Below are positions 1-64,000 of a stretch of 64,000 bases of DNA, piece by piece. The notes beneath the pieces are model-generated. The model saw only the letters and a program-made list of their open reading frames with translations. It made no database searches and was not told the DNA's origin. Source of the DNA: Chloropicon primus. Its lineage: Eukaryota. The stretch covers positions 124,001 to 188,000 of the forward strand of contig CP060760.1 in NCBI GenBank assembly GCA_023205875.1, written 5' to 3'. The translations under genes and the position numbers were made by a program. The first letter of the stretch is position 1. Every line of letters starts with the position of its first letter.

Positions 1-4
1 GGAC

Positions 5-649
5 ATGGAGGTGGACGAGGGGGAAGTGTTGGGGGCGTCGGGGTCTCGGGCTACCAGGGCACGCCGGGGAGGAGTCCTGGACAGCGACGACGACGGGGAG
101 GACGACAAGAAGGGTGTCGCGAAGAAGGAGAAGCCGCTGACAGCCAGGCAGAGGGCGAAGATCAAGTCGGACCAAGAGGAGGAGGAGAGGAAGAGGAAGA
201 AGGAGGAGGAGGCGACCCTTCGGCGGGACAAGGAGGAGAGGGGTGCGAGACCCCTCACTCAGTCTCTCGACCACCAAGGCGGCAAATACAGCCCCATGTT
301 CCTCAAATTTGACGAAACGGACGAAACGGCAGACGAGGGACTGACGGGCGTGGTAGACGTGGATGGCAAGGACCTGGTCGAGAAGGGAGGCGGCTTCGTG
401 CTCTTCCAATTTCCCACAATTCTTCCCCCAAGGATGAAGCAGGGGTCGGGGAAGGTCGGGAAGCTGAGGGTGTACGACGACGGCTCGGCTGAGCTGGACG
501 TGGGTGGTGTGACTCTGGAGGTCTTCCCTGGCACGCTGAGCGACTGCTTTCACCAGGTGGCGATGATGTCAACCAAGGAGGACAAGTGCGTGTTCCTTGG
601 GAACGTCACGAACAAGCAAGTTTGCACGCCCAAGCTGGACGATGTCTAA
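5..649 (+). CDS. RPC4: RNA polymerase III subunit RPC4 (probably 5'-truncated by the window edge)
   Basis: C-terminal RPC4 domain pattern: LFQFPTILP...GKVGKLRVYDDGSAELDVGGVTLEV...CVFLGNVTNKQVCTP. Confidence 0.8.
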   Translation: MEVDEGEVLGASGSRATRARRGGVLDSDDDGEDDKKGVAKKEKPLTARQRAKIKSDQEEEERKRKKEEEATLRRDKEERGARPLTQSLDHQGGKYSPMFLKFDETDETADEGLTGVVDVDGKDLVEKGGGFVLFQFPTILPPRMKQGSGKVGKLRVYDDGSAELDVGGVTLEVFPGTLSDCFHQVAMMSTKEDKCVFLGNVTNKQVCTPKLDDV

Positions 650-718
650 AAAGAACAAGTTTTGTGTGAAGTTTTAGCCACCACGCCCTCCTGGTCGTTG
701 GGGTCGCTTTATTTATTT

Positions 719-3700
719 TTAGAATACACTGCCTTCGCTGGACAAGCCCGGGATGGAAAGGTTGCTCCCCTCCCCCGAGAAGGAGGCTACGGACATCTCT
801 TCGCTCTGGCCAGCCCCCAGCGATGGCCCAGAGTTTTCTTCCTCGCCGTAACCATCACCGTCGTCCTCGTTGAAGCCCCTGATGTCCTCGAGCTCGCTGT
901 AGTTGATATCACTGAGGTCAGAGGGCTCTCCTATCGGGGGCCCGAGTGGAGACCCTTCCGGAGCCTCTGTGGGAAGCACCCCCATCACCCCAGGCTCCCC
1001 TGCCACGCCGAAAGATCCGCCGCTTCCGTCTCTGGGGGAGAGGGAGCCATCGGAGGAGTGGATGTCGCTGTCGACCTCCTCGGCATCCTCGCTCATGTCT
1101 TCCGACGACGATTCCTCCTTTGCCGCCTGCGTCAGGATCTGGGATACGGTCAACGGAGCCGCGGGCTCTTCCCTCCTGGAAGAAGACTTGCCTCCACCAC
1201 CTTCCCTGGCTTGAGGGGACGTGTACGGGGCGACGTGGGGGCTGGGGAAGTTCTCGGAGGGGCTCTCCAGCACTCGTGGAGGCGATGAAACAATTCCCTT
1301 CCCAATCGGTTCCTCCTCTGCTTTCCCTTTGTGAGGAGTACCAGCCTTGATGTCTTCGACAGGGTCTTCCTTGGAGACTACTGGCTCGACCGGCGTACGC
1401 GTCACGGCGGCCTCCTCCTCGCCCCCGGGCACACTCTTGGCTTCAGGGGTCTTCTGCTTCTGCTTCCGAGGCGTTGTCTTGGAGGCCTTGGGCTGTGGAC
1501 TCTTCTTCGGGCTCCAGCTCGGGGAGTAACGTTCCTCCTCCCCCGGCTTCTCACGGGAAGTCAGTCCAGGGCTGTAAGGCTTTGCCGCTGGGTTCAAGGG
1601 CGAGGAGGAAGTCGATCCCCCCTTTGCCTCCTTCTTCTCCTTGGGTGACACCGATTTGGGTAGTACGGCTTCCTTCACAGTTTGCGGGGATTTAGCCCTG
1701 CTTGCCGCTCTGGTCGACGGTGATCCTGCTCGCTTCACGGGTGTTGTGGATGACGAGGCCGCCCCCGTCTCGATACTCACTGCCTCAGAATCTTTGGGTT
1801 TGGGGCTGCTCCTCGCTGCAATAGGCGACTGAGTCTTTCGCTGCCCTTGATCCTCCTCTGCTACCTGCGTTGCTTGGCCCTTTGGGGACGGTTTCGCCCA
1901 TTTAGGCGACGATGATTTCTTGCTGCTGCTTTTCGGGGATGCCCCTGGACTTGCCACACCCTTCGAAGGGATTGGCGATGAGACCTCCTTGCGCTTTCCT
2001 GGAGTCTTCACCGGAGGCGATTGGACTGGCTCCCCTTGCTTCTTCTTCGTCGGGGTTGCCTGGCTCGAGGGGGCCTCGTCCCCCTTCCCGGAATCTCCTG
2101 GTATCTCTATGGGCTTGATCTTCGCAGGAGTGACGATTTTCTCTTCCACCTCCTTCTGCGCAACGACTCCCGCTGCAGCGGGAGATGAGGCTTTCTCCTC
2201 GCCAGGCACCTGGATCGGTGCTTTCGCGGCCTCCTTCAAGACCTTGCTGGATTCCGCTCCTGGTGATGCTGGCACAGCAACCTTGGATGGTGAGGGCCTC
2301 TCCTTTTCCTCGGCGGCCGGCTCGTCAGAGCTGGAGCTGCTGCTGCTCGAAGAAGAAGATTCGGAATGGATCTTGGGAAGGGTGTCCTTGAACTTTGGAG
2401 TTTCCTCCTTTTCTGGAGATGATTCCTTTGCCGTGCCCCAAGACTTCTCCTGAGGAGACGGTGGTGGCTTCAGATCCTCAGAGCTTCCAGACTTGGACTC
2501 CCTCAGGGTGGTCCCGAGCGCGCCCGAAATGTAAGCAGGCACCTCCTGGACTCTCTCTCCCACCAAGGCACCTTCCATGATGGTCTGGCTCTCCTTCACG
2601 TAATCCCTCTCCATGACCTCCTCGCCTTCAGCAGGGCTTTGAGCGATCTCTGCACGGGGAGAAGGCAAAGGCGCAGGTCTGCTGAAATGTGGCCGAGCAT
2701 CGGGTTGGGGTTCCAGCGGCAGTGGGTCCGGCACCCTGCTCGTCCAGCTTCGAGATTTGAACGACTCCAAGCGACTTTTCAATCCATGCTCCAGCTTCTC
2801 GAGCTCTTCGAGATTCACCGCCGTGGAAGTTACAGGAGTCCTCTGGACGAAGGAGGACGAGTCGTCAGCCCGGAGGTATCTGCTGCTGGAATGGCTCCGA
2901 TGCTGGTAGAAGTTGCTATCGAAAGTGACTTGAAGCTCCCTGGCGTAGCTTCTCAGGTCCGAAGCCTCCTTTGACGCCAAGGCAGCCTTCATCTTCGCCT
3001 CCTCCAGTTGGTTCAAGGCCTCTTCTTGGCCATTGGTGGCCTCCTCAACAGCGGCGTTCGCCCGGTGGAGCGCGCTCTGCCACGTGCTCTCCCTCAGCAC
3101 CAGGGCTTCCCTCTCCTTTTGCCAAGAGCTTCTCTCCCGATCAAGTGTCTCCCGAGGTACCAGAGTGTCCGCGTGGATCTCGAGCTGCCTAATCTTTTCG
3201 CGCAGGTCTTCGTTCTCCCTCGTGCGCTCGATCAGCTTCTTTCTCAGGTCCTTGGCTTCCTTTCGAGCATTGGTCAGCATCTCCATTGCGACCTCTGGGG
3301 ATGAAGGCTGGCCGGCTTTGCCCCCAGTGATGTCCAGGGTCCTGGCCTTGAGCAGCCTGGCTTGCTCAAGCTGCTGAGCCGCAAAGTCCAGCAATTTCTC
3401 CGCCTCGATTTGCTTGACCTGGGCCGCGCTCGTTCTCTCGTCAAGGGCCTTCTCTCGCCTCTCGAGGCCCACGCGCCTCTCACCCACCTCGTCCTCGAAC
3501 CTCTCCCTCTCCAACCCCATCTCTTCCCTCTGGCGTGCAATCTCCTTCCTCGATTCGTTTTCCTTGATCTCCAAGGACCTCCACTTCTCCGTGATCCTTT
3601 GCATTGTCTCGAGCTCGCTCTCTTTCAGAGCAGCGAGTCTTTCGCCGTGTATCTTGTCCAGCTCCTCCTTCTCCTTGGCCAGGGACTCCCACGCCTTGGC

Positions 3701-4450
3701 GGATTCTTGAATACGTATCGACCTCGTCTCCATGTCCCTCACCCGGTCGACTTGCGCCTGCACGTCGGCCCTCGAGCGGATCTCCACGTCCCTTCGATAG
3801 TCGCTCATCTTCGTCTCAAAGATGGCCTTCATCGAAGCCCGCTCGGACTCAAGCCTGTCTTGCAGCCTCGACTCGATGCGTTGGACCTCGATGGACACGC
3901 TCTGGCTGCCCTCGGTGACCCCGTGGAGGTCCCAGGTCTGCGTCTCCGCCTCGTGCAGCGGCTTGGCAGAGTTCACTTGAGCCAGAGACTCCAATATCAA
4001 GGTCGACAGACACGAGGACGACGAGGATAGCCCCGGATCCGACGCTTCCTCCGCCCCTTCGCTTCTGCTCTGGATCGCTCGAGCCATCTGCGAGGTCTCG
4101 TCTATCTGAAGCATTTTCATGATCTCCCTCAAAGAAAGGGAGGACGACGACTGAAGGCCGCTCTCCGGAAGGAAAACCGAAAGCGTGTAGTCGTAACCAT
4201 TCCTCTTGAGGTAGTCCGTGAAGAGACTGTCGAGGACCCGAGGTATCAGGCCCTCCCTCGTTCTGCTTTGCCCTCCGACGCTCGTCCTGTCGTTCCCTCC
4301 CGAAAGCTTGGAAAGGATCCGCGTCCTGAGGTGGGACTTGAGGTTGTCCAAGATCCCGCTCGTGTGCAGCTTATCGTAAAGCCCGCGCTTGTACTCCCTC
4401 GCGGACGAAAGGTCCACCCCAACGTGCTCGCCTTGTCGCGTGCCGACCAT
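719..4450 (-). CDS. OFD1: OFD1-like centriole/basal body protein (N-terminal TON1/OFD1/FOP + LisH region, long coiled coil, S/P-rich disordered tail)
   Basis: LYDKLHTSGILDNLKSHLRTRILSKL followed by LisH-like LDSLFTDYLKRNGYDYTLSVFLPES, then ~350 aa coiled coil; 1243-aa open frame. Confidence 0.75.
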   Translation of the reverse strand: MVGTRQGEHVGVDLSSAREYKRGLYDKLHTSGILDNLKSHLRTRILSKLSGGNDRTSVGGQSRTREGLIPRVLDSLFTDYLKRNGYDYTLSVFLPESGLQSSSSLSLREIMKMLQIDETSQMARAIQSRSEGAEEASDPGLSSSSSCLSTLILESLAQVNSAKPLHEAETQTWDLHGVTEGSQSVSIEVQRIESRLQDRLESERASMKAIFETKMSDYRRDVEIRSRADVQAQVDRVRDMETRSIRIQESAKAWESLAKEKEELDKIHGERLAALKESELETMQRITEKWRSLEIKENESRKEIARQREEMGLERERFEDEVGERRVGLERREKALDERTSAAQVKQIEAEKLLDFAAQQLEQARLLKARTLDITGGKAGQPSSPEVAMEMLTNARKEAKDLRKKLIERTRENEDLREKIRQLEIHADTLVPRETLDRERSSWQKEREALVLRESTWQSALHRANAAVEEATNGQEEALNQLEEAKMKAALASKEASDLRSYARELQVTFDSNFYQHRSHSSSRYLRADDSSSFVQRTPVTSTAVNLEELEKLEHGLKSRLESFKSRSWTSRVPDPLPLEPQPDARPHFSRPAPLPSPRAEIAQSPAEGEEVMERDYVKESQTIMEGALVGERVQEVPAYISGALGTTLRESKSGSSEDLKPPPSPQEKSWGTAKESSPEKEETPKFKDTLPKIHSESSSSSSSSSSSDEPAAEEKERPSPSKVAVPASPGAESSKVLKEAAKAPIQVPGEEKASSPAAAGVVAQKEVEEKIVTPAKIKPIEIPGDSGKGDEAPSSQATPTKKKQGEPVQSPPVKTPGKRKEVSSPIPSKGVASPGASPKSSSKKSSSPKWAKPSPKGQATQVAEEDQGQRKTQSPIAARSSPKPKDSEAVSIETGAASSSTTPVKRAGSPSTRAASRAKSPQTVKEAVLPKSVSPKEKKEAKGGSTSSSPLNPAAKPYSPGLTSREKPGEEERYSPSWSPKKSPQPKASKTTPRKQKQKTPEAKSVPGGEEEAAVTRTPVEPVVSKEDPVEDIKAGTPHKGKAEEEPIGKGIVSSPPRVLESPSENFPSPHVAPYTSPQAREGGGGKSSSRREEPAAPLTVSQILTQAAKEESSSEDMSEDAEEVDSDIHSSDGSLSPRDGSGGSFGVAGEPGVMGVLPTEAPEGSPLGPPIGEPSDLSDINYSELEDIRGFNEDDGDGYGEEENSGPSLGAGQSEEMSVASFSGEGSNLSIPGLSSEGSVF

Positions 4451-4833
4451 CTTGGTTTCGTAATGCTTTGGCCAACTCTTGCTCGCTGTCTCTTTTGCTT
4501 TTTTTTTTTTTTTTTTTTTTTATCGCGCGAAATTCAGCCGAACGATAACTCAAAACAGTGGAGAAAACGAGAGCAAGGAGAGTAAGTGCTGGAGGGTGAG
4601 GGTGGAGAACATCAGACCCGTGGCCTGGAGACTGTGGAGCACGGATTGGTTGGATTGGTTCCCTCCAGAGGAGCACGGATTGGATTGGGTGGTGCCAATG
4701 ATTTTCGACGACGGTCCAGGGAACGAAGCTGCCGCCCGGGACTTTTTTATACGAGTAGTTGTGAGTGAAGTGAATGAAACACGTGCAAGACGGGGTTAAC
4801 CGAGAGAGCCTTGAGGTCTGGACCTCGCTCTTC

Positions 4834-5889
4834 TTACTTGGATGGGTCCTTGCTCTGGAAGAAGAGGGAAACTCTCTTCTTGATGTAGTTGTTGATGCGT
4901 GTGCTTTCGTCCCTCGTAGAGTCGTCCTCAGCGCTTGAGTCTTCCTCGATGGCGTCCTCCGAAGTGATGGAGAGGGTGTCGTTCTCGATCGTCATCTCAT
5001 CAGTGTCCTGAGGGGTCGCCTGCTTCTCGTTCGCGTTCTCGTTCTCCTCCCCCTTCTCCTCTTGCTTGGCCTCGCTCTTCACCTCGGCGCAGTAGCTGCT
5101 CGGCTCCCTCGACCACAGGGAGTTCATCTCCTTGTCCACGGCGGCGGCGGCAAGGTTCGGGTCCCCTTGCGCCTCCTCGGCTGCCTGGTCCATCGCCAGC
5201 TTCACGCCCTCGAACGAGACCTCCAGGTTCTTCTTCATCTCCTGGAACTGGGTGTTCACGTTGGAGTTCACGTTCAGAATCATCTTCGTCACCATTTGGA
5301 TCCTCGAGTTCATCTCTTGCAGCATCAGCTCGTAGCGCTCTTGGGTGGAGTCGCTCTGGCTCGCGGGCGCCTGAGCCCCGCCCCCGACCCGAGGGGACGC
5401 GCCCTTGTCGAAGCCGCGCATCTCGTTGTGGTACCTCCTCGCGTAGTAGTGGGACCTCGCCACGTCCTCGCCGCCGTGCATCGCGGAGCCGCGCTCGAGC
5501 TCCGAGGAGGGAATCGATTGGAAGAGGTCCGCGAAGGACTTCTTCCCCAGCTTCCCCCTCTGAGAGGTCGGGTACTGGCTCTCCTTGCTCTCGTCGCGGT
5601 TCACCGGCGACTCGAAGCCGACGTAGCCCTGGGATCTCCTGTACAAGGGCTGGCGGGCCACCATGGTGTTGCTCTCCACCTGTCCCACGAACCTGTGCTT
5701 CGTCTGGATCGAGTTCTCCGTGTTGTAAGTCGTGTTCTGGGACGATTCCCTCCAGATCGAGTTGAAGTGCTGCTGCTGCTGCTGCTGGTAGCGCTGACTG
5801 TTGGCGGTCATCATCATGCTGTCGTCAGAGGCATTCATACTCGCATGAGTCGCCGACGGCGGGGGGTTAATGCACCACGACGACATCAT
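4834..5889 (-). CDS. Hypothetical protein with SQ/TQ-rich N-half, central coiled coil and acidic C-terminus
   Basis: Long ORF with coding-like codon usage; first ATG at 5889 (ORF track starts at GTG 5922). Confidence 0.6.
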   Translation of the reverse strand: MMSSWCINPPPSATHASMNASDDSMMMTANSQRYQQQQQQHFNSIWRESSQNTTYNTENSIQTKHRFVGQVESNTMVARQPLYRRSQGYVGFESPVNRDESKESQYPTSQRGKLGKKSFADLFQSIPSSELERGSAMHGGEDVARSHYYARRYHNEMRGFDKGASPRVGGGAQAPASQSDSTQERYELMLQEMNSRIQMVTKMILNVNSNVNTQFQEMKKNLEVSFEGVKLAMDQAAEEAQGDPNLAAAAVDKEMNSLWSREPSSYCAEVKSEAKQEEKGEENENANEKQATPQDTDEMTIENDTLSITSEDAIEEDSSAEDDSTRDESTRINNYIKKRVSLFFQSKDPSK

Positions 5890-6472
5890 CTCCGTCCCCG
5901 TCTCCTTGAGTCTCTCAACCACCTCTCGTACCTAATCGCGCGTGAGCCAAAAAACCTAACCTAATCGCCGCTCGCAGTGGGAAGAGTGAGAGTGAAACCA
6001 CCTCGCCACCTTTCCCGTTCGTTCGTTTCGTTTCTTTGGAAAAAAAAAAAAAGAAAGCTCCAAAAGCCAAAACGTGTTGCGACACCGCGGTCCTCGTCAC
6101 CCTCCTCGCCGTCCTCGTCGCCGGTCGTGGGATCGCTCTCGCTCACTGCCTCAATCGATCGCGATCGCTTCTTCGGTTTCAGCCGTTTGAAAAAAAATTC
6201 TGGCGCGAACGCACGCTTTGCGTTACACTCATTTTATGATGTTGTTGGACACTGCATTTCCGCCCCATGTGACAGGGGGGCAGGGATCCCAAGGAAAGGA
6301 TTGTGTCTGAGGCTGTCCTGGGTGGAAGGCGGTCTGCGGTCGAGGGCGAGGGTTTGGGGTACCAAGGGCCCAGAACAGGGCATCTGTGTCGAAGCATCGT
6401 GTCGAGATCTTTCTGTTGACTGGTCGGTTGTAGCGAATGACGCCGGATTGAGGATTGGAGCGGCTTGGCAAG

Positions 6473-8548
6473 ATGGAGAGCGTGGCAAAGGTTTGGACGG
6501 GGAAGAGCTCCGGGGACAAGAGCGGCAAGGCGGTGGGAAGTGTCAGATCGGGTGCCCACTGGAGGTCTGCGGTCGACAGGCTCCGAGCTGTGAACTTCAT
6601 GGGGGAGTACAGTAAGGACGCGGGCCGGAGGGAGTACCTGCGCTCTCTCATCAAGAGGGCGAACAAGGGGACAGCAGCTTCCAGGCCAGCGAGCAAGGCT
6701 TCTCGACTGCTGAGGTTCACGCCCTCGACCCTGTACTTTCTCATCCTGGAGAAGGACTGGTGGTTCTGCTGCTTTCTGGCGTCCCTGTTTTACGCCATTC
6801 CAGTTACCATCTTCGGGCTCCTGTCGATGACCTTGGAACTCCAGAACGATACGGCGGATGTGGAGCTCGCCCTGCACGACTACGTCCCGTCCCAAGCCCT
6901 CGTGGCTTTCCGGTTCAGCTCGGCCAACATCATCGGAATGGGTTACGGAACCGTGGTGCCGACTTCGAACGAGGGCTTCTTCCTCGCGATCATCTCGCAG
7001 CTGCTCGGGATCATGATCAACGTGTTCGTCTTTGCGGCGGTGATGGCAAAGTTCCAAAGCCCAAGGGCGGACATCATTTTCTCGGACAAGATCTGCCTGT
7101 TCACGCGAGATGGCGTCCGGCACCTCTGCCTTCGCGTCGGCAACCTCCGATGCCACACTCTGTACAGCCCGTCGCTTCGAGTGTTTGTGCTGAAGGAGCA
7201 AGGGACGAGCGAGGGCGAGGATTTCGTCCAGAGCGTGGAGCTCTCGGTCGAAGAACCTGGAACGGTCAGCGGGTTCTACAACATCACTCACAGGATCGAC
7301 GGGAGTTCGCCCCTGTACGACTTGAGGGCGGAGGACATGAGGGTACCAGACAACATCCTGGCCTTTCAGGTCATCTTCACGGCGGTGGATCCGGTGTATC
7401 AAGCGGAGGTTTGTGCCAAGTGCTCCTACAGCACCAACCAGTTGGAGTTCGGGAAAAGGTTTGGGGACATGATGAAGTACGACGCGCGGGGCAAGCGCTT
7501 CCTGATCGACTTCACGTGCTTCGAGGACTTTGTCGATGCCCCAGAGTACTGGGAGGAGGAAGAGGCCATCTTCATCAAGAAGGACCTCCCGATGGAGAAC
7601 GGGGAAGCCCCGCCGGAGATCGAAGGGGACAAGCCTGGCCTGCTCCTTGGGTTTGGCCGCGAAAGCTTTGGGGATCCCTTGCTCGACGGCGACCTGCCGA
7701 GGGGAGGTCTGAGACCACAGTGCTGCTTCGCCCTGTCGGTAGCCATGACGCTGCTGGAGGCTGGGGACGACTACGAAGAGTACAGATCGGACCTCGCGGA
7801 CAAACCGACCTGGCATGCCAAGGTGGACGAAAAGCTGGAGACGCCGGCTTTGAGGCTGCCGCGCACGTCCGAGTGGCTCGACGGAACGGACCGCATCATC
7901 GAAACCCTTGTGGAGAAGAATGCAAAGGTCGCAGAGCTTGCGAGGTGCGAGCCAGGCGAGGGTTTGGACCCAAGCAATGCCCACTGGGAGGTCCACGCTC
8001 ACGTCTTTGCTCTGTGCCTCGTCCACGCGCCCAAAGCAGTTAAGATGAGAGCGTTCTTCTGGGGAAAGTTCGGTTGCGACGAGGCGTGGCCGGCGCACAA
8101 GTGCGAGGCACATCTGCAATCGGAGGCCATGAAAGTGCTGCGGCGTTGGGAATCCGCGCTAAAGGAAAGGCAGTACCTTTGCGGGTCAAGGCCAGGGCTG
8201 CTCGACTGTCGTGCGGCTCCCAAGCTCTTCTTGGCATTTTCACTCGCGGACTCTGGATTGGGGAACCTCGGGAAGCCCTTCAAGGAGCTCGCGCCTAGGG
8301 CTTTCCACTACCTGAACAGGTTCAGCAAGCGGCCGTCTTGGAAGAGAGCCTACGGCCCAGGGCGCGGCGTTCGAGTCGGGCCGGACATCATCACGGTGAG
8401 GACGCTTGCCAACAAGTTCGTAACGCTTGCCCCGACTACGGTTGATTCGGTCATATTGCCTGCCTTGGAGAAGGCGAGAAACAGGAAAGTCGAGAGGAAA
8501 CCTCGGGAGCGAGCGGAGAGGAGAAACAGCGCGGCCCTGTGCCTCTGA
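6473..8548 (+). CDS. Inward-rectifier K+ channel (Kir) fused to C-terminal DHAR/CLIC-like glutathione transferase domain
   Basis: TM1, pore FSSANIIGMGYG, TM2, MAKFQSP, IIFSDK, LRVGNLR, HRIDGSSPLY, FGKRFGDM (Kir); then QCCFA, DLADKPTW, ETPAL, YLCGSRPGLLDCRAAPKL (GST fold). Confidence 0.8.
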   Translation: MESVAKVWTGKSSGDKSGKAVGSVRSGAHWRSAVDRLRAVNFMGEYSKDAGRREYLRSLIKRANKGTAASRPASKASRLLRFTPSTLYFLILEKDWWFCCFLASLFYAIPVTIFGLLSMTLELQNDTADVELALHDYVPSQALVAFRFSSANIIGMGYGTVVPTSNEGFFLAIISQLLGIMINVFVFAAVMAKFQSPRADIIFSDKICLFTRDGVRHLCLRVGNLRCHTLYSPSLRVFVLKEQGTSEGEDFVQSVELSVEEPGTVSGFYNITHRIDGSSPLYDLRAEDMRVPDNILAFQVIFTAVDPVYQAEVCAKCSYSTNQLEFGKRFGDMMKYDARGKRFLIDFTCFEDFVDAPEYWEEEEAIFIKKDLPMENGEAPPEIEGDKPGLLLGFGRESFGDPLLDGDLPRGGLRPQCCFALSVAMTLLEAGDDYEEYRSDLADKPTWHAKVDEKLETPALRLPRTSEWLDGTDRIIETLVEKNAKVAELARCEPGEGLDPSNAHWEVHAHVFALCLVHAPKAVKMRAFFWGKFGCDEAWPAHKCEAHLQSEAMKVLRRWESALKERQYLCGSRPGLLDCRAAPKLFLAFSLADSGLGNLGKPFKELAPRAFHYLNRFSKRPSWKRAYGPGRGVRVGPDIITVRTLANKFVTLAPTTVDSVILPALEKARNRKVERKPRERAERRNSAALCL

Positions 8549-8767
8549 TTGCCTCTTGTGCAGCGCGTTGTACCCATATAACACAACGTACGTATATATA
8601 TATATATATAGAGAGAGTCCAACCGAGCCCTGTCCCCCTGTCACACCCCCTCCCCGTCCTCGTGTTCGAGTTCTAGGCGATGGATCGGTTTCGCTCCAGC
8701 TCCAGCTGTCTCTTCTTGGATTTGATTTGAGGGACGGGAGCCAGGAGTTTTGGATAACGTTATCGCG

Positions 8768-9943
8768 ATGGAGGCGCCGGGGCGAGGGACGGGGAGGAGA
8801 GTGCTCCGGAGGGGAACACCGGTACCGGGGCGAGGGAGGGGATCCAGGCGAAGCCATGGGGACGCAAGGAGGGAATGCAGGAAAGAGAGGTGGCGCGCGG
8901 CATCGGGGAGTGGTACGTTGTGGGTTTTGAAAAAACGAAAATGAATGGAATGCGTGCATGGGGTTTGTGCTTTGCCCGTGGAAGCGAAAGGAGGCTGATG
9001 GTTGTGGTGGTTTCTCTGTCTCTATCTCTGTCTCTGTCTCTCTGTCTGTTTTTCTGTCTCGCTTGTTTCTCGCGTTGTGTGGCGAAGGCGACGGGGGCGA
9101 CGTGAACGGCGGTCCCTCGCAACGGACGGACGAGGAGGAGAGCAGGAACGACAACGGAGGAGGCGGCTGGTCGGACTGGTTTGCGAACGAGTGGCCCAAG
9201 TACAGCGAGGATGCGTCCACTATCACCATTGCCCTGGCTGCTTCGCTTGCATTTCGAACGTAAGGAACGAGGAGGAAGACGCCGGGTGGGGACTCTTGAC
9301 TGACGCCTTCTTTTGCTTGCACGTCGACGTCCGGCGTTCCAGGTGGATTGCTGAGCCCCGGTACATCCCTTCCCTCTCGATGTATCCAACCTTCAACGTC
9401 GGGGATCGGTTGATTTGCGAGAAGGTCTCGCGTCGCTTCAGTAAGCAGCCGACTGTTGGGGACGTCATCATATTTCACCCCGTCGAGGAGCTCCAGAAAG
9501 CGGGCTACGACGCGAGCGAGGTGTTCATCAAGCGAGTCATCGCGAGAGCAGGGGACACGGTCGAGGTGAAGAGGGGAAAAGTTTACATCAACGGGACACC
9601 AACGAGTGAAGCTTTTGTTGCGGAGGCGCCAAAGTATACGATGAACCCAGTGAAGGTTCCTGAGCATTACGTAAGTTGCCCAGGCGCCGCGGCGTCCTCG
9701 ACACTTCGACTCACACGCCGTTTGCTTCTCTCGCCCCTTGGAACGAAACGGATTGCCGCCATGCAGGTCTTTGTTATGGGGGATAACAGAAACAACAGCT
9801 ACGATTCACACCTGTGGGGTCCTCTTCCCGAAGAGAACATTATAGGCCGGGCCGTCTTCCAGTACTGGCCCCCGGGAAACGTGGGTGTGGTCCAAGGTAG
9901 GAATTCAACTGGGCTTCTCTCGCTTTCTCCTCTTTCTGCCTGA
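8768..9943 (+). CDS. Thylakoidal processing peptidase / type I signal peptidase (4 exons; introns ~8913-9088, ~9260-9342, 9671-9766)
   Basis: [14 protein letters not shown] (catalytic Ser), VFIKRVIA (catalytic Lys), [22 protein letters not shown] introns join the frames; first exon less certain. Confidence 0.85.
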
Positions 9944-10145
9944 GTGCTGACCACCGTCCTCTCCACACGTCGCCAAAGGTCGTGCGAGGGTCTTCGCCGC
10001 TGAGGAGGCCCCAGCCCTTGTAGACTGATGCCCCGCCGCGCGGCGCGGGGGGTCGCCGTCGAGTCACGCTTCTCAAGCAAGAAACTAACAAAATTCATTA
10101 CGTCTATGATTCTTGTAAACATAAAGCACGTCTTCATGGAACCCG

Positions 10146-10904
10146 TCATGCTTGGTGCGCTTCTCCTCCGCCTTGCTCTTCCAGGAGCAGCAAAATCTTG
10201 TCCTGCGCGCTCCTCATGGAGCTCAGGACCTCTTGGATCCGCCGCAGGCTCGAGGTGTGCTCGGCTAACACCGCCATGATCTCCTCGTTGCTGCCTGGGT
10301 TTGCCGCCGCGTCCAAGGCGGTCTCCAGCACACCGCCGTTGTTCAGCTCGAGCCTCGGCCTCTTGTTCAGGCTGCCCCCCCGTCTCTCGATTTCGATTTT
10401 CTCGTGATCGGAGACCACCTGGGGCTTGCTCATGCTCTTCTGGTGCTCGACCTCGTGCTTTGCCTTGAGCATCTTCTCGAGCAGCACCTCCCAATCAGTG
10501 AGCTTGTTCTGGAGCTGGGCTGGCACGGCCCTCCTCCGCTCCCAGTAGTCCAGCAGCCTCTTCACCTGGTTATGGCAGTTGCTGTGAACGCACTGGCTCT
10601 TGTCGAACGCTTCCTTCTCGTTCAGAGCCGCCGAGATCGAGTCCCACACCACCTTGACCTGTCCGAACTTGACAGAGAACGGCTTCTGCTTCAGGACCTC
10701 CTGCACCAGCAGCATGTTCTTCTCGGACTCTGCGTGGAACGGCACCGCCCACACGGTACGAACTTTCCTCTCCTTCTTCGCATGGGCCGCGGAGGTGTCG
10801 CCCTCCGGGACGCCGCCGCCCTCCACGCGGTGTGGCACCGCGCCCCCCTGCAAGCCCATGACCACCTGAGGCGGGTAAACCTTTCGCGGACTCCCTGCCT
10901 CCAT
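10146..10904 (-). CDS. Putative Myb/SANT-like (trihelix-type) DNA-binding protein
   Basis: LLVQEVLKQKPF...VWDSISAALN...CHNQVKRLLDYW helix pattern plus C-terminal coiled coil; ATG at 10904. Confidence 0.55.
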   Translation of the reverse strand: MEAGSPRKVYPPQVVMGLQGGAVPHRVEGGGVPEGDTSAAHAKKERKVRTVWAVPFHAESEKNMLLVQEVLKQKPFSVKFGQVKVVWDSISAALNEKEAFDKSQCVHSNCHNQVKRLLDYWERRRAVPAQLQNKLTDWEVLLEKMLKAKHEVEHQKSMSKPQVVSDHEKIEIERRGGSLNKRPRLELNNGGVLETALDAAANPGSNEEIMAVLAEHTSSLRRIQEVLSSMRSAQDKILLLLEEQGGGEAHQA

Positions 10905-11473
10905 CCTTTCGCCCCTGGGCCGTTTCTTTCGACCAAGGGCGCAAACGAAAGACCAAGACAAGACGCTTCCACCTGTCGTCCTTGCACACGTCCTCGCACA
11001 AGCCGTCCCGCTCCCTTCCTTTGCGGCGGTTACGGCCGTTACGACTCCCCTCTCTCGATCGATTGGTCAACGCAATTGAGGAGCGCGCGCGCGAGGCGAG
11101 GGCTTTGCGGTGGCGGAGGAAGAGGAAGAGGAAGGGGAAGGGGAAGGGGAAGAGGAAGAGGAAGAGGGTACGGACGACTTGTGCTCTTTGTCGGGAGGGA
11201 TGCACGAGGAGGACGAGGAAGCGCAAGTCCGAGCGTAACGTTTTCTTCTGTTTTTTTTTTTTTGGTTTGGAGGGAAGGGGCGAGCTGAGCGTAGGAGCCT
11301 CGCGGGGGGGGAAGGAGCTCGATTGGCTTGCGAAGGTCGAGGGGGAGGCGGTGGGCGGCGTCCTCGCGTCGTCGTCGTCGTGGTGTGACCTGCGCGGTGC
11401 TCGCTGCGTCTGCGTTCTTTTGGGGAGAGAGCGAACTGAAGTGAAGTGAAGTGAGCTGGGCGAGTGGAGTGGC

Positions 11474-12028
11474 ATGGGGTCTTGTTTTGCCAAGGCGCCG
11501 CGTTTTGCGGAGAGCAAGGAGTGTGGAGATGGCCTGGAGTTCAAGCAGCACGAGCCGAGCCTGTCGCAGAGCAGCGACGGCATGGCGTGGACCTCGCCGA
11601 GCGCATCCCAGCGGCAGGAGAGTGTAAGACTGACGGTGGTCGCGGCCAAGAACTACAAGAGGCGGGAGAGCGAGATCATCAAGACAGCCAAGGAGAACTT
11701 GAAGAAGGTGCCCGCGAGGTCCTCCTTGAAGCTGAGTAGCGCGAGAACGAATAGCACGGTCATGAGCAATAGCAAGCGGGATGGCACGGGGGACCAATCT
11801 GAGGACGCGTACCCGAGCAACACGAGCTCGACGAGGGACCTCCTCGAGAGCGGGTCGGCGATGTCTCAGAACGGAAGTGTGGCGGAGGGTGCCTATCCGA
11901 AAGGCGGGGCTGTGACAGACCCGGGGAGGGGGAAGGACCTCTCGTGCCAGTCGCACCCCTTGAGGAGATCGGTGTCCTTTTGCCAGGAAGTCATCATGAT
12001 CCAGTACTCGAAGAGAGGCTTCTCCTGA
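11474..12028 (+). CDS. Hypothetical small protein with N-myristoylation/S-acylation start (MGSC) and C-terminal RVxF-like motif
   Basis: ATG-initiated 184-aa ORF; MGSCFAK; RRSVSF near C-terminus. Confidence 0.55.
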   Translation: MGSCFAKAPRFAESKECGDGLEFKQHEPSLSQSSDGMAWTSPSASQRQESVRLTVVAAKNYKRRESEIIKTAKENLKKVPARSSLKLSSARTNSTVMSNSKRDGTGDQSEDAYPSNTSSTRDLLESGSAMSQNGSVAEGAYPKGGAVTDPGRGKDLSCQSHPLRRSVSFCQEVIMIQYSKRGFS

Positions 12029-12443
12029 TGCTGCTGAATTGTCGCGGCGTGGCGAGGGGGGGTTCGGGGGCCACGACCGATTTTGAGGGAGCCGCGGGGT
12101 GCACACGCCGCTGCGCGGGGAGCCGCTCCCACCGCCCGAGCCGGGGGCTCGGTGCACGAGAGGCGAGGGAGACGGGAGAGTTCCGCCGTTGTTGTCGTCG
12201 CCGCGTCTTGCGTGGCTCCACGGGAGGGAAGGAGAAGAAAGCGCAAGGAGCGCGGCGTTGCAACTAATATTTGATTTCATATACATTTCAAGGAGCCGCG
12301 CACAAAGGGGCAGCGGAACGATGATGCTGAGAAGAAAAAAAGAAAGAAAATTCACTTTTCGCGGACGCCGAGGCAACGCACGCACGCACGCACGAGCGGC
12401 CGCGCTCTCGCTGCACGGGAGCCCCCCCCCCGGAGAGGCTCTC

Positions 12444-13001
12444 TCAAGCCCTCGTGGTCATGAACCTGAGGATGGTCTTTTCCTTCTCTATCGAGGGGGC
12501 GGCAAGGATTCCCTGAATCGTCTTTGCAGCGCTGGCGGGTGCCGAGTACATGAAGAGCACGTAGATGCCGACGTTGTAGCCCTCGATTGGGTACGCCATC
12601 CTCTGAGGCACGTTCTCGTAGCTCACGGCGATGTCTAGGGCGCCGAGGGAGGTCAGGGTATCCTGGAACGCCTGGATGTCGTCCTCCCTCTCCGCGTCTT
12701 GCGCGTCAGGGTTGTAGATGATCATGGTCTCGTACACCTTGAAGCCCCTTGGCGGGCTCGTCCAGCTCGTGGGCAGGTCAGAGGTCGCCGCCACGTCCGC
12801 GGCCGCCTTCAACCGCAACGCCGAAGCCCCTCCCCTCCCTCCTCCCCCGACCCTGGAGCACTGCCCGCACCACAAACTCCTGGTCGCCTGGCATGTTCCT
12901 GCCGGATACCTTTGGACTCTTCCGCTCGCCCTCCACGCCAACGCCCCTCCCCCCACGCTCCTTCCCACGACCACTCTCTCCGCGTTCATCCCAAGCGTCA
13001 T
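12444..13001 (-). CDS. PRPS6: Plastid 30S ribosomal protein S6 (bS6c) with transit peptide
   Basis: YETMIIYNPD...QRMAYPIEG...GIYVLFMY...ILRFMTTR typical of bS6; R/G/A/S-rich N-extension. Confidence 0.85.
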   Translation of the reverse strand: MTLGMNAERVVVGRSVGGGALAWRASGRVQRYPAGTCQATRSLWCGQCSRVGGGGRGGASALRLKAAADVAATSDLPTSWTSPPRGFKVYETMIIYNPDAQDAEREDDIQAFQDTLTSLGALDIAVSYENVPQRMAYPIEGYNVGIYVLFMYSAPASAAKTIQGILAAPSIEKEKTILRFMTTRA

Positions 13002-13394
13002 AACCACCACCACCAGCAACAACCCACCAGCCTATCCAGCTCTTCGATAGAACACACTCAAGCCAAGCAAGCAAGCGCTCGTGTCCTTGGTCCTTATCTC
13101 TCTGCTAAAGCACACACACACACACACACACGACACACGAATATATCCGAAACCGAAACCAAGCGGATGCCAAGGTATAATGCTCGTCCACCGTCCTCGT
13201 CCTCGTCCACCGTCCTCGTCGTCGTCCTCGTCGTCGTCGTCGTCGTCGTCGTCGCTTTTGTGGCTCCCTTTTAATGCGGCGCTCCATCTTATCCGCTTTC
13301 TGTGGCTCTCCATCATTTAGTGTCCGAGTCGCAATACGAGTGCAATCAAAACCACACAGGCGGTCTGGCATCGAGGAGCATCGCATCGGAGCCT

Positions 13395-13679
13395 ATCGAC
13401 GGAGACCCAGGGCGTAAGGGAACGAAGAGGGGTCCAGGAGGGTGTTTGGGAGAAGCGTCGTGTCGCGGGCTTTCCAAAGAGCCGTCGCTCGAAAGGAGAA
13501 GTGGTCGGGTTGGGATTTGGCATAGGATTGAGTGAGACCCCACCACGGGCAGAGGGAGAGGGGAGAGGCCCGAGGCATCGACGGAGACCAAGGGTGGGAG
13601 GGAAAGGGGAGGGGTTCAGGAGGGTGCTTGGGAGAATCATCGTGTCGCGGTCTTTCCAAAGAGCCGTCGCTTGAAAGGG
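13395..13679 (+). repeat. Direct repeat pair (~103 bp, 13395-13497 and 13577-13679, offset 182 bp) upstream of ARSA1
   Basis: atcgacggagacc...ggagggtg(t/c)ttgggagaa...cgtgtcgcgg(g/t)ctttccaaagagccgtcgct(c/t)gaaagg present twice. Confidence 0.85.
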
Positions 13680-13689
13680 GAAGCTTGAC

Positions 13690-16062
13690 ATGACGACGAG
13701 GACGACGAGGACGACGAGGACGACGCGGGCCTTCAAGCGCCTGGCGTCCAACCAGCAGAGGCGCACGAGGTCGACCCGAGCCGCTTCTTCTTCTTCGGCG
13801 TCGTCTTCGGGTGGCGCCGGTGCGAGGGGCCTCCTTGGCCCGGTGCTTCGGTGCAGATCCTGCGAGAGGTCTTGGGCCAGGCTCCATCATCCGTCCAACA
13901 AGCTTGAGATGCCGCTGACGGTGCCGAGGGCGGTGGAGGAACCCGAGGGCGTTCAGGTGCGGGATCGAGGGACGGGAACCAAGGTGACGCTCCTGGGGGG
14001 CAAGGGCGGGGTGGGGAAGACGACGATGGCAGCGAGCTTCGCCGTGAGCGAGGCGAAGAGGACGCAGCTCCCGACGCTCATCGTGTCGACGGACCCCGCA
14101 CATTCCCTCGGGGACGCCCTCGGGCAGGACGTCAGCGGCGGAAAGCCAGTCCTGGTGGAGAGCTACACGTCCCTTCCGCTCTGGGCCCTGGAGATCGACC
14201 CGGCGAAGGCCAAGGAGGAGATCAGCGCCAAGGCCAAGGAGGCCAAGGAGAAGGCGGAGGAGGGCGGGGGCAACCCCTTGGGCTCCCTCACCGGCCTCCT
14301 GAAGTTGGTGGGCGTCGACCTGAACCCCGAAGTGTTCGAGGACCTCAACCTCGGGGAGCTGCTCACCAGCCCGCCTCCCGGCTTTGACGAGATCTTGGCG
14401 GTGGCGAAAATCATGGATTTCGTGGCGGGCCAGCAAGGCAGCGCCTCCGGGGGCGAGAGCCAAAAGTTCTCGAACATCATCATAGACACCGCGCCGACGG
14501 GCCACACCCTCAGGCTCCTTGCCGCCCCGGAGCTCCTAGACAGGTCGCTGGGGAAGGTCCTGGCGGTGAAGAAGATGCTTGACGGGGCCTCGTCCCTCGT
14601 CAAGTCCATCCTCTCTTTCGGTCAGAGGGGCGGGGGTGGTCAGGACGCCGGGGAAGACTCGCTGTCGCAGAGGGTAGAGAAGGCCCAGCTTCGCCTGAGA
14701 GCTTTCGGGGAGCTCCTGCACGACGGGAGGAAGAGCGAGTTTGTTGCCGTGACCATCCCCACGCAGATGGCGGTGAGCGAGACCATTGGCCTGGCCACGA
14801 CCCTGAAGGAGGAGGGGATTCCACTGAGAAGGTGCGTCGTGAATCAGGTGCTTCCTTCAGACCTGGTGGACGGGGGCCTCAAGCTTATCGAGAGCAGGCA
14901 GAAGGACCAGAAGAGGGCGCTCGACATGCTGAGGGAGGACGGAAAACTGTCCCAGCTGGAGCAGCTGCGGTCACCCTTCCTGGACTTGGAGGTGAAGGGC
15001 GTCCCAGCCCTTCAGTACTTTGGGATGGGGCTCTGGCGGGACAGCTCCACGCTGAAGGACTCGGTGACGCAGCGAGACCAGAAATTCGTGATCGTTGGCG
15101 GCAAAGGCGGCGTTGGGAAGACTACGACGTCCTCCTCCCTCGCCCTGTCTTACGCTCAGGAGGGGCACACCGTTCTGATCGTATCCACGGATCCGGCTCA
15201 CTCTCTGGGCGATTCCCTTTGCCAGGACGTTTCCGGGGGGCAGCCCGTGCTCCTGGAAGGCACGGACCTCCCCGTGTACGCCATGGAGATCAACCCGGAG
15301 GAGACCATGGACCAGCTCAGGGGGCTTTTGAGGAAGGTGGAGGAGAGCGACGTGTCGAGCGATCCCGGGGCGCAGGGCAACCCCAAGCTCGATCTGGGAA
15401 ACATTCTTGAGAAGGTCCAGGACTTGAAGCTCGAGGAGCTCTTGGAGGACCCCCCGCCTGGCACGGACGAGGCCATTGCCGTCGCAAAGGTGGTCCAGTT
15501 TGCGGAAAAGCCCGAGTTCGAGAAGTTCACGAGGATTGTGATCGACACGGCGCCGACGGGCCACACGCTGAGGCTCCTCACCTTGCCATCTTTCATCGCT
15601 CTGAGCATCGACAAGATTCTCAAGTTCAGGAGCGTGATCTCCCAGCTCGCGGGCAAGTCAAAGGGTGACTTGGCCATCGAGAAGCTGCAGGAGCTCCAGA
15701 GGCAAATGGATGACGCCCAGAGCCTATTCAGGGACAACACCAAGACGGAATTCGTCATCGTTGGCATTCCAACGTACCTGTCCGTGGCGGAGTCCTCGAG
15801 GCTCGTGAGGGCTCTGGAGGACGAGAAAGTGTTCGTGAGGCACCTCGTCGTGAACCAGATTCTGGATTTCGAGTCCAAGGAGGAGGAGAAGATCAAGAGG
15901 TTCGTCACCTCAAGAATGAAGGAGCAGGAGTCCGCCCTCGGCGCTCTCGAGGAGGCCCCGAGCATCCAGGGCTTGGAAGTCTCCCGCGCCCCGGTCATCA
16001 ACATGGAAGTCAGGGGAGTTCCTGCGCTCGAGTACTTTGCCTCCCTCGTTTGGGACCCATAA
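13690..16062 (+). CDS. ARSA1: Tandem two-domain ArsA/GET3 ATPase with organellar transit peptide (ARSA1-like)
   Basis: Two copies of GGKGGVGKTT, STDPAHSLGD, PPPGxDE, IDTAPTGHTLRLL, VVNQ. Confidence 0.9.
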   Translation: MTTRTTRTTRTTRAFKRLASNQQRRTRSTRAASSSSASSSGGAGARGLLGPVLRCRSCERSWARLHHPSNKLEMPLTVPRAVEEPEGVQVRDRGTGTKVTLLGGKGGVGKTTMAASFAVSEAKRTQLPTLIVSTDPAHSLGDALGQDVSGGKPVLVESYTSLPLWALEIDPAKAKEEISAKAKEAKEKAEEGGGNPLGSLTGLLKLVGVDLNPEVFEDLNLGELLTSPPPGFDEILAVAKIMDFVAGQQGSASGGESQKFSNIIIDTAPTGHTLRLLAAPELLDRSLGKVLAVKKMLDGASSLVKSILSFGQRGGGGQDAGEDSLSQRVEKAQLRLRAFGELLHDGRKSEFVAVTIPTQMAVSETIGLATTLKEEGIPLRRCVVNQVLPSDLVDGGLKLIESRQKDQKRALDMLREDGKLSQLEQLRSPFLDLEVKGVPALQYFGMGLWRDSSTLKDSVTQRDQKFVIVGGKGGVGKTTTSSSLALSYAQEGHTVLIVSTDPAHSLGDSLCQDVSGGQPVLLEGTDLPVYAMEINPEETMDQLRGLLRKVEESDVSSDPGAQGNPKLDLGNILEKVQDLKLEELLEDPPPGTDEAIAVAKVVQFAEKPEFEKFTRIVIDTAPTGHTLRLLTLPSFIALSIDKILKFRSVISQLAGKSKGDLAIEKLQELQRQMDDAQSLFRDNTKTEFVIVGIPTYLSVAESSRLVRALEDEKVFVRHLVVNQILDFESKEEEKIKRFVTSRMKEQESALGALEEAPSIQGLEVSRAPVINMEVRGVPALEYFASLVWDP

Positions 16063-16420
16063 ATTACCACCCTTTTCAGGAATCTCATTCCTTGTTCCCT
16101 TCATCCTGTCCTCACACACACCCAAAGCCATCATCATTATCATCATCATCTGCTCTCCCCCTGAGCTTCATCCATCTCTCTCTGGACATCAAACTCCCAG
16201 CAGCAGCAGCCTGACCACCACACTATGTCGCGTTCGAAGGCAGCCAGGAGGAGGCAGCAATACCTCCAGAGTCCCCGGGATCTCAATCATCACCTCTTGT
16301 TCCCTTCATCCTATCCTCCCCCCCAAGCCAAGCCATCATCATGATGATGATGCCCTTTTGAGCCTTTCATCCAGCAGAGCAGGGGGGAGCAGTAGCAGCC
16401 GTCGACCGTACCGTACTACT

Positions 16421-18331
16421 ATGTCGCGTTCGAAGGCGAGGAGGCGGCGGTCACCCGAGGCCAAGGGGAGTCCGAAGGGCCCACAGGGTGGCGTGAAGAA
16501 GGCCAAGAGTCCTTCCACGAAGAGGTCTCAGAATGGCTCGAAACGGCTTCCTCCTCAGGGCAAAAAGGGAATGGCGGGAGGCAAGTTCAAACAAAAGAGG
16601 AAGCAGAGGCAGTTCCAGCAGAGAGCAGCTCGGGAGGAAGAGATGAGGCAGAGGGAGGAACCGGAAGGTATCTTGAACGAGACCACCGTCTCGGACGAGG
16701 AAAAGAAAACGGTTGCGCCCGAAGTTATTGTGCTTGACTCGGACGAGGACAACGAACTGCCGTTGCCTCTGTACGATGATGCGACGGCGTCCTCGGACAA
16801 AGCAGAGGTCGAGGAGGCCGGGAGCAAGAGGTCAGAGGGCGTTGGATCGATCCAGAGGCATGCATCCTCAATGCCGCCGGCCGAAGAACTCGCAGGAGTC
16901 TCGGGCTCCCTGTCTACTGATATTCATGCTTTCGTGAGGTGCGCCAGGAACTCGGAGGAGGCTGAAAAGGAAGTGAAGATGATTCTGAAGCACGTATCAG
17001 ATGCTGCTGGCGCAATCTTTGGAGCCTCGGCGAAGACCTGCCTTTTTGGATCCAGAGCTACCGGGTTGTCTCTGCCTTGTGGGGATTTGGATATTGGGAT
17101 ACTGAACCTCTCGTGCTTGGACATCAAGCAAGCTGGTGCAGGGTTCCAGCGAAGGGACCGGACGAAAGCGTCCTCGATGCTGACGAAGCTCTTGTCTAAG
17201 CTGCGAAAGATGAAGTTGGTGAAGCGGGCCCAGGTGATAAGGGCGAGGGTTCCAATCATCAAGTGTCAGATGGGAAGGTCTCAGTGGAACTGCGACATTT
17301 CTCTTGGCGTCTCGAACGGGGATCGAGCTTGCGCTCTGATCAAAGAATACATGAAGCAGCTTCCGCACTTTACGGAGCTTGTGCTGGTCATCAAGGCTGT
17401 TCTGATGAGCAACAACTTGAACGAGGTGTACACGGGTGGCTTGGGCTCCTACAGTCTCTACAACATGGTCATCGCTCATTTACTGGTCAGTCGGAAGGGC
17501 GCGAAGGAGGAAGAAAGCGAGGAGACCGCCGTGGGCTCTCTGTTGATCACGTTCATGCAGCGGTTCGGTTACGGCTTTGATTACGAGAGCCAAGCAGTAT
17601 CGATCAACAAGGGGGGCTTCGTCAAGAAGCGACCTGGGTGGAAAGACCCGGAGAAGCCGTATCTGATAGCGATCGAGGATCCTCAGGAGGCCGGTCGGGA
17701 TATCGGCGCAGTGTCATACAACATCAGGAGGGTGAGGCAGTGCTTTGCTTGGTGCTACGATACGTTGCGAAAGCAATCTGAGAAGGAAGATCAAAAAAAT
17801 CAGGAAAGCTTGCGAGAGAAGGACGGGGAGATGCCCTTCCTGGCCCAGATCATGCACGTGACCAATGCTCTGCGTCAGAAGCCACAAAGTCTTGGGGCGA
17901 AGATGCAAAGCTCTAACGGAGGTGGCAGCAGGCATGCTGCACGCAAAGATGTTGCAGAAGGACCGAAGAAAGGCGCGAAGGCCGCTAAGAAGCGGAATGG
18001 AGATCTGCGAAAGACTCTCCAACGAAGAATCACCAAGGTGGAGCAGTCACCTAATCAGTGGTTCAAGAAGAAGGATAAGGGTTTGGCGGCCCGTTATGTT
18101 GCGTTCGTCGAAGAGGCCATCGGAACAGCATCAGAGCGTGCCGAGTTCACCGGGGCCCCGACTTTTGAGGAGTTTGTTAAAACCCCCGCGAAATATTTGG
18201 AAGGGAATGGCGGAAGGAAGAACAAGAACAAGAACAAGAAGCCCGTCAAGGCCAAGGCCCAGAAGAGGAAGCCCAATCCCAACAAATCCCCACCTGCATC
18301 GAGAAAGGCAAGGCGGCAAGGGAAAAAATGA
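16421..18331 (+). CDS. TRF4/PAPD5-like non-canonical poly(A) polymerase (terminal nucleotidyltransferase)
   Basis: LFGSRATGLSLPCGDLDIG, ARVPIIK, DISLG, LNEVYTGGLGSYSL, IAIEDPQEAGRDIG. Confidence 0.85.
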   Translation: MSRSKARRRRSPEAKGSPKGPQGGVKKAKSPSTKRSQNGSKRLPPQGKKGMAGGKFKQKRKQRQFQQRAAREEEMRQREEPEGILNETTVSDEEKKTVAPEVIVLDSDEDNELPLPLYDDATASSDKAEVEEAGSKRSEGVGSIQRHASSMPPAEELAGVSGSLSTDIHAFVRCARNSEEAEKEVKMILKHVSDAAGAIFGASAKTCLFGSRATGLSLPCGDLDIGILNLSCLDIKQAGAGFQRRDRTKASSMLTKLLSKLRKMKLVKRAQVIRARVPIIKCQMGRSQWNCDISLGVSNGDRACALIKEYMKQLPHFTELVLVIKAVLMSNNLNEVYTGGLGSYSLYNMVIAHLLVSRKGAKEEESEETAVGSLLITFMQRFGYGFDYESQAVSINKGGFVKKRPGWKDPEKPYLIAIEDPQEAGRDIGAVSYNIRRVRQCFAWCYDTLRKQSEKEDQKNQESLREKDGEMPFLAQIMHVTNALRQKPQSLGAKMQSSNGGGSRHAARKDVAEGPKKGAKAAKKRNGDLRKTLQRRITKVEQSPNQWFKKKDKGLAARYVAFVEEAIGTASERAEFTGAPTFEEFVKTPAKYLEGNGGRKNKNKNKKPVKAKAQKRKPNPNKSPPASRKARRQGKK

Positions 18332-18360
18332 ATTGAATGGAATCGAATTTGAATGTGATG

Positions 18361-18397
<37 letters not shown>

Positions 18398-18632
18398 ATC
18401 CCTCCAAGCAGAACAGAACGCCTTTATTCCTTGTCTGATGAAGCAGCACCCAGCATTGGGAGCTCGATCAATCGATCGATCGAGAGAGTGACAGATTGAA
18501 TTGAATCCCCCTCCTCCCCACGATAATGCTGCTGCTGCTGCTGCTGATTCCTCTCTCTCTCTCTTCATCTCCCTCCCTCCCTCCGCCGAGCCGAGGCCAT
18601 CGCCGAGCAGCAGCCATTTAGTGGAGGCGAGA

Positions 18633-21600
18633 ATGGCGTCGAGCAAGTTGTACGCGCAGGTGCACATCACGAAGCGGACGCGGCGGAACCAAGTCGTCCG
18701 CATCGTGAGGGAGCACTACCTTCGGGACGACATCGACAATCCTTTGCGCACGAAAACTTTTCATGGCGAGACGGCTTCGAACGACCAGGTAAGTTGCATC
18801 AAGGAGGAAGGAATGCAAACCGATCTGGAGAGAGGTCTCTCTCTCTCTCTGTGTGTGTGTGCGTTTCGCTGAGGTCTGACGAAGGTGTTTCGGTTCAGGC
18901 GGAGCGTTACGTGTTGCTCGACAGCTCTTGCCTTCCTTACCAGGTTGACTTGCTGGAGAGGGGCGCGGCGGAGGGCGCGGTTACTGGAGTCATCTTGCTG
19001 TCGACGGTGCTGGAGAGGGTGAGGAGGTTGAGAGGGGAGGCAGCGAAGCGGAGGGTGCTCGACCTTCTCTCGGAAGGTCAAGGTGTCGGGAGGTTCTGCG
19101 TGTTTCCGGACGACTACCATGCGAGGACGTCGGTGACGGCGCAAGCGGCGAGGAGGGGAGAAACGAGGGACGAGCTCGAGAGGAGGGGCTTCGCCAGAGC
19201 CTGCAAGTGGCTCGTGGAGGACGGCAATGGGCTGTCGAAGGAAGGTGAAAGCGGCATGGAGGTTGACCCCAAGGGAGGAAAGACTTCGAGGGTATTGGTG
19301 GTCTCGGATGACAGCGACACGCGAGCCTATCTCGAGGGGGCTGAGGAGCTCCAAGGCCTCGTGGCAAAGGGCCTCGTATCGATACAGTCGACCGAGGAAT
19401 GGATCACTCGGTCACACCCTCACCTCTTGGATCTCGTCGCCGTGCATTCGGCCGGCGACAAGGAGGGCGAGGCGAAGACCTCGGGCTCCTCCGCGTCTTT
19501 CTTGCCCTACCGCCAGCACATCACCGTGCAGGAGGCGGAGAGGAAGATCAAACTCGGCCTGGCTTTCAAGGGCAAGCTGGCGTGCACCTCAAGGTACAGC
19601 CCGTGGACGGCCCTGGTGAGCGTGAGGAGCACCGAGAAGCCAGAGCTCACGGAGGTGAAGGTTGTGGGGAGGGAGGCTCTGAACCGGGCCATGGAGGGCG
19701 ACCTTGTGGCGGTCGAGCTCATCGAGAAGGAGAAAGTGCAAGAGACGGCCAAGGCGGAGGAGGCAGGGGAGGACGGAAAAGGCGTCGGCGAGGTGGGCAT
19801 CGCCTCCGTAGCCGAGAATGAAATGGATGCGGAAGAGGTGTCGGATTCCGTCCAGTACGCCCGCGTGGTTTGCATCATCAGGAGAGCTTGGAACGACAAG
19901 GGGTACTGTGGGTCGATTCAGCCGAAGAGTTTGCCCAAGTCCGAGGAGCTCCTTCAGAGCTCGGGCAGGGCGCTGGGCGTTCTTTTCCAGCCTTCGGACA
20001 GGCGCCTCCCCTTGATCCGGGTGAGGACGAGGCAGGCGAACGTCCTCAAGGACCAGAGAATCATCGTGGTCATCGACTCTTGGGAAAAGGAGTCTGCCTA
20101 TCCCAGCGGGCACTACGTGAGGGCGCTGGGGATGATCGGGGACAGGGAGACGGAGACAAAGGTGATCCTCCACCAGCACGATGTTGCGGACCCAGAGGAG
20201 GGCTTTTCTCCAGCCGTGCACGCCTGCGTTCCGGAGCTGCCTTGGAGCGTGCCCTCTACCATCGAGGACTCCTGGCGCCGAGACATCAGGTCGATGTGCG
20301 TCTTCAGCGTGGATCCTCCGGGGTGCCGCGACATCGACGATGCCCTGAGCGCGAGGTTCGTCTCCCCCTCCGAGGTTGAGGACAGCGGGGACGTGACTTG
20401 TGTCTCGCTTGCGGCGGACAAGAAGTTGGTCGAGCTGGGCGTCCACATTGCGGACGTGACCCACTTTCTCAAACCGAACACCCCGATGGACTTGGAGGCC
20501 TCCAGGAGGTGCACCAGCGTGTACCTCGTGGACCGGAGGATCGACATGCTCCCCAAGCCCTTGACGGAGGACATCTGTTCGCTACGGTGCAACGTGGACA
20601 GGTTCGCCTTCAGCGTGCTGTGGAGGGTCAACGTGGACACCGCCCAAGTCGTGGGGGAGCCGGAATTCTTCAAGAGCGTCATCCACTCCAAGGCGGCTCT
20701 GACGTACCAGGAGGCCCAGGAGAGGATCGACCGGGGGGGGACCGACGTCATCACCACCAGCCTGCTGCTCCTGAGGAAGGTGACGAGGAAGCTGAGGCAG
20801 AAGAGGGTCGACCTCGGGGCCCTGACGCTGGCCTCGCCGGAAGTCAAGTTTGAGATCGACCGGGACACGCACGACCCTCTGGACGTCGGGATGTACGTCA
20901 CCCGCGAGACCAACAAGATCGTGGAGGAGATGATGCTCCTGGCGAACGAGACGGTGGCGACTTGCATCTTCGAGAAGGGCTTCTCGAGGTCCGCCCTGCT
21001 GAGGCGGCACCCCGTGCCGACCAGGACGATGTTCGAGCCCCTGCTCAAGGCCTGCAAGTCCGCGGGCATCGCCATGGACGTCACGACCTCCCGGCACCTC
21101 GCGGACAGCCTGGACGCCGCCGGCGTCAGCAAGGACACCAAGGACGGTTACCTGAACACTCTGATCAGGTTCATGGCCACGAGGTGCATGACGCAGGCCG
21201 AGTACTTCAGCTCCGGGGAGGTCGCCCAGTCCCAGTTCAGTCACTACGGCCTCGCCATGCCGATTTACACGCACTTCACGTCCCCCATCAGGAGGTACGC
21301 CGACGTCGTCGTCCACCGGATGCTCTCCGCCTGCATCGGCCTGGAGGCCCCGAGCGTGGAGCTCTGCGAGTCCGCCCTGGTCACCGAGCAGTGCGGGATC
21401 CTGAACGTGCGCCACAAGAACGCCCAGCTGGCCGGCCGCGCCTCGGCCGAGCTCTACACCCTCGTGTTCTTCCGGGACCGCCCGAGCGAGGAGAGCGCCA
21501 GGGTCGTCAAGGTGAGGGACGTGGGCGTGGTGGTCTTCGTGCCCAAGTACGGGATCGAGGGCACCGTCAAGCTCGAGGGGTGGACCAAGGACGAGGGGGG

Positions 21601-32445: not shown

Positions 32446-33296
32446 CTTGACCCAAAAACTTTAAAGTTCTTCTTCGTCAAAGGTTGAAAAAAAGAGAAAG
32501 CGTTTTGGTTTTCGTAGCGGGGACCAAGACCGGGTTCTTTAGCCGGTAGGTTCGTAGCGGTACGTTTTAACCCCAATGCAATAGCCGTCGTCCACGAAGG
32601 GTCGTCGAGCGATGCTTTTTTCGTTATGCTCGAGTTCGAGCGCTCGTTTCGCCCGAAACGCTGATTTTCGGCCATTTGCGCCGCCAACGGGGGATAAGAA
32701 GGGAAAGCTACAGGGACGATGCGTACACTGATGCGTGGTCGAGGTACACCCTTTGTGAGAAAACACAAGGAGAAGTGCAGGGGAGAGGGATGAAGGAGGG
32801 ATGAAGGATGTGAGGGACGAGACAAGGATTCATCCATGACTCCATCCCTCCATCCCTCTCTAGGACTCTCTCTCTCTCTCTCTCTAGGACAGGATTAAGT
32901 GATTGGTCTCTCTCTCTTGGTCTCTCTCTCTCGTGTTGTGGTTTGTTTGGGCTTCTCTGAAACTCCAACCCTGGGAGTGATGGGGTGGTGGGCTAGGGTG
33001 CCAGGGTGATTGACGTCAGGTCAGGGGTTTCGGGGTTCTCGTTGCATTAGAACGGAGTGCTGCTTGAAGTCTTTCAGGGGGGGGGCAGGGATTTACAGCT
33101 TTAGAGACACGCGAGAGGACGGTGCGATGGGGGGAGCGGTCGTCGAGAGAGAGAGAGAGTCCAAAAAGTGTGAGGCCCACAAGAAGTTTTTGTGTGCCCC
33201 GCTCCAAAGAATAATCAGCGAGGGAAGAATTATAATCCTATGTGAAATAGATACATTTGCGAATGGCCACCCAAACCAGCAAGCACGGCGCGAGCA

Positions 33297-34177
33297 TCAC
33301 TTCTTCTCCTCGTCCTCTGGGACTGGCTCGGGAACGGGCTCGTCGTCTACAATCATCCTTATCTTGTGGCCCTTTGGGACGTCCCACGGCTTCCACTCTG
33401 CTCCGAGGCAAAACCAAAAGCGACCCCGCGTCGTCAGTAATCGTTCTTTCCGCGCCCAAGAACCTGGCCGCGCGAGGGGGAGGGCCTCGTCGCCCGAGAA
33501 CTTACCTGCCATCTTCGGAATGAGGGAGAGCTCGTCCTTCGCGTGGAGGATGAGCTCCTCAAGCTGCCCCTGTCCGATCTCGTCCTCCATCTGCGCGCAA
33601 GTTCGAAAAGGAAGAGGAACAAGAAGAAGAAGAGACGGTGAGAAAAAGTTCGTTTGGGGTCTCAGGAGATATCTCTCCCTAATTGGCAAAACCAGCATCA
33701 CGCACCTGTTCTGGGCTAATATCCTTCGAGACGACTGCTAGCCTCTCGTTTGCCATCATCTCTACGCTCGTGCGGTACTGGGCATTCTCAGGGATCACCT
33801 TCACCTCCTGTGCCGTCCCGATGCCGAACGGGTTCCCAAATGAAATGAAACGGAGAGGAAGAGAAGACAAGGAGAGGCAGACAAGGCCACGAAAGAGAAA
33901 AAAGAAAAGTCGAGGTCAGCGCTAGCTCGCGTCCGCTCCGTCAATCCCCTGGCCACGTCCTCGGTCTCGACTCCCCACTTACCCTAAGTATCTTCTTCAG
34001 CAAGTGTCTGAGAGTTTCAGGTGCGTTCGGGTCGACTTCAACCCCAACGATTCCCGTCGTCGTTTTGTATCCTCTCGCCGTCTGCGTCTGTGGCAGAGCG
34101 AAGACGGACACAGCTCCCGCGTGCTGTGTCCGCAGGAGGTACTTGGTCGCCAATTGGCGCATGCAGGAGGACGCCAT
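33297..34177 (-). CDS. NDUFA5: Mitochondrial complex I subunit NDUFA5/B13 (introns 33808-33982, 33591-33705, 33398-33505)
   Basis: Spliced: KTTTGIVGVEVDP...IPENAQYRTSVE...EDEIGQGQLEELI...DELSLIPKMAEWKPW. Confidence 0.9.
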
Positions 34178-34630
34178 CGTATCGTACTCGTTCCCTCTCT
34201 CCGTTCCTGTCACTCGACACACACAAAACCAAAACCACTTCCGCCGAGGCCTCTGCTGCTCTGCTGCTCGAGCTCGAGGGAGGAAAAGGAAAATTGCTCG
34301 AGGGTCATCTCCTGGAGGATTGGATTGCAGAGGAGGAGGAGGAGGATCGGGAGGATCAGGAGGGAGGGAAGGGGAGCTTGGTTGGTTTGGTGGGACCGGA
34401 TCACACTATATCTCGGTTCTCTCTCTCTCTCTCTCTCCGTTGTTGCTGTTGTATTGATAGGGCTTGGCGAAAAGGAAATGAAAATGATGGAGGAGAGGAG
34501 AGGGGAGGGGAGTGGTGGATGAGTGGTCGGTTCCCTTTTTGAATACTGGGTGGAGACAACTTTTATAAATTAAACATCACGAATCCGGCGCTTACTTGGG
34601 CAACCAATCAAACCAGACCCCCCTCTCGGT

Positions 34631-35551
34631 TCAATTGCCTTTCCCGCTTTTCGAGGAGAACGTCTTCAGCAGGAGCACGGCAAAGGTTCTCTCTGCCTGG
34701 CTGATCTTCTCCTTGAGCATGAGCCCGATGGCGGCACTCAGCACCGTCTTGGTGAGCTGCTGGGGCAGGCCCTTGTACAGCCCCTTTGGGCCGTCTAGTT
34801 CTACAATCTTTTGCATGGCATGCGCCAGGCCTTTGTACTTTGCCCCGTGCACCGACTGGCAGAGCACCTTTCCCCTGATCGCAGGGTACGTCACCACGGT
34901 GGCCACGCACTTTGAGAACGCTCCGAGGAAGAAGGCCTGCTGCGCGGAGAGAGCGGCGTTCTTCCTCTTCTCCTTCCTCAGCAGGAACGACTTGACCTGG
35001 TCGAATATGGCGTACTGGAGCCCCGGGTTGATGGAGAGGAACAGGGAAGGCCCGAGCGCCGCGTACAGGCCAACGTCCTTCTTCTTCTTCTTCTTCTTCT
35101 CCTCATCATCATCACCCTTCCCCCTTCTCACGAGAACGTCCGACTGCTTCATGGTCACGTAAGTGTCGAGCGGCTGAGTCACCAGCACGTTCACGGAGCC
35201 CGCCAGCATGCCTATCAGCACGTTATCGAAGGCTTGTATGCGCCTCCCCGTCGCCTTCACCCTCTTCTTGATGTACTCGTACGTGTAAAAGAACAGGAAC
35301 TGCGAGACAATCGTTTGCACCGCCTTGGTTTCTATCCCGGTGTACAAGCTCACGAACCACTCCTTCCAGTTCTCATTCCCCTGAGCCTTGGTGTCCTCCT
35401 CCTCGGCCTTGCCCTGGTCCAAGCTCGCTTGCACTCTCGTCTTGCTCGTGTCCAGCGGGTAGAGCAACATCGTGCTGCAAAGCTGACCGAGAGCTCCAGC
35501 CGAAGCCTCCGACAACGTCGACAGCCATGGCATCCTCCTCCCTTTCCCCAT
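34631..35551 (-). CDS. Mitochondrial-carrier family protein, peroxisomal adenine nucleotide carrier-like (PNC/PMP34)
   Basis: YPLDTSKTRVQ, QPLDTY, INPGLQYAIFDQVK, GAFSKCVATVVTYPAIRGK. Confidence 0.85.
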   Translation of the reverse strand: MGKGRRMPWLSTLSEASAGALGQLCSTMLLYPLDTSKTRVQASLDQGKAEEEDTKAQGNENWKEWFVSLYTGIETKAVQTIVSQFLFFYTYEYIKKRVKATGRRIQAFDNVLIGMLAGSVNVLVTQPLDTYVTMKQSDVLVRRGKGDDDEEKKKKKKKDVGLYAALGPSLFLSINPGLQYAIFDQVKSFLLRKEKRKNAALSAQQAFFLGAFSKCVATVVTYPAIRGKVLCQSVHGAKYKGLAHAMQKIVELDGPKGLYKGLPQQLTKTVLSAAIGLMLKEKISQAERTFAVLLLKTFSSKSGKGN

Positions 35552-35563
35552 CCCGAACCCACA

Positions 35564-35605
<42 letters not shown>

Positions 35606-36162
35606 GTCTCACACAACAACACACGATTGGTGATGGCGATTGGAATGCACAAACAAGTGAGGAAAACCAAAGTGAAAGTGAAGCAGGAGAAGGAGCGTGT
35701 GTAACGGACGAAAGAGCGTTACGACCTCCCTCCCGCCTTCGTCGTCCCCAACGCGCACGACAACAACAACAACAACAACAAAGGCACCACGCCCAGGAGT
35801 CGAAAACAAGACCAAAGGTTCTTCTTCGCTCAGCGTCGGCGGGACACGTTACTTTTCTAGGCGCCGCGGAGGCCGACCGACGAGAGACGGGTGGGAAGGG
35901 AGGGGCGAGGTTGTCGTCCTTGGGTGTCGTCTGCGTCTGTCTCCCTCTCCTCTCTCCTCTCTCCTCCTCCTCTCTCTTTCTTTCTCTTTCTCTTTCTCTT
36001 TCTTTTGCTCGTGCGTTACGGTGGAGTGCGAGAGGAAACGCCTCCTCCTGTCAGGTGGAGGAGACCAGACCCGGAGTCGAGGACGAGCCAAGGTGGGCGG
36101 CGGTTGGGAAGGGCGTCTCGTGATCTTTCGAATGAGCCCTCGCTCGCGCTCTGGCTCGCGCG

Positions 36163-37185
36163 ATGAATTCCTTTCATATTTTGGTGAGCCTGCCGAGGGG
36201 GGAGGAGGAAGGGACACCAGAGAAAGAGAAAGTCTCGGCCACCAGCACGTCTGCTTCTCCGCCGGTACCGAGCACTGTGGCGAGCCTGGGCCGAAGCTCC
36301 TCCGCGTTGGACCTCAGAACGTGCATGAGGAGGACGATGGACGTGTTCCGGCGGAAGAGGATCGTGAGGGAGGCCTCGACCATCGGCAGGGGGATGGCGA
36401 GGACCCTGAGCTGCGGGAGCTTGCCCCCGGCGTGGACCGCGACTGACGGGGCTTCGACGAGGAAGAAGATCGCGTTCCTGAGCTCGCAGGGGGTGGTGAG
36501 GAAGGAGTCGGTGGACATACCCTCGGTCCAATCGATGCCGCTGAAGAAGAAGCACTGGCTCGAGGCCGTGGACACGAAGCACAGGTACGGCTCCAACCTT
36601 TCCAGGTACTACGAGATCTGGAAGGAGACCTCGAGCCGGGAGAACTTCTTCGTGTGGCTGGACCACGGCCCCGGCAGGGAGCTGGACCTCCCGGACTGCC
36701 CCAGGGAGGTGCTGGACAAGGAGGTCATCAAGTACCTCACGACCCAGGAGCGAGAAAAGTACGAGGTCGTCGTGAAGGATGGGATCATGGCGTACAAGGA
36801 GACGGGGAGCCCCGTTCACACCATGGACCGCGAGCCTCCTTCCTCTTACGGCCAGGAAGCAGGCGAAGGGAGCCGGCCAGGGGAGCCGGACGACATGAAG
36901 CAGAACGACACGTGGATATTCGTGTGCTCTCCCGAGGGCAAGATTTATGTGGGGAAGAAGAGGCTCAACCCTTCGCCTAGGTTCCAGCACTCGAGCTTTC
37001 TGGCGGGAGGGGCCGCGCTCGCAGCGGGGCAGATGGACGTCCATCGAGGAAAGGTGATCGAGGTGCGAGCCTTCTCCGGCCACTACCGGCCGAAGCGGGA
37101 GAACCTGCTGGCTTTCCTTCAGATGCTGAACGACAACGGGGTGGACACCAGGCAGGTGCGATTCAGGCAGTTTAAATCCAAGTGA
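36163..37185 (+). CDS. IQM-family (plant IQM1-like) protein
   Basis: HWLEAVDTKHRYG, FFVWLDHGPG, FQHSSFLAGGA, SGHYRP. Confidence 0.85.
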   Translation: MNSFHILVSLPRGEEEGTPEKEKVSATSTSASPPVPSTVASLGRSSSALDLRTCMRRTMDVFRRKRIVREASTIGRGMARTLSCGSLPPAWTATDGASTRKKIAFLSSQGVVRKESVDIPSVQSMPLKKKHWLEAVDTKHRYGSNLSRYYEIWKETSSRENFFVWLDHGPGRELDLPDCPREVLDKEVIKYLTTQEREKYEVVVKDGIMAYKETGSPVHTMDREPPSSYGQEAGEGSRPGEPDDMKQNDTWIFVCSPEGKIYVGKKRLNPSPRFQHSSFLAGGAALAAGQMDVHRGKVIEVRAFSGHYRPKRENLLAFLQMLNDNGVDTRQVRFRQFKSK

Positions 37186-37241
37186 CTGACCTTGTACACA
37201 ATAGGATACACCATAGGATTACACGCGTGCCGCTGCTGTTG

Positions 37242-38468
37242 CTACGAGAAACTCCTCGTCTCTCCGTGCTCCAGGACACAAAATGGGTTCAGATCCCCTT
37301 TCCTCATCTCGCTCGCCAGCAGCCTGGGTGGCTCTAGGACGGGCTCCGCCGTGAGCTGAAAGGTTCCCCAATGAATTCCGATGGATTGCCTCGACTTCAA
37401 GAGGACGTGGCACTTCACCGCTTCCTCGCAATTCATGTGGACCGGCTTCATGAACCAGCGCTCGGTCTCGTGGCCGTAAGCCCCGATCGGGATCGCCGCG
37501 AGGTCGATGGGTCCGAACGCTTCGCCGATTCCCTTGAAGATGGATTCACAGAACCCCGTGTCGCCGCCAAAGTAAAACGTTTTCCCTTCCCCCTGGACTA
37601 TCCAACTGCACCACAGCGTGCGGTTCCTGTCTCTCACGCCCCTCGAGGTGAAATGCTGGCACGGCAAGCAAGTAAGCAGGAGTCCGCCACCTTTCCCGGG
37701 GGTCTGGAGGTTCACCTGCTCCGTCCAGTCCAGCTCCACGACGTTCCGGATCCCAAGCTTCCTGAACCACTTTGCCAGACCTAGAGGAACGAAGAAGACC
37801 GGCTTGAACCGCTTGGCAACTTCAAGGACAGTCGAGGCATCCAGGTGATCGTAGTGGTTGTGAGATATGCACACGACGTCGACGGCCACGGTGAGGTCCT
37901 CCAACTTGAGAGGGCACTCTTGCAATCTCTCTGGCCCGACCCACTGGCTTGGCGAGCAGCGCCGGCTCAGGACAGGGTCGAAGAGCACGCAGTGCTCACC
38001 CACACGCAGGACCATGCTCGCGTGACCCAAGAACGTCGCCTGCAGGTCTCCTCGTGGCAACTGCGAACCGAGCTTGGTGTGGTCGACGGGAAAACCTTTG
38101 AGTCGAAGGAGTTCATCCTTGGTCGGTCTCGGGGTGGCCACGACGTTCCTCCTCCACTTGACGAAGTCCAAGAAACCAAAGCTCTTGGCCCCAGGAAAGT
38201 GCCTCGGATCGTGAACGAATACAGAACCATCTTCGCTTCTCGTCGATCGAGGCAATGGCAATGGCAATGGCAATGGCGATGGCGAACCTCCGACGAGGTA
38301 ACGCCTGCTTTTCACATCTCGAAAGCAAGGGAGGTCCTCGTCGTCTGGAACCTCCTTCCGGCTGTAATCCACGAAGACTTTGCGCCAACCCATCGACGAC
38401 GAGGACGACCCAAAGTCCTTCACGACAGACAGAAAACCGTTTAATGGCCAATGGCGGGAATTGGACAT
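37242..38468 (-). CDS. NAPEPLD: N-acyl-phosphatidylethanolamine phospholipase D (metallo-beta-lactamase fold)
   Basis: FLGHAS, ISHNHYDHLD, VELDW, PCQHF, FGGDTG, IPIGAY, IHWGTF. Confidence 0.88.
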   Translation of the reverse strand: MSNSRHWPLNGFLSVVKDFGSSSSSMGWRKVFVDYSRKEVPDDEDLPCFRDVKSRRYLVGGSPSPLPLPLPLPRSTRSEDGSVFVHDPRHFPGAKSFGFLDFVKWRRNVVATPRPTKDELLRLKGFPVDHTKLGSQLPRGDLQATFLGHASMVLRVGEHCVLFDPVLSRRCSPSQWVGPERLQECPLKLEDLTVAVDVVCISHNHYDHLDASTVLEVAKRFKPVFFVPLGLAKWFRKLGIRNVVELDWTEQVNLQTPGKGGGLLLTCLPCQHFTSRGVRDRNRTLWCSWIVQGEGKTFYFGGDTGFCESIFKGIGEAFGPIDLAAIPIGAYGHETERWFMKPVHMNCEEAVKCHVLLKSRQSIGIHWGTFQLTAEPVLEPPRLLASEMRKGDLNPFCVLEHGETRSFS

Positions 38469-38752
38469 TTTTATCGTCCGTTTCTTCTTCCCTTCCCGCC
38501 ATTTTTCTGCTGTTCAAGGGTGAAGCAGAGAGGGTAGAGGAGCGAGGAAAGAGGACAAAGCGATTCATGTGTGAAGGCGCGTCTCGCGGGCTCTTGATTC
38601 GTGCCTCGGCCGACTGGTTTGGCTTGCTTTTGTTTCATATAACGTAGCTCTTCGCCATCTTCATCTTCATCTTCATCTTCATCTTCATCGGCATCGGCAT
38701 CAACGTCGTCACCATTGTCAGAGGAGGCAGAGGCTTTGGAGGCTTGAGGGGG

Positions 38753-40451
38753 ATGAGGAAGCCCGTGGCGGTCTCGGTCTCGGACGGGTGGGGGCGAAGC
38801 GGGAAAGAGTCCAAGCCGGTGCGTGTCAAGGTCGAGGAAAACGACGACGGCGAGAAGTCCTTCAGCCATGATGAGATTGCTGGGCTCAGGAGGGTCCTCC
38901 TGCAGTGGTACGACGTGAACCACAGGGTTCTCCCCTGGCGCAGGAATCCTCACAGCGTGAAGGCGGAGAGCAAGGAGGGCGCCCTGGCGAGTGCCGCCGC
39001 GGCGGAGGACAAGAGCGGGTTCGCGTATTGCGTCTGGGTTTCAGAGGTCATGCTGCAGCAGACGAGGGTGGAGACCGTGAAGGACTATTACTTGAGGTGG
39101 ATGCAAAAGTATCCGACAGTGGAGGACCTCGCCAATGCGGACATAGAGGAGGTGAACAAGTTGTGGGCCGGGTTGGGCTACTACAGGTGAGGACGCTCTC
39201 TTCACGCTCTCGCGCACGCCATCATGAGGGCGAGCTATCTGTTTTGGGCCACTGACGTCTTCTCCTCTGCTGGGGTTTGGTCTCGCAGGAGAGCCCGGTT
39301 TCTTCTGGAGGGGGCAAAGTACGTTTGTGAGCATTGCGGGGGCAAAATGCCGTCCCAAGTGGAAGACCTCCACAAAATTCCCGGCGTGGGGTTGTATACC
39401 GCATCCGCCATCGCCTCCATCGCGTTCGGCAGGCGGGCAGGCGTCGTGGATGGGAACGTGATCCGGGTGCTTTCGCGACTGCGAGCTTTGCCGGGGGATC
39501 CAAGGGCGCCCAGTGTGAGTTGATTTCCGCCCGAAGCGCCCCCTCCTCCCTTTCCGTGCCACTGACCTCGCCTTGACTTCGCTCTCTCTCTTTCTCTCGC
39601 ACCGCAGAACACAAAGTTGCAGTGGAAGCTGGCGAATTCGATCGTGGACGCAGATCGACCGGGTTGCTTCAACCAGGCTTTGATGGAGCTCGGGGCTACT
39701 GTGTGCACCCCCAAAGCGCCCAAGTGCGACAGCTGCCCCGTGAGCGGCAGTTGCCATGCTCTGCAGAAGGTCAAGTCCTGGGGCAAGAAAAGTAATCCAC
39801 CGAGCGTGATGGACTATCCCGAGAAGGTGAAGAAGAAACCGCCGAGGGAAGAAACAATTCGGTGCTGCATAACGATCCTTTCCGTGGAAGATCAGAGCTA
39901 CTTTGTGCTGGTGAAGCGGCCGGAAAAGGGGCTCTTGGCTGGGTTGTGGGAGTTTCCAAATGTCACCCTCAGCGGGGAGGGTGGTGCATCTCAGGTTGGT
40001 CTACCAAAACGTCTGCTCTCCGCTTGTCTCGTCGCCTGACTCCTCTCTCTCGTCTTCTCGCCTTTCGCAGGAGTCGGAGAGCGCAAGAAACCCTCAAGGA
40101 AGGGAGCAGCTCACAGCTCTGGTGAACGAGATCCTGGAGAACAGCTCCCTGGAGGTGTGCTCTGAGGGCGGCCACCAGGATCTCGCTGAGATAGGCTCGT
40201 TCGATCACATCTTTTCTCATATCAAGCAGAAATCGGTTGTCGACGTGGTTCGGCTGGAAGCGGACCTCAAGGCCCTCGAGGCGCTCAGGGAGAAGGAGAG
40301 GGTGTGGGTCATGCCTTGTGACTCCGAGGAGGGCATAAAGTCGCTGTCCACGGGAGTGAGGAAAGCGATCAAGCTCCAAAAGGCGGGGAGCAAGAGCAAG
40401 AAAGCCAGCAACCAGTGCACACTAGAGCAATTCTTTGGGAAGAAAAAGTAG
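38753..40451 (+). CDS. MUTYH: Adenine DNA glycosylase MUTYH (introns 39187-39288, 39515-39607, 39995-40070)
   Basis: [35 protein letters not shown], Fe-[31 protein letters not shown]-box QCTLEQFF. Confidence 0.93.
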
Positions 40452-40493
40452 GAAACGCCTTCTTGTAACGCGTTGCATCTCACTTTCGAGGTT

Positions 40494-42149
40494 TTAGTCG
40501 ACGCTGTTCACGTCCCCCCCCTCTGAGTCCTCGTCTTTCATCTTCTTTTGCTGGAACTTGAAGAGAGCGTCCTGCAGCTTTTGGTTCGCGTCCTGGGCTT
40601 TGGAAAGCCCCTGAGAGGGCTTTGGCGTGGCCGAGCTCTCGAAGATTTCTCCGAGTTTCTTCAGGGCAAGCGCCCTCTCCTTCCTGTCGACTTTTTCCTT
40701 GAAGACCCCTTTGCACGCCTGTGCCACGGTGTCTTCGATGTCCACGACATTCGCAGCCCACATCGCCTCCAGCACCAAGGGCAGGGCCATCTCCTCCATT
40801 TTTGCCTTCTTCTTGTCGGAACCGTCCCCACCACCCTTGGACGACGACGCCTCCGCGCTGCTGCTGGACCCCAGAGCCAGCTTCTTGTCCTTCTCGTTCA
40901 TCTTTTGTATCTCAAAATGAGCCTGCATGACTTTCATCGCGGCCCCCGCCACCTTCATTCGCGACTTGAGCTTTTGCTTCTGCATCTTCATTCCCGCCCC
41001 CAGCCCGGTCAAGCCACCGAGGGCCTTGGTGGCCTGAATTTTGTACACGTTCGCGATCACTCTGAGAAGCTGCTCCCCGAAACTGCAAGTGGAGAGCTCC
41101 TTGCCGTACAAGTGCATCTTCTTCATGAAGCTTTCTTTTTCCCCGTGCACCCAAGGAGACAGGAGGTCCTTCAGGGATGCCACTAGCTTGGCCACCCTCG
41201 CGCTCTGAATCTCCTTCATCTCGCTTTGGTCCATCTCGCCCCCCCGGCTCGTGGCGGTCGCCAGAATCAGCTCCCCGATCAGCGGCTCGAAATCTTCCGC
41301 CCCGAACAATATTGTGAACACGCAAGCATAGTCCATGAAGTTCACATCCAACGAGTCCTTCCCGTGCTTGTCGTACTTTGCCCGCATCTCGTGGTCGCTC
41401 AGGACTTGGTACGCCTCCCCCAGCAGCTGAAACCTCGCGTGCGCGTCCTCGTTCTCCTTGTTCTTGTCCGGGTGGTACTTGCGAGCCAGGAGATAGTACG
41501 CTTTCTTGATCTCCCCCTCGGTGGCGTCCCTGCTCACCCCCAAGACCTTGTAGTAGTCCGCCTCCTCCCCCTCCTCCAGCGCAGTGGCGAGGTACACGTC
41601 CTGGGGCCCCGCGGCCCTGAGCCTCGTCCTCTCGTCGTACGGCGGCCTCGGCGATGCCACCACCAGCGCGTTCCCCGACCCCTTCTCCACCCACTTCCTC
41701 TTCTCGGGGTCCCACACCTTGCCCTTGGAGTACTGCCACGCGGCGTTCGGCGTGTTCACGCAGCCCCTCGTGACCTGGATGCAGCACACGCAAGCCCCGG
41801 AGAGGGGGAGCACGACGAAGCCGAGGACCCCCAAGCCCAGCCCCTTGAAGCACCCGACGCAGGTCCCCCCCGGCCTGCAGCTCGCCCTCGCGGACTTGTT
41901 CTTCCTCGCCTCTTCCTCGTCGATCTCCTGCTCAAGGGCGTTGGACTCCGTCACCGCTCCGTACAGCGGCAGGCACAGGAGCGAGAACGCCCCGCCCAGC
42001 ACGCCCTTGAGCAGGCTCTTCAGACCCGAAGCGCACCCCGCCCTCACATCCCTCGGCTTCTTCAGGGAGAACAAGTTGTTCGCACCCTCGAGGCCGTCCT
42101 CCTGCAGCCACTTGGACGATCTCGGCAACGATCCCTGCTGACCCACCAT
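40494..42149 (-). CDS. DnaJ protein with DnaJ-X domain and hydrophobic N-terminal extension
   Basis: DYYKVLGV...KYHPDKN J-domain; [35 protein letters not shown]. Confidence 0.88.
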
Positions 42150-42591
42150 CCCCAACCACTCCGAGGGTATTTATCAATCGACAGAGCAAGGGAAGACGCT
42201 TCCCTTCCCTTCCCCTCCCCTCTCTGTCTCTGTCTCTCTCTCTCTCTATGTCTCCCCTCGATGAGGAAGAACTTCTCGTGCACTCCGGCCACCAAACGAG
42301 TCAACCAAGGTACCAATGGAAAAAGCAAGAGAAGACGCTTCCGTTGAACGTCACTCGGTCCTCCCTCTCTCCCTCTCTCCTCCTCTCTCTCCTCCTCTCT
42401 CGGGTCTCCTCCTCTCGCCTCCTGGTCTCTCCCGCCAAAAAAAAACCAGAAATTATTTTTCGCGGGAGAATTGTAACCGATGAGAGAGACGAAACGGACG
42501 GGACGGAAGGTGCGAAGCGTCTCGTCCTCCTCTTTCGATACAACGCTCTAGCATTCGCTGTGGGAGCACGTCATCATCAGCAGCATCGGTG

Positions 42592-43869
42592 ATGGCGAGG
42601 TTGGTTGCGGTGGCGTTGGTTGTGGTGGCGTTGTGCGGGTTGGGTGTGGAAGGGGGTCCAACGCCAGTCATCCTCGTGCCTGGGATAGCTGGGAGTCAGC
42701 TCGAGGTTAGACTCAACTCCAGTTACGAGGCACCGAGATGGTACTGCAGAAAAGGGGGCACGGGCGGTTGGACCCACGTCTGGTTCAATCTGGAGGACTA
42801 CGTCACGGCGGAGTGCGTGGCCAAGGAGCTCCACGTGAACGTCGATGTTGTTGAGGGCGACCGGCTGAGGTACTCGAACGCCGTGGGCGTGGAGGTCAGG
42901 CCGGTCGAAGGTTTGGCCGGCATCAAGTGCCTGGACCCCCATTTCTGCGAGCTCACGGCGTACTTCGAGCCCCTCATCGAGTTTCTTGAGTCCCAAGGCG
43001 GGTACGTCCTGGGAGAGACGCTCTTCGGCGCTCCTTACGACTTCAGGATGGCCGGAGACGGGCTGACTCAGTTGGGGTACGAGGAAAAGCTGACGCGGCT
43101 CATAGAGGAGATCGTGCAGAAGCAGCAGAGGCGGGTGACGCTCGTCGCCCACTCCATGGGAGGGATGGTGGTCACGTACTTCTTGGCTGGCAAGACGAAG
43201 ACCTGGTGCGACAGCCACGTGGAGACGGTGGTCACAGTCTCGTCACCCTACGGCGGCTCGTTCTTGGCTCTCCAGGGCTCCGTCTCCGGCGACCCCATAG
43301 GGTTGCCGTTCTACCACGATGCGTTTTTGGGGGTGCAAGCCAACTCGCCCAGCGGTCCCTGGCTCTTTCCTGCGAGTGGGCTCTTTAACCCCGAGGAGCC
43401 TGCGGTCGTCACGAAGGGGAAGAATTATACTGCTACGGCGGAGAGCTATGCCGAGCTCCTTTCGGACCTCGGCAGGAGCGAGCAGCTCAAGGCTTTGAGG
43501 GGCGTGCGAAGCCTGCGGGGAATCATGTTCGACCACGAGGGGGGGCCAAAGTACCCCGAGTTCTCTGGCCAAATGAATCACATTTGCTTCATAGGCGGCG
43601 GCCGCCCCACACCTTTGCAGTTCACCTACGACGATGTGGACTCCTTCTCTCCCGGCATGGATCCTCCAGCACCAAAATACACAAAGTTCGGGGACGGGGA
43701 CGGAATCGTCGATATCGACTCGCTCAAGCATTGCTCTCTCCCGGGCACAAACAGCACCGTCATTTCTATGCCCGGCCAGGAGCATCTGGCGATAATAAAA
43801 TCACCGGAGTTTCAAGCCGGATTGCTCAGCGTGTTGATGGCAAAGAGAGGGGTGAAAACTGTATCATAA
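42592..43869 (+). CDS. LCAT / group XV phospholipase A2-like secreted acyltransferase
   Basis: Signal peptide, PVILVPGIAGSQLE, GAPYDFR, VAHSMGG, GDGIV, EHLAII. Confidence 0.9.
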   Translation: MARLVAVALVVVALCGLGVEGGPTPVILVPGIAGSQLEVRLNSSYEAPRWYCRKGGTGGWTHVWFNLEDYVTAECVAKELHVNVDVVEGDRLRYSNAVGVEVRPVEGLAGIKCLDPHFCELTAYFEPLIEFLESQGGYVLGETLFGAPYDFRMAGDGLTQLGYEEKLTRLIEEIVQKQQRRVTLVAHSMGGMVVTYFLAGKTKTWCDSHVETVVTVSSPYGGSFLALQGSVSGDPIGLPFYHDAFLGVQANSPSGPWLFPASGLFNPEEPAVVTKGKNYTATAESYAELLSDLGRSEQLKALRGVRSLRGIMFDHEGGPKYPEFSGQMNHICFIGGGRPTPLQFTYDDVDSFSPGMDPPAPKYTKFGDGDGIVDIDSLKHCSLPGTNSTVISMPGQEHLAIIKSPEFQAGLLSVLMAKRGVKTVS

Positions 43870-44522
43870 CTTTAAGTCCTCCATATCCAGCTTCTCCAGC
43901 TTTGGCAGCCACTTGATAACTTTGCTCCTGTACTCTTCCCTCTTGACGGGATTCCCTTCCAGGTACAGGGTCCTCAGCTCACCTAATGTCTCCACGCCCT
44001 GCACCTGTTTTATCTTGTTGTTGTCCAGCCACAGGTCCTCTAGTTTCACCAACGTCTCCAGCCCCTCCATCTCCTTGATCTGGTTCGAGGCCAGGTCCAA
44101 AATCGTCAGACTCGTCAGGCTCTCCAACCCCTCGATCTTCGTCAGGCCATTGAAACTCAAGTAGAGCTCCTCCAGATTGGCGAGGGTCGCGAGGCCATCG
44201 ATCTTGGTGAGCCTGTTGTTTTGGATGCTCAGTTTCGTCAGATTCGTCAGGGTGGCCAGCCCACTGACCTCCTCGATCTTGTTCTTTCCCAACCACAACT
44301 CTTTCAGGTTCCCCAGAGCCTGGACACGCTCCATATTCCGGATACGGTTGCACCCCAGCTCCAGAAGGGTCAGCCGGCTGAGGTGCTCTATCGACTCTAT
44401 TTCACTGATCTTGTTCGAGGCGAGGTACAGCTCCTCCACGGAGTCGGACACCTTCGCCACCAGCTCCATGGAACGAATCTGTGGAAGAATCAAAAGGACC
44501 AAGCAAGCGGGTCAGTCGACGC

Positions 44523-44559
<37 letters not shown>

Positions 44560-44909
44560 CGAACAAGTTGGAGTCCGCCTTACCTTGTTATACGAAAAGT
44601 CCACTTTCGTGGCGACTTTGAAGTTGTGCAGGGATGGCAATCGCTTGATCAGATTGTCGTACAGAACCATCTCAACGAGGACCCCAGCACTCTTCATGTC
44701 CTCCAGAGCCTCGACGTTCCCCAGCAAGTTTTTCCGGAAGCTGATCTTCTTCAGGCCTTCCAACTTGACGATCCTTTCATCGATCGCCTTCAGCCTGTTC
44801 TCCGTCAAGTCAATCTCCTCCACGTCGTCCCCGATTTCAACCTGAAGAAGACAACGCAAAGCCAAACGCAAAGCCAGCGGTCAGACAAATCCTCTCTGTC
44901 TGTTTCTGC

Positions 44910-44942
<33 letters not shown>

Positions 44943-45107
44943 TCTCTCTCTCGAAGGGGCGACGACGATGGAGATGGAGAGCTGAGGGGAGGCAACAACC
45001 GCGGACGCTTTCCCACGGAAGGAAGATGGACCCATGCAGAATCGATTCCATCCACTTACCTTGGTGAGGTCCGCTAATTGACTTCCGTACAAGTCCAGGA
45101 CGCTCAT
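43864..45107 (-). CDS. SDS22: PP1 regulatory subunit SDS22/PPP1R7 LRR protein (introns 44842-45059, 44479-44583)
   Basis: Series of SDS22-type LRRs (LEELYLSFNGLTKIEGL; LKELWLGKNKIEEV) with LRR cap LYLEGNP...YR...LPKLEKLD. Confidence 0.85.
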
Positions 45108-45757
45108 CGGGGCCACGCTTCAAAAGTGTTCCTTTCCTCCCTCGATCCAAAAGAAAAGACCTTCCGAGCGTCAATTCGCTCGAGGCAGGTGTCGTTGGAA
45201 AGATCTCGAGACGAAGATTCACCTGGTATCGTCGACGCAAGAATTCTCGCTCTCCTCCCCCCTCTGATCCGCCTCTCCTCACTTCCCTCCCTTTTGCTTC
45301 GTCGCTTCGGGTGCGTTGGTGCGTTCATCCCAGGGACACGATTGATCGTTTCTGGCGGGGACCAGGATCCTCCTGGCTTCAAGGTGAGCGGGTTTATCGA
45401 TACTAAAGGGGACGGGAAGGGAGATGAGAAGCGTTGGTTGGAATCTTCGTGTCTTTGTCTTTCCAAAGAGCCCTCACTTGACAAGAATGGCTTCGTGGTG
45501 AGGATGTTGTGAGGAACTGAAACGAGTGATCTTTGCCTTGCCTTGGTGCTGCCCAGGGGATACAGGAGCACAGGAGAGGGAGGGACGGAAGCACTGGGGG
45601 TGGCGACGGGAGGGAGCGGCCTCGGAGGGAGAACGTAGTGAGAGAGAACCTCGCGGCGTTTCGACTGACTCACCTCGGTCGACGATTTTGTGTGCAGTGA
45701 GAACGCTGTTCTGCATAACCCATTCGAACGGGACAGTTTGGAAGACAAACGAAGAGC

Positions 45758-46537
45758 ATGGACTTGCTGGGAGCACTGGGCGAATGGAAGGCCATGGTGG
45801 GAGGTGCCTTGGCGGGAGGGAAGGAGGAAAAGTTCAGCGGGGCGTTCGACTTTGATGAGGAACAGGTGGAGCTGCTGAAGTTCACCGGGACAATATCCCT
45901 GGTGGGTTTTACCCTCTTCATGGTGCTGAGGTTCGTGTTCCTGAGGCACCTTTCCGCAGATTTCAGCAACCGCTGCGTTTCGATTTTGCACAATTTTGTT
46001 GCCCTGGCCTACTCTGTGTATCTCGTCAACTGGAGCGACCCTTTCGCAGACGTGGGGAGGGCGTCCACTCCCCTGGAGGCAAAGGCCTTGGCGATCAGCT
46101 TGGGCTACTTCTCGTACGACTTTTTGGTGTGCCTCTTCATCGAGGATGACATCACGGCCCACTTGCACCACGTTGTCTCGATATCAGGCCTGGTCTTGGG
46201 CTCCATCTACAAGAGGGGAGGGTACGAGCTCATCGTTTGCATGGTGATGGCAGAGTCGACGGGCCCCATGATGCACCTGAACTATCTCTTCAAGGAGCTC
46301 AAGCACACTGGGTCTCACGTGACGGCCAACAAGACGGCGTTCTCCGTCATCTTCTTCGTGGCTCGCATCCTCTTCGGGCCAGTCCTTGTGTACCACACGG
46401 TGAGGTCCCCCACCTCACCAATACTCGTCAAACTGTCCGGAGTGGCCCTAGAGGTCGTCAGCGTGTTTTGGTTCTACAAGCTGGTGAAGATCTTCATCTA
46501 CAAGATGAGAGGTGGGAAGCAGGCGAAGAAGGACTGA
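45758..46537 (+). CDS. TLC (TRAM/LAG1/CLN8) domain membrane protein, TMEM136-like
   Basis: NRCVSILH, SLGYFSYD, HLHHVVS, AESTGP, FFVARI. Confidence 0.85.
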   Translation: MDLLGALGEWKAMVGGALAGGKEEKFSGAFDFDEEQVELLKFTGTISLVGFTLFMVLRFVFLRHLSADFSNRCVSILHNFVALAYSVYLVNWSDPFADVGRASTPLEAKALAISLGYFSYDFLVCLFIEDDITAHLHHVVSISGLVLGSIYKRGGYELIVCMVMAESTGPMMHLNYLFKELKHTGSHVTANKTAFSVIFFVARILFGPVLVYHTVRSPTSPILVKLSGVALEVVSVFWFYKLVKIFIYKMRGGKQAKKD

Positions 46538-47046
46538 GGCACCAAGTCTGAGTCCGATCCATCGGCAGACCCAAAGCCCTCGACTGGATACTTGATGCGA
46601 CAGAGGCGTGTTGCGAATATCGAGATGGATATGGATCGAGGAGGAGAGAGGAGGGACACAAGGGATGCCACTTCGGAGCAACGTTGTCGTTTCCTTTCAT
46701 GTACCGTTACCCTCACCTAAGTTTATCCTTGCTTGCTCTCGTTCACCGCCAACTCCTCGGCTTCGGCTCGTCTCTGAAATCACCAATCACCTGATCACCA
46801 ATCAATCATCAATCACGTTCATCGGTCGGTCGTTCCTGTCAAGCAAAGGCTTTTTCGAAAGAGGGAGATGCGATTCATCCGGCATTTCCTCCCACCACCT
46901 CCCCCCTCCTCGTCCTCGGACCTCCCTCCATCGCCAAACCTCGCCATCCCCTCCCCTTGCCTTCCCTCGCCTCGGCTGGTTTCCAGCAGAGCAAACCAGC
47001 AGCAGGGTGACGGCGCAAACGACGGCGAAGGGGTTTGCGTGACACA

Positions 47047-48681
47047 ATGGCGAGAACGAGGAGCGCTGCTCGCGACAAGGACGACGGCGAGGGGGAGGGG
47101 GAGGTCCGCGTCGAAGACCTCCGCGGGATCAGTGAGAACTTGGTCCTCGGTTCGAGTCCTGGGAAGCGCAAGTCTCGCAAGAAAGCATCGCGGGTTGATG
47201 ATGATGTTGTTGTTGTTGATGATGATGATGATGATGATGGAGAGGGGAAGCGGAAGAGGAGGAAGGAGGCGACGCGAGCGGCGGAGTTGGAGGACGAGCT
47301 GTTCGGTCGGCCGACGTTCGCTCCGTCTGCGGAGGACGAGGACGACAAGGCGACGACTTCTGGTGACGCGGAGCCGGAGGCTCTTTTCGTGATCGACACA
47401 GAGGGTGGACGAGAGACGGCAGCAGTGGAGGAGGAGGAGGGCGGGGCGAAGGCGAGGAAGCCGGCTTGGGTGGACGAGGGGGAGGAGGATGTCGTAGTGG
47501 ACCTGGTGGGCGAGTCGCGCCGCCGAAAGCTTCGGAAAGACATTGGGGAGAACCAAGTCGGCGGGAGTGTCTTCGCAGAGAGGCTGAGGGAGAAGTACAA
47601 GGAGCTGGGCAAGGGGAGCCACTCGTGGGCGGAGCTGTCGTCCAAGTCGAGATCGGCAGAGGGGGAGGAGAGGGCCAAGGACGCGCTGCTGAGGCAGACG
47701 GGAAGTCTGCTGTCGAGGCGGACCTCCGTCCTCCAGCCTCAGGTCGTTGAGGCGACGAGGGTGAAGGACGGGAACGTCGTCGAGCCGGCGAGCTGCGTCC
47801 TTCAGGCGATCGATTTCCACCCCAAGTCTCTCCTCATGCTCACTGCGGGCTTCGACAAGATGCTTCGATTGTTCGACGTCGATGGGGTCCACAATCCAAA
47901 GGTCAGGGCGGCCTTCTTCGAGGACCTGCCGATCAGGAGGGCCAAGTTCATCGACGAGCAGAGCGTCCTTTGCACGGGAAGGAGGCCGTACTGCTACAAG
48001 TTCAACGTCGAGACCGGCTCGATCGAGAAGCTTTCGGGGATCTCGGGGTTCGAGAGGTCCAGCCTGGAGAACTTTTCCGTGAGCACGGAGCTCAAGTGTC
48101 TGTCGTTCTTGGGGCGCAACGGCGAGGTCACGCTGGTCTCGTCCAAGACCAACAGGAAGGTGGCGGATCTCAGGGTCGACCACCGGGCGACCTGCGCCGC
48201 CTTCACCTCGGACAGGGAGCTTATCGCGACGACGAGCAAGGGGGAGGTGAGCCGGTGGGACCTTCGCACCTACAGGTGCCTGGACAGGTTCGTCGACGAG
48301 GGGAACCTGAACGCCACGTCCCTGGCGGTTCACCCCTCTTGGTGCGCCATAGGGTCGGAGAGCGGGGTCGTCAACGTGTACTCGGGGGGACTGTCGTCCA
48401 GCAAGCCAAAGAAGGCGATCATGAACCTCACGACCAAGGTCGACGCCCTGTCCTTTGACCAGACCGGGTCGATCCTCGCCATGTCGTCCTCCATGAAGAG
48501 AGACTCCCTGAGGCTGGTGCACCTCCCCACCTGCACGGTCTTCGCCAACTGGCCCACGTCCAAGACCCCGCTCCACTACGTTCACTGCACGGCCTTCAGC
48601 CCGTCGACCGGCTACGTCGCCGTCGGCAACGCGAGAGGAAAGTGCCTCCTCTACAGGCTCAGCCACTTCCCGGAGGGCTAG
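47047..48681 (+). CDS. UTP18: U3 snoRNA-associated protein 18 (WD40)
   Basis: KPAWVDE, FHPKSLLMLTAGFDK, GSESGVVNVY, LRLVHLPTCTVFANWP. Confidence 0.92.
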   Translation: MARTRSAARDKDDGEGEGEVRVEDLRGISENLVLGSSPGKRKSRKKASRVDDDVVVVDDDDDDDGEGKRKRRKEATRAAELEDELFGRPTFAPSAEDEDDKATTSGDAEPEALFVIDTEGGRETAAVEEEEGGAKARKPAWVDEGEEDVVVDLVGESRRRKLRKDIGENQVGGSVFAERLREKYKELGKGSHSWAELSSKSRSAEGEERAKDALLRQTGSLLSRRTSVLQPQVVEATRVKDGNVVEPASCVLQAIDFHPKSLLMLTAGFDKMLRLFDVDGVHNPKVRAAFFEDLPIRRAKFIDEQSVLCTGRRPYCYKFNVETGSIEKLSGISGFERSSLENFSVSTELKCLSFLGRNGEVTLVSSKTNRKVADLRVDHRATCAAFTSDRELIATTSKGEVSRWDLRTYRCLDRFVDEGNLNATSLAVHPSWCAIGSESGVVNVYSGGLSSSKPKKAIMNLTTKVDALSFDQTGSILAMSSSMKRDSLRLVHLPTCTVFANWPTSKTPLHYVHCTAFSPSTGYVAVGNARGKCLLYRLSHFPEG

Positions 48682-49426
48682 GACGACGACCTGACTGGAG
48701 GTTGGAGGATCGGGAGCGCGAGTAATTTATGTTTTCTTATATATTAGATATCTTCGCCTGGTCATCTGATCAGGAGAACGATCTTTGCGTTCTCCGTCAC
48801 CGCGTTTTGCACGGACTTCTGCAACCTTCCCAGAGAAAATTTGTTCACCATCCTTGGGGACATCTTCCAAGCCACTGCGGCGCAGATGCAAGCGAACACG
48901 CCCACTTGCGCGTATGTCACGACCTCCTCGTCCTTCATCGACCGCCCGAAAGGGTTAGTCCGATTCTGCAAAACCTTTTCCACGTCACCCGTCCCTCCTG
49001 TAACAGCAGCACCAGGCAGCTCCCAATCTCTCCTCTTGCGATGAGCTAATCAATCTGGCTCATTGATTGTTGAAAAAATCTGAAACGACAAACGAAGCAG
49101 CTCGCGTTTGTTTGGGGCGAAGGCGAAGGTGAGTTGGCGGACGAGAGCGACGACGACGACGACGACGACGGGGTTCGAGAACAGGCGCGAGTCGAGGAGT
49201 CAAACGCCTTGCCTTTTCCTCTTTCGTCTCACCCCTCGGTCAAACGGAGTGAACTGAAACGACGACGATTCTTCGTCCTCATCATCTAAACATCAGCTTC
49301 TTCACCTCCAACGCGGTTTGGCAGAGGGCGGAGGCGAGGGGTGGCATCGATCGGGACGTGTTCGAGGGTCTTTCCGCTTCTTCTACGACTCGAGCGCTTC
49401 CGCTTCTTCCGCGACCTTCGATCTCT

Positions 49427-49465
<39 letters not shown>

Positions 49466-49500
49466 GCGAAGACGTTCGACGAAACGGTCGTCGAGAGGAG

Positions 49501-49893
49501 ATGCTGAGGTCGTCGAGGTCGTCGAGGTGCCTGGCGACGGAGGAGGTGGAGGGGGAGTGGCACGTGGTCAGGGGCTACGGGTCGTCGTCCTCGTCGTCGT
49601 CCTCGGGGAGGAAGGGGCGAGGGTCTCGAAGCCTGAGCAAGAATCTTAGCATCCAGCTCATCACTCTCGCAGCTGTGAACCGCAGCATAAACTCGCAGCA
49701 GGACAACCTGGAGAGGATGAGGGAGCGGATAACTTCGTCTTCGTCACCGCCCCCCTCCTCGGTGGTGTGCGACCTCGCCACGTCGGACCTCTCACTCGAC
49801 CCTCTCCAGGTCTTCCAGTGCTTCGACGACGCGATCGTGAACATCGACGCCCAGGTCAAGAAGTTCCATCAAGCTTTTTATTTGTTCGAGTAG
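49501..49893 (+). CDS. Small hypothetical protein
   Basis: ATG-initiated 130-aa frame filling the spacer, with coding-like codon bias and helical segments; no family recognised. Confidence 0.4.
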   Translation: MLRSSRSSRCLATEEVEGEWHVVRGYGSSSSSSSSGRKGRGSRSLSKNLSIQLITLAAVNRSINSQQDNLERMRERITSSSSPPPSSVVCDLATSDLSLDPLQVFQCFDDAIVNIDAQVKKFHQAFYLFE

Positions 49894-49982
49894 GTCTCCT
49901 ATTATAACTCTCGTCGTCGCGAGCCGTGTAACATTATACTCCCAAAGGTTTCTGGTTCTACCGCGCTTGCACGCGCACTTCG

Positions 49983-52169
49983 TCACTGCTGGTCCAGCTG
50001 CATCAGCCACTTGGAGTCCTTGTACCTCCAGTCCCGCCTCAGCACCAGCAAGATGTCGTCCACGGTGATGCTCCTGTTCTCGACGGACCCGCTCGATTGC
50101 GCAAATCTCTTCAGGAGGCTGGACTTGTCGAGCAGGGTCCCGGACTTGCCCGCGGCGGACTTGGTGGGCGTGGACTTCTTCGCCCCGCTCCCCCACTTGT
50201 TCCACTTGGCGTCCGCGCCTCCGAGGACGGCCATGGTGGCCGCATTCGCGTCCTTGGCCAGCTTCTTCTTGTCCTCCTCCTCGATGAGCTTGTCCAGCTT
50301 CTCCTTGGTGGTGTCGTCCATGTCCTTCTTGCTCTTCTTCTTCTCTCCCTCCTTCAGCAAAGCGGCCTTCTCTGCGTTCTGCTTGGCCTTGGTCGCCGCA
50401 AACTCCCTCCTGTAGATCGCCGCCACTTCCTTCCTGGGGTCGTTCGTCAGGTTCACCATTCCGGACTTGACGAAGGGGATGGTCCTGGACGACATCACGT
50501 CCTTGGCTTTCGCCATGATGCTCCTCAAGTGAATCTCCACGCCTTCCGCCAGGGTCTCGAGCGCCCCAGCGTCGATGTCCAACCCAAAGAGCTTCAGGGA
50601 CTCGTTCACCATTCTCTTCTTCATCGCATGCGTAAAGATTCCGTCGTTGCTCTCGACGTACTGGTCCATGTAGGTCTTGATCCCCCTCCTCACGGGCTTG
50701 TGATCAAACACTTGCGCCGCAGCCAAGGCGTGCCCATTGTTGTTTTCTGCCGCCAACTGAGCTGTCCTCTCTGCCGCAGCTTTCCTCTTGGCGGCCGCTG
50801 TCTGCTTCCCCCTCACGACTTTCTTGGGCTTCTTCGCGGCGCTGGAGGCTTGCTCCGCCGGATCACCGTCGCTCCCCGCCCTGCGCTTCTTTCCCTTCGC
50901 TTGGCCCTTCTTCTGGCTGGGACTCAGGCCGTCCTCCGATTGCGGACTCTGCTGCTGGCCCGGAGGAAGCTGCTGCTGCTGCTGGCCGTAAAAGCCTTGG
51001 GGGTTCCCCCCCGGTGGGTACATGGACCCTTGGGCAGCCATGTAGTTTTGCTGCTGCATCCTTTGCCTCGCCTTCTTCTCCCTGTCCTTGTGGTAAATAA
51101 AAATGTAGATCACCCTCCTCCACAAGTACTCCAGGGTTTGGTGCCCCACCAAACGCAGCAGGGCCTTCAGGGCCTGCGTCTGGAGCTTGAAGTGGGCCGC
51201 CGGGGTCGACTTCTGGATTGCGAAGCCGAAGTTCACGTAAAGCGCGATGCACTTCATGTGGGTCTGGCTCCCCCTCTGCCGTTGAGACTGGTGCATCTCG
51301 TAAAGCACCAGCTTGAGAAAGTAGCCGGTGTACGCCACCTGAATCTTCTCAAACTTGTCAGGCCCGAGGACGTGCTCCTTCATGATCTTCAGAGTATGCT
51401 CCTGAAGCGTTTTGATCTGCTTCTCCTTTCCGTTGGTCTTGAGCTTCTCCAGGCCGTTTACGTACTCCCGAGCCACCCTCTGGACCCTCTCCAGGCGCTG
51501 GACATCGCTCTTGTCGTTCTGGATGTGCGCCCCCATCAGCTTGAGAGAGCACAAGGCGATGTCGTACTTTGGCGCAGCGTTGTAGAACTCCGTCAGCATC
51601 TGAAAGCTCGGCCCCCCGACGCCCCCGTAAAACGGGTAGGCCAAGAGTATCCTCTCAATGTTCTCCGGAGTGGGAAGCGGCTTGCTTTTTAATATGGTCG
51701 CCAAGGCCTCGTTCATCACCTGCTGCGGCGTCCCCCTCTGCGGCTGCCCCCCGACCCCCGGCTGGTCCGGCGCCATCGCCGGCCTGTACTGCTGCATTGG
51801 CATGCCCTGGCTCGTGGACGCCACCAAGAAAGGGTCCGGCTCCTGCATGCTCCTCTGCCTCGTCAGCCTGTAGTGCGCGGTGTCCTGCTGCGGCGGAGGG
51901 GCGTGCCCCATGCTCTGGGGCGGCATCATCATCTGCTGCGGGTGGTACCCGTGCTGCCTCGCGGCCGCGTACTGCTGCTGCATCTGCGCCGCGGCTCCTT
52001 GCGGGCCTCCCCTCTGAGGCTGCTGCTGCACGTACGATGGGGGATAGTTCGGGTACCTTCCCATGGGTGGCGCACCCATGGGTGTCGGGTCCCCGTACAG
52101 ATGCGCGTGCCCGTCGCTTTCCATCACCATCTTCGCCGCCTCATCGAAAGGGTCCGGGTGCCCTGCCAT
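49983..52169 (-). CDS. TAF4: TFIID subunit TAF4-like
   Basis: Q/P-rich N-terminus; histone fold LAEGVEIHLRSIM; ANAATMAVLGG...KWNKW; RSITVDDILLVLRRD. Confidence 0.75.
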   Translation of the reverse strand: MAGHPDPFDEAAKMVMESDGHAHLYGDPTPMGAPPMGRYPNYPPSYVQQQPQRGGPQGAAAQMQQQYAAARQHGYHPQQMMMPPQSMGHAPPPQQDTAHYRLTRQRSMQEPDPFLVASTSQGMPMQQYRPAMAPDQPGVGGQPQRGTPQQVMNEALATILKSKPLPTPENIERILLAYPFYGGVGGPSFQMLTEFYNAAPKYDIALCSLKLMGAHIQNDKSDVQRLERVQRVAREYVNGLEKLKTNGKEKQIKTLQEHTLKIMKEHVLGPDKFEKIQVAYTGYFLKLVLYEMHQSQRQRGSQTHMKCIALYVNFGFAIQKSTPAAHFKLQTQALKALLRLVGHQTLEYLWRRVIYIFIYHKDREKKARQRMQQQNYMAAQGSMYPPGGNPQGFYGQQQQQLPPGQQQSPQSEDGLSPSQKKGQAKGKKRRAGSDGDPAEQASSAAKKPKKVVRGKQTAAAKRKAAAERTAQLAAENNNGHALAAAQVFDHKPVRRGIKTYMDQYVESNDGIFTHAMKKRMVNESLKLFGLDIDAGALETLAEGVEIHLRSIMAKAKDVMSSRTIPFVKSGMVNLTNDPRKEVAAIYRREFAATKAKQNAEKAALLKEGEKKKSKKDMDDTTKEKLDKLIEEEDKKKLAKDANAATMAVLGGADAKWNKWGSGAKKSTPTKSAAGKSGTLLDKSSLLKRFAQSSGSVENRSITVDDILLVLRRDWRYKDSKWLMQLDQQ

Positions 52170-53169
52170 CCTTCTCCAACGCGGACGAGCAAGCACGGGC
52201 GAGTTCTAAAAACCTTTCGCGCCAACAAAAAACGAAAAGGGACGCCTTGTTCGAAAGTCCAGACGAGAGAGAGTCACACGGCAGAGGTCCAGTCCCATCA
52301 GACTGCCCTCCCGCAGACTCCTCTCCCTCCTCCCCGTCCTCCTCCTCTCGCGATCGCCGAGCTGGCCTTCCTCCTCGAAGCGAAACCCAAAACACCGAAC
52401 GCGTTCCTTGCTCCAATCCTTCGACCGAGGGGTCTTTCGAAAGCCCAGGAGACGCCCTCTCGCACTCTCCGCCTCGAACTCCCTCCCTCCCTCCCGCCGC
52501 TCCCCGCTCGAGACACCCCCTCCCCTCCCTCAAAACCAACCAACCCTTCGCATCAAGAGCAAAAGCAAAACCTTTCCCGTCAGTAACCCTCCACCCTGGA
52601 CGCCATTCTTTTCAAGTGAGGGGTCTTTGGAAAGCCCAAGAGAAGCCCTCTCGCCCTCTTCCCGTCCCCTTCCCAACCCCGCACCCCCTCGTACCAAAAA
52701 ACCGTCCTCAAACCTCACCTCTTCCTCGCGTTCCTCGTCGTGATCGATCGGGCGCGTTTTTTGGGAAACATTTTCGGAGTGTATGATAACACGTTTTTGG
52801 AGTGTACCCCGCCGCCGCCACAAAACCTATTTCCCTCCCCTCAAGATGGAATTAGCACTCGAGAAAAGGAAGCGAAAATGAATTGCGAAAAAAAAGAAGG
52901 CGTCGGCGGAGGAGAGAGAGAGACAGAGGGGGCGCACCTTTGAAGGTAAGTTAACTTTGGCTTGCGTTTTGGTGACGGTGACGAGGGGAAGGTGTGGTGA
53001 AGGAGCACACGGATCGATCCGCCTTGTTGTGTTCTTTCCAACGACCCGCTTCGTGGAAAAGCTCGACCAAGGGTGAGGAACTTACACCCCTCTTTGTTGT
53101 TCTGCTTGTTGTTCCTTTGGCGATGGGTAGGCGAGGTAGTGAAGAGAGTTGAGAAAGGAGCAAGACACA

Positions 53170-53837
53170 ATGGCTGACGGTCAACCAAAGAGGAGAACAT
53201 TCCGCAAGTTCACGTTCAGGGGCATCGACCTCGAACAGCTTCTTGACATGAACAAGAACGAGCTCGTGGACCTGTTCTGTGCCAGACCTAGGAGAAAGTA
53301 AGTGTCGCGTCGTTCGGTCCAACCCAACGCAACCCAAGCGACGAGGAGGAGGAGGAGGAGGAGGAGGAGGAGGACGTCGTTGATGATGCTCGTGTCCTTC
53401 CTCGATCACCCGCGCGCCTCCGTTTGCTGATGGGGAACGAACGAACGAACGAACGAATGAACGTCGTTTGCTGATGCGAATTTTTCTTTTTTGCTTGGTT
53501 ACGTTTGTCTCTCCCTGTGTGCGTTTTCAGGTTCCAGCGTGGCTTGAAGAGAAAGGCCCACGCCTTGATCAAGAAGCTTAACAAGGCCAAGAAGGATGCC
53601 CCAGCCGGAGAGAAGCCAGAGGCTGTTAGAACCCACCTGAGGAACATGATCATTGTTCCAGAGATGATCGGATCTGTCGTCGGTGTGTACAACGGAAAGA
53701 GCTTCAACCAGGTCGAAATCAAGCCTGAGATGCTCGGACATTACTTGGGAGAGTTCTCCATTACTTACAAGCCAACCGCTCACGGAAGGCCAGGTATTGG
53801 TTCCTCCACCTCTTCCCGCTTCATTCCATTGAAGTAA
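53170..53837 (+). CDS. RPS15: 40S ribosomal protein S15 (uS19; intron 53298-53530)
   Basis: [44 protein letters not shown]. Confidence 0.97.
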
Positions 53838-53972
53838 GAGGACGGGTTTACGTGCTCTAAAACGTTATATTGTAAGCAAACTTAGGGAAATTATAACAGA
53901 ACCGATGGCCGAAAGGATCGTGCCTGACGAGGAGTACGCTCAACTCCATAGATATGAATACGAATACCAGGA

Positions 53973-55595
53973 TTATTGTTTTTCACCGGCCATCACGGCC
54001 ATCCCCTGCAGGGCGACCTTCCTGTCCGCTCCCCCGCTCGCCAGGGTCCCAGCAGAGAACCAGTCCAGGCAGAGAGCCTTGTCGCCGTGCAGCTCGATGC
54101 TGTGCAGCGGCATCGAGCTCCTCATGTCCCAAACCTTGACGAGCCCGTCATAGTCGCAGGACGCGAAGTGGAAGGGCGAGGAGGGGCTCCACCGAATGTC
54201 CGCAACGACGGCCTTGTGGGACTTGAACGACTTCACGGTCGCCAGCGCCATGCCGGTGCCCTTTTCCTTGGCCCTGAAGGACTCCCTTGGATCCCAAACG
54301 GCGACGAGGCCGTCCGCTGACCCAAAGGCTAAGCTCAGGCTCCCGCTGTGCCCCGCGTCCCGGGAGGAGTCCAAGCAAAACAGGGCGCTGTCCCTGATGA
54401 GGTTGGAGACCATCTTGCCCTTGGAGACGTCGAAGCACTTGACGGTGCAGTCCCAGGACGCGGAACAGATGAGGTTCTCCTCGGGCCAGCACACGCTGGA
54501 GATGCACTGCTTGTGACCCTCGAGAAACGTCGTCTCCACTTGCTCCAAGCTAACGGTGTTCTCAGGGAGCTCCTCCGTCGCCTTCTTTTGCTTCTTCGCA
54601 GCGTTCAGCTGCGACCCGGCAATGTCCTCCTCGTCTATGCTCCACACCCTGACCTTTTGATCCCAACCGCCACTGCAGAACCTGCCGCAGCCAGGGCTCG
54701 AGGCGACGCTCTCCACTCCCCCGGTGTGGCCCACGAACTCAAAGACCTGGACGAGGTCGAGCCCGGTGGCCCCGGCCTTGCCGCCTGCCCCCTTCTTCCT
54801 CCTCCTCTTGCCGCCGTCCCCCCCCGCCTCTCCTCCCGCCTTGTTCACGAACCAGCCTCTCATGCTGCTGTCCTTCGACGCCGTGACCAAGATCTGACCA
54901 CCTCCGTGCATGGAGGAGACCGATGAATCGTCGCCTTGCGGCCCTTCCTCGCTCACCTTCACCACCGCCAGGGCAGACACCGAGTCACTGTGTGCGACCT
55001 TGCTCCCCTGCAGCACCTCGCCCTCGCCCGAAGAGGTCCTGTGCATGCTCACTCCTCCGTCGTAACTTCCCGAGAACAGCAAGTCTCCGTGACCCCGCAC
55101 CGCTCCAACCCAATCCGGAAGATCCAGCTCTTTCGGCTGAGAGCGCAAAGGCAGAGGTCAGTAAGGCATCGGGCGGCAATCCCATTCCCTGGACACCGGA
55201 GAGGCCAGCAACCACCGAAAAGGGATGGACCCATGGGTGTGTGCGTGTGTGTGTCAAAGCATTGCCTCGCGAGCAAAAGGAATACTTACCGGTTGCGGTG
55301 GCTCCAAGGCGAAGAAGTATTCGATCACGATGGTCTTCTCGACGGAGAGTCCCCTCTTCGCCAAGTGCCGGGCGAGCTCCCCTCGTAACAGCTCTCCCGA
55401 CACGAGAAAGTCGAAGACCTTTGGACCCTCTTCATCGTCCTCGTCCGCGGTGCTAAGGAGCGCGTTGATCGTCTGGCTCAAGCCGTAACGCGTCGAGTTC
55501 GAAGGAAGAGCGATATCCGTCGACGGCACCTTCAACTCGTCCGGAAGCTTCGTCACGAACCGGCACAGAACCTTCTGACTCGCATCCGTCTCCAT
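53973..55595 (-). CDS. WDR12: Ribosome biogenesis protein WDR12/YTM1 (NLE domain + WD40; intron 55137-55289)
   Basis: RYGLSQTINALL...FDFLVSGELLR...VEKTIVIEY NLE domain; DWV...SGSYDG; WD repeats. Confidence 0.9.
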
Positions 55596-55873
55596 CGTGG
55601 CGGCTTGGCTTGGTTTCCTGAATGAATTTGAGAGATTGGCCTCCTCGCCCTGGAGTCTGGAGTGCTGGATGGATGGAGTGGCCATGATTGCTTGGGTGTG
55701 TCCGTGCATGGTGGGGCCAGGACCAGGACCACCCCGTTTCTCAATTCTGGTTCTGGGTCCTGGTGCCTCTACCTCTCCTCTTTTGTATCAATCATGCATC
55801 GTAACGATCGAGGACAAGGGGGACAGGGGTGGATCGAGGCCTTCAACAAAAAGGGGCTTGGGTTGCTTGTCGC

Positions 55874-58800
55874 TTAGAGTTTAGACGCAATTTTATTCAT
55901 GTGGTTCATCCTGGCGCTTTCCACCCCGCTCCTCGGATCGACAAGGACGTTGAACAGGGCCGGCTTTCCTTGGAGAAGGGCAGAGCGGAGGTTCTGTGCC
56001 AGCGCATCGGGATGGTAGATTGAGTGTCCCTGCCCGTGGAAGGACTTCATGATCATCTCGTACTGGGAGCCTGGGACAAAGTCCGTTGGCGCGGGGTCTT
56101 TCCCGAACCCAGCGGCCTCCATCCCCTTCTTCGCCTTCGTTTTGGTGCCCTCCTCCCTCCTGTCCCCCCCATAAATTCCACCGTTGTTGAGGACTACTAC
56201 TACGACTTTCAGGTCATACCTTGCGATCACCTCGCACTCCATGGCAGAGAAGCCGAACGCAGAGTCTCCCAACACGGCCAGAACGGGCCTCTCCGGATCG
56301 TTAAGGGCGGCCGCAACGGCGTAGCCCAAACCTACGCCCATCGTCCCCATCGTCCCCGAGTCCAGCCTCGTTCTCGGAACGTTGACCTCAATGGCCTGCC
56401 GCCCAATGTCCATCGTGTTCGCCCCCTCGTTCACAAACACGGGCTGCACGCCGTGGCCTGCCGCGAGATCCTTCAGGACGCCGTCGATGACGCCAAAGAC
56501 TTGGTAAAATCCCATCAGGTCGGTAGCCTTCGAAGCAAGCTTGGTCCGCAGATCCTCCTTCTTCGCTTCCTTCTCCTTCTGAAGAGCCTGGACCCACTTG
56601 GAGACCTTGGCAGCCGAGTAACCACTCTTGTACAGCGCGTTGCTCAGCTGCGAGACCACTGTTTTCGCGTCCCCCGGCAAGTAGAGGTTGGTGGTCCGCA
56701 GGCAATGCTTGCTTCTCTTCTTCGCGTCGAGGGTGTCCACCACGATGAACTTGGCGCTCTTTGACCATTTCGGAGCCTCTCCAAAGGACCACTGCCAATT
56801 CAGTCGCGTCCCGAGGACAAGGACCACGTCACACTCCTTCATCGCTTTCGATCTGGCAGCCCCCACGCACAGGTCGTGTGCATCAGGAATCAAGCCCTTG
56901 CCCATCGGGCTTGGGAGGCAGGGTATGCCGGTCAACTTCACAAAGTCTTCGAGCTCGGTTTCTGACCTCGAATACGCTGCCCCCTTCCCCACAATGATCA
57001 TTGGCCTCTTCGCCCTCAGCAGCAGAGCTGCAGCCTTTTCCACCTTTGCGTTATCTGCCGCGAAGCGGAAGATGTCCTGAGTGACGTGCTTGACATCCCT
57101 GAGGACCCTGGCGTCGTCGATCGGCCCGACGGTTGAGAACAAGATGTCCGCGGGAATGTCAACGTAGACGCCGCCAGGCCTGCCCGACAGAGCCTCGTGC
57201 ACCGCAGCAGACAAGACTCTGCCGGTTTGAGAGATCTTCTTGATCTGAAAGACCGCCTTGCAGTGGGGCCTCGCAGCTTTGCACTGGTCGATCTCCTGGA
57301 AGCCCCCCTTGCCAACACGCTTCCTCTCCACGGAGCCGGAGATCATGATCATCGGCCAGCAATTTTCCGTAGCATTCGAAAGTCCCGCCAGCCCGTGAAC
57401 GACTCCTGGACCAGACACGGTGAGCAGCACCGCTGGCTTACCCGTAAGGAAGCCCAGGCAGGAGGCGGCATAACCAGCAGATTGCTCGTTCCTGAACCCG
57501 ATGAATCGTATCCCTTGAGCTTGCGCAGAAGTCGCCAGCTGGGTCACCGGTATGCCGACGATTCCCAGCATGTGCTTCACCCCGATGGCCGACAGGCACT
57601 TTGCAACCGACTCGAATCCCTGAACGTCCGCTTGCTCCTCCTGCTCTGCTTCTGCGCCCCCTCCTGCTCCCCCCCTCCCGGCTTTGACCTGGTCTTGCAC
57701 GAACGATCTGACCATTCTCCTCTGTATTTTGCCCGTGGGGGTCTTGGGCATGACTTCGAGGTAGTGAAACTTGATGGGGATCTTGAACGTCGCTAGTTTG
57801 GGCTTGCAGTGAGCCAGGAGCTGGGCCTCAGACACGCTGCTTCCGTCCTTGACGACGACAGCTGCATGGACAACTTCCCCGTACTTCTCATCTGGCATGC
57901 CAAAGGCCACAGCCTCCGCGAGCGAGGGGTGGGAAAGCAGGGTGCTGTCGATCTCCAATGGCGATATTTTCTCCCCGCCCCTGTTGATGAGCTCCTTCAG
58001 CCTCCCGGTCAGCGTCAGGTACCCGTTCTCGTCGAGCCAGCCTTGGTCCCCGGTGTGGAACCAGCCGCCAGCAAAGGCCTCCGCCGTGGCCTTTGGGTTG
58101 TTCAGATACCCTGGGGTGACGTTGGGGCCCCGGATGCAGACCTCGCCGACCGATCTTGGGGGCAGCTCGTTTAGCTTGTCGCCCAAAATCGTGACCTGGA
58201 CGCCCATCCCTTTGCCCACGCTCCCGGGAATCCTCTTGCCGTACTTGGGAAGGGGGTTGCTCGTCATCTGGTGGCACGCTTCAGTCATCGCGTACGCCTC
58301 CACCACAGGGGCCCTGAAAGTGGTCTCCAGTTTGGTCAGGATGGCAGGCGCGAGGGACGAGCTTGAGCTCCTGATCAGCCGCAGGGGCGGGGGATCGTCG
58401 GCGGGATAGTCCTTGCCGGCCCTGAGAAGGAGGACTTGGTGGATGGTGGGCACGGCCGTGTACCAGGTGATGCGGAAGTGCCTGGCGTCTTTCCAAAACA
58501 TGTTTGCGCTGAACGCCCCGCCCGACGGGATGACGACCTGAGACCTCGACGCCAGCGCCGTCAGCAGGCCGCACATCAGGCCGTGGACGTGGAACAGCGG
58601 CATCACCAAAAGGGAAACGTCCTTTGGTCCGAATTCGTACGTTCTCCTTATGTTCGAAATCGAGGCGCAGATGTTGGCGTGGGTCAGCGGAACCCCCTTG
58701 GGCTTGCTGGTCGTGCCGGAGGTGTGCAGAAGCAGCGCGACTTCTTGGGGCCTCGGGAGATCCGACAGCGCGGCGTCGGAGCTCCCGGTCGCCCTCAGGA

Positions 58801-59329
58801 GCACCCCGCTCGCCACGTCCCAAACGGTGAAGAGGACGCCGCCCCACTCCGGGTCGTTCACCGCGGCGATTTGGAAAACTCGAATTCCCAGGTCCCTCGC
58901 TGCCTCTACGGCCGCCTCGGGAGCGCCCGTCGCCGGCAGCAGGACCGCCGCCGCCTTCTGGTCCTCCAGGTAGAAGAGGTACTCGTCTTTCGTGTACTTT
59001 GGGTTCAGGGGGGCCGCGACCGACCTCGCGATCGTTGTCCCGATGAAGGCGCCCGCGAAGGCGACGCTGTTCGGCATGACGATGGCCGCCACCGCTCCCG
59101 GCGTCAACACGGGCTGCGCATTGGAAGGCGACCTCAGGAGGTGGGCCAAGTTAAGCAGGGCCTTGTTGAGGTGGCCAAAGGTGATCGGCTTCAACCGCTC
59201 TTCCTCCGGGTCCTTTCCCCCAGGCACGTTCCCTGCTTTGGGCAGCCCCGCCTGGAAGCAAACAGCCCTCGACACCTCCCTGGTCTCCCCTTCACTCAGC
59301 AGTATCGCCTCGGCGAGCGTCCTCGACAT
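55874..59329 (-). CDS. Peroxisomal fusion: oxalate-CoA ligase (AAE3/Pcs60-like) + ThDP-dependent oxalyl-CoA decarboxylase/2-hydroxyacyl-CoA lyase
   Basis: HTSGTTSKPKGV, PLFHVHGL, EAYAMTEACHQMTSN, GWFHTGD, PKTPTGKIQR; Gly linker; GIVGIPV, RNEQSAGYAA, EGANTMDIGR, GDSAFGFS...NN; C-terminal SKL. Confidence 0.9.
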   Translation of the reverse strand: MSRTLAEAILLSEGETREVSRAVCFQAGLPKAGNVPGGKDPEEERLKPITFGHLNKALLNLAHLLRSPSNAQPVLTPGAVAAIVMPNSVAFAGAFIGTTIARSVAAPLNPKYTKDEYLFYLEDQKAAAVLLPATGAPEAAVEAARDLGIRVFQIAAVNDPEWGGVLFTVWDVASGVLLRATGSSDAALSDLPRPQEVALLLHTSGTTSKPKGVPLTHANICASISNIRRTYEFGPKDVSLLVMPLFHVHGLMCGLLTALASRSQVVIPSGGAFSANMFWKDARHFRITWYTAVPTIHQVLLLRAGKDYPADDPPPLRLIRSSSSSLAPAILTKLETTFRAPVVEAYAMTEACHQMTSNPLPKYGKRIPGSVGKGMGVQVTILGDKLNELPPRSVGEVCIRGPNVTPGYLNNPKATAEAFAGGWFHTGDQGWLDENGYLTLTGRLKELINRGGEKISPLEIDSTLLSHPSLAEAVAFGMPDEKYGEVVHAAVVVKDGSSVSEAQLLAHCKPKLATFKIPIKFHYLEVMPKTPTGKIQRRMVRSFVQDQVKAGRGGAGGGAEAEQEEQADVQGFESVAKCLSAIGVKHMLGIVGIPVTQLATSAQAQGIRFIGFRNEQSAGYAASCLGFLTGKPAVLLTVSGPGVVHGLAGLSNATENCWPMIMISGSVERKRVGKGGFQEIDQCKAARPHCKAVFQIKKISQTGRVLSAAVHEALSGRPGGVYVDIPADILFSTVGPIDDARVLRDVKHVTQDIFRFAADNAKVEKAAALLLRAKRPMIIVGKGAAYSRSETELEDFVKLTGIPCLPSPMGKGLIPDAHDLCVGAARSKAMKECDVVLVLGTRLNWQWSFGEAPKWSKSAKFIVVDTLDAKKRSKHCLRTTNLYLPGDAKTVVSQLSNALYKSGYSAAKVSKWVQALQKEKEAKKEDLRTKLASKATDLMGFYQVFGVIDGVLKDLAAGHGVQPVFVNEGANTMDIGRQAIEVNVPRTRLDSGTMGTMGVGLGYAVAAALNDPERPVLAVLGDSAFGFSAMECEVIARYDLKVVVVVLNNGGIYGGDRREEGTKTKAKKGMEAAGFGKDPAPTDFVPGSQYEMIMKSFHGQGHSIYHPDALAQNLRSALLQGKPALFNVLVDPRSGVESARMNHMNKIASKL

Positions 59330-59334
59330 GTCGT

Positions 59335-59665
59335 TCGATTAGCGCCACGAGTCTCGTATCCCCTCCTCCTCGCCTTACTCCTCCGCCGTTTTCCTCGAGC
59401 GAGGGCTCTTTGGAAAGACGAACGCGAGACACTTCCACTGGTTCGGTCCTCCCGATGTCTCCCTTCCCCTTCCTCCCGATGTCCTCGAGCCCCTCTGTCG
59501 ATTAGCACCACAAGTCTCCTCCCTCTCGTATCGTATCCCCTCCTCGCCTCACTCCTCCGCCGTTTCCGTCAAGCGAGGGCTCTTTGGAAAGAAGAACGCG
59601 AGACGCTTCCGCTGGTTTGGTCCTCCCGATCTGTCCCTTCCCCTTCCTCCCGATGTCCTCGAGCG
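59335..59665 (+). repeat. Tandem duplication of a ~165-175 bp unit directly upstream of the ligase-decarboxylase ATG
   Basis: tcgattagc(g/a)ccac(g/a)agtctc at 59335 and 59498; gagggctctttggaaaga at 59401 and 59575; cccttccccttcctcccgatgtcctcgagc twice. Confidence 0.92.
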
Positions 59666-59973
59666 TCTGCTGCCTTGTCCCGATCAAGCGTTATGAACGA
59701 GCGGCTGAGAGCGAGCCGTTGTTTTCCCCTCTTCTTCCCCCTTCATTTAAATTGACAGGCGGAAGGCATCGAGGCGGAAGGGGTTTGGGGAGCAAGTTTC
59801 GGAGCGAGTTTCGGGACGGAGCGGGGGCGAAGAGCGGAGGGAGAGGTACACAGGGAGAAAGGCACGGTCGCGGTCTTTCTTATGACCCGTCGCTTGAAAG
59901 ATTTGGGGCGGTGAAGGGTTTGGTGGAGGGAAGAGCTCGAGGATTTTGACAACTTGCTTGTGAGGTTGTTGTC

Positions 59974-60921
59974 ATGGAGGCCAGCGGTAGCAGGGGGAAG
60001 GGGAGGGAGGAGACCTCTTGCAGCTTGGCAACTTCTTCTCCCTCATGTTGCTTGGCATCTTCTTCGGCCTCGTGCAGCTTGACATCTTCTTCGGTTCGGC
60101 GGAAGAGGAAGGGAAAGTTTTACGCGAGTTACTTGCTCGTTTCCTTGAGCGAGAGGAGCTCGAGGGGGAAGGGGAGGACGTACATAGGGTTCACGGTGAA
60201 CCCTTCTCGGAGGATACGGCAGCACAATGGGAAGCTGGCGATGGGAGCGTGCAGCACGCGGGCCTTCCGGCCGTGGGAGATGGTTCTCGTGGTGTACGGG
60301 TTCTCCTCCAAGGGGAAGGCGCTGGCCTTCGAGTGGGCGTGGCAGCACCCTCGCAGGTCCAAAGCCATCAAGGAGAAGGTCGGAAAGATCAAGAGGACCG
60401 CGCTGACCGGGATGAAGGGCAAGGTGAGGATACTGAACGAGCTCCTGTGCTCGGAAGCCTTCGCCAGCGAGGCGCCGAACCTTCGCGTGCAGGTTCTGGA
60501 CAGCAAGCACTCGGACGTGTTGCCCTGCTTGAGCCAGACGCGAGTCCCCGTGAGCATCGCCCCGATGCAAGAGCTCCCGACGGAGGACTACGGTCAAGGG
60601 GAGGAGGAGGAGGAGGGGGCCTTGCCGGCGGGGGGCCTGGGAAAGTGCATGCTGTGCTTCGGCGAGCTCATCGAGGGGTGCGCGGTCTTGGCTTGCAGGT
60701 GCAGGTCGGCCTTCCACGTCAACTGCTTGGAGAAGCACCTGCCCAACCCTTGCCCGATGTGCCAGTACCCATTGACGATGGACGAGGCCTTGGACCTGGG
60801 GAGGGGAACGGCGGACGAGATCGAGATCGGGATCCCCACTGCTCAGTGCGGCACTCCGACCGCAAAGGAAAGAATCATCGAAAAGTCTTCACCCATCGTC
60901 ATTTCTCTCCTCTCCCCATAG
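59974..60921 (+). CDS. SLX1: Structure-specific endonuclease SLX1 (GIY-YIG + C-terminal RING/PHD-like finger)
   Basis: FYASYLL...TYIGFTVNPSRRIRQHNG, RPWEMVLVVYGF, ALAFEWAWQHP; CMLC...CRC...HVNC...CPMC. Confidence 0.92.
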   Translation: MEASGSRGKGREETSCSLATSSPSCCLASSSASCSLTSSSVRRKRKGKFYASYLLVSLSERSSRGKGRTYIGFTVNPSRRIRQHNGKLAMGACSTRAFRPWEMVLVVYGFSSKGKALAFEWAWQHPRRSKAIKEKVGKIKRTALTGMKGKVRILNELLCSEAFASEAPNLRVQVLDSKHSDVLPCLSQTRVPVSIAPMQELPTEDYGQGEEEEEGALPAGGLGKCMLCFGELIEGCAVLACRCRSAFHVNCLEKHLPNPCPMCQYPLTMDEALDLGRGTADEIEIGIPTAQCGTPTAKERIIEKSSPIVISLLSP

Positions 60922-61105
60922 AATGACTTCTTCTTATTATTATTGCGATCTATGTCTTGCCCTCCTTCTTTAAGTTGTTCCCCGCCGGGAACGTTTCCAC
61001 CGTCACAATTCATTGCCTTCCCCTTCCCTTTCTCCCAACCCCTTCGCTTTTCAGCTGTCGATCCCTTCAGCTGTGGTTGAGGGAGAAGGAGAGGAACATG
61101 ACGTG

Positions 61106-62947
61106 ATGAGGAAGAGGGGCAGGTGCTGGATGAGCGAAGGGGACCAAGCGCTGGTGGATCTCCTTAGAAGGTCCCTCCGACAATACACCCCTCTCACGTG
61201 GGTCAAGTTCTCCTTCGCCATCCTCGGGACGATTGGGGCGAACCTCTGCTTCCTCGCACTCCCCATGCAGGTTCCAACTTTAGTTGCGGCGCTTGATTCG
61301 CCGTCGTCGTCGTCGTCGTCGGCTTCGTTGCTCAGCGGGTGCTTGTCGATGGTCACTCTCTACCTATTACGCGTCGTACTCTCCCACGGCGGTAGGCACT
61401 GTCTGGAGAGTGTTGGCGTTTTGACCTTGCTGAACATCCAAGGGGAGATCTTCTCGTCAGCCCAGAGGCTGACAGTGGAGGATTTCGAGATGAGGTTTGG
61501 ATTGGGCGACGTCTTGGGAGTGCTGGAGCACGACGCCGCTGTGATCAGAGATGTACTCACCGTCAACCTGGAAAGGGTGTTGACGGGACTGATCTATGTG
61601 GTTGGTGGGATCTACTTGTGCCTCGTGATTTCGACCTTCCTTACGGTTGTGATATTCTGTGCGATCCTTCCCATCGGCTTGGCTTCAGTCTTCCTCAAGA
61701 AGATAAGCGAGACCTTTGGCAAGCGCCTGTCTGAGAAGAGGTCTCTTGTTGTGTCCAGGGAGCGAGAGATCTTGGGCTGTGCTCGGTTGGTGAGGTCCCA
61801 CCGGATGGAGAGGGAGGAGGAGCGCTCGTACAGAAGGCTTGGGGAGGAATACAACGAGGAAGCGAATCGTTACAGCGCTTTCATGAGCATTTGCAAGGGA
61901 GGATCTGGATTGACTCATTCCTTCGCTCTCATGATGATCATTTACTTTGGCGTCAGCCAAGCTTCCACGAAGGACGGCCTTGGGTCGGGCCAGCTCGTGG
62001 CCTTGATCAACATAGTCGTGGAGATCGGCAAGCATTTGGAGGGCGCGGTGCAGAACTATCTCTTGATCTCCGCGGCGGGGGGGAACGCAAAGAAGATCAG
62101 ACGCATCCTTGATGCTGCTACGCATTCCGAAGACATCCAACGCGGCCAGGGAGATGGCCCGTCTGAGATAGACAGGATCAAAGACAGCCCGTCGGCGTGC
62201 ATTCTCGAGCTCAGAGGGTGCACTTACCTGTACAACGACGAGGGGACCACGAGGGGAGTGGAAAACATCTCCTTCGAGGCGAAGCCTGGGGAGATTTTGT
62301 GCCTCGTGGGTCCATCCGGCTGCGGCAAGAGCACGACGCTCGACTTGGTCGCCCTCTTCCGCCCTTGCCAAGCGGGGAAAATTCTGTTTCACGGCGTGGA
62401 CACTGCAGACCTGTCCCTCGGCTCGTGCCGCTCATTGGTGAGCTGGGTTGGACAAACGAATCCCATCGTTCCCGGGACCTCGATACGCGATAACATCGCG
62501 TACGGGATGCATCTCGCCAGCGATGAAGACGTCCTGGAGGCGATCAAATTGTCCGCGTGCGATGACTTCCTCGACGCCAGCAATCTCCACCAGAGTTTCG
62601 ACCACGGCTTCAACCTCAGTGGCGGCCAGCGAGCGCGGGTGTCGATCGCTCGCGGCCTCCTCAAAGTTCTGAAAGGTGACGCAAAAATCCTTCTGTTGGA
62701 CGAGGCTTGCGCCAATCTGGATGCCGTCTCAGAATCAAGCTTGCTGTCAAGCATAAGGACAATCGTGAAAACTCATCGCATCGCATGCCTCTTCGTGACG
62801 CATAGGATGAACCACACCGCGAAAATCGCGGACAAGGTTCTCGTCCTCAAAGGTGGACGGCTTCGAGAGGAGGGGACCCACGTCGAGCTAAGCGCCAGGA
62901 AAGGAATATACTCCACCTTGCTCGCTGCATCATCCGAGAGCTTCTGA
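61106..62947 (+). CDS. Half-size ABC transporter, ABCB-like (TMD-NBD)
   Basis: Multi-TM N-half; GPSGCGKST, LSGGQRARV, ILLLDEA, VTHR; start codon uncertain. Confidence 0.88.
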   Translation: MRKRGRCWMSEGDQALVDLLRRSLRQYTPLTWVKFSFAILGTIGANLCFLALPMQVPTLVAALDSPSSSSSSASLLSGCLSMVTLYLLRVVLSHGGRHCLESVGVLTLLNIQGEIFSSAQRLTVEDFEMRFGLGDVLGVLEHDAAVIRDVLTVNLERVLTGLIYVVGGIYLCLVISTFLTVVIFCAILPIGLASVFLKKISETFGKRLSEKRSLVVSREREILGCARLVRSHRMEREEERSYRRLGEEYNEEANRYSAFMSICKGGSGLTHSFALMMIIYFGVSQASTKDGLGSGQLVALINIVVEIGKHLEGAVQNYLLISAAGGNAKKIRRILDAATHSEDIQRGQGDGPSEIDRIKDSPSACILELRGCTYLYNDEGTTRGVENISFEAKPGEILCLVGPSGCGKSTTLDLVALFRPCQAGKILFHGVDTADLSLGSCRSLVSWVGQTNPIVPGTSIRDNIAYGMHLASDEDVLEAIKLSACDDFLDASNLHQSFDHGFNLSGGQRARVSIARGLLKVLKGDAKILLLDEACANLDAVSESSLLSSIRTIVKTHRIACLFVTHRMNHTAKIADKVLVLKGGRLREEGTHVELSARKGIYSTLLAASSESF

Positions 62948-63100
62948 TGAATGGATGGCGCCACTTTCGCTCTTGTAACTCATTCTCATCATCAATCACC
63001 ATTGTCCTGCACACACACAACTCTGGAACTCGAGTCCTCCAATTTTGACAGCTGCCGGAGAGGGAGAGGAGAGAGGAGCTCTCTGCCGGAGGGGCATCAG

Positions 63101-63853
63101 ATGCCGACGTCGGGCGAGGAGTCGAGCGGCCCGCGCGGCCCAGGGTTCAACTCCCTGAAGCAAGCGCAGGTCGTGGTGTCCTCCCTCCTGGTCTTTCTCG
63201 TTGTCGTCGGAAGCCTCGTGCTGGACCAGAGGAAGGCCATGGGCAACAGGATATTGATGCCAATACTTTCGGTCATGCTCACTTCAGCCAACGAGACCGT
63301 TCACAGCGTGTTCCTGCCGAGGCACTCCAAGAAAGGGGGGAGCGTCGCCCGCCTTGCCGCGATGTCCGTGTCGGGAGGTACCGTGGCGTTCCTCTTCGCG
63401 GCGACTTGCTTCGGGGTTCCCATCAGGAGGTTCCTCGACACGATAAACTTTGGGTTCTTCCTGTCGACTCTGGTGACGATGCCTGGAGCTTGCTTGCTGA
63501 CCGAAGACTTTGAGCAGTGGAAGAGGAGCTACCTGACGCTGAAGCCGCAAACTACGGTGGAGAGGATATGCTCAACGCTCTTGTGCTCCTCGCTGCTGGG
63601 CTCGTGGCTGGGCGCTTGGGTCATCCCCTTGGACTGGAACTGCTCCTGGCAGGCTTGGCCCATACCCTGCTTCGCGGGAGGGGTCTTGGGCAACCTGGTG
63701 GGGTCCATGGTGCTGGTCAGGTGGCTGGGTCGGTGCCAGTCCAAGCTGGATGAGAAGGAGAAGAAGAGGAAGAAGTACGAGTTGGAGTCGAAGAAGAAGA
63801 AGCAGGGAGAAGTCCCCGTGTGCAACGAGACAAACTGGTGGATGTTTATGTAA
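63101..63853 (+). CDS. PIGF: GPI ethanolamine-phosphate transferase subunit PIG-F/GPI11
   Basis: CFGVP and LGSWLGAWVIPLDWNCSWQAWPIPC signature. Confidence 0.88.
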   Translation: MPTSGEESSGPRGPGFNSLKQAQVVVSSLLVFLVVVGSLVLDQRKAMGNRILMPILSVMLTSANETVHSVFLPRHSKKGGSVARLAAMSVSGGTVAFLFAATCFGVPIRRFLDTINFGFFLSTLVTMPGACLLTEDFEQWKRSYLTLKPQTTVERICSTLLCSSLLGSWLGAWVIPLDWNCSWQAWPIPCFAGGVLGNLVGSMVLVRWLGRCQSKLDEKEKKRKKYELESKKKKQGEVPVCNETNWWMFM

Positions 63854-64000
63854 CTTTGTAACTTGCTGTGTTTTTTAGAAGCGCTGGAAGTGGTCCTCCA
63901 TCCGCTCACCCCCCTTTCTGGTCCAGCACGGAAAGGCAGTCCCTGTCGAGGACGACGCGGACGAGCCTGCGGAACATCACCCGGCAAAGGTTAAAGCAGC

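What the first reader, a model, noticed from the sequence alone, without database searches (positions are those of the whole stretch)
55874..59329. Single-chain peroxisomal oxalate-degrading enzyme: oxalate-CoA ligase fused to oxalyl-CoA decarboxylase
Seen: one uninterrupted 1151-aa ORF. It has a complete ANL-family acyl-CoA ligase (to ~57680), a short Gly/Glu linker (GRGGAGGGAEAEQEEQ, ~57617-57679), a complete ThDP enzyme, and a PTS1 (-SKL). Knowledge: the ligase motifs (PLFHVHGL, EAYAMTEAxHQMTSN) are those of Arabidopsis AAE3/yeast Pcs60 oxalate-CoA ligases. The second half matches the OXC/HACL1 family. These catalyse consecutive steps (oxalate -> oxalyl-CoA -> formyl-CoA + CO2) and are separate genes in the plants and yeast I know. 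Inference: a Rosetta-stone fusion that may channel oxalyl-CoA inside the peroxisome, and that argues the algal HACL-like domain acts on oxalyl-CoA. I cannot confirm whether such fusions have already been described.
Basis: partly seen in the sequence, partly recalled or inferred. Interest (0 to 1): 0.88.

Follow-up and report, generated by a model that had tools for sequence, protein, structure and literature searches.

The report
Ancient fused oxalate-breakdown enzyme
This gene joins, in one protein chain, the two enzymes that likely carry out the first two steps of oxalate breakdown, plus a predicted peroxisome address tag; the same fusion sits unremarked in database proteins of many algae, mosses and liverworts, and trees suggest that vascular plants split it into the two separate genes known today.

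Summary
The 1151-aa ORF is real. A spliced-RNA run has one contig that crosses the linker. The N-half is an AAE3/Pcs60-type oxalate-CoA ligase with 7 of 8 oxalate-pocket residues. The C-half groups with bacterial and Arabidopsis oxalyl-CoA decarboxylases (OXC), not with HACL/HACS, and keeps the OXC Tyr/Ser pair and C-terminal loop.

The fusion is not special to this genome. 53 other proteins have it, from chlorophytes, streptophyte algae, liverworts, Sphagnum, Galdieria, Chromera and an apicomplexan. Stand-alone AAE3 of vascular plants and OXC of flowering plants nest inside fused lineages (AU p 0.004 and 6.5e-46), which points to fission.

A PTS1-like tail occurs in 21 of 48 full-length fusions, in none from named streptophytes or Galdieria. 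The linker is variable and disordered, so a tether is likelier than a channel. Activity and location are untested.

Ten paper searches found no description of the fusion, but three key papers were not available. The scan had not noted it before. Verdict: new variant of a known pathway, interest 0.5.

The parts
55874..59329 (-). Intronless ORF, 1151 aa (P0001): oxalate-CoA ligase fused to oxalyl-CoA decarboxylase, with PTS1
57686..59329 (-). AAE3/Pcs60-type oxalate-CoA ligase half (residues 1-548); P-loop T203, D428, R443, K534
58577..58600 (-). PLFHVHGL motif (244-251); V248/H249 = AtAAE3 V215/H216 of the oxalate pocket
58361..58366 (-). S322-S323 = AtAAE3 C288-S289; C288 is Ser here and in the two closest relatives (3 of 48 fusions)
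58256..58300 (-). EAYAMTEACHQMTSN motif (344-358); A347/M348/H353 = AtAAE3 A313/M314/H319
57632..57679 (-). Gly/Glu-rich linker (551-566); predicted disordered (pLDDT under 50 at 553-565); not conserved among fusions
55886..57628 (-). ThDP enzyme half of the OXC clade (568-1148): catalytic E615, F677/Q678 as in AtOXC, GD...N motif 1021-1049, Y1053
55910..55921 (-). OXC-type C-terminal active-site loop E1137-S1138-A1139-R1140 (O. formigenes E552-S553-G554-R555; M. extorquens E567-S568)
55877..55885 (-). C-terminal SKL, canonical peroxisomal targeting signal 1 (location predicted, not tested)

Best explanation
The gene encodes one chain holding a complete oxalate-CoA ligase and a complete oxalyl-CoA decarboxylase, which likely turn oxalate into formyl-CoA and CO2 in two steps, predicted to happen in the peroxisome. 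Step 1 (inferred from pocket residues and nearest structures): oxalate + ATP gives oxalyl-AMP, then + CoA gives oxalyl-CoA + AMP + PPi. Step 2 (inferred from clade and active-site residues): ThDP activated by E615 attacks oxalyl-CoA, CO2 leaves, and the carbanion is protonated through water held by Y1053/S1138, releasing formyl-CoA. The decarboxylase half would dimerise or tetramerise like other OXCs, carrying the ligase halves on flexible linkers. The fusion would then fix a 1:1 ratio, allow import by one PTS1 and keep oxalyl-CoA close to its consumer: a tether, not a tunnel (inferred). Formyl-CoA would go on to formate by an enzyme that is unidentified even in plants. The fused state is old and widespread (shown in database proteins); flowering-plant AAE3 and OXC most likely arose by fission in the vascular-plant line (inferred from trees).
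For: Ligase: the best solved relatives are all oxalate-CoA ligases (5ie0 484 bits, 6qjz 479, 8aff 424; the next family 219). 7 of 8 AtAAE3 pocket residues are kept, including S289 and H319, described as specific to this family (PMC8905533). ThDP half: it sits in a 60-row clade (SH-aLRT 100, of 80 rows) with bacterial OXC and angiosperm OXC, apart from bacterial HACS and fungal HACL (99 in the 35-row tree). Holding it with HACL/HACS is rejected, p-AU 0.0145. It has the Tyr and Ser whose loss cuts M. extorquens OXC kcat from 98 to 1.3 and 5.5 per s, while human HACL gives under 1 per min (PMC7154664); both residues are present in 48 of 48 full-length fusions. The ES-x-[RHN] loop marks 50 OXC-type GTDB loci and KPQ marks 28 HACS-type loci, of 80. 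F677/Q678/Y1053 equal AtOXC F120/Q121/Y488 (PMC9090294); identity to the Arabidopsis protein P0122 is 48%. The model fits OXC structures at 2.0-2.6 A and HACS at 2.6-3.1 A. An AAE3-like ligase lies within 4 kb of 12 of 50 OXC-type and 0 of 28 HACS-type loci (related genomes, not independent). Fission.
Against: No activity or localisation has been measured. By sequence score alone HACS and OXC structures tie (424 vs 420 bits). NCBIfam PRK09259 passes (584 > 557) but TIGR03254 fails (547 < 739). The bacterial Y134/E135 pair is F/Q, as in HACL (also as in AtOXC). This protein has private changes at conserved sites: M994 where 43 of 48 fusions and 117 of 117 stand-alone hits have W, S322 for C, A1139 for G. 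The trees are quick IQ-TREE runs with SH-aLRT only and an unresolved backbone, so a single origin of the fusion is not shown; Galdieria falls outside the green clade. No genome is held, so peroxisome genes, paralogues and downstream enzymes were not checked. Plant AAE3 and OXC are cytosolic (PMC8004701).
Confidence: 0.72

Rival explanations
1. True channelling: the ligase docks on the OXC dimer and hands oxalyl-CoA straight to the ThDP site.
For: The fusion is kept in the same order across distant lineages. The steps are consecutive. A grass-pea AAE3 binds a partner enzyme in a proposed metabolon (PMC9935904, passages).
Against: Linkers are 14-71 aa, low in complexity and unalignable. The model has pLDDT 86.5 but pTM 0.56 with a disordered linker, which fits two independently placed halves. 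Flowering plants run the pathway with separate genes (PMC8004701).
Confidence: 0.12
2. The ThDP half works mainly as a peroxisomal 2-hydroxyacyl-CoA lyase (alpha-oxidation of phytanic or 2-hydroxy fatty acids), as its database names say, and the fusion mainly shares a PTS1.
For: PTS1 as in HACL1; F/Q at the Y134/E135 site; near-equal scores to HACS structures; UniRef names the fusions '2-hydroxyacyl-CoA lyase'; the family is promiscuous (PMC7154664).
Against: OXC clade; OXC-type C-terminal loop; the Arabidopsis orthologue has measured OXC activity and is cytosolic; many fusions lack PTS1; the partner ligase has an oxalate pocket.
Confidence: 0.1
3. The fusion uses oxalate as a one-carbon donor: after CO2 loss the ThDP carbanion adds to an aldehyde, giving a 2-hydroxyacyl-CoA rather than free formyl-CoA.
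For: Bacterial OXC has this side reaction and it has been engineered together with an oxalyl-CoA synthetase (PMC7154664; PMC8411744). No formyl-CoA hydrolase is known in plants (PMC9090294).
Against: The Tyr and Ser that favour protonation over carboligation are kept in 48 of 48 fusions.
Confidence: 0.05
4. Assembly chimera or read-through of two neighbouring genes.
For: GC3 differs between the halves, 0.83 vs 0.74; one chlorophyte annotation lists the halves as two adjacent genes.
Against: DNA and spliced-RNA contigs cross the linker. 53 other proteins share the architecture. Both GC3 values lie within the 0.73-0.89 range of seven neighbouring ORFs. A newer annotation of that chlorophyte species gives one 1126-aa protein.
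Confidence: 0.01

Closest known systems
Arabidopsis AAE3 (At3g48990; PDB 5ie0/5ie3) plus AtOXC (At5g17380): CoA-dependent oxalate catabolism
   Same: Same two enzyme families, orthologous by tree; same pocket and active-site residues (F120/Q121/Y488 of AtOXC); same predicted reactions.
   Different: Two genes and cytosolic in Arabidopsis; one chain with PTS1 here. C288 is Ser; the conserved Trp of the TWG motif is Met.
Yeast Pcs60 (PDB 8aff), peroxisomal oxalyl-CoA synthetase
   Same: Oxalate-CoA ligase with PTS1 (bioRxiv 2022.08.30.505785, passages).
   Different: Stand-alone. The fungal ThDP relatives in my trees are HACL-type, outside the OXC clade.
Bacterial oxalyl-CoA decarboxylase (O. 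formigenes 2c31, E. coli 2q27, M. extorquens 7ayg)
   Same: Fold (rmsd 2.0-2.6 A), catalytic Glu, Tyr/Ser pair, ES-x-R C-terminal loop.
   Different: Bacteria mostly pair it with a CoA-transferase; Y134/E135 are F/Q here; no ligase-OXC fusion among 80 GTDB loci, though 12 of 50 have a ligase gene next door.
HACL1 / bacterial HACS (8vzd, 6xn8)
   Same: Same superfamily, similar score, F/Q site, PTS1 in animals and fungi.
   Different: Separate clade; KPQ-type C-terminal loop; very low oxalyl-CoA decarboxylation in the human enzyme.
Database fusions named only in part (Coccomyxa BDA45528.1 'probable 2-hydroxyacyl-CoA lyase at C-terminar half'; Marchantia BBN15885.1 'oxalate---CoA ligase'; Galdieria EME31572.1 'acetolactate synthase large subunit')
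   Same: Same architecture and order, 47-50% identity over the full length.
   Different: No functional description found; the Marchantia and Galdieria proteins lack PTS1.

Membership tests
Oxalate-CoA ligase (AAE3/Pcs60/OCS) | ANL two-domain fold with P-loop, ribose Asp, hinge Arg and adenylation Lys | tested here: met
   T203, D428, R443, K534; fold matches 6qjz/5ie3
Oxalate-CoA ligase (AAE3/Pcs60/OCS) | Oxalate pocket V215 H216 C288 S289 A313 M314 H319 K500; S289 and H319 family-specific | tested here: met
   7 of 8 identical, C288 is S322; S289 and H319 kept
Oxalate-CoA ligase (AAE3/Pcs60/OCS) | Groups with plant AAE3 and fungal Pcs60-like proteins rather than other acyl-CoA ligases | tested here: met
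   Score gap to the next family 424 vs 219 bits; inside the clade that holds plant AAE3, sister to fungal rows. No other ANL subfamily was included as an outgroup.
Oxalate-CoA ligase (AAE3/Pcs60/OCS) | ATP- and CoA-dependent oxalyl-CoA formation | not testable with these tools
   needs an enzyme assay
Oxalyl-CoA decarboxylase (OXC) | PYR/R/PP domains, catalytic Glu, GD...N ThDP motif, ADP- and CoA-binding arginines | tested here: met
   E615, G1021-D1022, N1049, R717/R826/R842/R977
Oxalyl-CoA decarboxylase (OXC) | OXC clade of the OXC/HACL superfamily | tested here: met
   SH-aLRT 100 and 99; HACL/HACS placement rejected, p-AU 0.0145
Oxalyl-CoA decarboxylase (OXC) | Tyr497/Ser568 (M. extorquens numbering) and ES-G-[RHN] closing loop | tested here: met
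   Y1053, E1137-S1138-A1139-R1140
Oxalyl-CoA decarboxylase (OXC) | Bacterial Tyr134/Glu135 pair | tested here: not met
   F677/Q678; the active plant enzyme AtOXC also has F120/Q121, so this marks the bacterial subtype only
Oxalyl-CoA decarboxylase (OXC) | Curated HMM cut-offs | tested here: inconclusive
   PRK09259 584 > 557; TIGR03254 547 < 739
Oxalyl-CoA decarboxylase (OXC) | Oxalyl-CoA to formyl-CoA + CO2 | not testable with these tools
   needs an enzyme assay
HACL1/HACS | KPQ-x-F-x-W type C-terminal loop and HACL/HACS clade | tested here: not met
HACL1/HACS | 2-hydroxyacyl-CoA cleavage | not testable with these tools
   needs an enzyme assay; side activity is possible
PTS1 peroxisomal matrix proteins | C-terminal SKL with basic residues upstream | tested here: met
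   ...NKIASKL; strict pattern in 14 of 48 fusions, broad pattern in 21 of 48. The consensus patterns are recalled.
PTS1 peroxisomal matrix proteins | Import into peroxisomes in this organism | not testable with these tools
   no genome held; needs localisation
Channelling bifunctional enzymes | Fixed interface or conserved connector between the active sites | tested here: inconclusive
   Linker unconserved and disordered; no direct test of an interface succeeded

The most novel reading that the evidence does not exclude
The CoA-dependent oxalate pathway of plants began as one undescribed bifunctional enzyme, already fused in the common ancestor of green plants and perhaps red algae and passed to Chromera and apicomplexans. 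It is kinetically coupled so that oxalyl-CoA does not build up, works in peroxisomes in chlorophytes, and was split into AAE3 and OXC at the base of vascular plants, freeing oxalyl-CoA/oxalyl-AMP for new uses such as beta-ODAP synthesis. A glaucophyte made a second, reversed fusion with a HACS-type enzyme.
Probability: 0.25. Interest if true: 0.72.

Novelty: new variant of a known kind. Interest (0 to 1): 0.5.

Why it matters
Both reactions are known, but the literature I could read treats AAE3 and OXC as separate cytosolic enzymes, and puts moss and Chlamydomonas OXC in trees without mentioning a fusion (PMC9090294, parts 1-2 of 3). If the fusion is the older state, the two plant genes are fission products, Marchantia offers a one-gene knockout of the pathway, and dozens of database entries named HACL or acetolactate synthase are misnamed. 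A peroxisomal version in chlorophytes would place oxalate disposal beside glyoxylate metabolism (inference) and narrows where to look for the missing formyl-CoA hydrolase. A natural ligase-OXC chain is also the enzyme pair used in engineered oxalate-to-C1 cascades (PMC7154664) and a candidate single transgene for lowering oxalate in crops. It is not unique to this genome and brings no new chemistry, hence the moderate score.

Tried and rejected
No whole genome is held, so paralogues, PEX genes and formate enzymes were not checked.

Complex prediction of the two halves (residues 569-1140 with a truncated ligase, 118-545; alignment not used) gave no verdict, scores 0.26 and 0.17 against a mark of 0.34. 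It is not evidence either way.

No run is on record as RNA. X5 and X6 contigs are fragmentary and do not bridge the linker.

The scan of metagenome contigs with P0254, made to find a prokaryotic source of the eukaryote-type OXC, gave 79 of 80 HACS-like loci without a ligase and 1 fused ORF, L081. No donor was found.

Neighbouring ORFs in the window are housekeeping genes with no link to oxalate (30 ORFs scanned).

Paper searches that did not describe the fusion: (1 hit; 2; 0; loose, off-topic listing; 2; 0; 8; 2; 9), 75 (0). Not held and not read: Foster 2012 Plant Cell, Yang 2018 Plant Cell, Shockey and Browse 2011. Any of these may mention the algal or moss fusion. No supplements were opened.

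Apparent stand-alone chlorophyte ligases were not counted as fissions: for Coccomyxa subellipsoidea the two halves are adjacent gene models and a newer model is fused; the others were not checked. Chlamydomonas reinhardtii, Physcomitrium and Mamiellophyceae do not appear by name among the 120 listed hits; only 7993 candidates were scored, so this is not absence.

Seven bacterial ligase-ThDP proteins (27-30% identity in the ThDP half; the three with Pfam data also carry a carrier domain) were set aside as a different system.
Full report
OBSERVATION. The window holds one open frame on the minus strand, 59329 to 55874, of 1151 aa ending in SKL. Pfam finds a whole AMP-binding ligase (49-534) and the three ThDP domains (571-1128). 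A DNA contig spans the whole ORF without a gap (run X1; it may be the source sample). Run X4, from another sample and study, skips two canonical introns nearby (53297-53531 and 55136-55290) that DNA run X2 keeps, so it holds spliced RNA. One X4 contig runs 55853-58508 through the linker, and X4, X5 and X6 contigs end at 55853, 55854 and 55839, just past the stop, where DNA goes on (a weak hint of the 3' end). All 5 of 5 differences seen in the ORF are synonymous. The neighbours are housekeeping genes of a compact, intron-poor eukaryote. Its placement among green-lineage rows fits an alga; I did not determine the species.

LIGASE HALF. The three best solved relatives are oxalate-CoA ligases: Arabidopsis AAE3 484 bits, grass pea 479, yeast Pcs60 424; the next family scores 219. 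The AtAAE3 oxalate pocket is V215, H216, C288, S289, A313, M314, H319, K500, with S289 and H319 described as specific to the family (PMC8905533, passages). Mapped through the alignment, the protein keeps 7 of 8; C288 is S322. Among 48 full-length fusions, six of these sites are invariant, A313 is kept in 47 and C288 in 45.

ThDP HALF. Score alone does not separate HACS (424 bits) from OXC (420-414). PRK09259 passes its cut-off and TIGR03254 does not. Three further tests favour OXC. (a) Tree: of 80 rows, a clade of 60 (SH-aLRT 100) holds the query, all ligase-first eukaryotic fusions, angiosperm stand-alone proteins and 12 bacterial OXC. Ten bacterial HACS, two fungal proteins and the glaucophyte fusion lie outside. 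A 35-row tree without the long branches gives 99, and forcing the query pair with HACL/HACS is rejected, p-AU 0.0145. (b) C-terminal loop: of 80 GTDB loci, 50 end in [EQ]SG[RHN], 28 in KPQ and 2 are cut; the query has ESAR, aligned with O. formigenes E552-R555. (c) Residues: Y1053 and S1138 match M. extorquens Y497 and S568, whose alanine variants drop kcat from 98 to 1.32 and 5.53 per s, while human HACL gives under 1 per min (PMC7154664, part 1 of 3; PMC8411744, passages). F677/Q678 differ from bacterial Y/E but equal AtOXC F120/Q121 (PMC9090294), an enzyme with measured OXC activity (PMC8004701, passages). After three close relatives, the next 117 hits of the half are stand-alone proteins at 46-49% identity, the named ones from flowering plants. 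Against this: M994 replaces a Trp found in 43 of 48 fusions and 117 of 117 stand-alone hits.

HOW COMMON. Of 377 proteins held after searches matched both halves. These are the query, 53 others of the same order and type (some partial), 7 bacterial proteins with a distant ThDP half, and 1 in reversed order. Named carriers include Trebouxia, Coccomyxa, Chlorella, Micractinium, Chlamydomonas eustigma, Polytomella, Ostreobium, Chlorokybus, Mesotaenium, Spirogloea, Closterium, Marchantia, Riccia, Calypogeia, Sphagnum, Galdieria, Chromera and Rhytidocystis (some genus names are read from JGI or EukProt tags). Databases name only one half. No named vascular plant among the 120 listed hits has both halves. 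Selaginella, Diphasiastrum and Adiantum appear with stand-alone ligases of 520-531 aa.

FISSION. Angiosperm OXC groups with the fused Sphagnum and liverwort halves (100), inside fused zygnematophytes (98). Holding all 18 fused rows together is rejected, p-AU 6.5e-46. Vascular-plant AAE3 lies in a clade with fused bryophyte and zygnematophyte halves (99; 100); holding the 16 fused rows together is rejected, p-AU 0.0039. The simplest reading is a fused streptophyte ancestor and a split in the vascular line. The date of the split rests on ligase gene models only, and gene models can be split wrongly, as in Coccomyxa C-169. The deep backbone is unresolved, stand-alone protist ligases are interspersed, and Galdieria sits outside the green clade, so one origin for all fusions is not shown. 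All trees are quick runs with SH-aLRT only. In bacteria an AAE3-like ligase lies within 4 kb of 12 of 50 OXC-type and 0 of 28 HACS-type genes (many are related actinomycetes); in L041 it is directly upstream on the same strand.

LOCATION. A strict PTS1 pattern ends 14 of 48 fusions and a broad one 21 of 48. None of 11 named streptophyte or 5 named Galdieria fusions has one, nor do the 117 stand-alone hits. The tag is added after the conserved OXC end. Plant AAE3 and OXC are cytosolic and fungal Pcs60 is peroxisomal (bioRxiv 2022.08.30.505785, passages; PMC4763187, passages). Peroxisomal location here is a prediction.

MECHANISM. Shown: architecture, residues, clade, transcript across the linker. 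Inferred: oxalate to oxalyl-AMP to oxalyl-CoA, then formyl-CoA + CO2. The AlphaFold2 model has mean pLDDT 86.5, pTM 0.56 and a disordered linker. No solved chain among the listed Foldseek matches covers both halves (TM-score to the query at most 0.46). Linkers vary from 14 to 71 aa with no shared sequence. I therefore favour a flexible tether on an OXC dimer or tetramer (oligomers as in PMC11271303, passages) that fixes stoichiometry and shares one import signal, over a tunnel. That glyoxylate oxidation or ascorbate breakdown supplies the oxalate is recalled knowledge, not tested. The fate of formyl-CoA is open even in plants.

NOVELTY. Ten searches of the held library found no description of the fusion. 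Passages read in PMC10816874, PMC5755239, PMC7700444 and PMC9301600 do not mention it, and PMC9090294 uses moss and Chlamydomonas OXC without comment. Foster 2012, Yang 2018 and Shockey and Browse 2011 were not held; I put the chance that one of them notes it at about one in three. The scan's earlier notes cover bacterial oxalate ligase systems, not this fusion. Verdict: a real, old, widespread and poorly annotated fused variant of a known pathway; interest 0.5.

Noticed in passing
P0047 (Gloeochaete wittrockiana transcript): Reversed fusion: HACS-type ThDP enzyme first, AAE3-type ligase second, ending -SRL. The ThDP half lies outside the OXC clade, so it would be an independent fusion; it rests on one transcript and could be a chimera or contaminant.
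   Followed up: partly
P0001 residues 322, 994, 1139 (window 58366, 56350, 55915): Changes at conserved sites: Cys to Ser in the oxalate pocket (3 of 48 fusions), Trp to Met in the TWG motif (1 of 48), Gly to Ala in the ESG loop (5 of 48). Effects unknown.
   Followed up: partly
P0381 and P0392: Two chlorophyte ligase-only entries end in -SKL just after the ligase; they may be wrong gene models or a spliced ligase-only peroxisomal isoform.
   Followed up: partly
P0254 and P0415: An unnamed stand-alone OXC with a eukaryote-type tail and an unnamed AAE3-type ligase both come from an ENA contig of 70,712 bases, possibly an unfused gene pair near the root of the clade; the contig could not be fetched.
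   Followed up: partly
L041:2256-5680, L031:33-5704; L028, L033, L036, L049, L057, L062, L064, L076, L080: Bacterial oxc genes with an AAE3-like ligase next door: same strand and upstream in L041 and L031, divergent in the actinomycetes.
   Followed up: partly
P0056, P0060, P0061, P0242, P0251, P0273, P0298: Probably bacterial proteins joining an oxalate-type ligase to a distant ThDP enzyme (27-30% identity), three with a carrier domain between; a separate system.
   Followed up: partly
P0119: A 993-aa protein with a class III CoA-transferase domain fused to OXC, the bacterial analogue of this fusion; single metagenome record.
   Followed up: no
P0063, P0068: Mucoralean entries join a Zn-cluster transcription factor to a Pcs60-like ligase; may be merged gene models.
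   Followed up: no
window 59335-59664: A tandem duplication of about 170 bp just upstream of the start codon (92% identity over 126 nt); part of it has loose ends and high depth, suggesting copies elsewhere in the genome.
   Followed up: partly
window 53973-55709 (-): NLE plus WD40 gene (WDR12/Ytm1-like, name recalled) with a 153-nt intron at 55137-55289 spliced out in run X4.
   Followed up: partly
window 13690-16062 (+): 790-aa ORF with two ArsA/GET3 ATPase domains in tandem.
   Followed up: no
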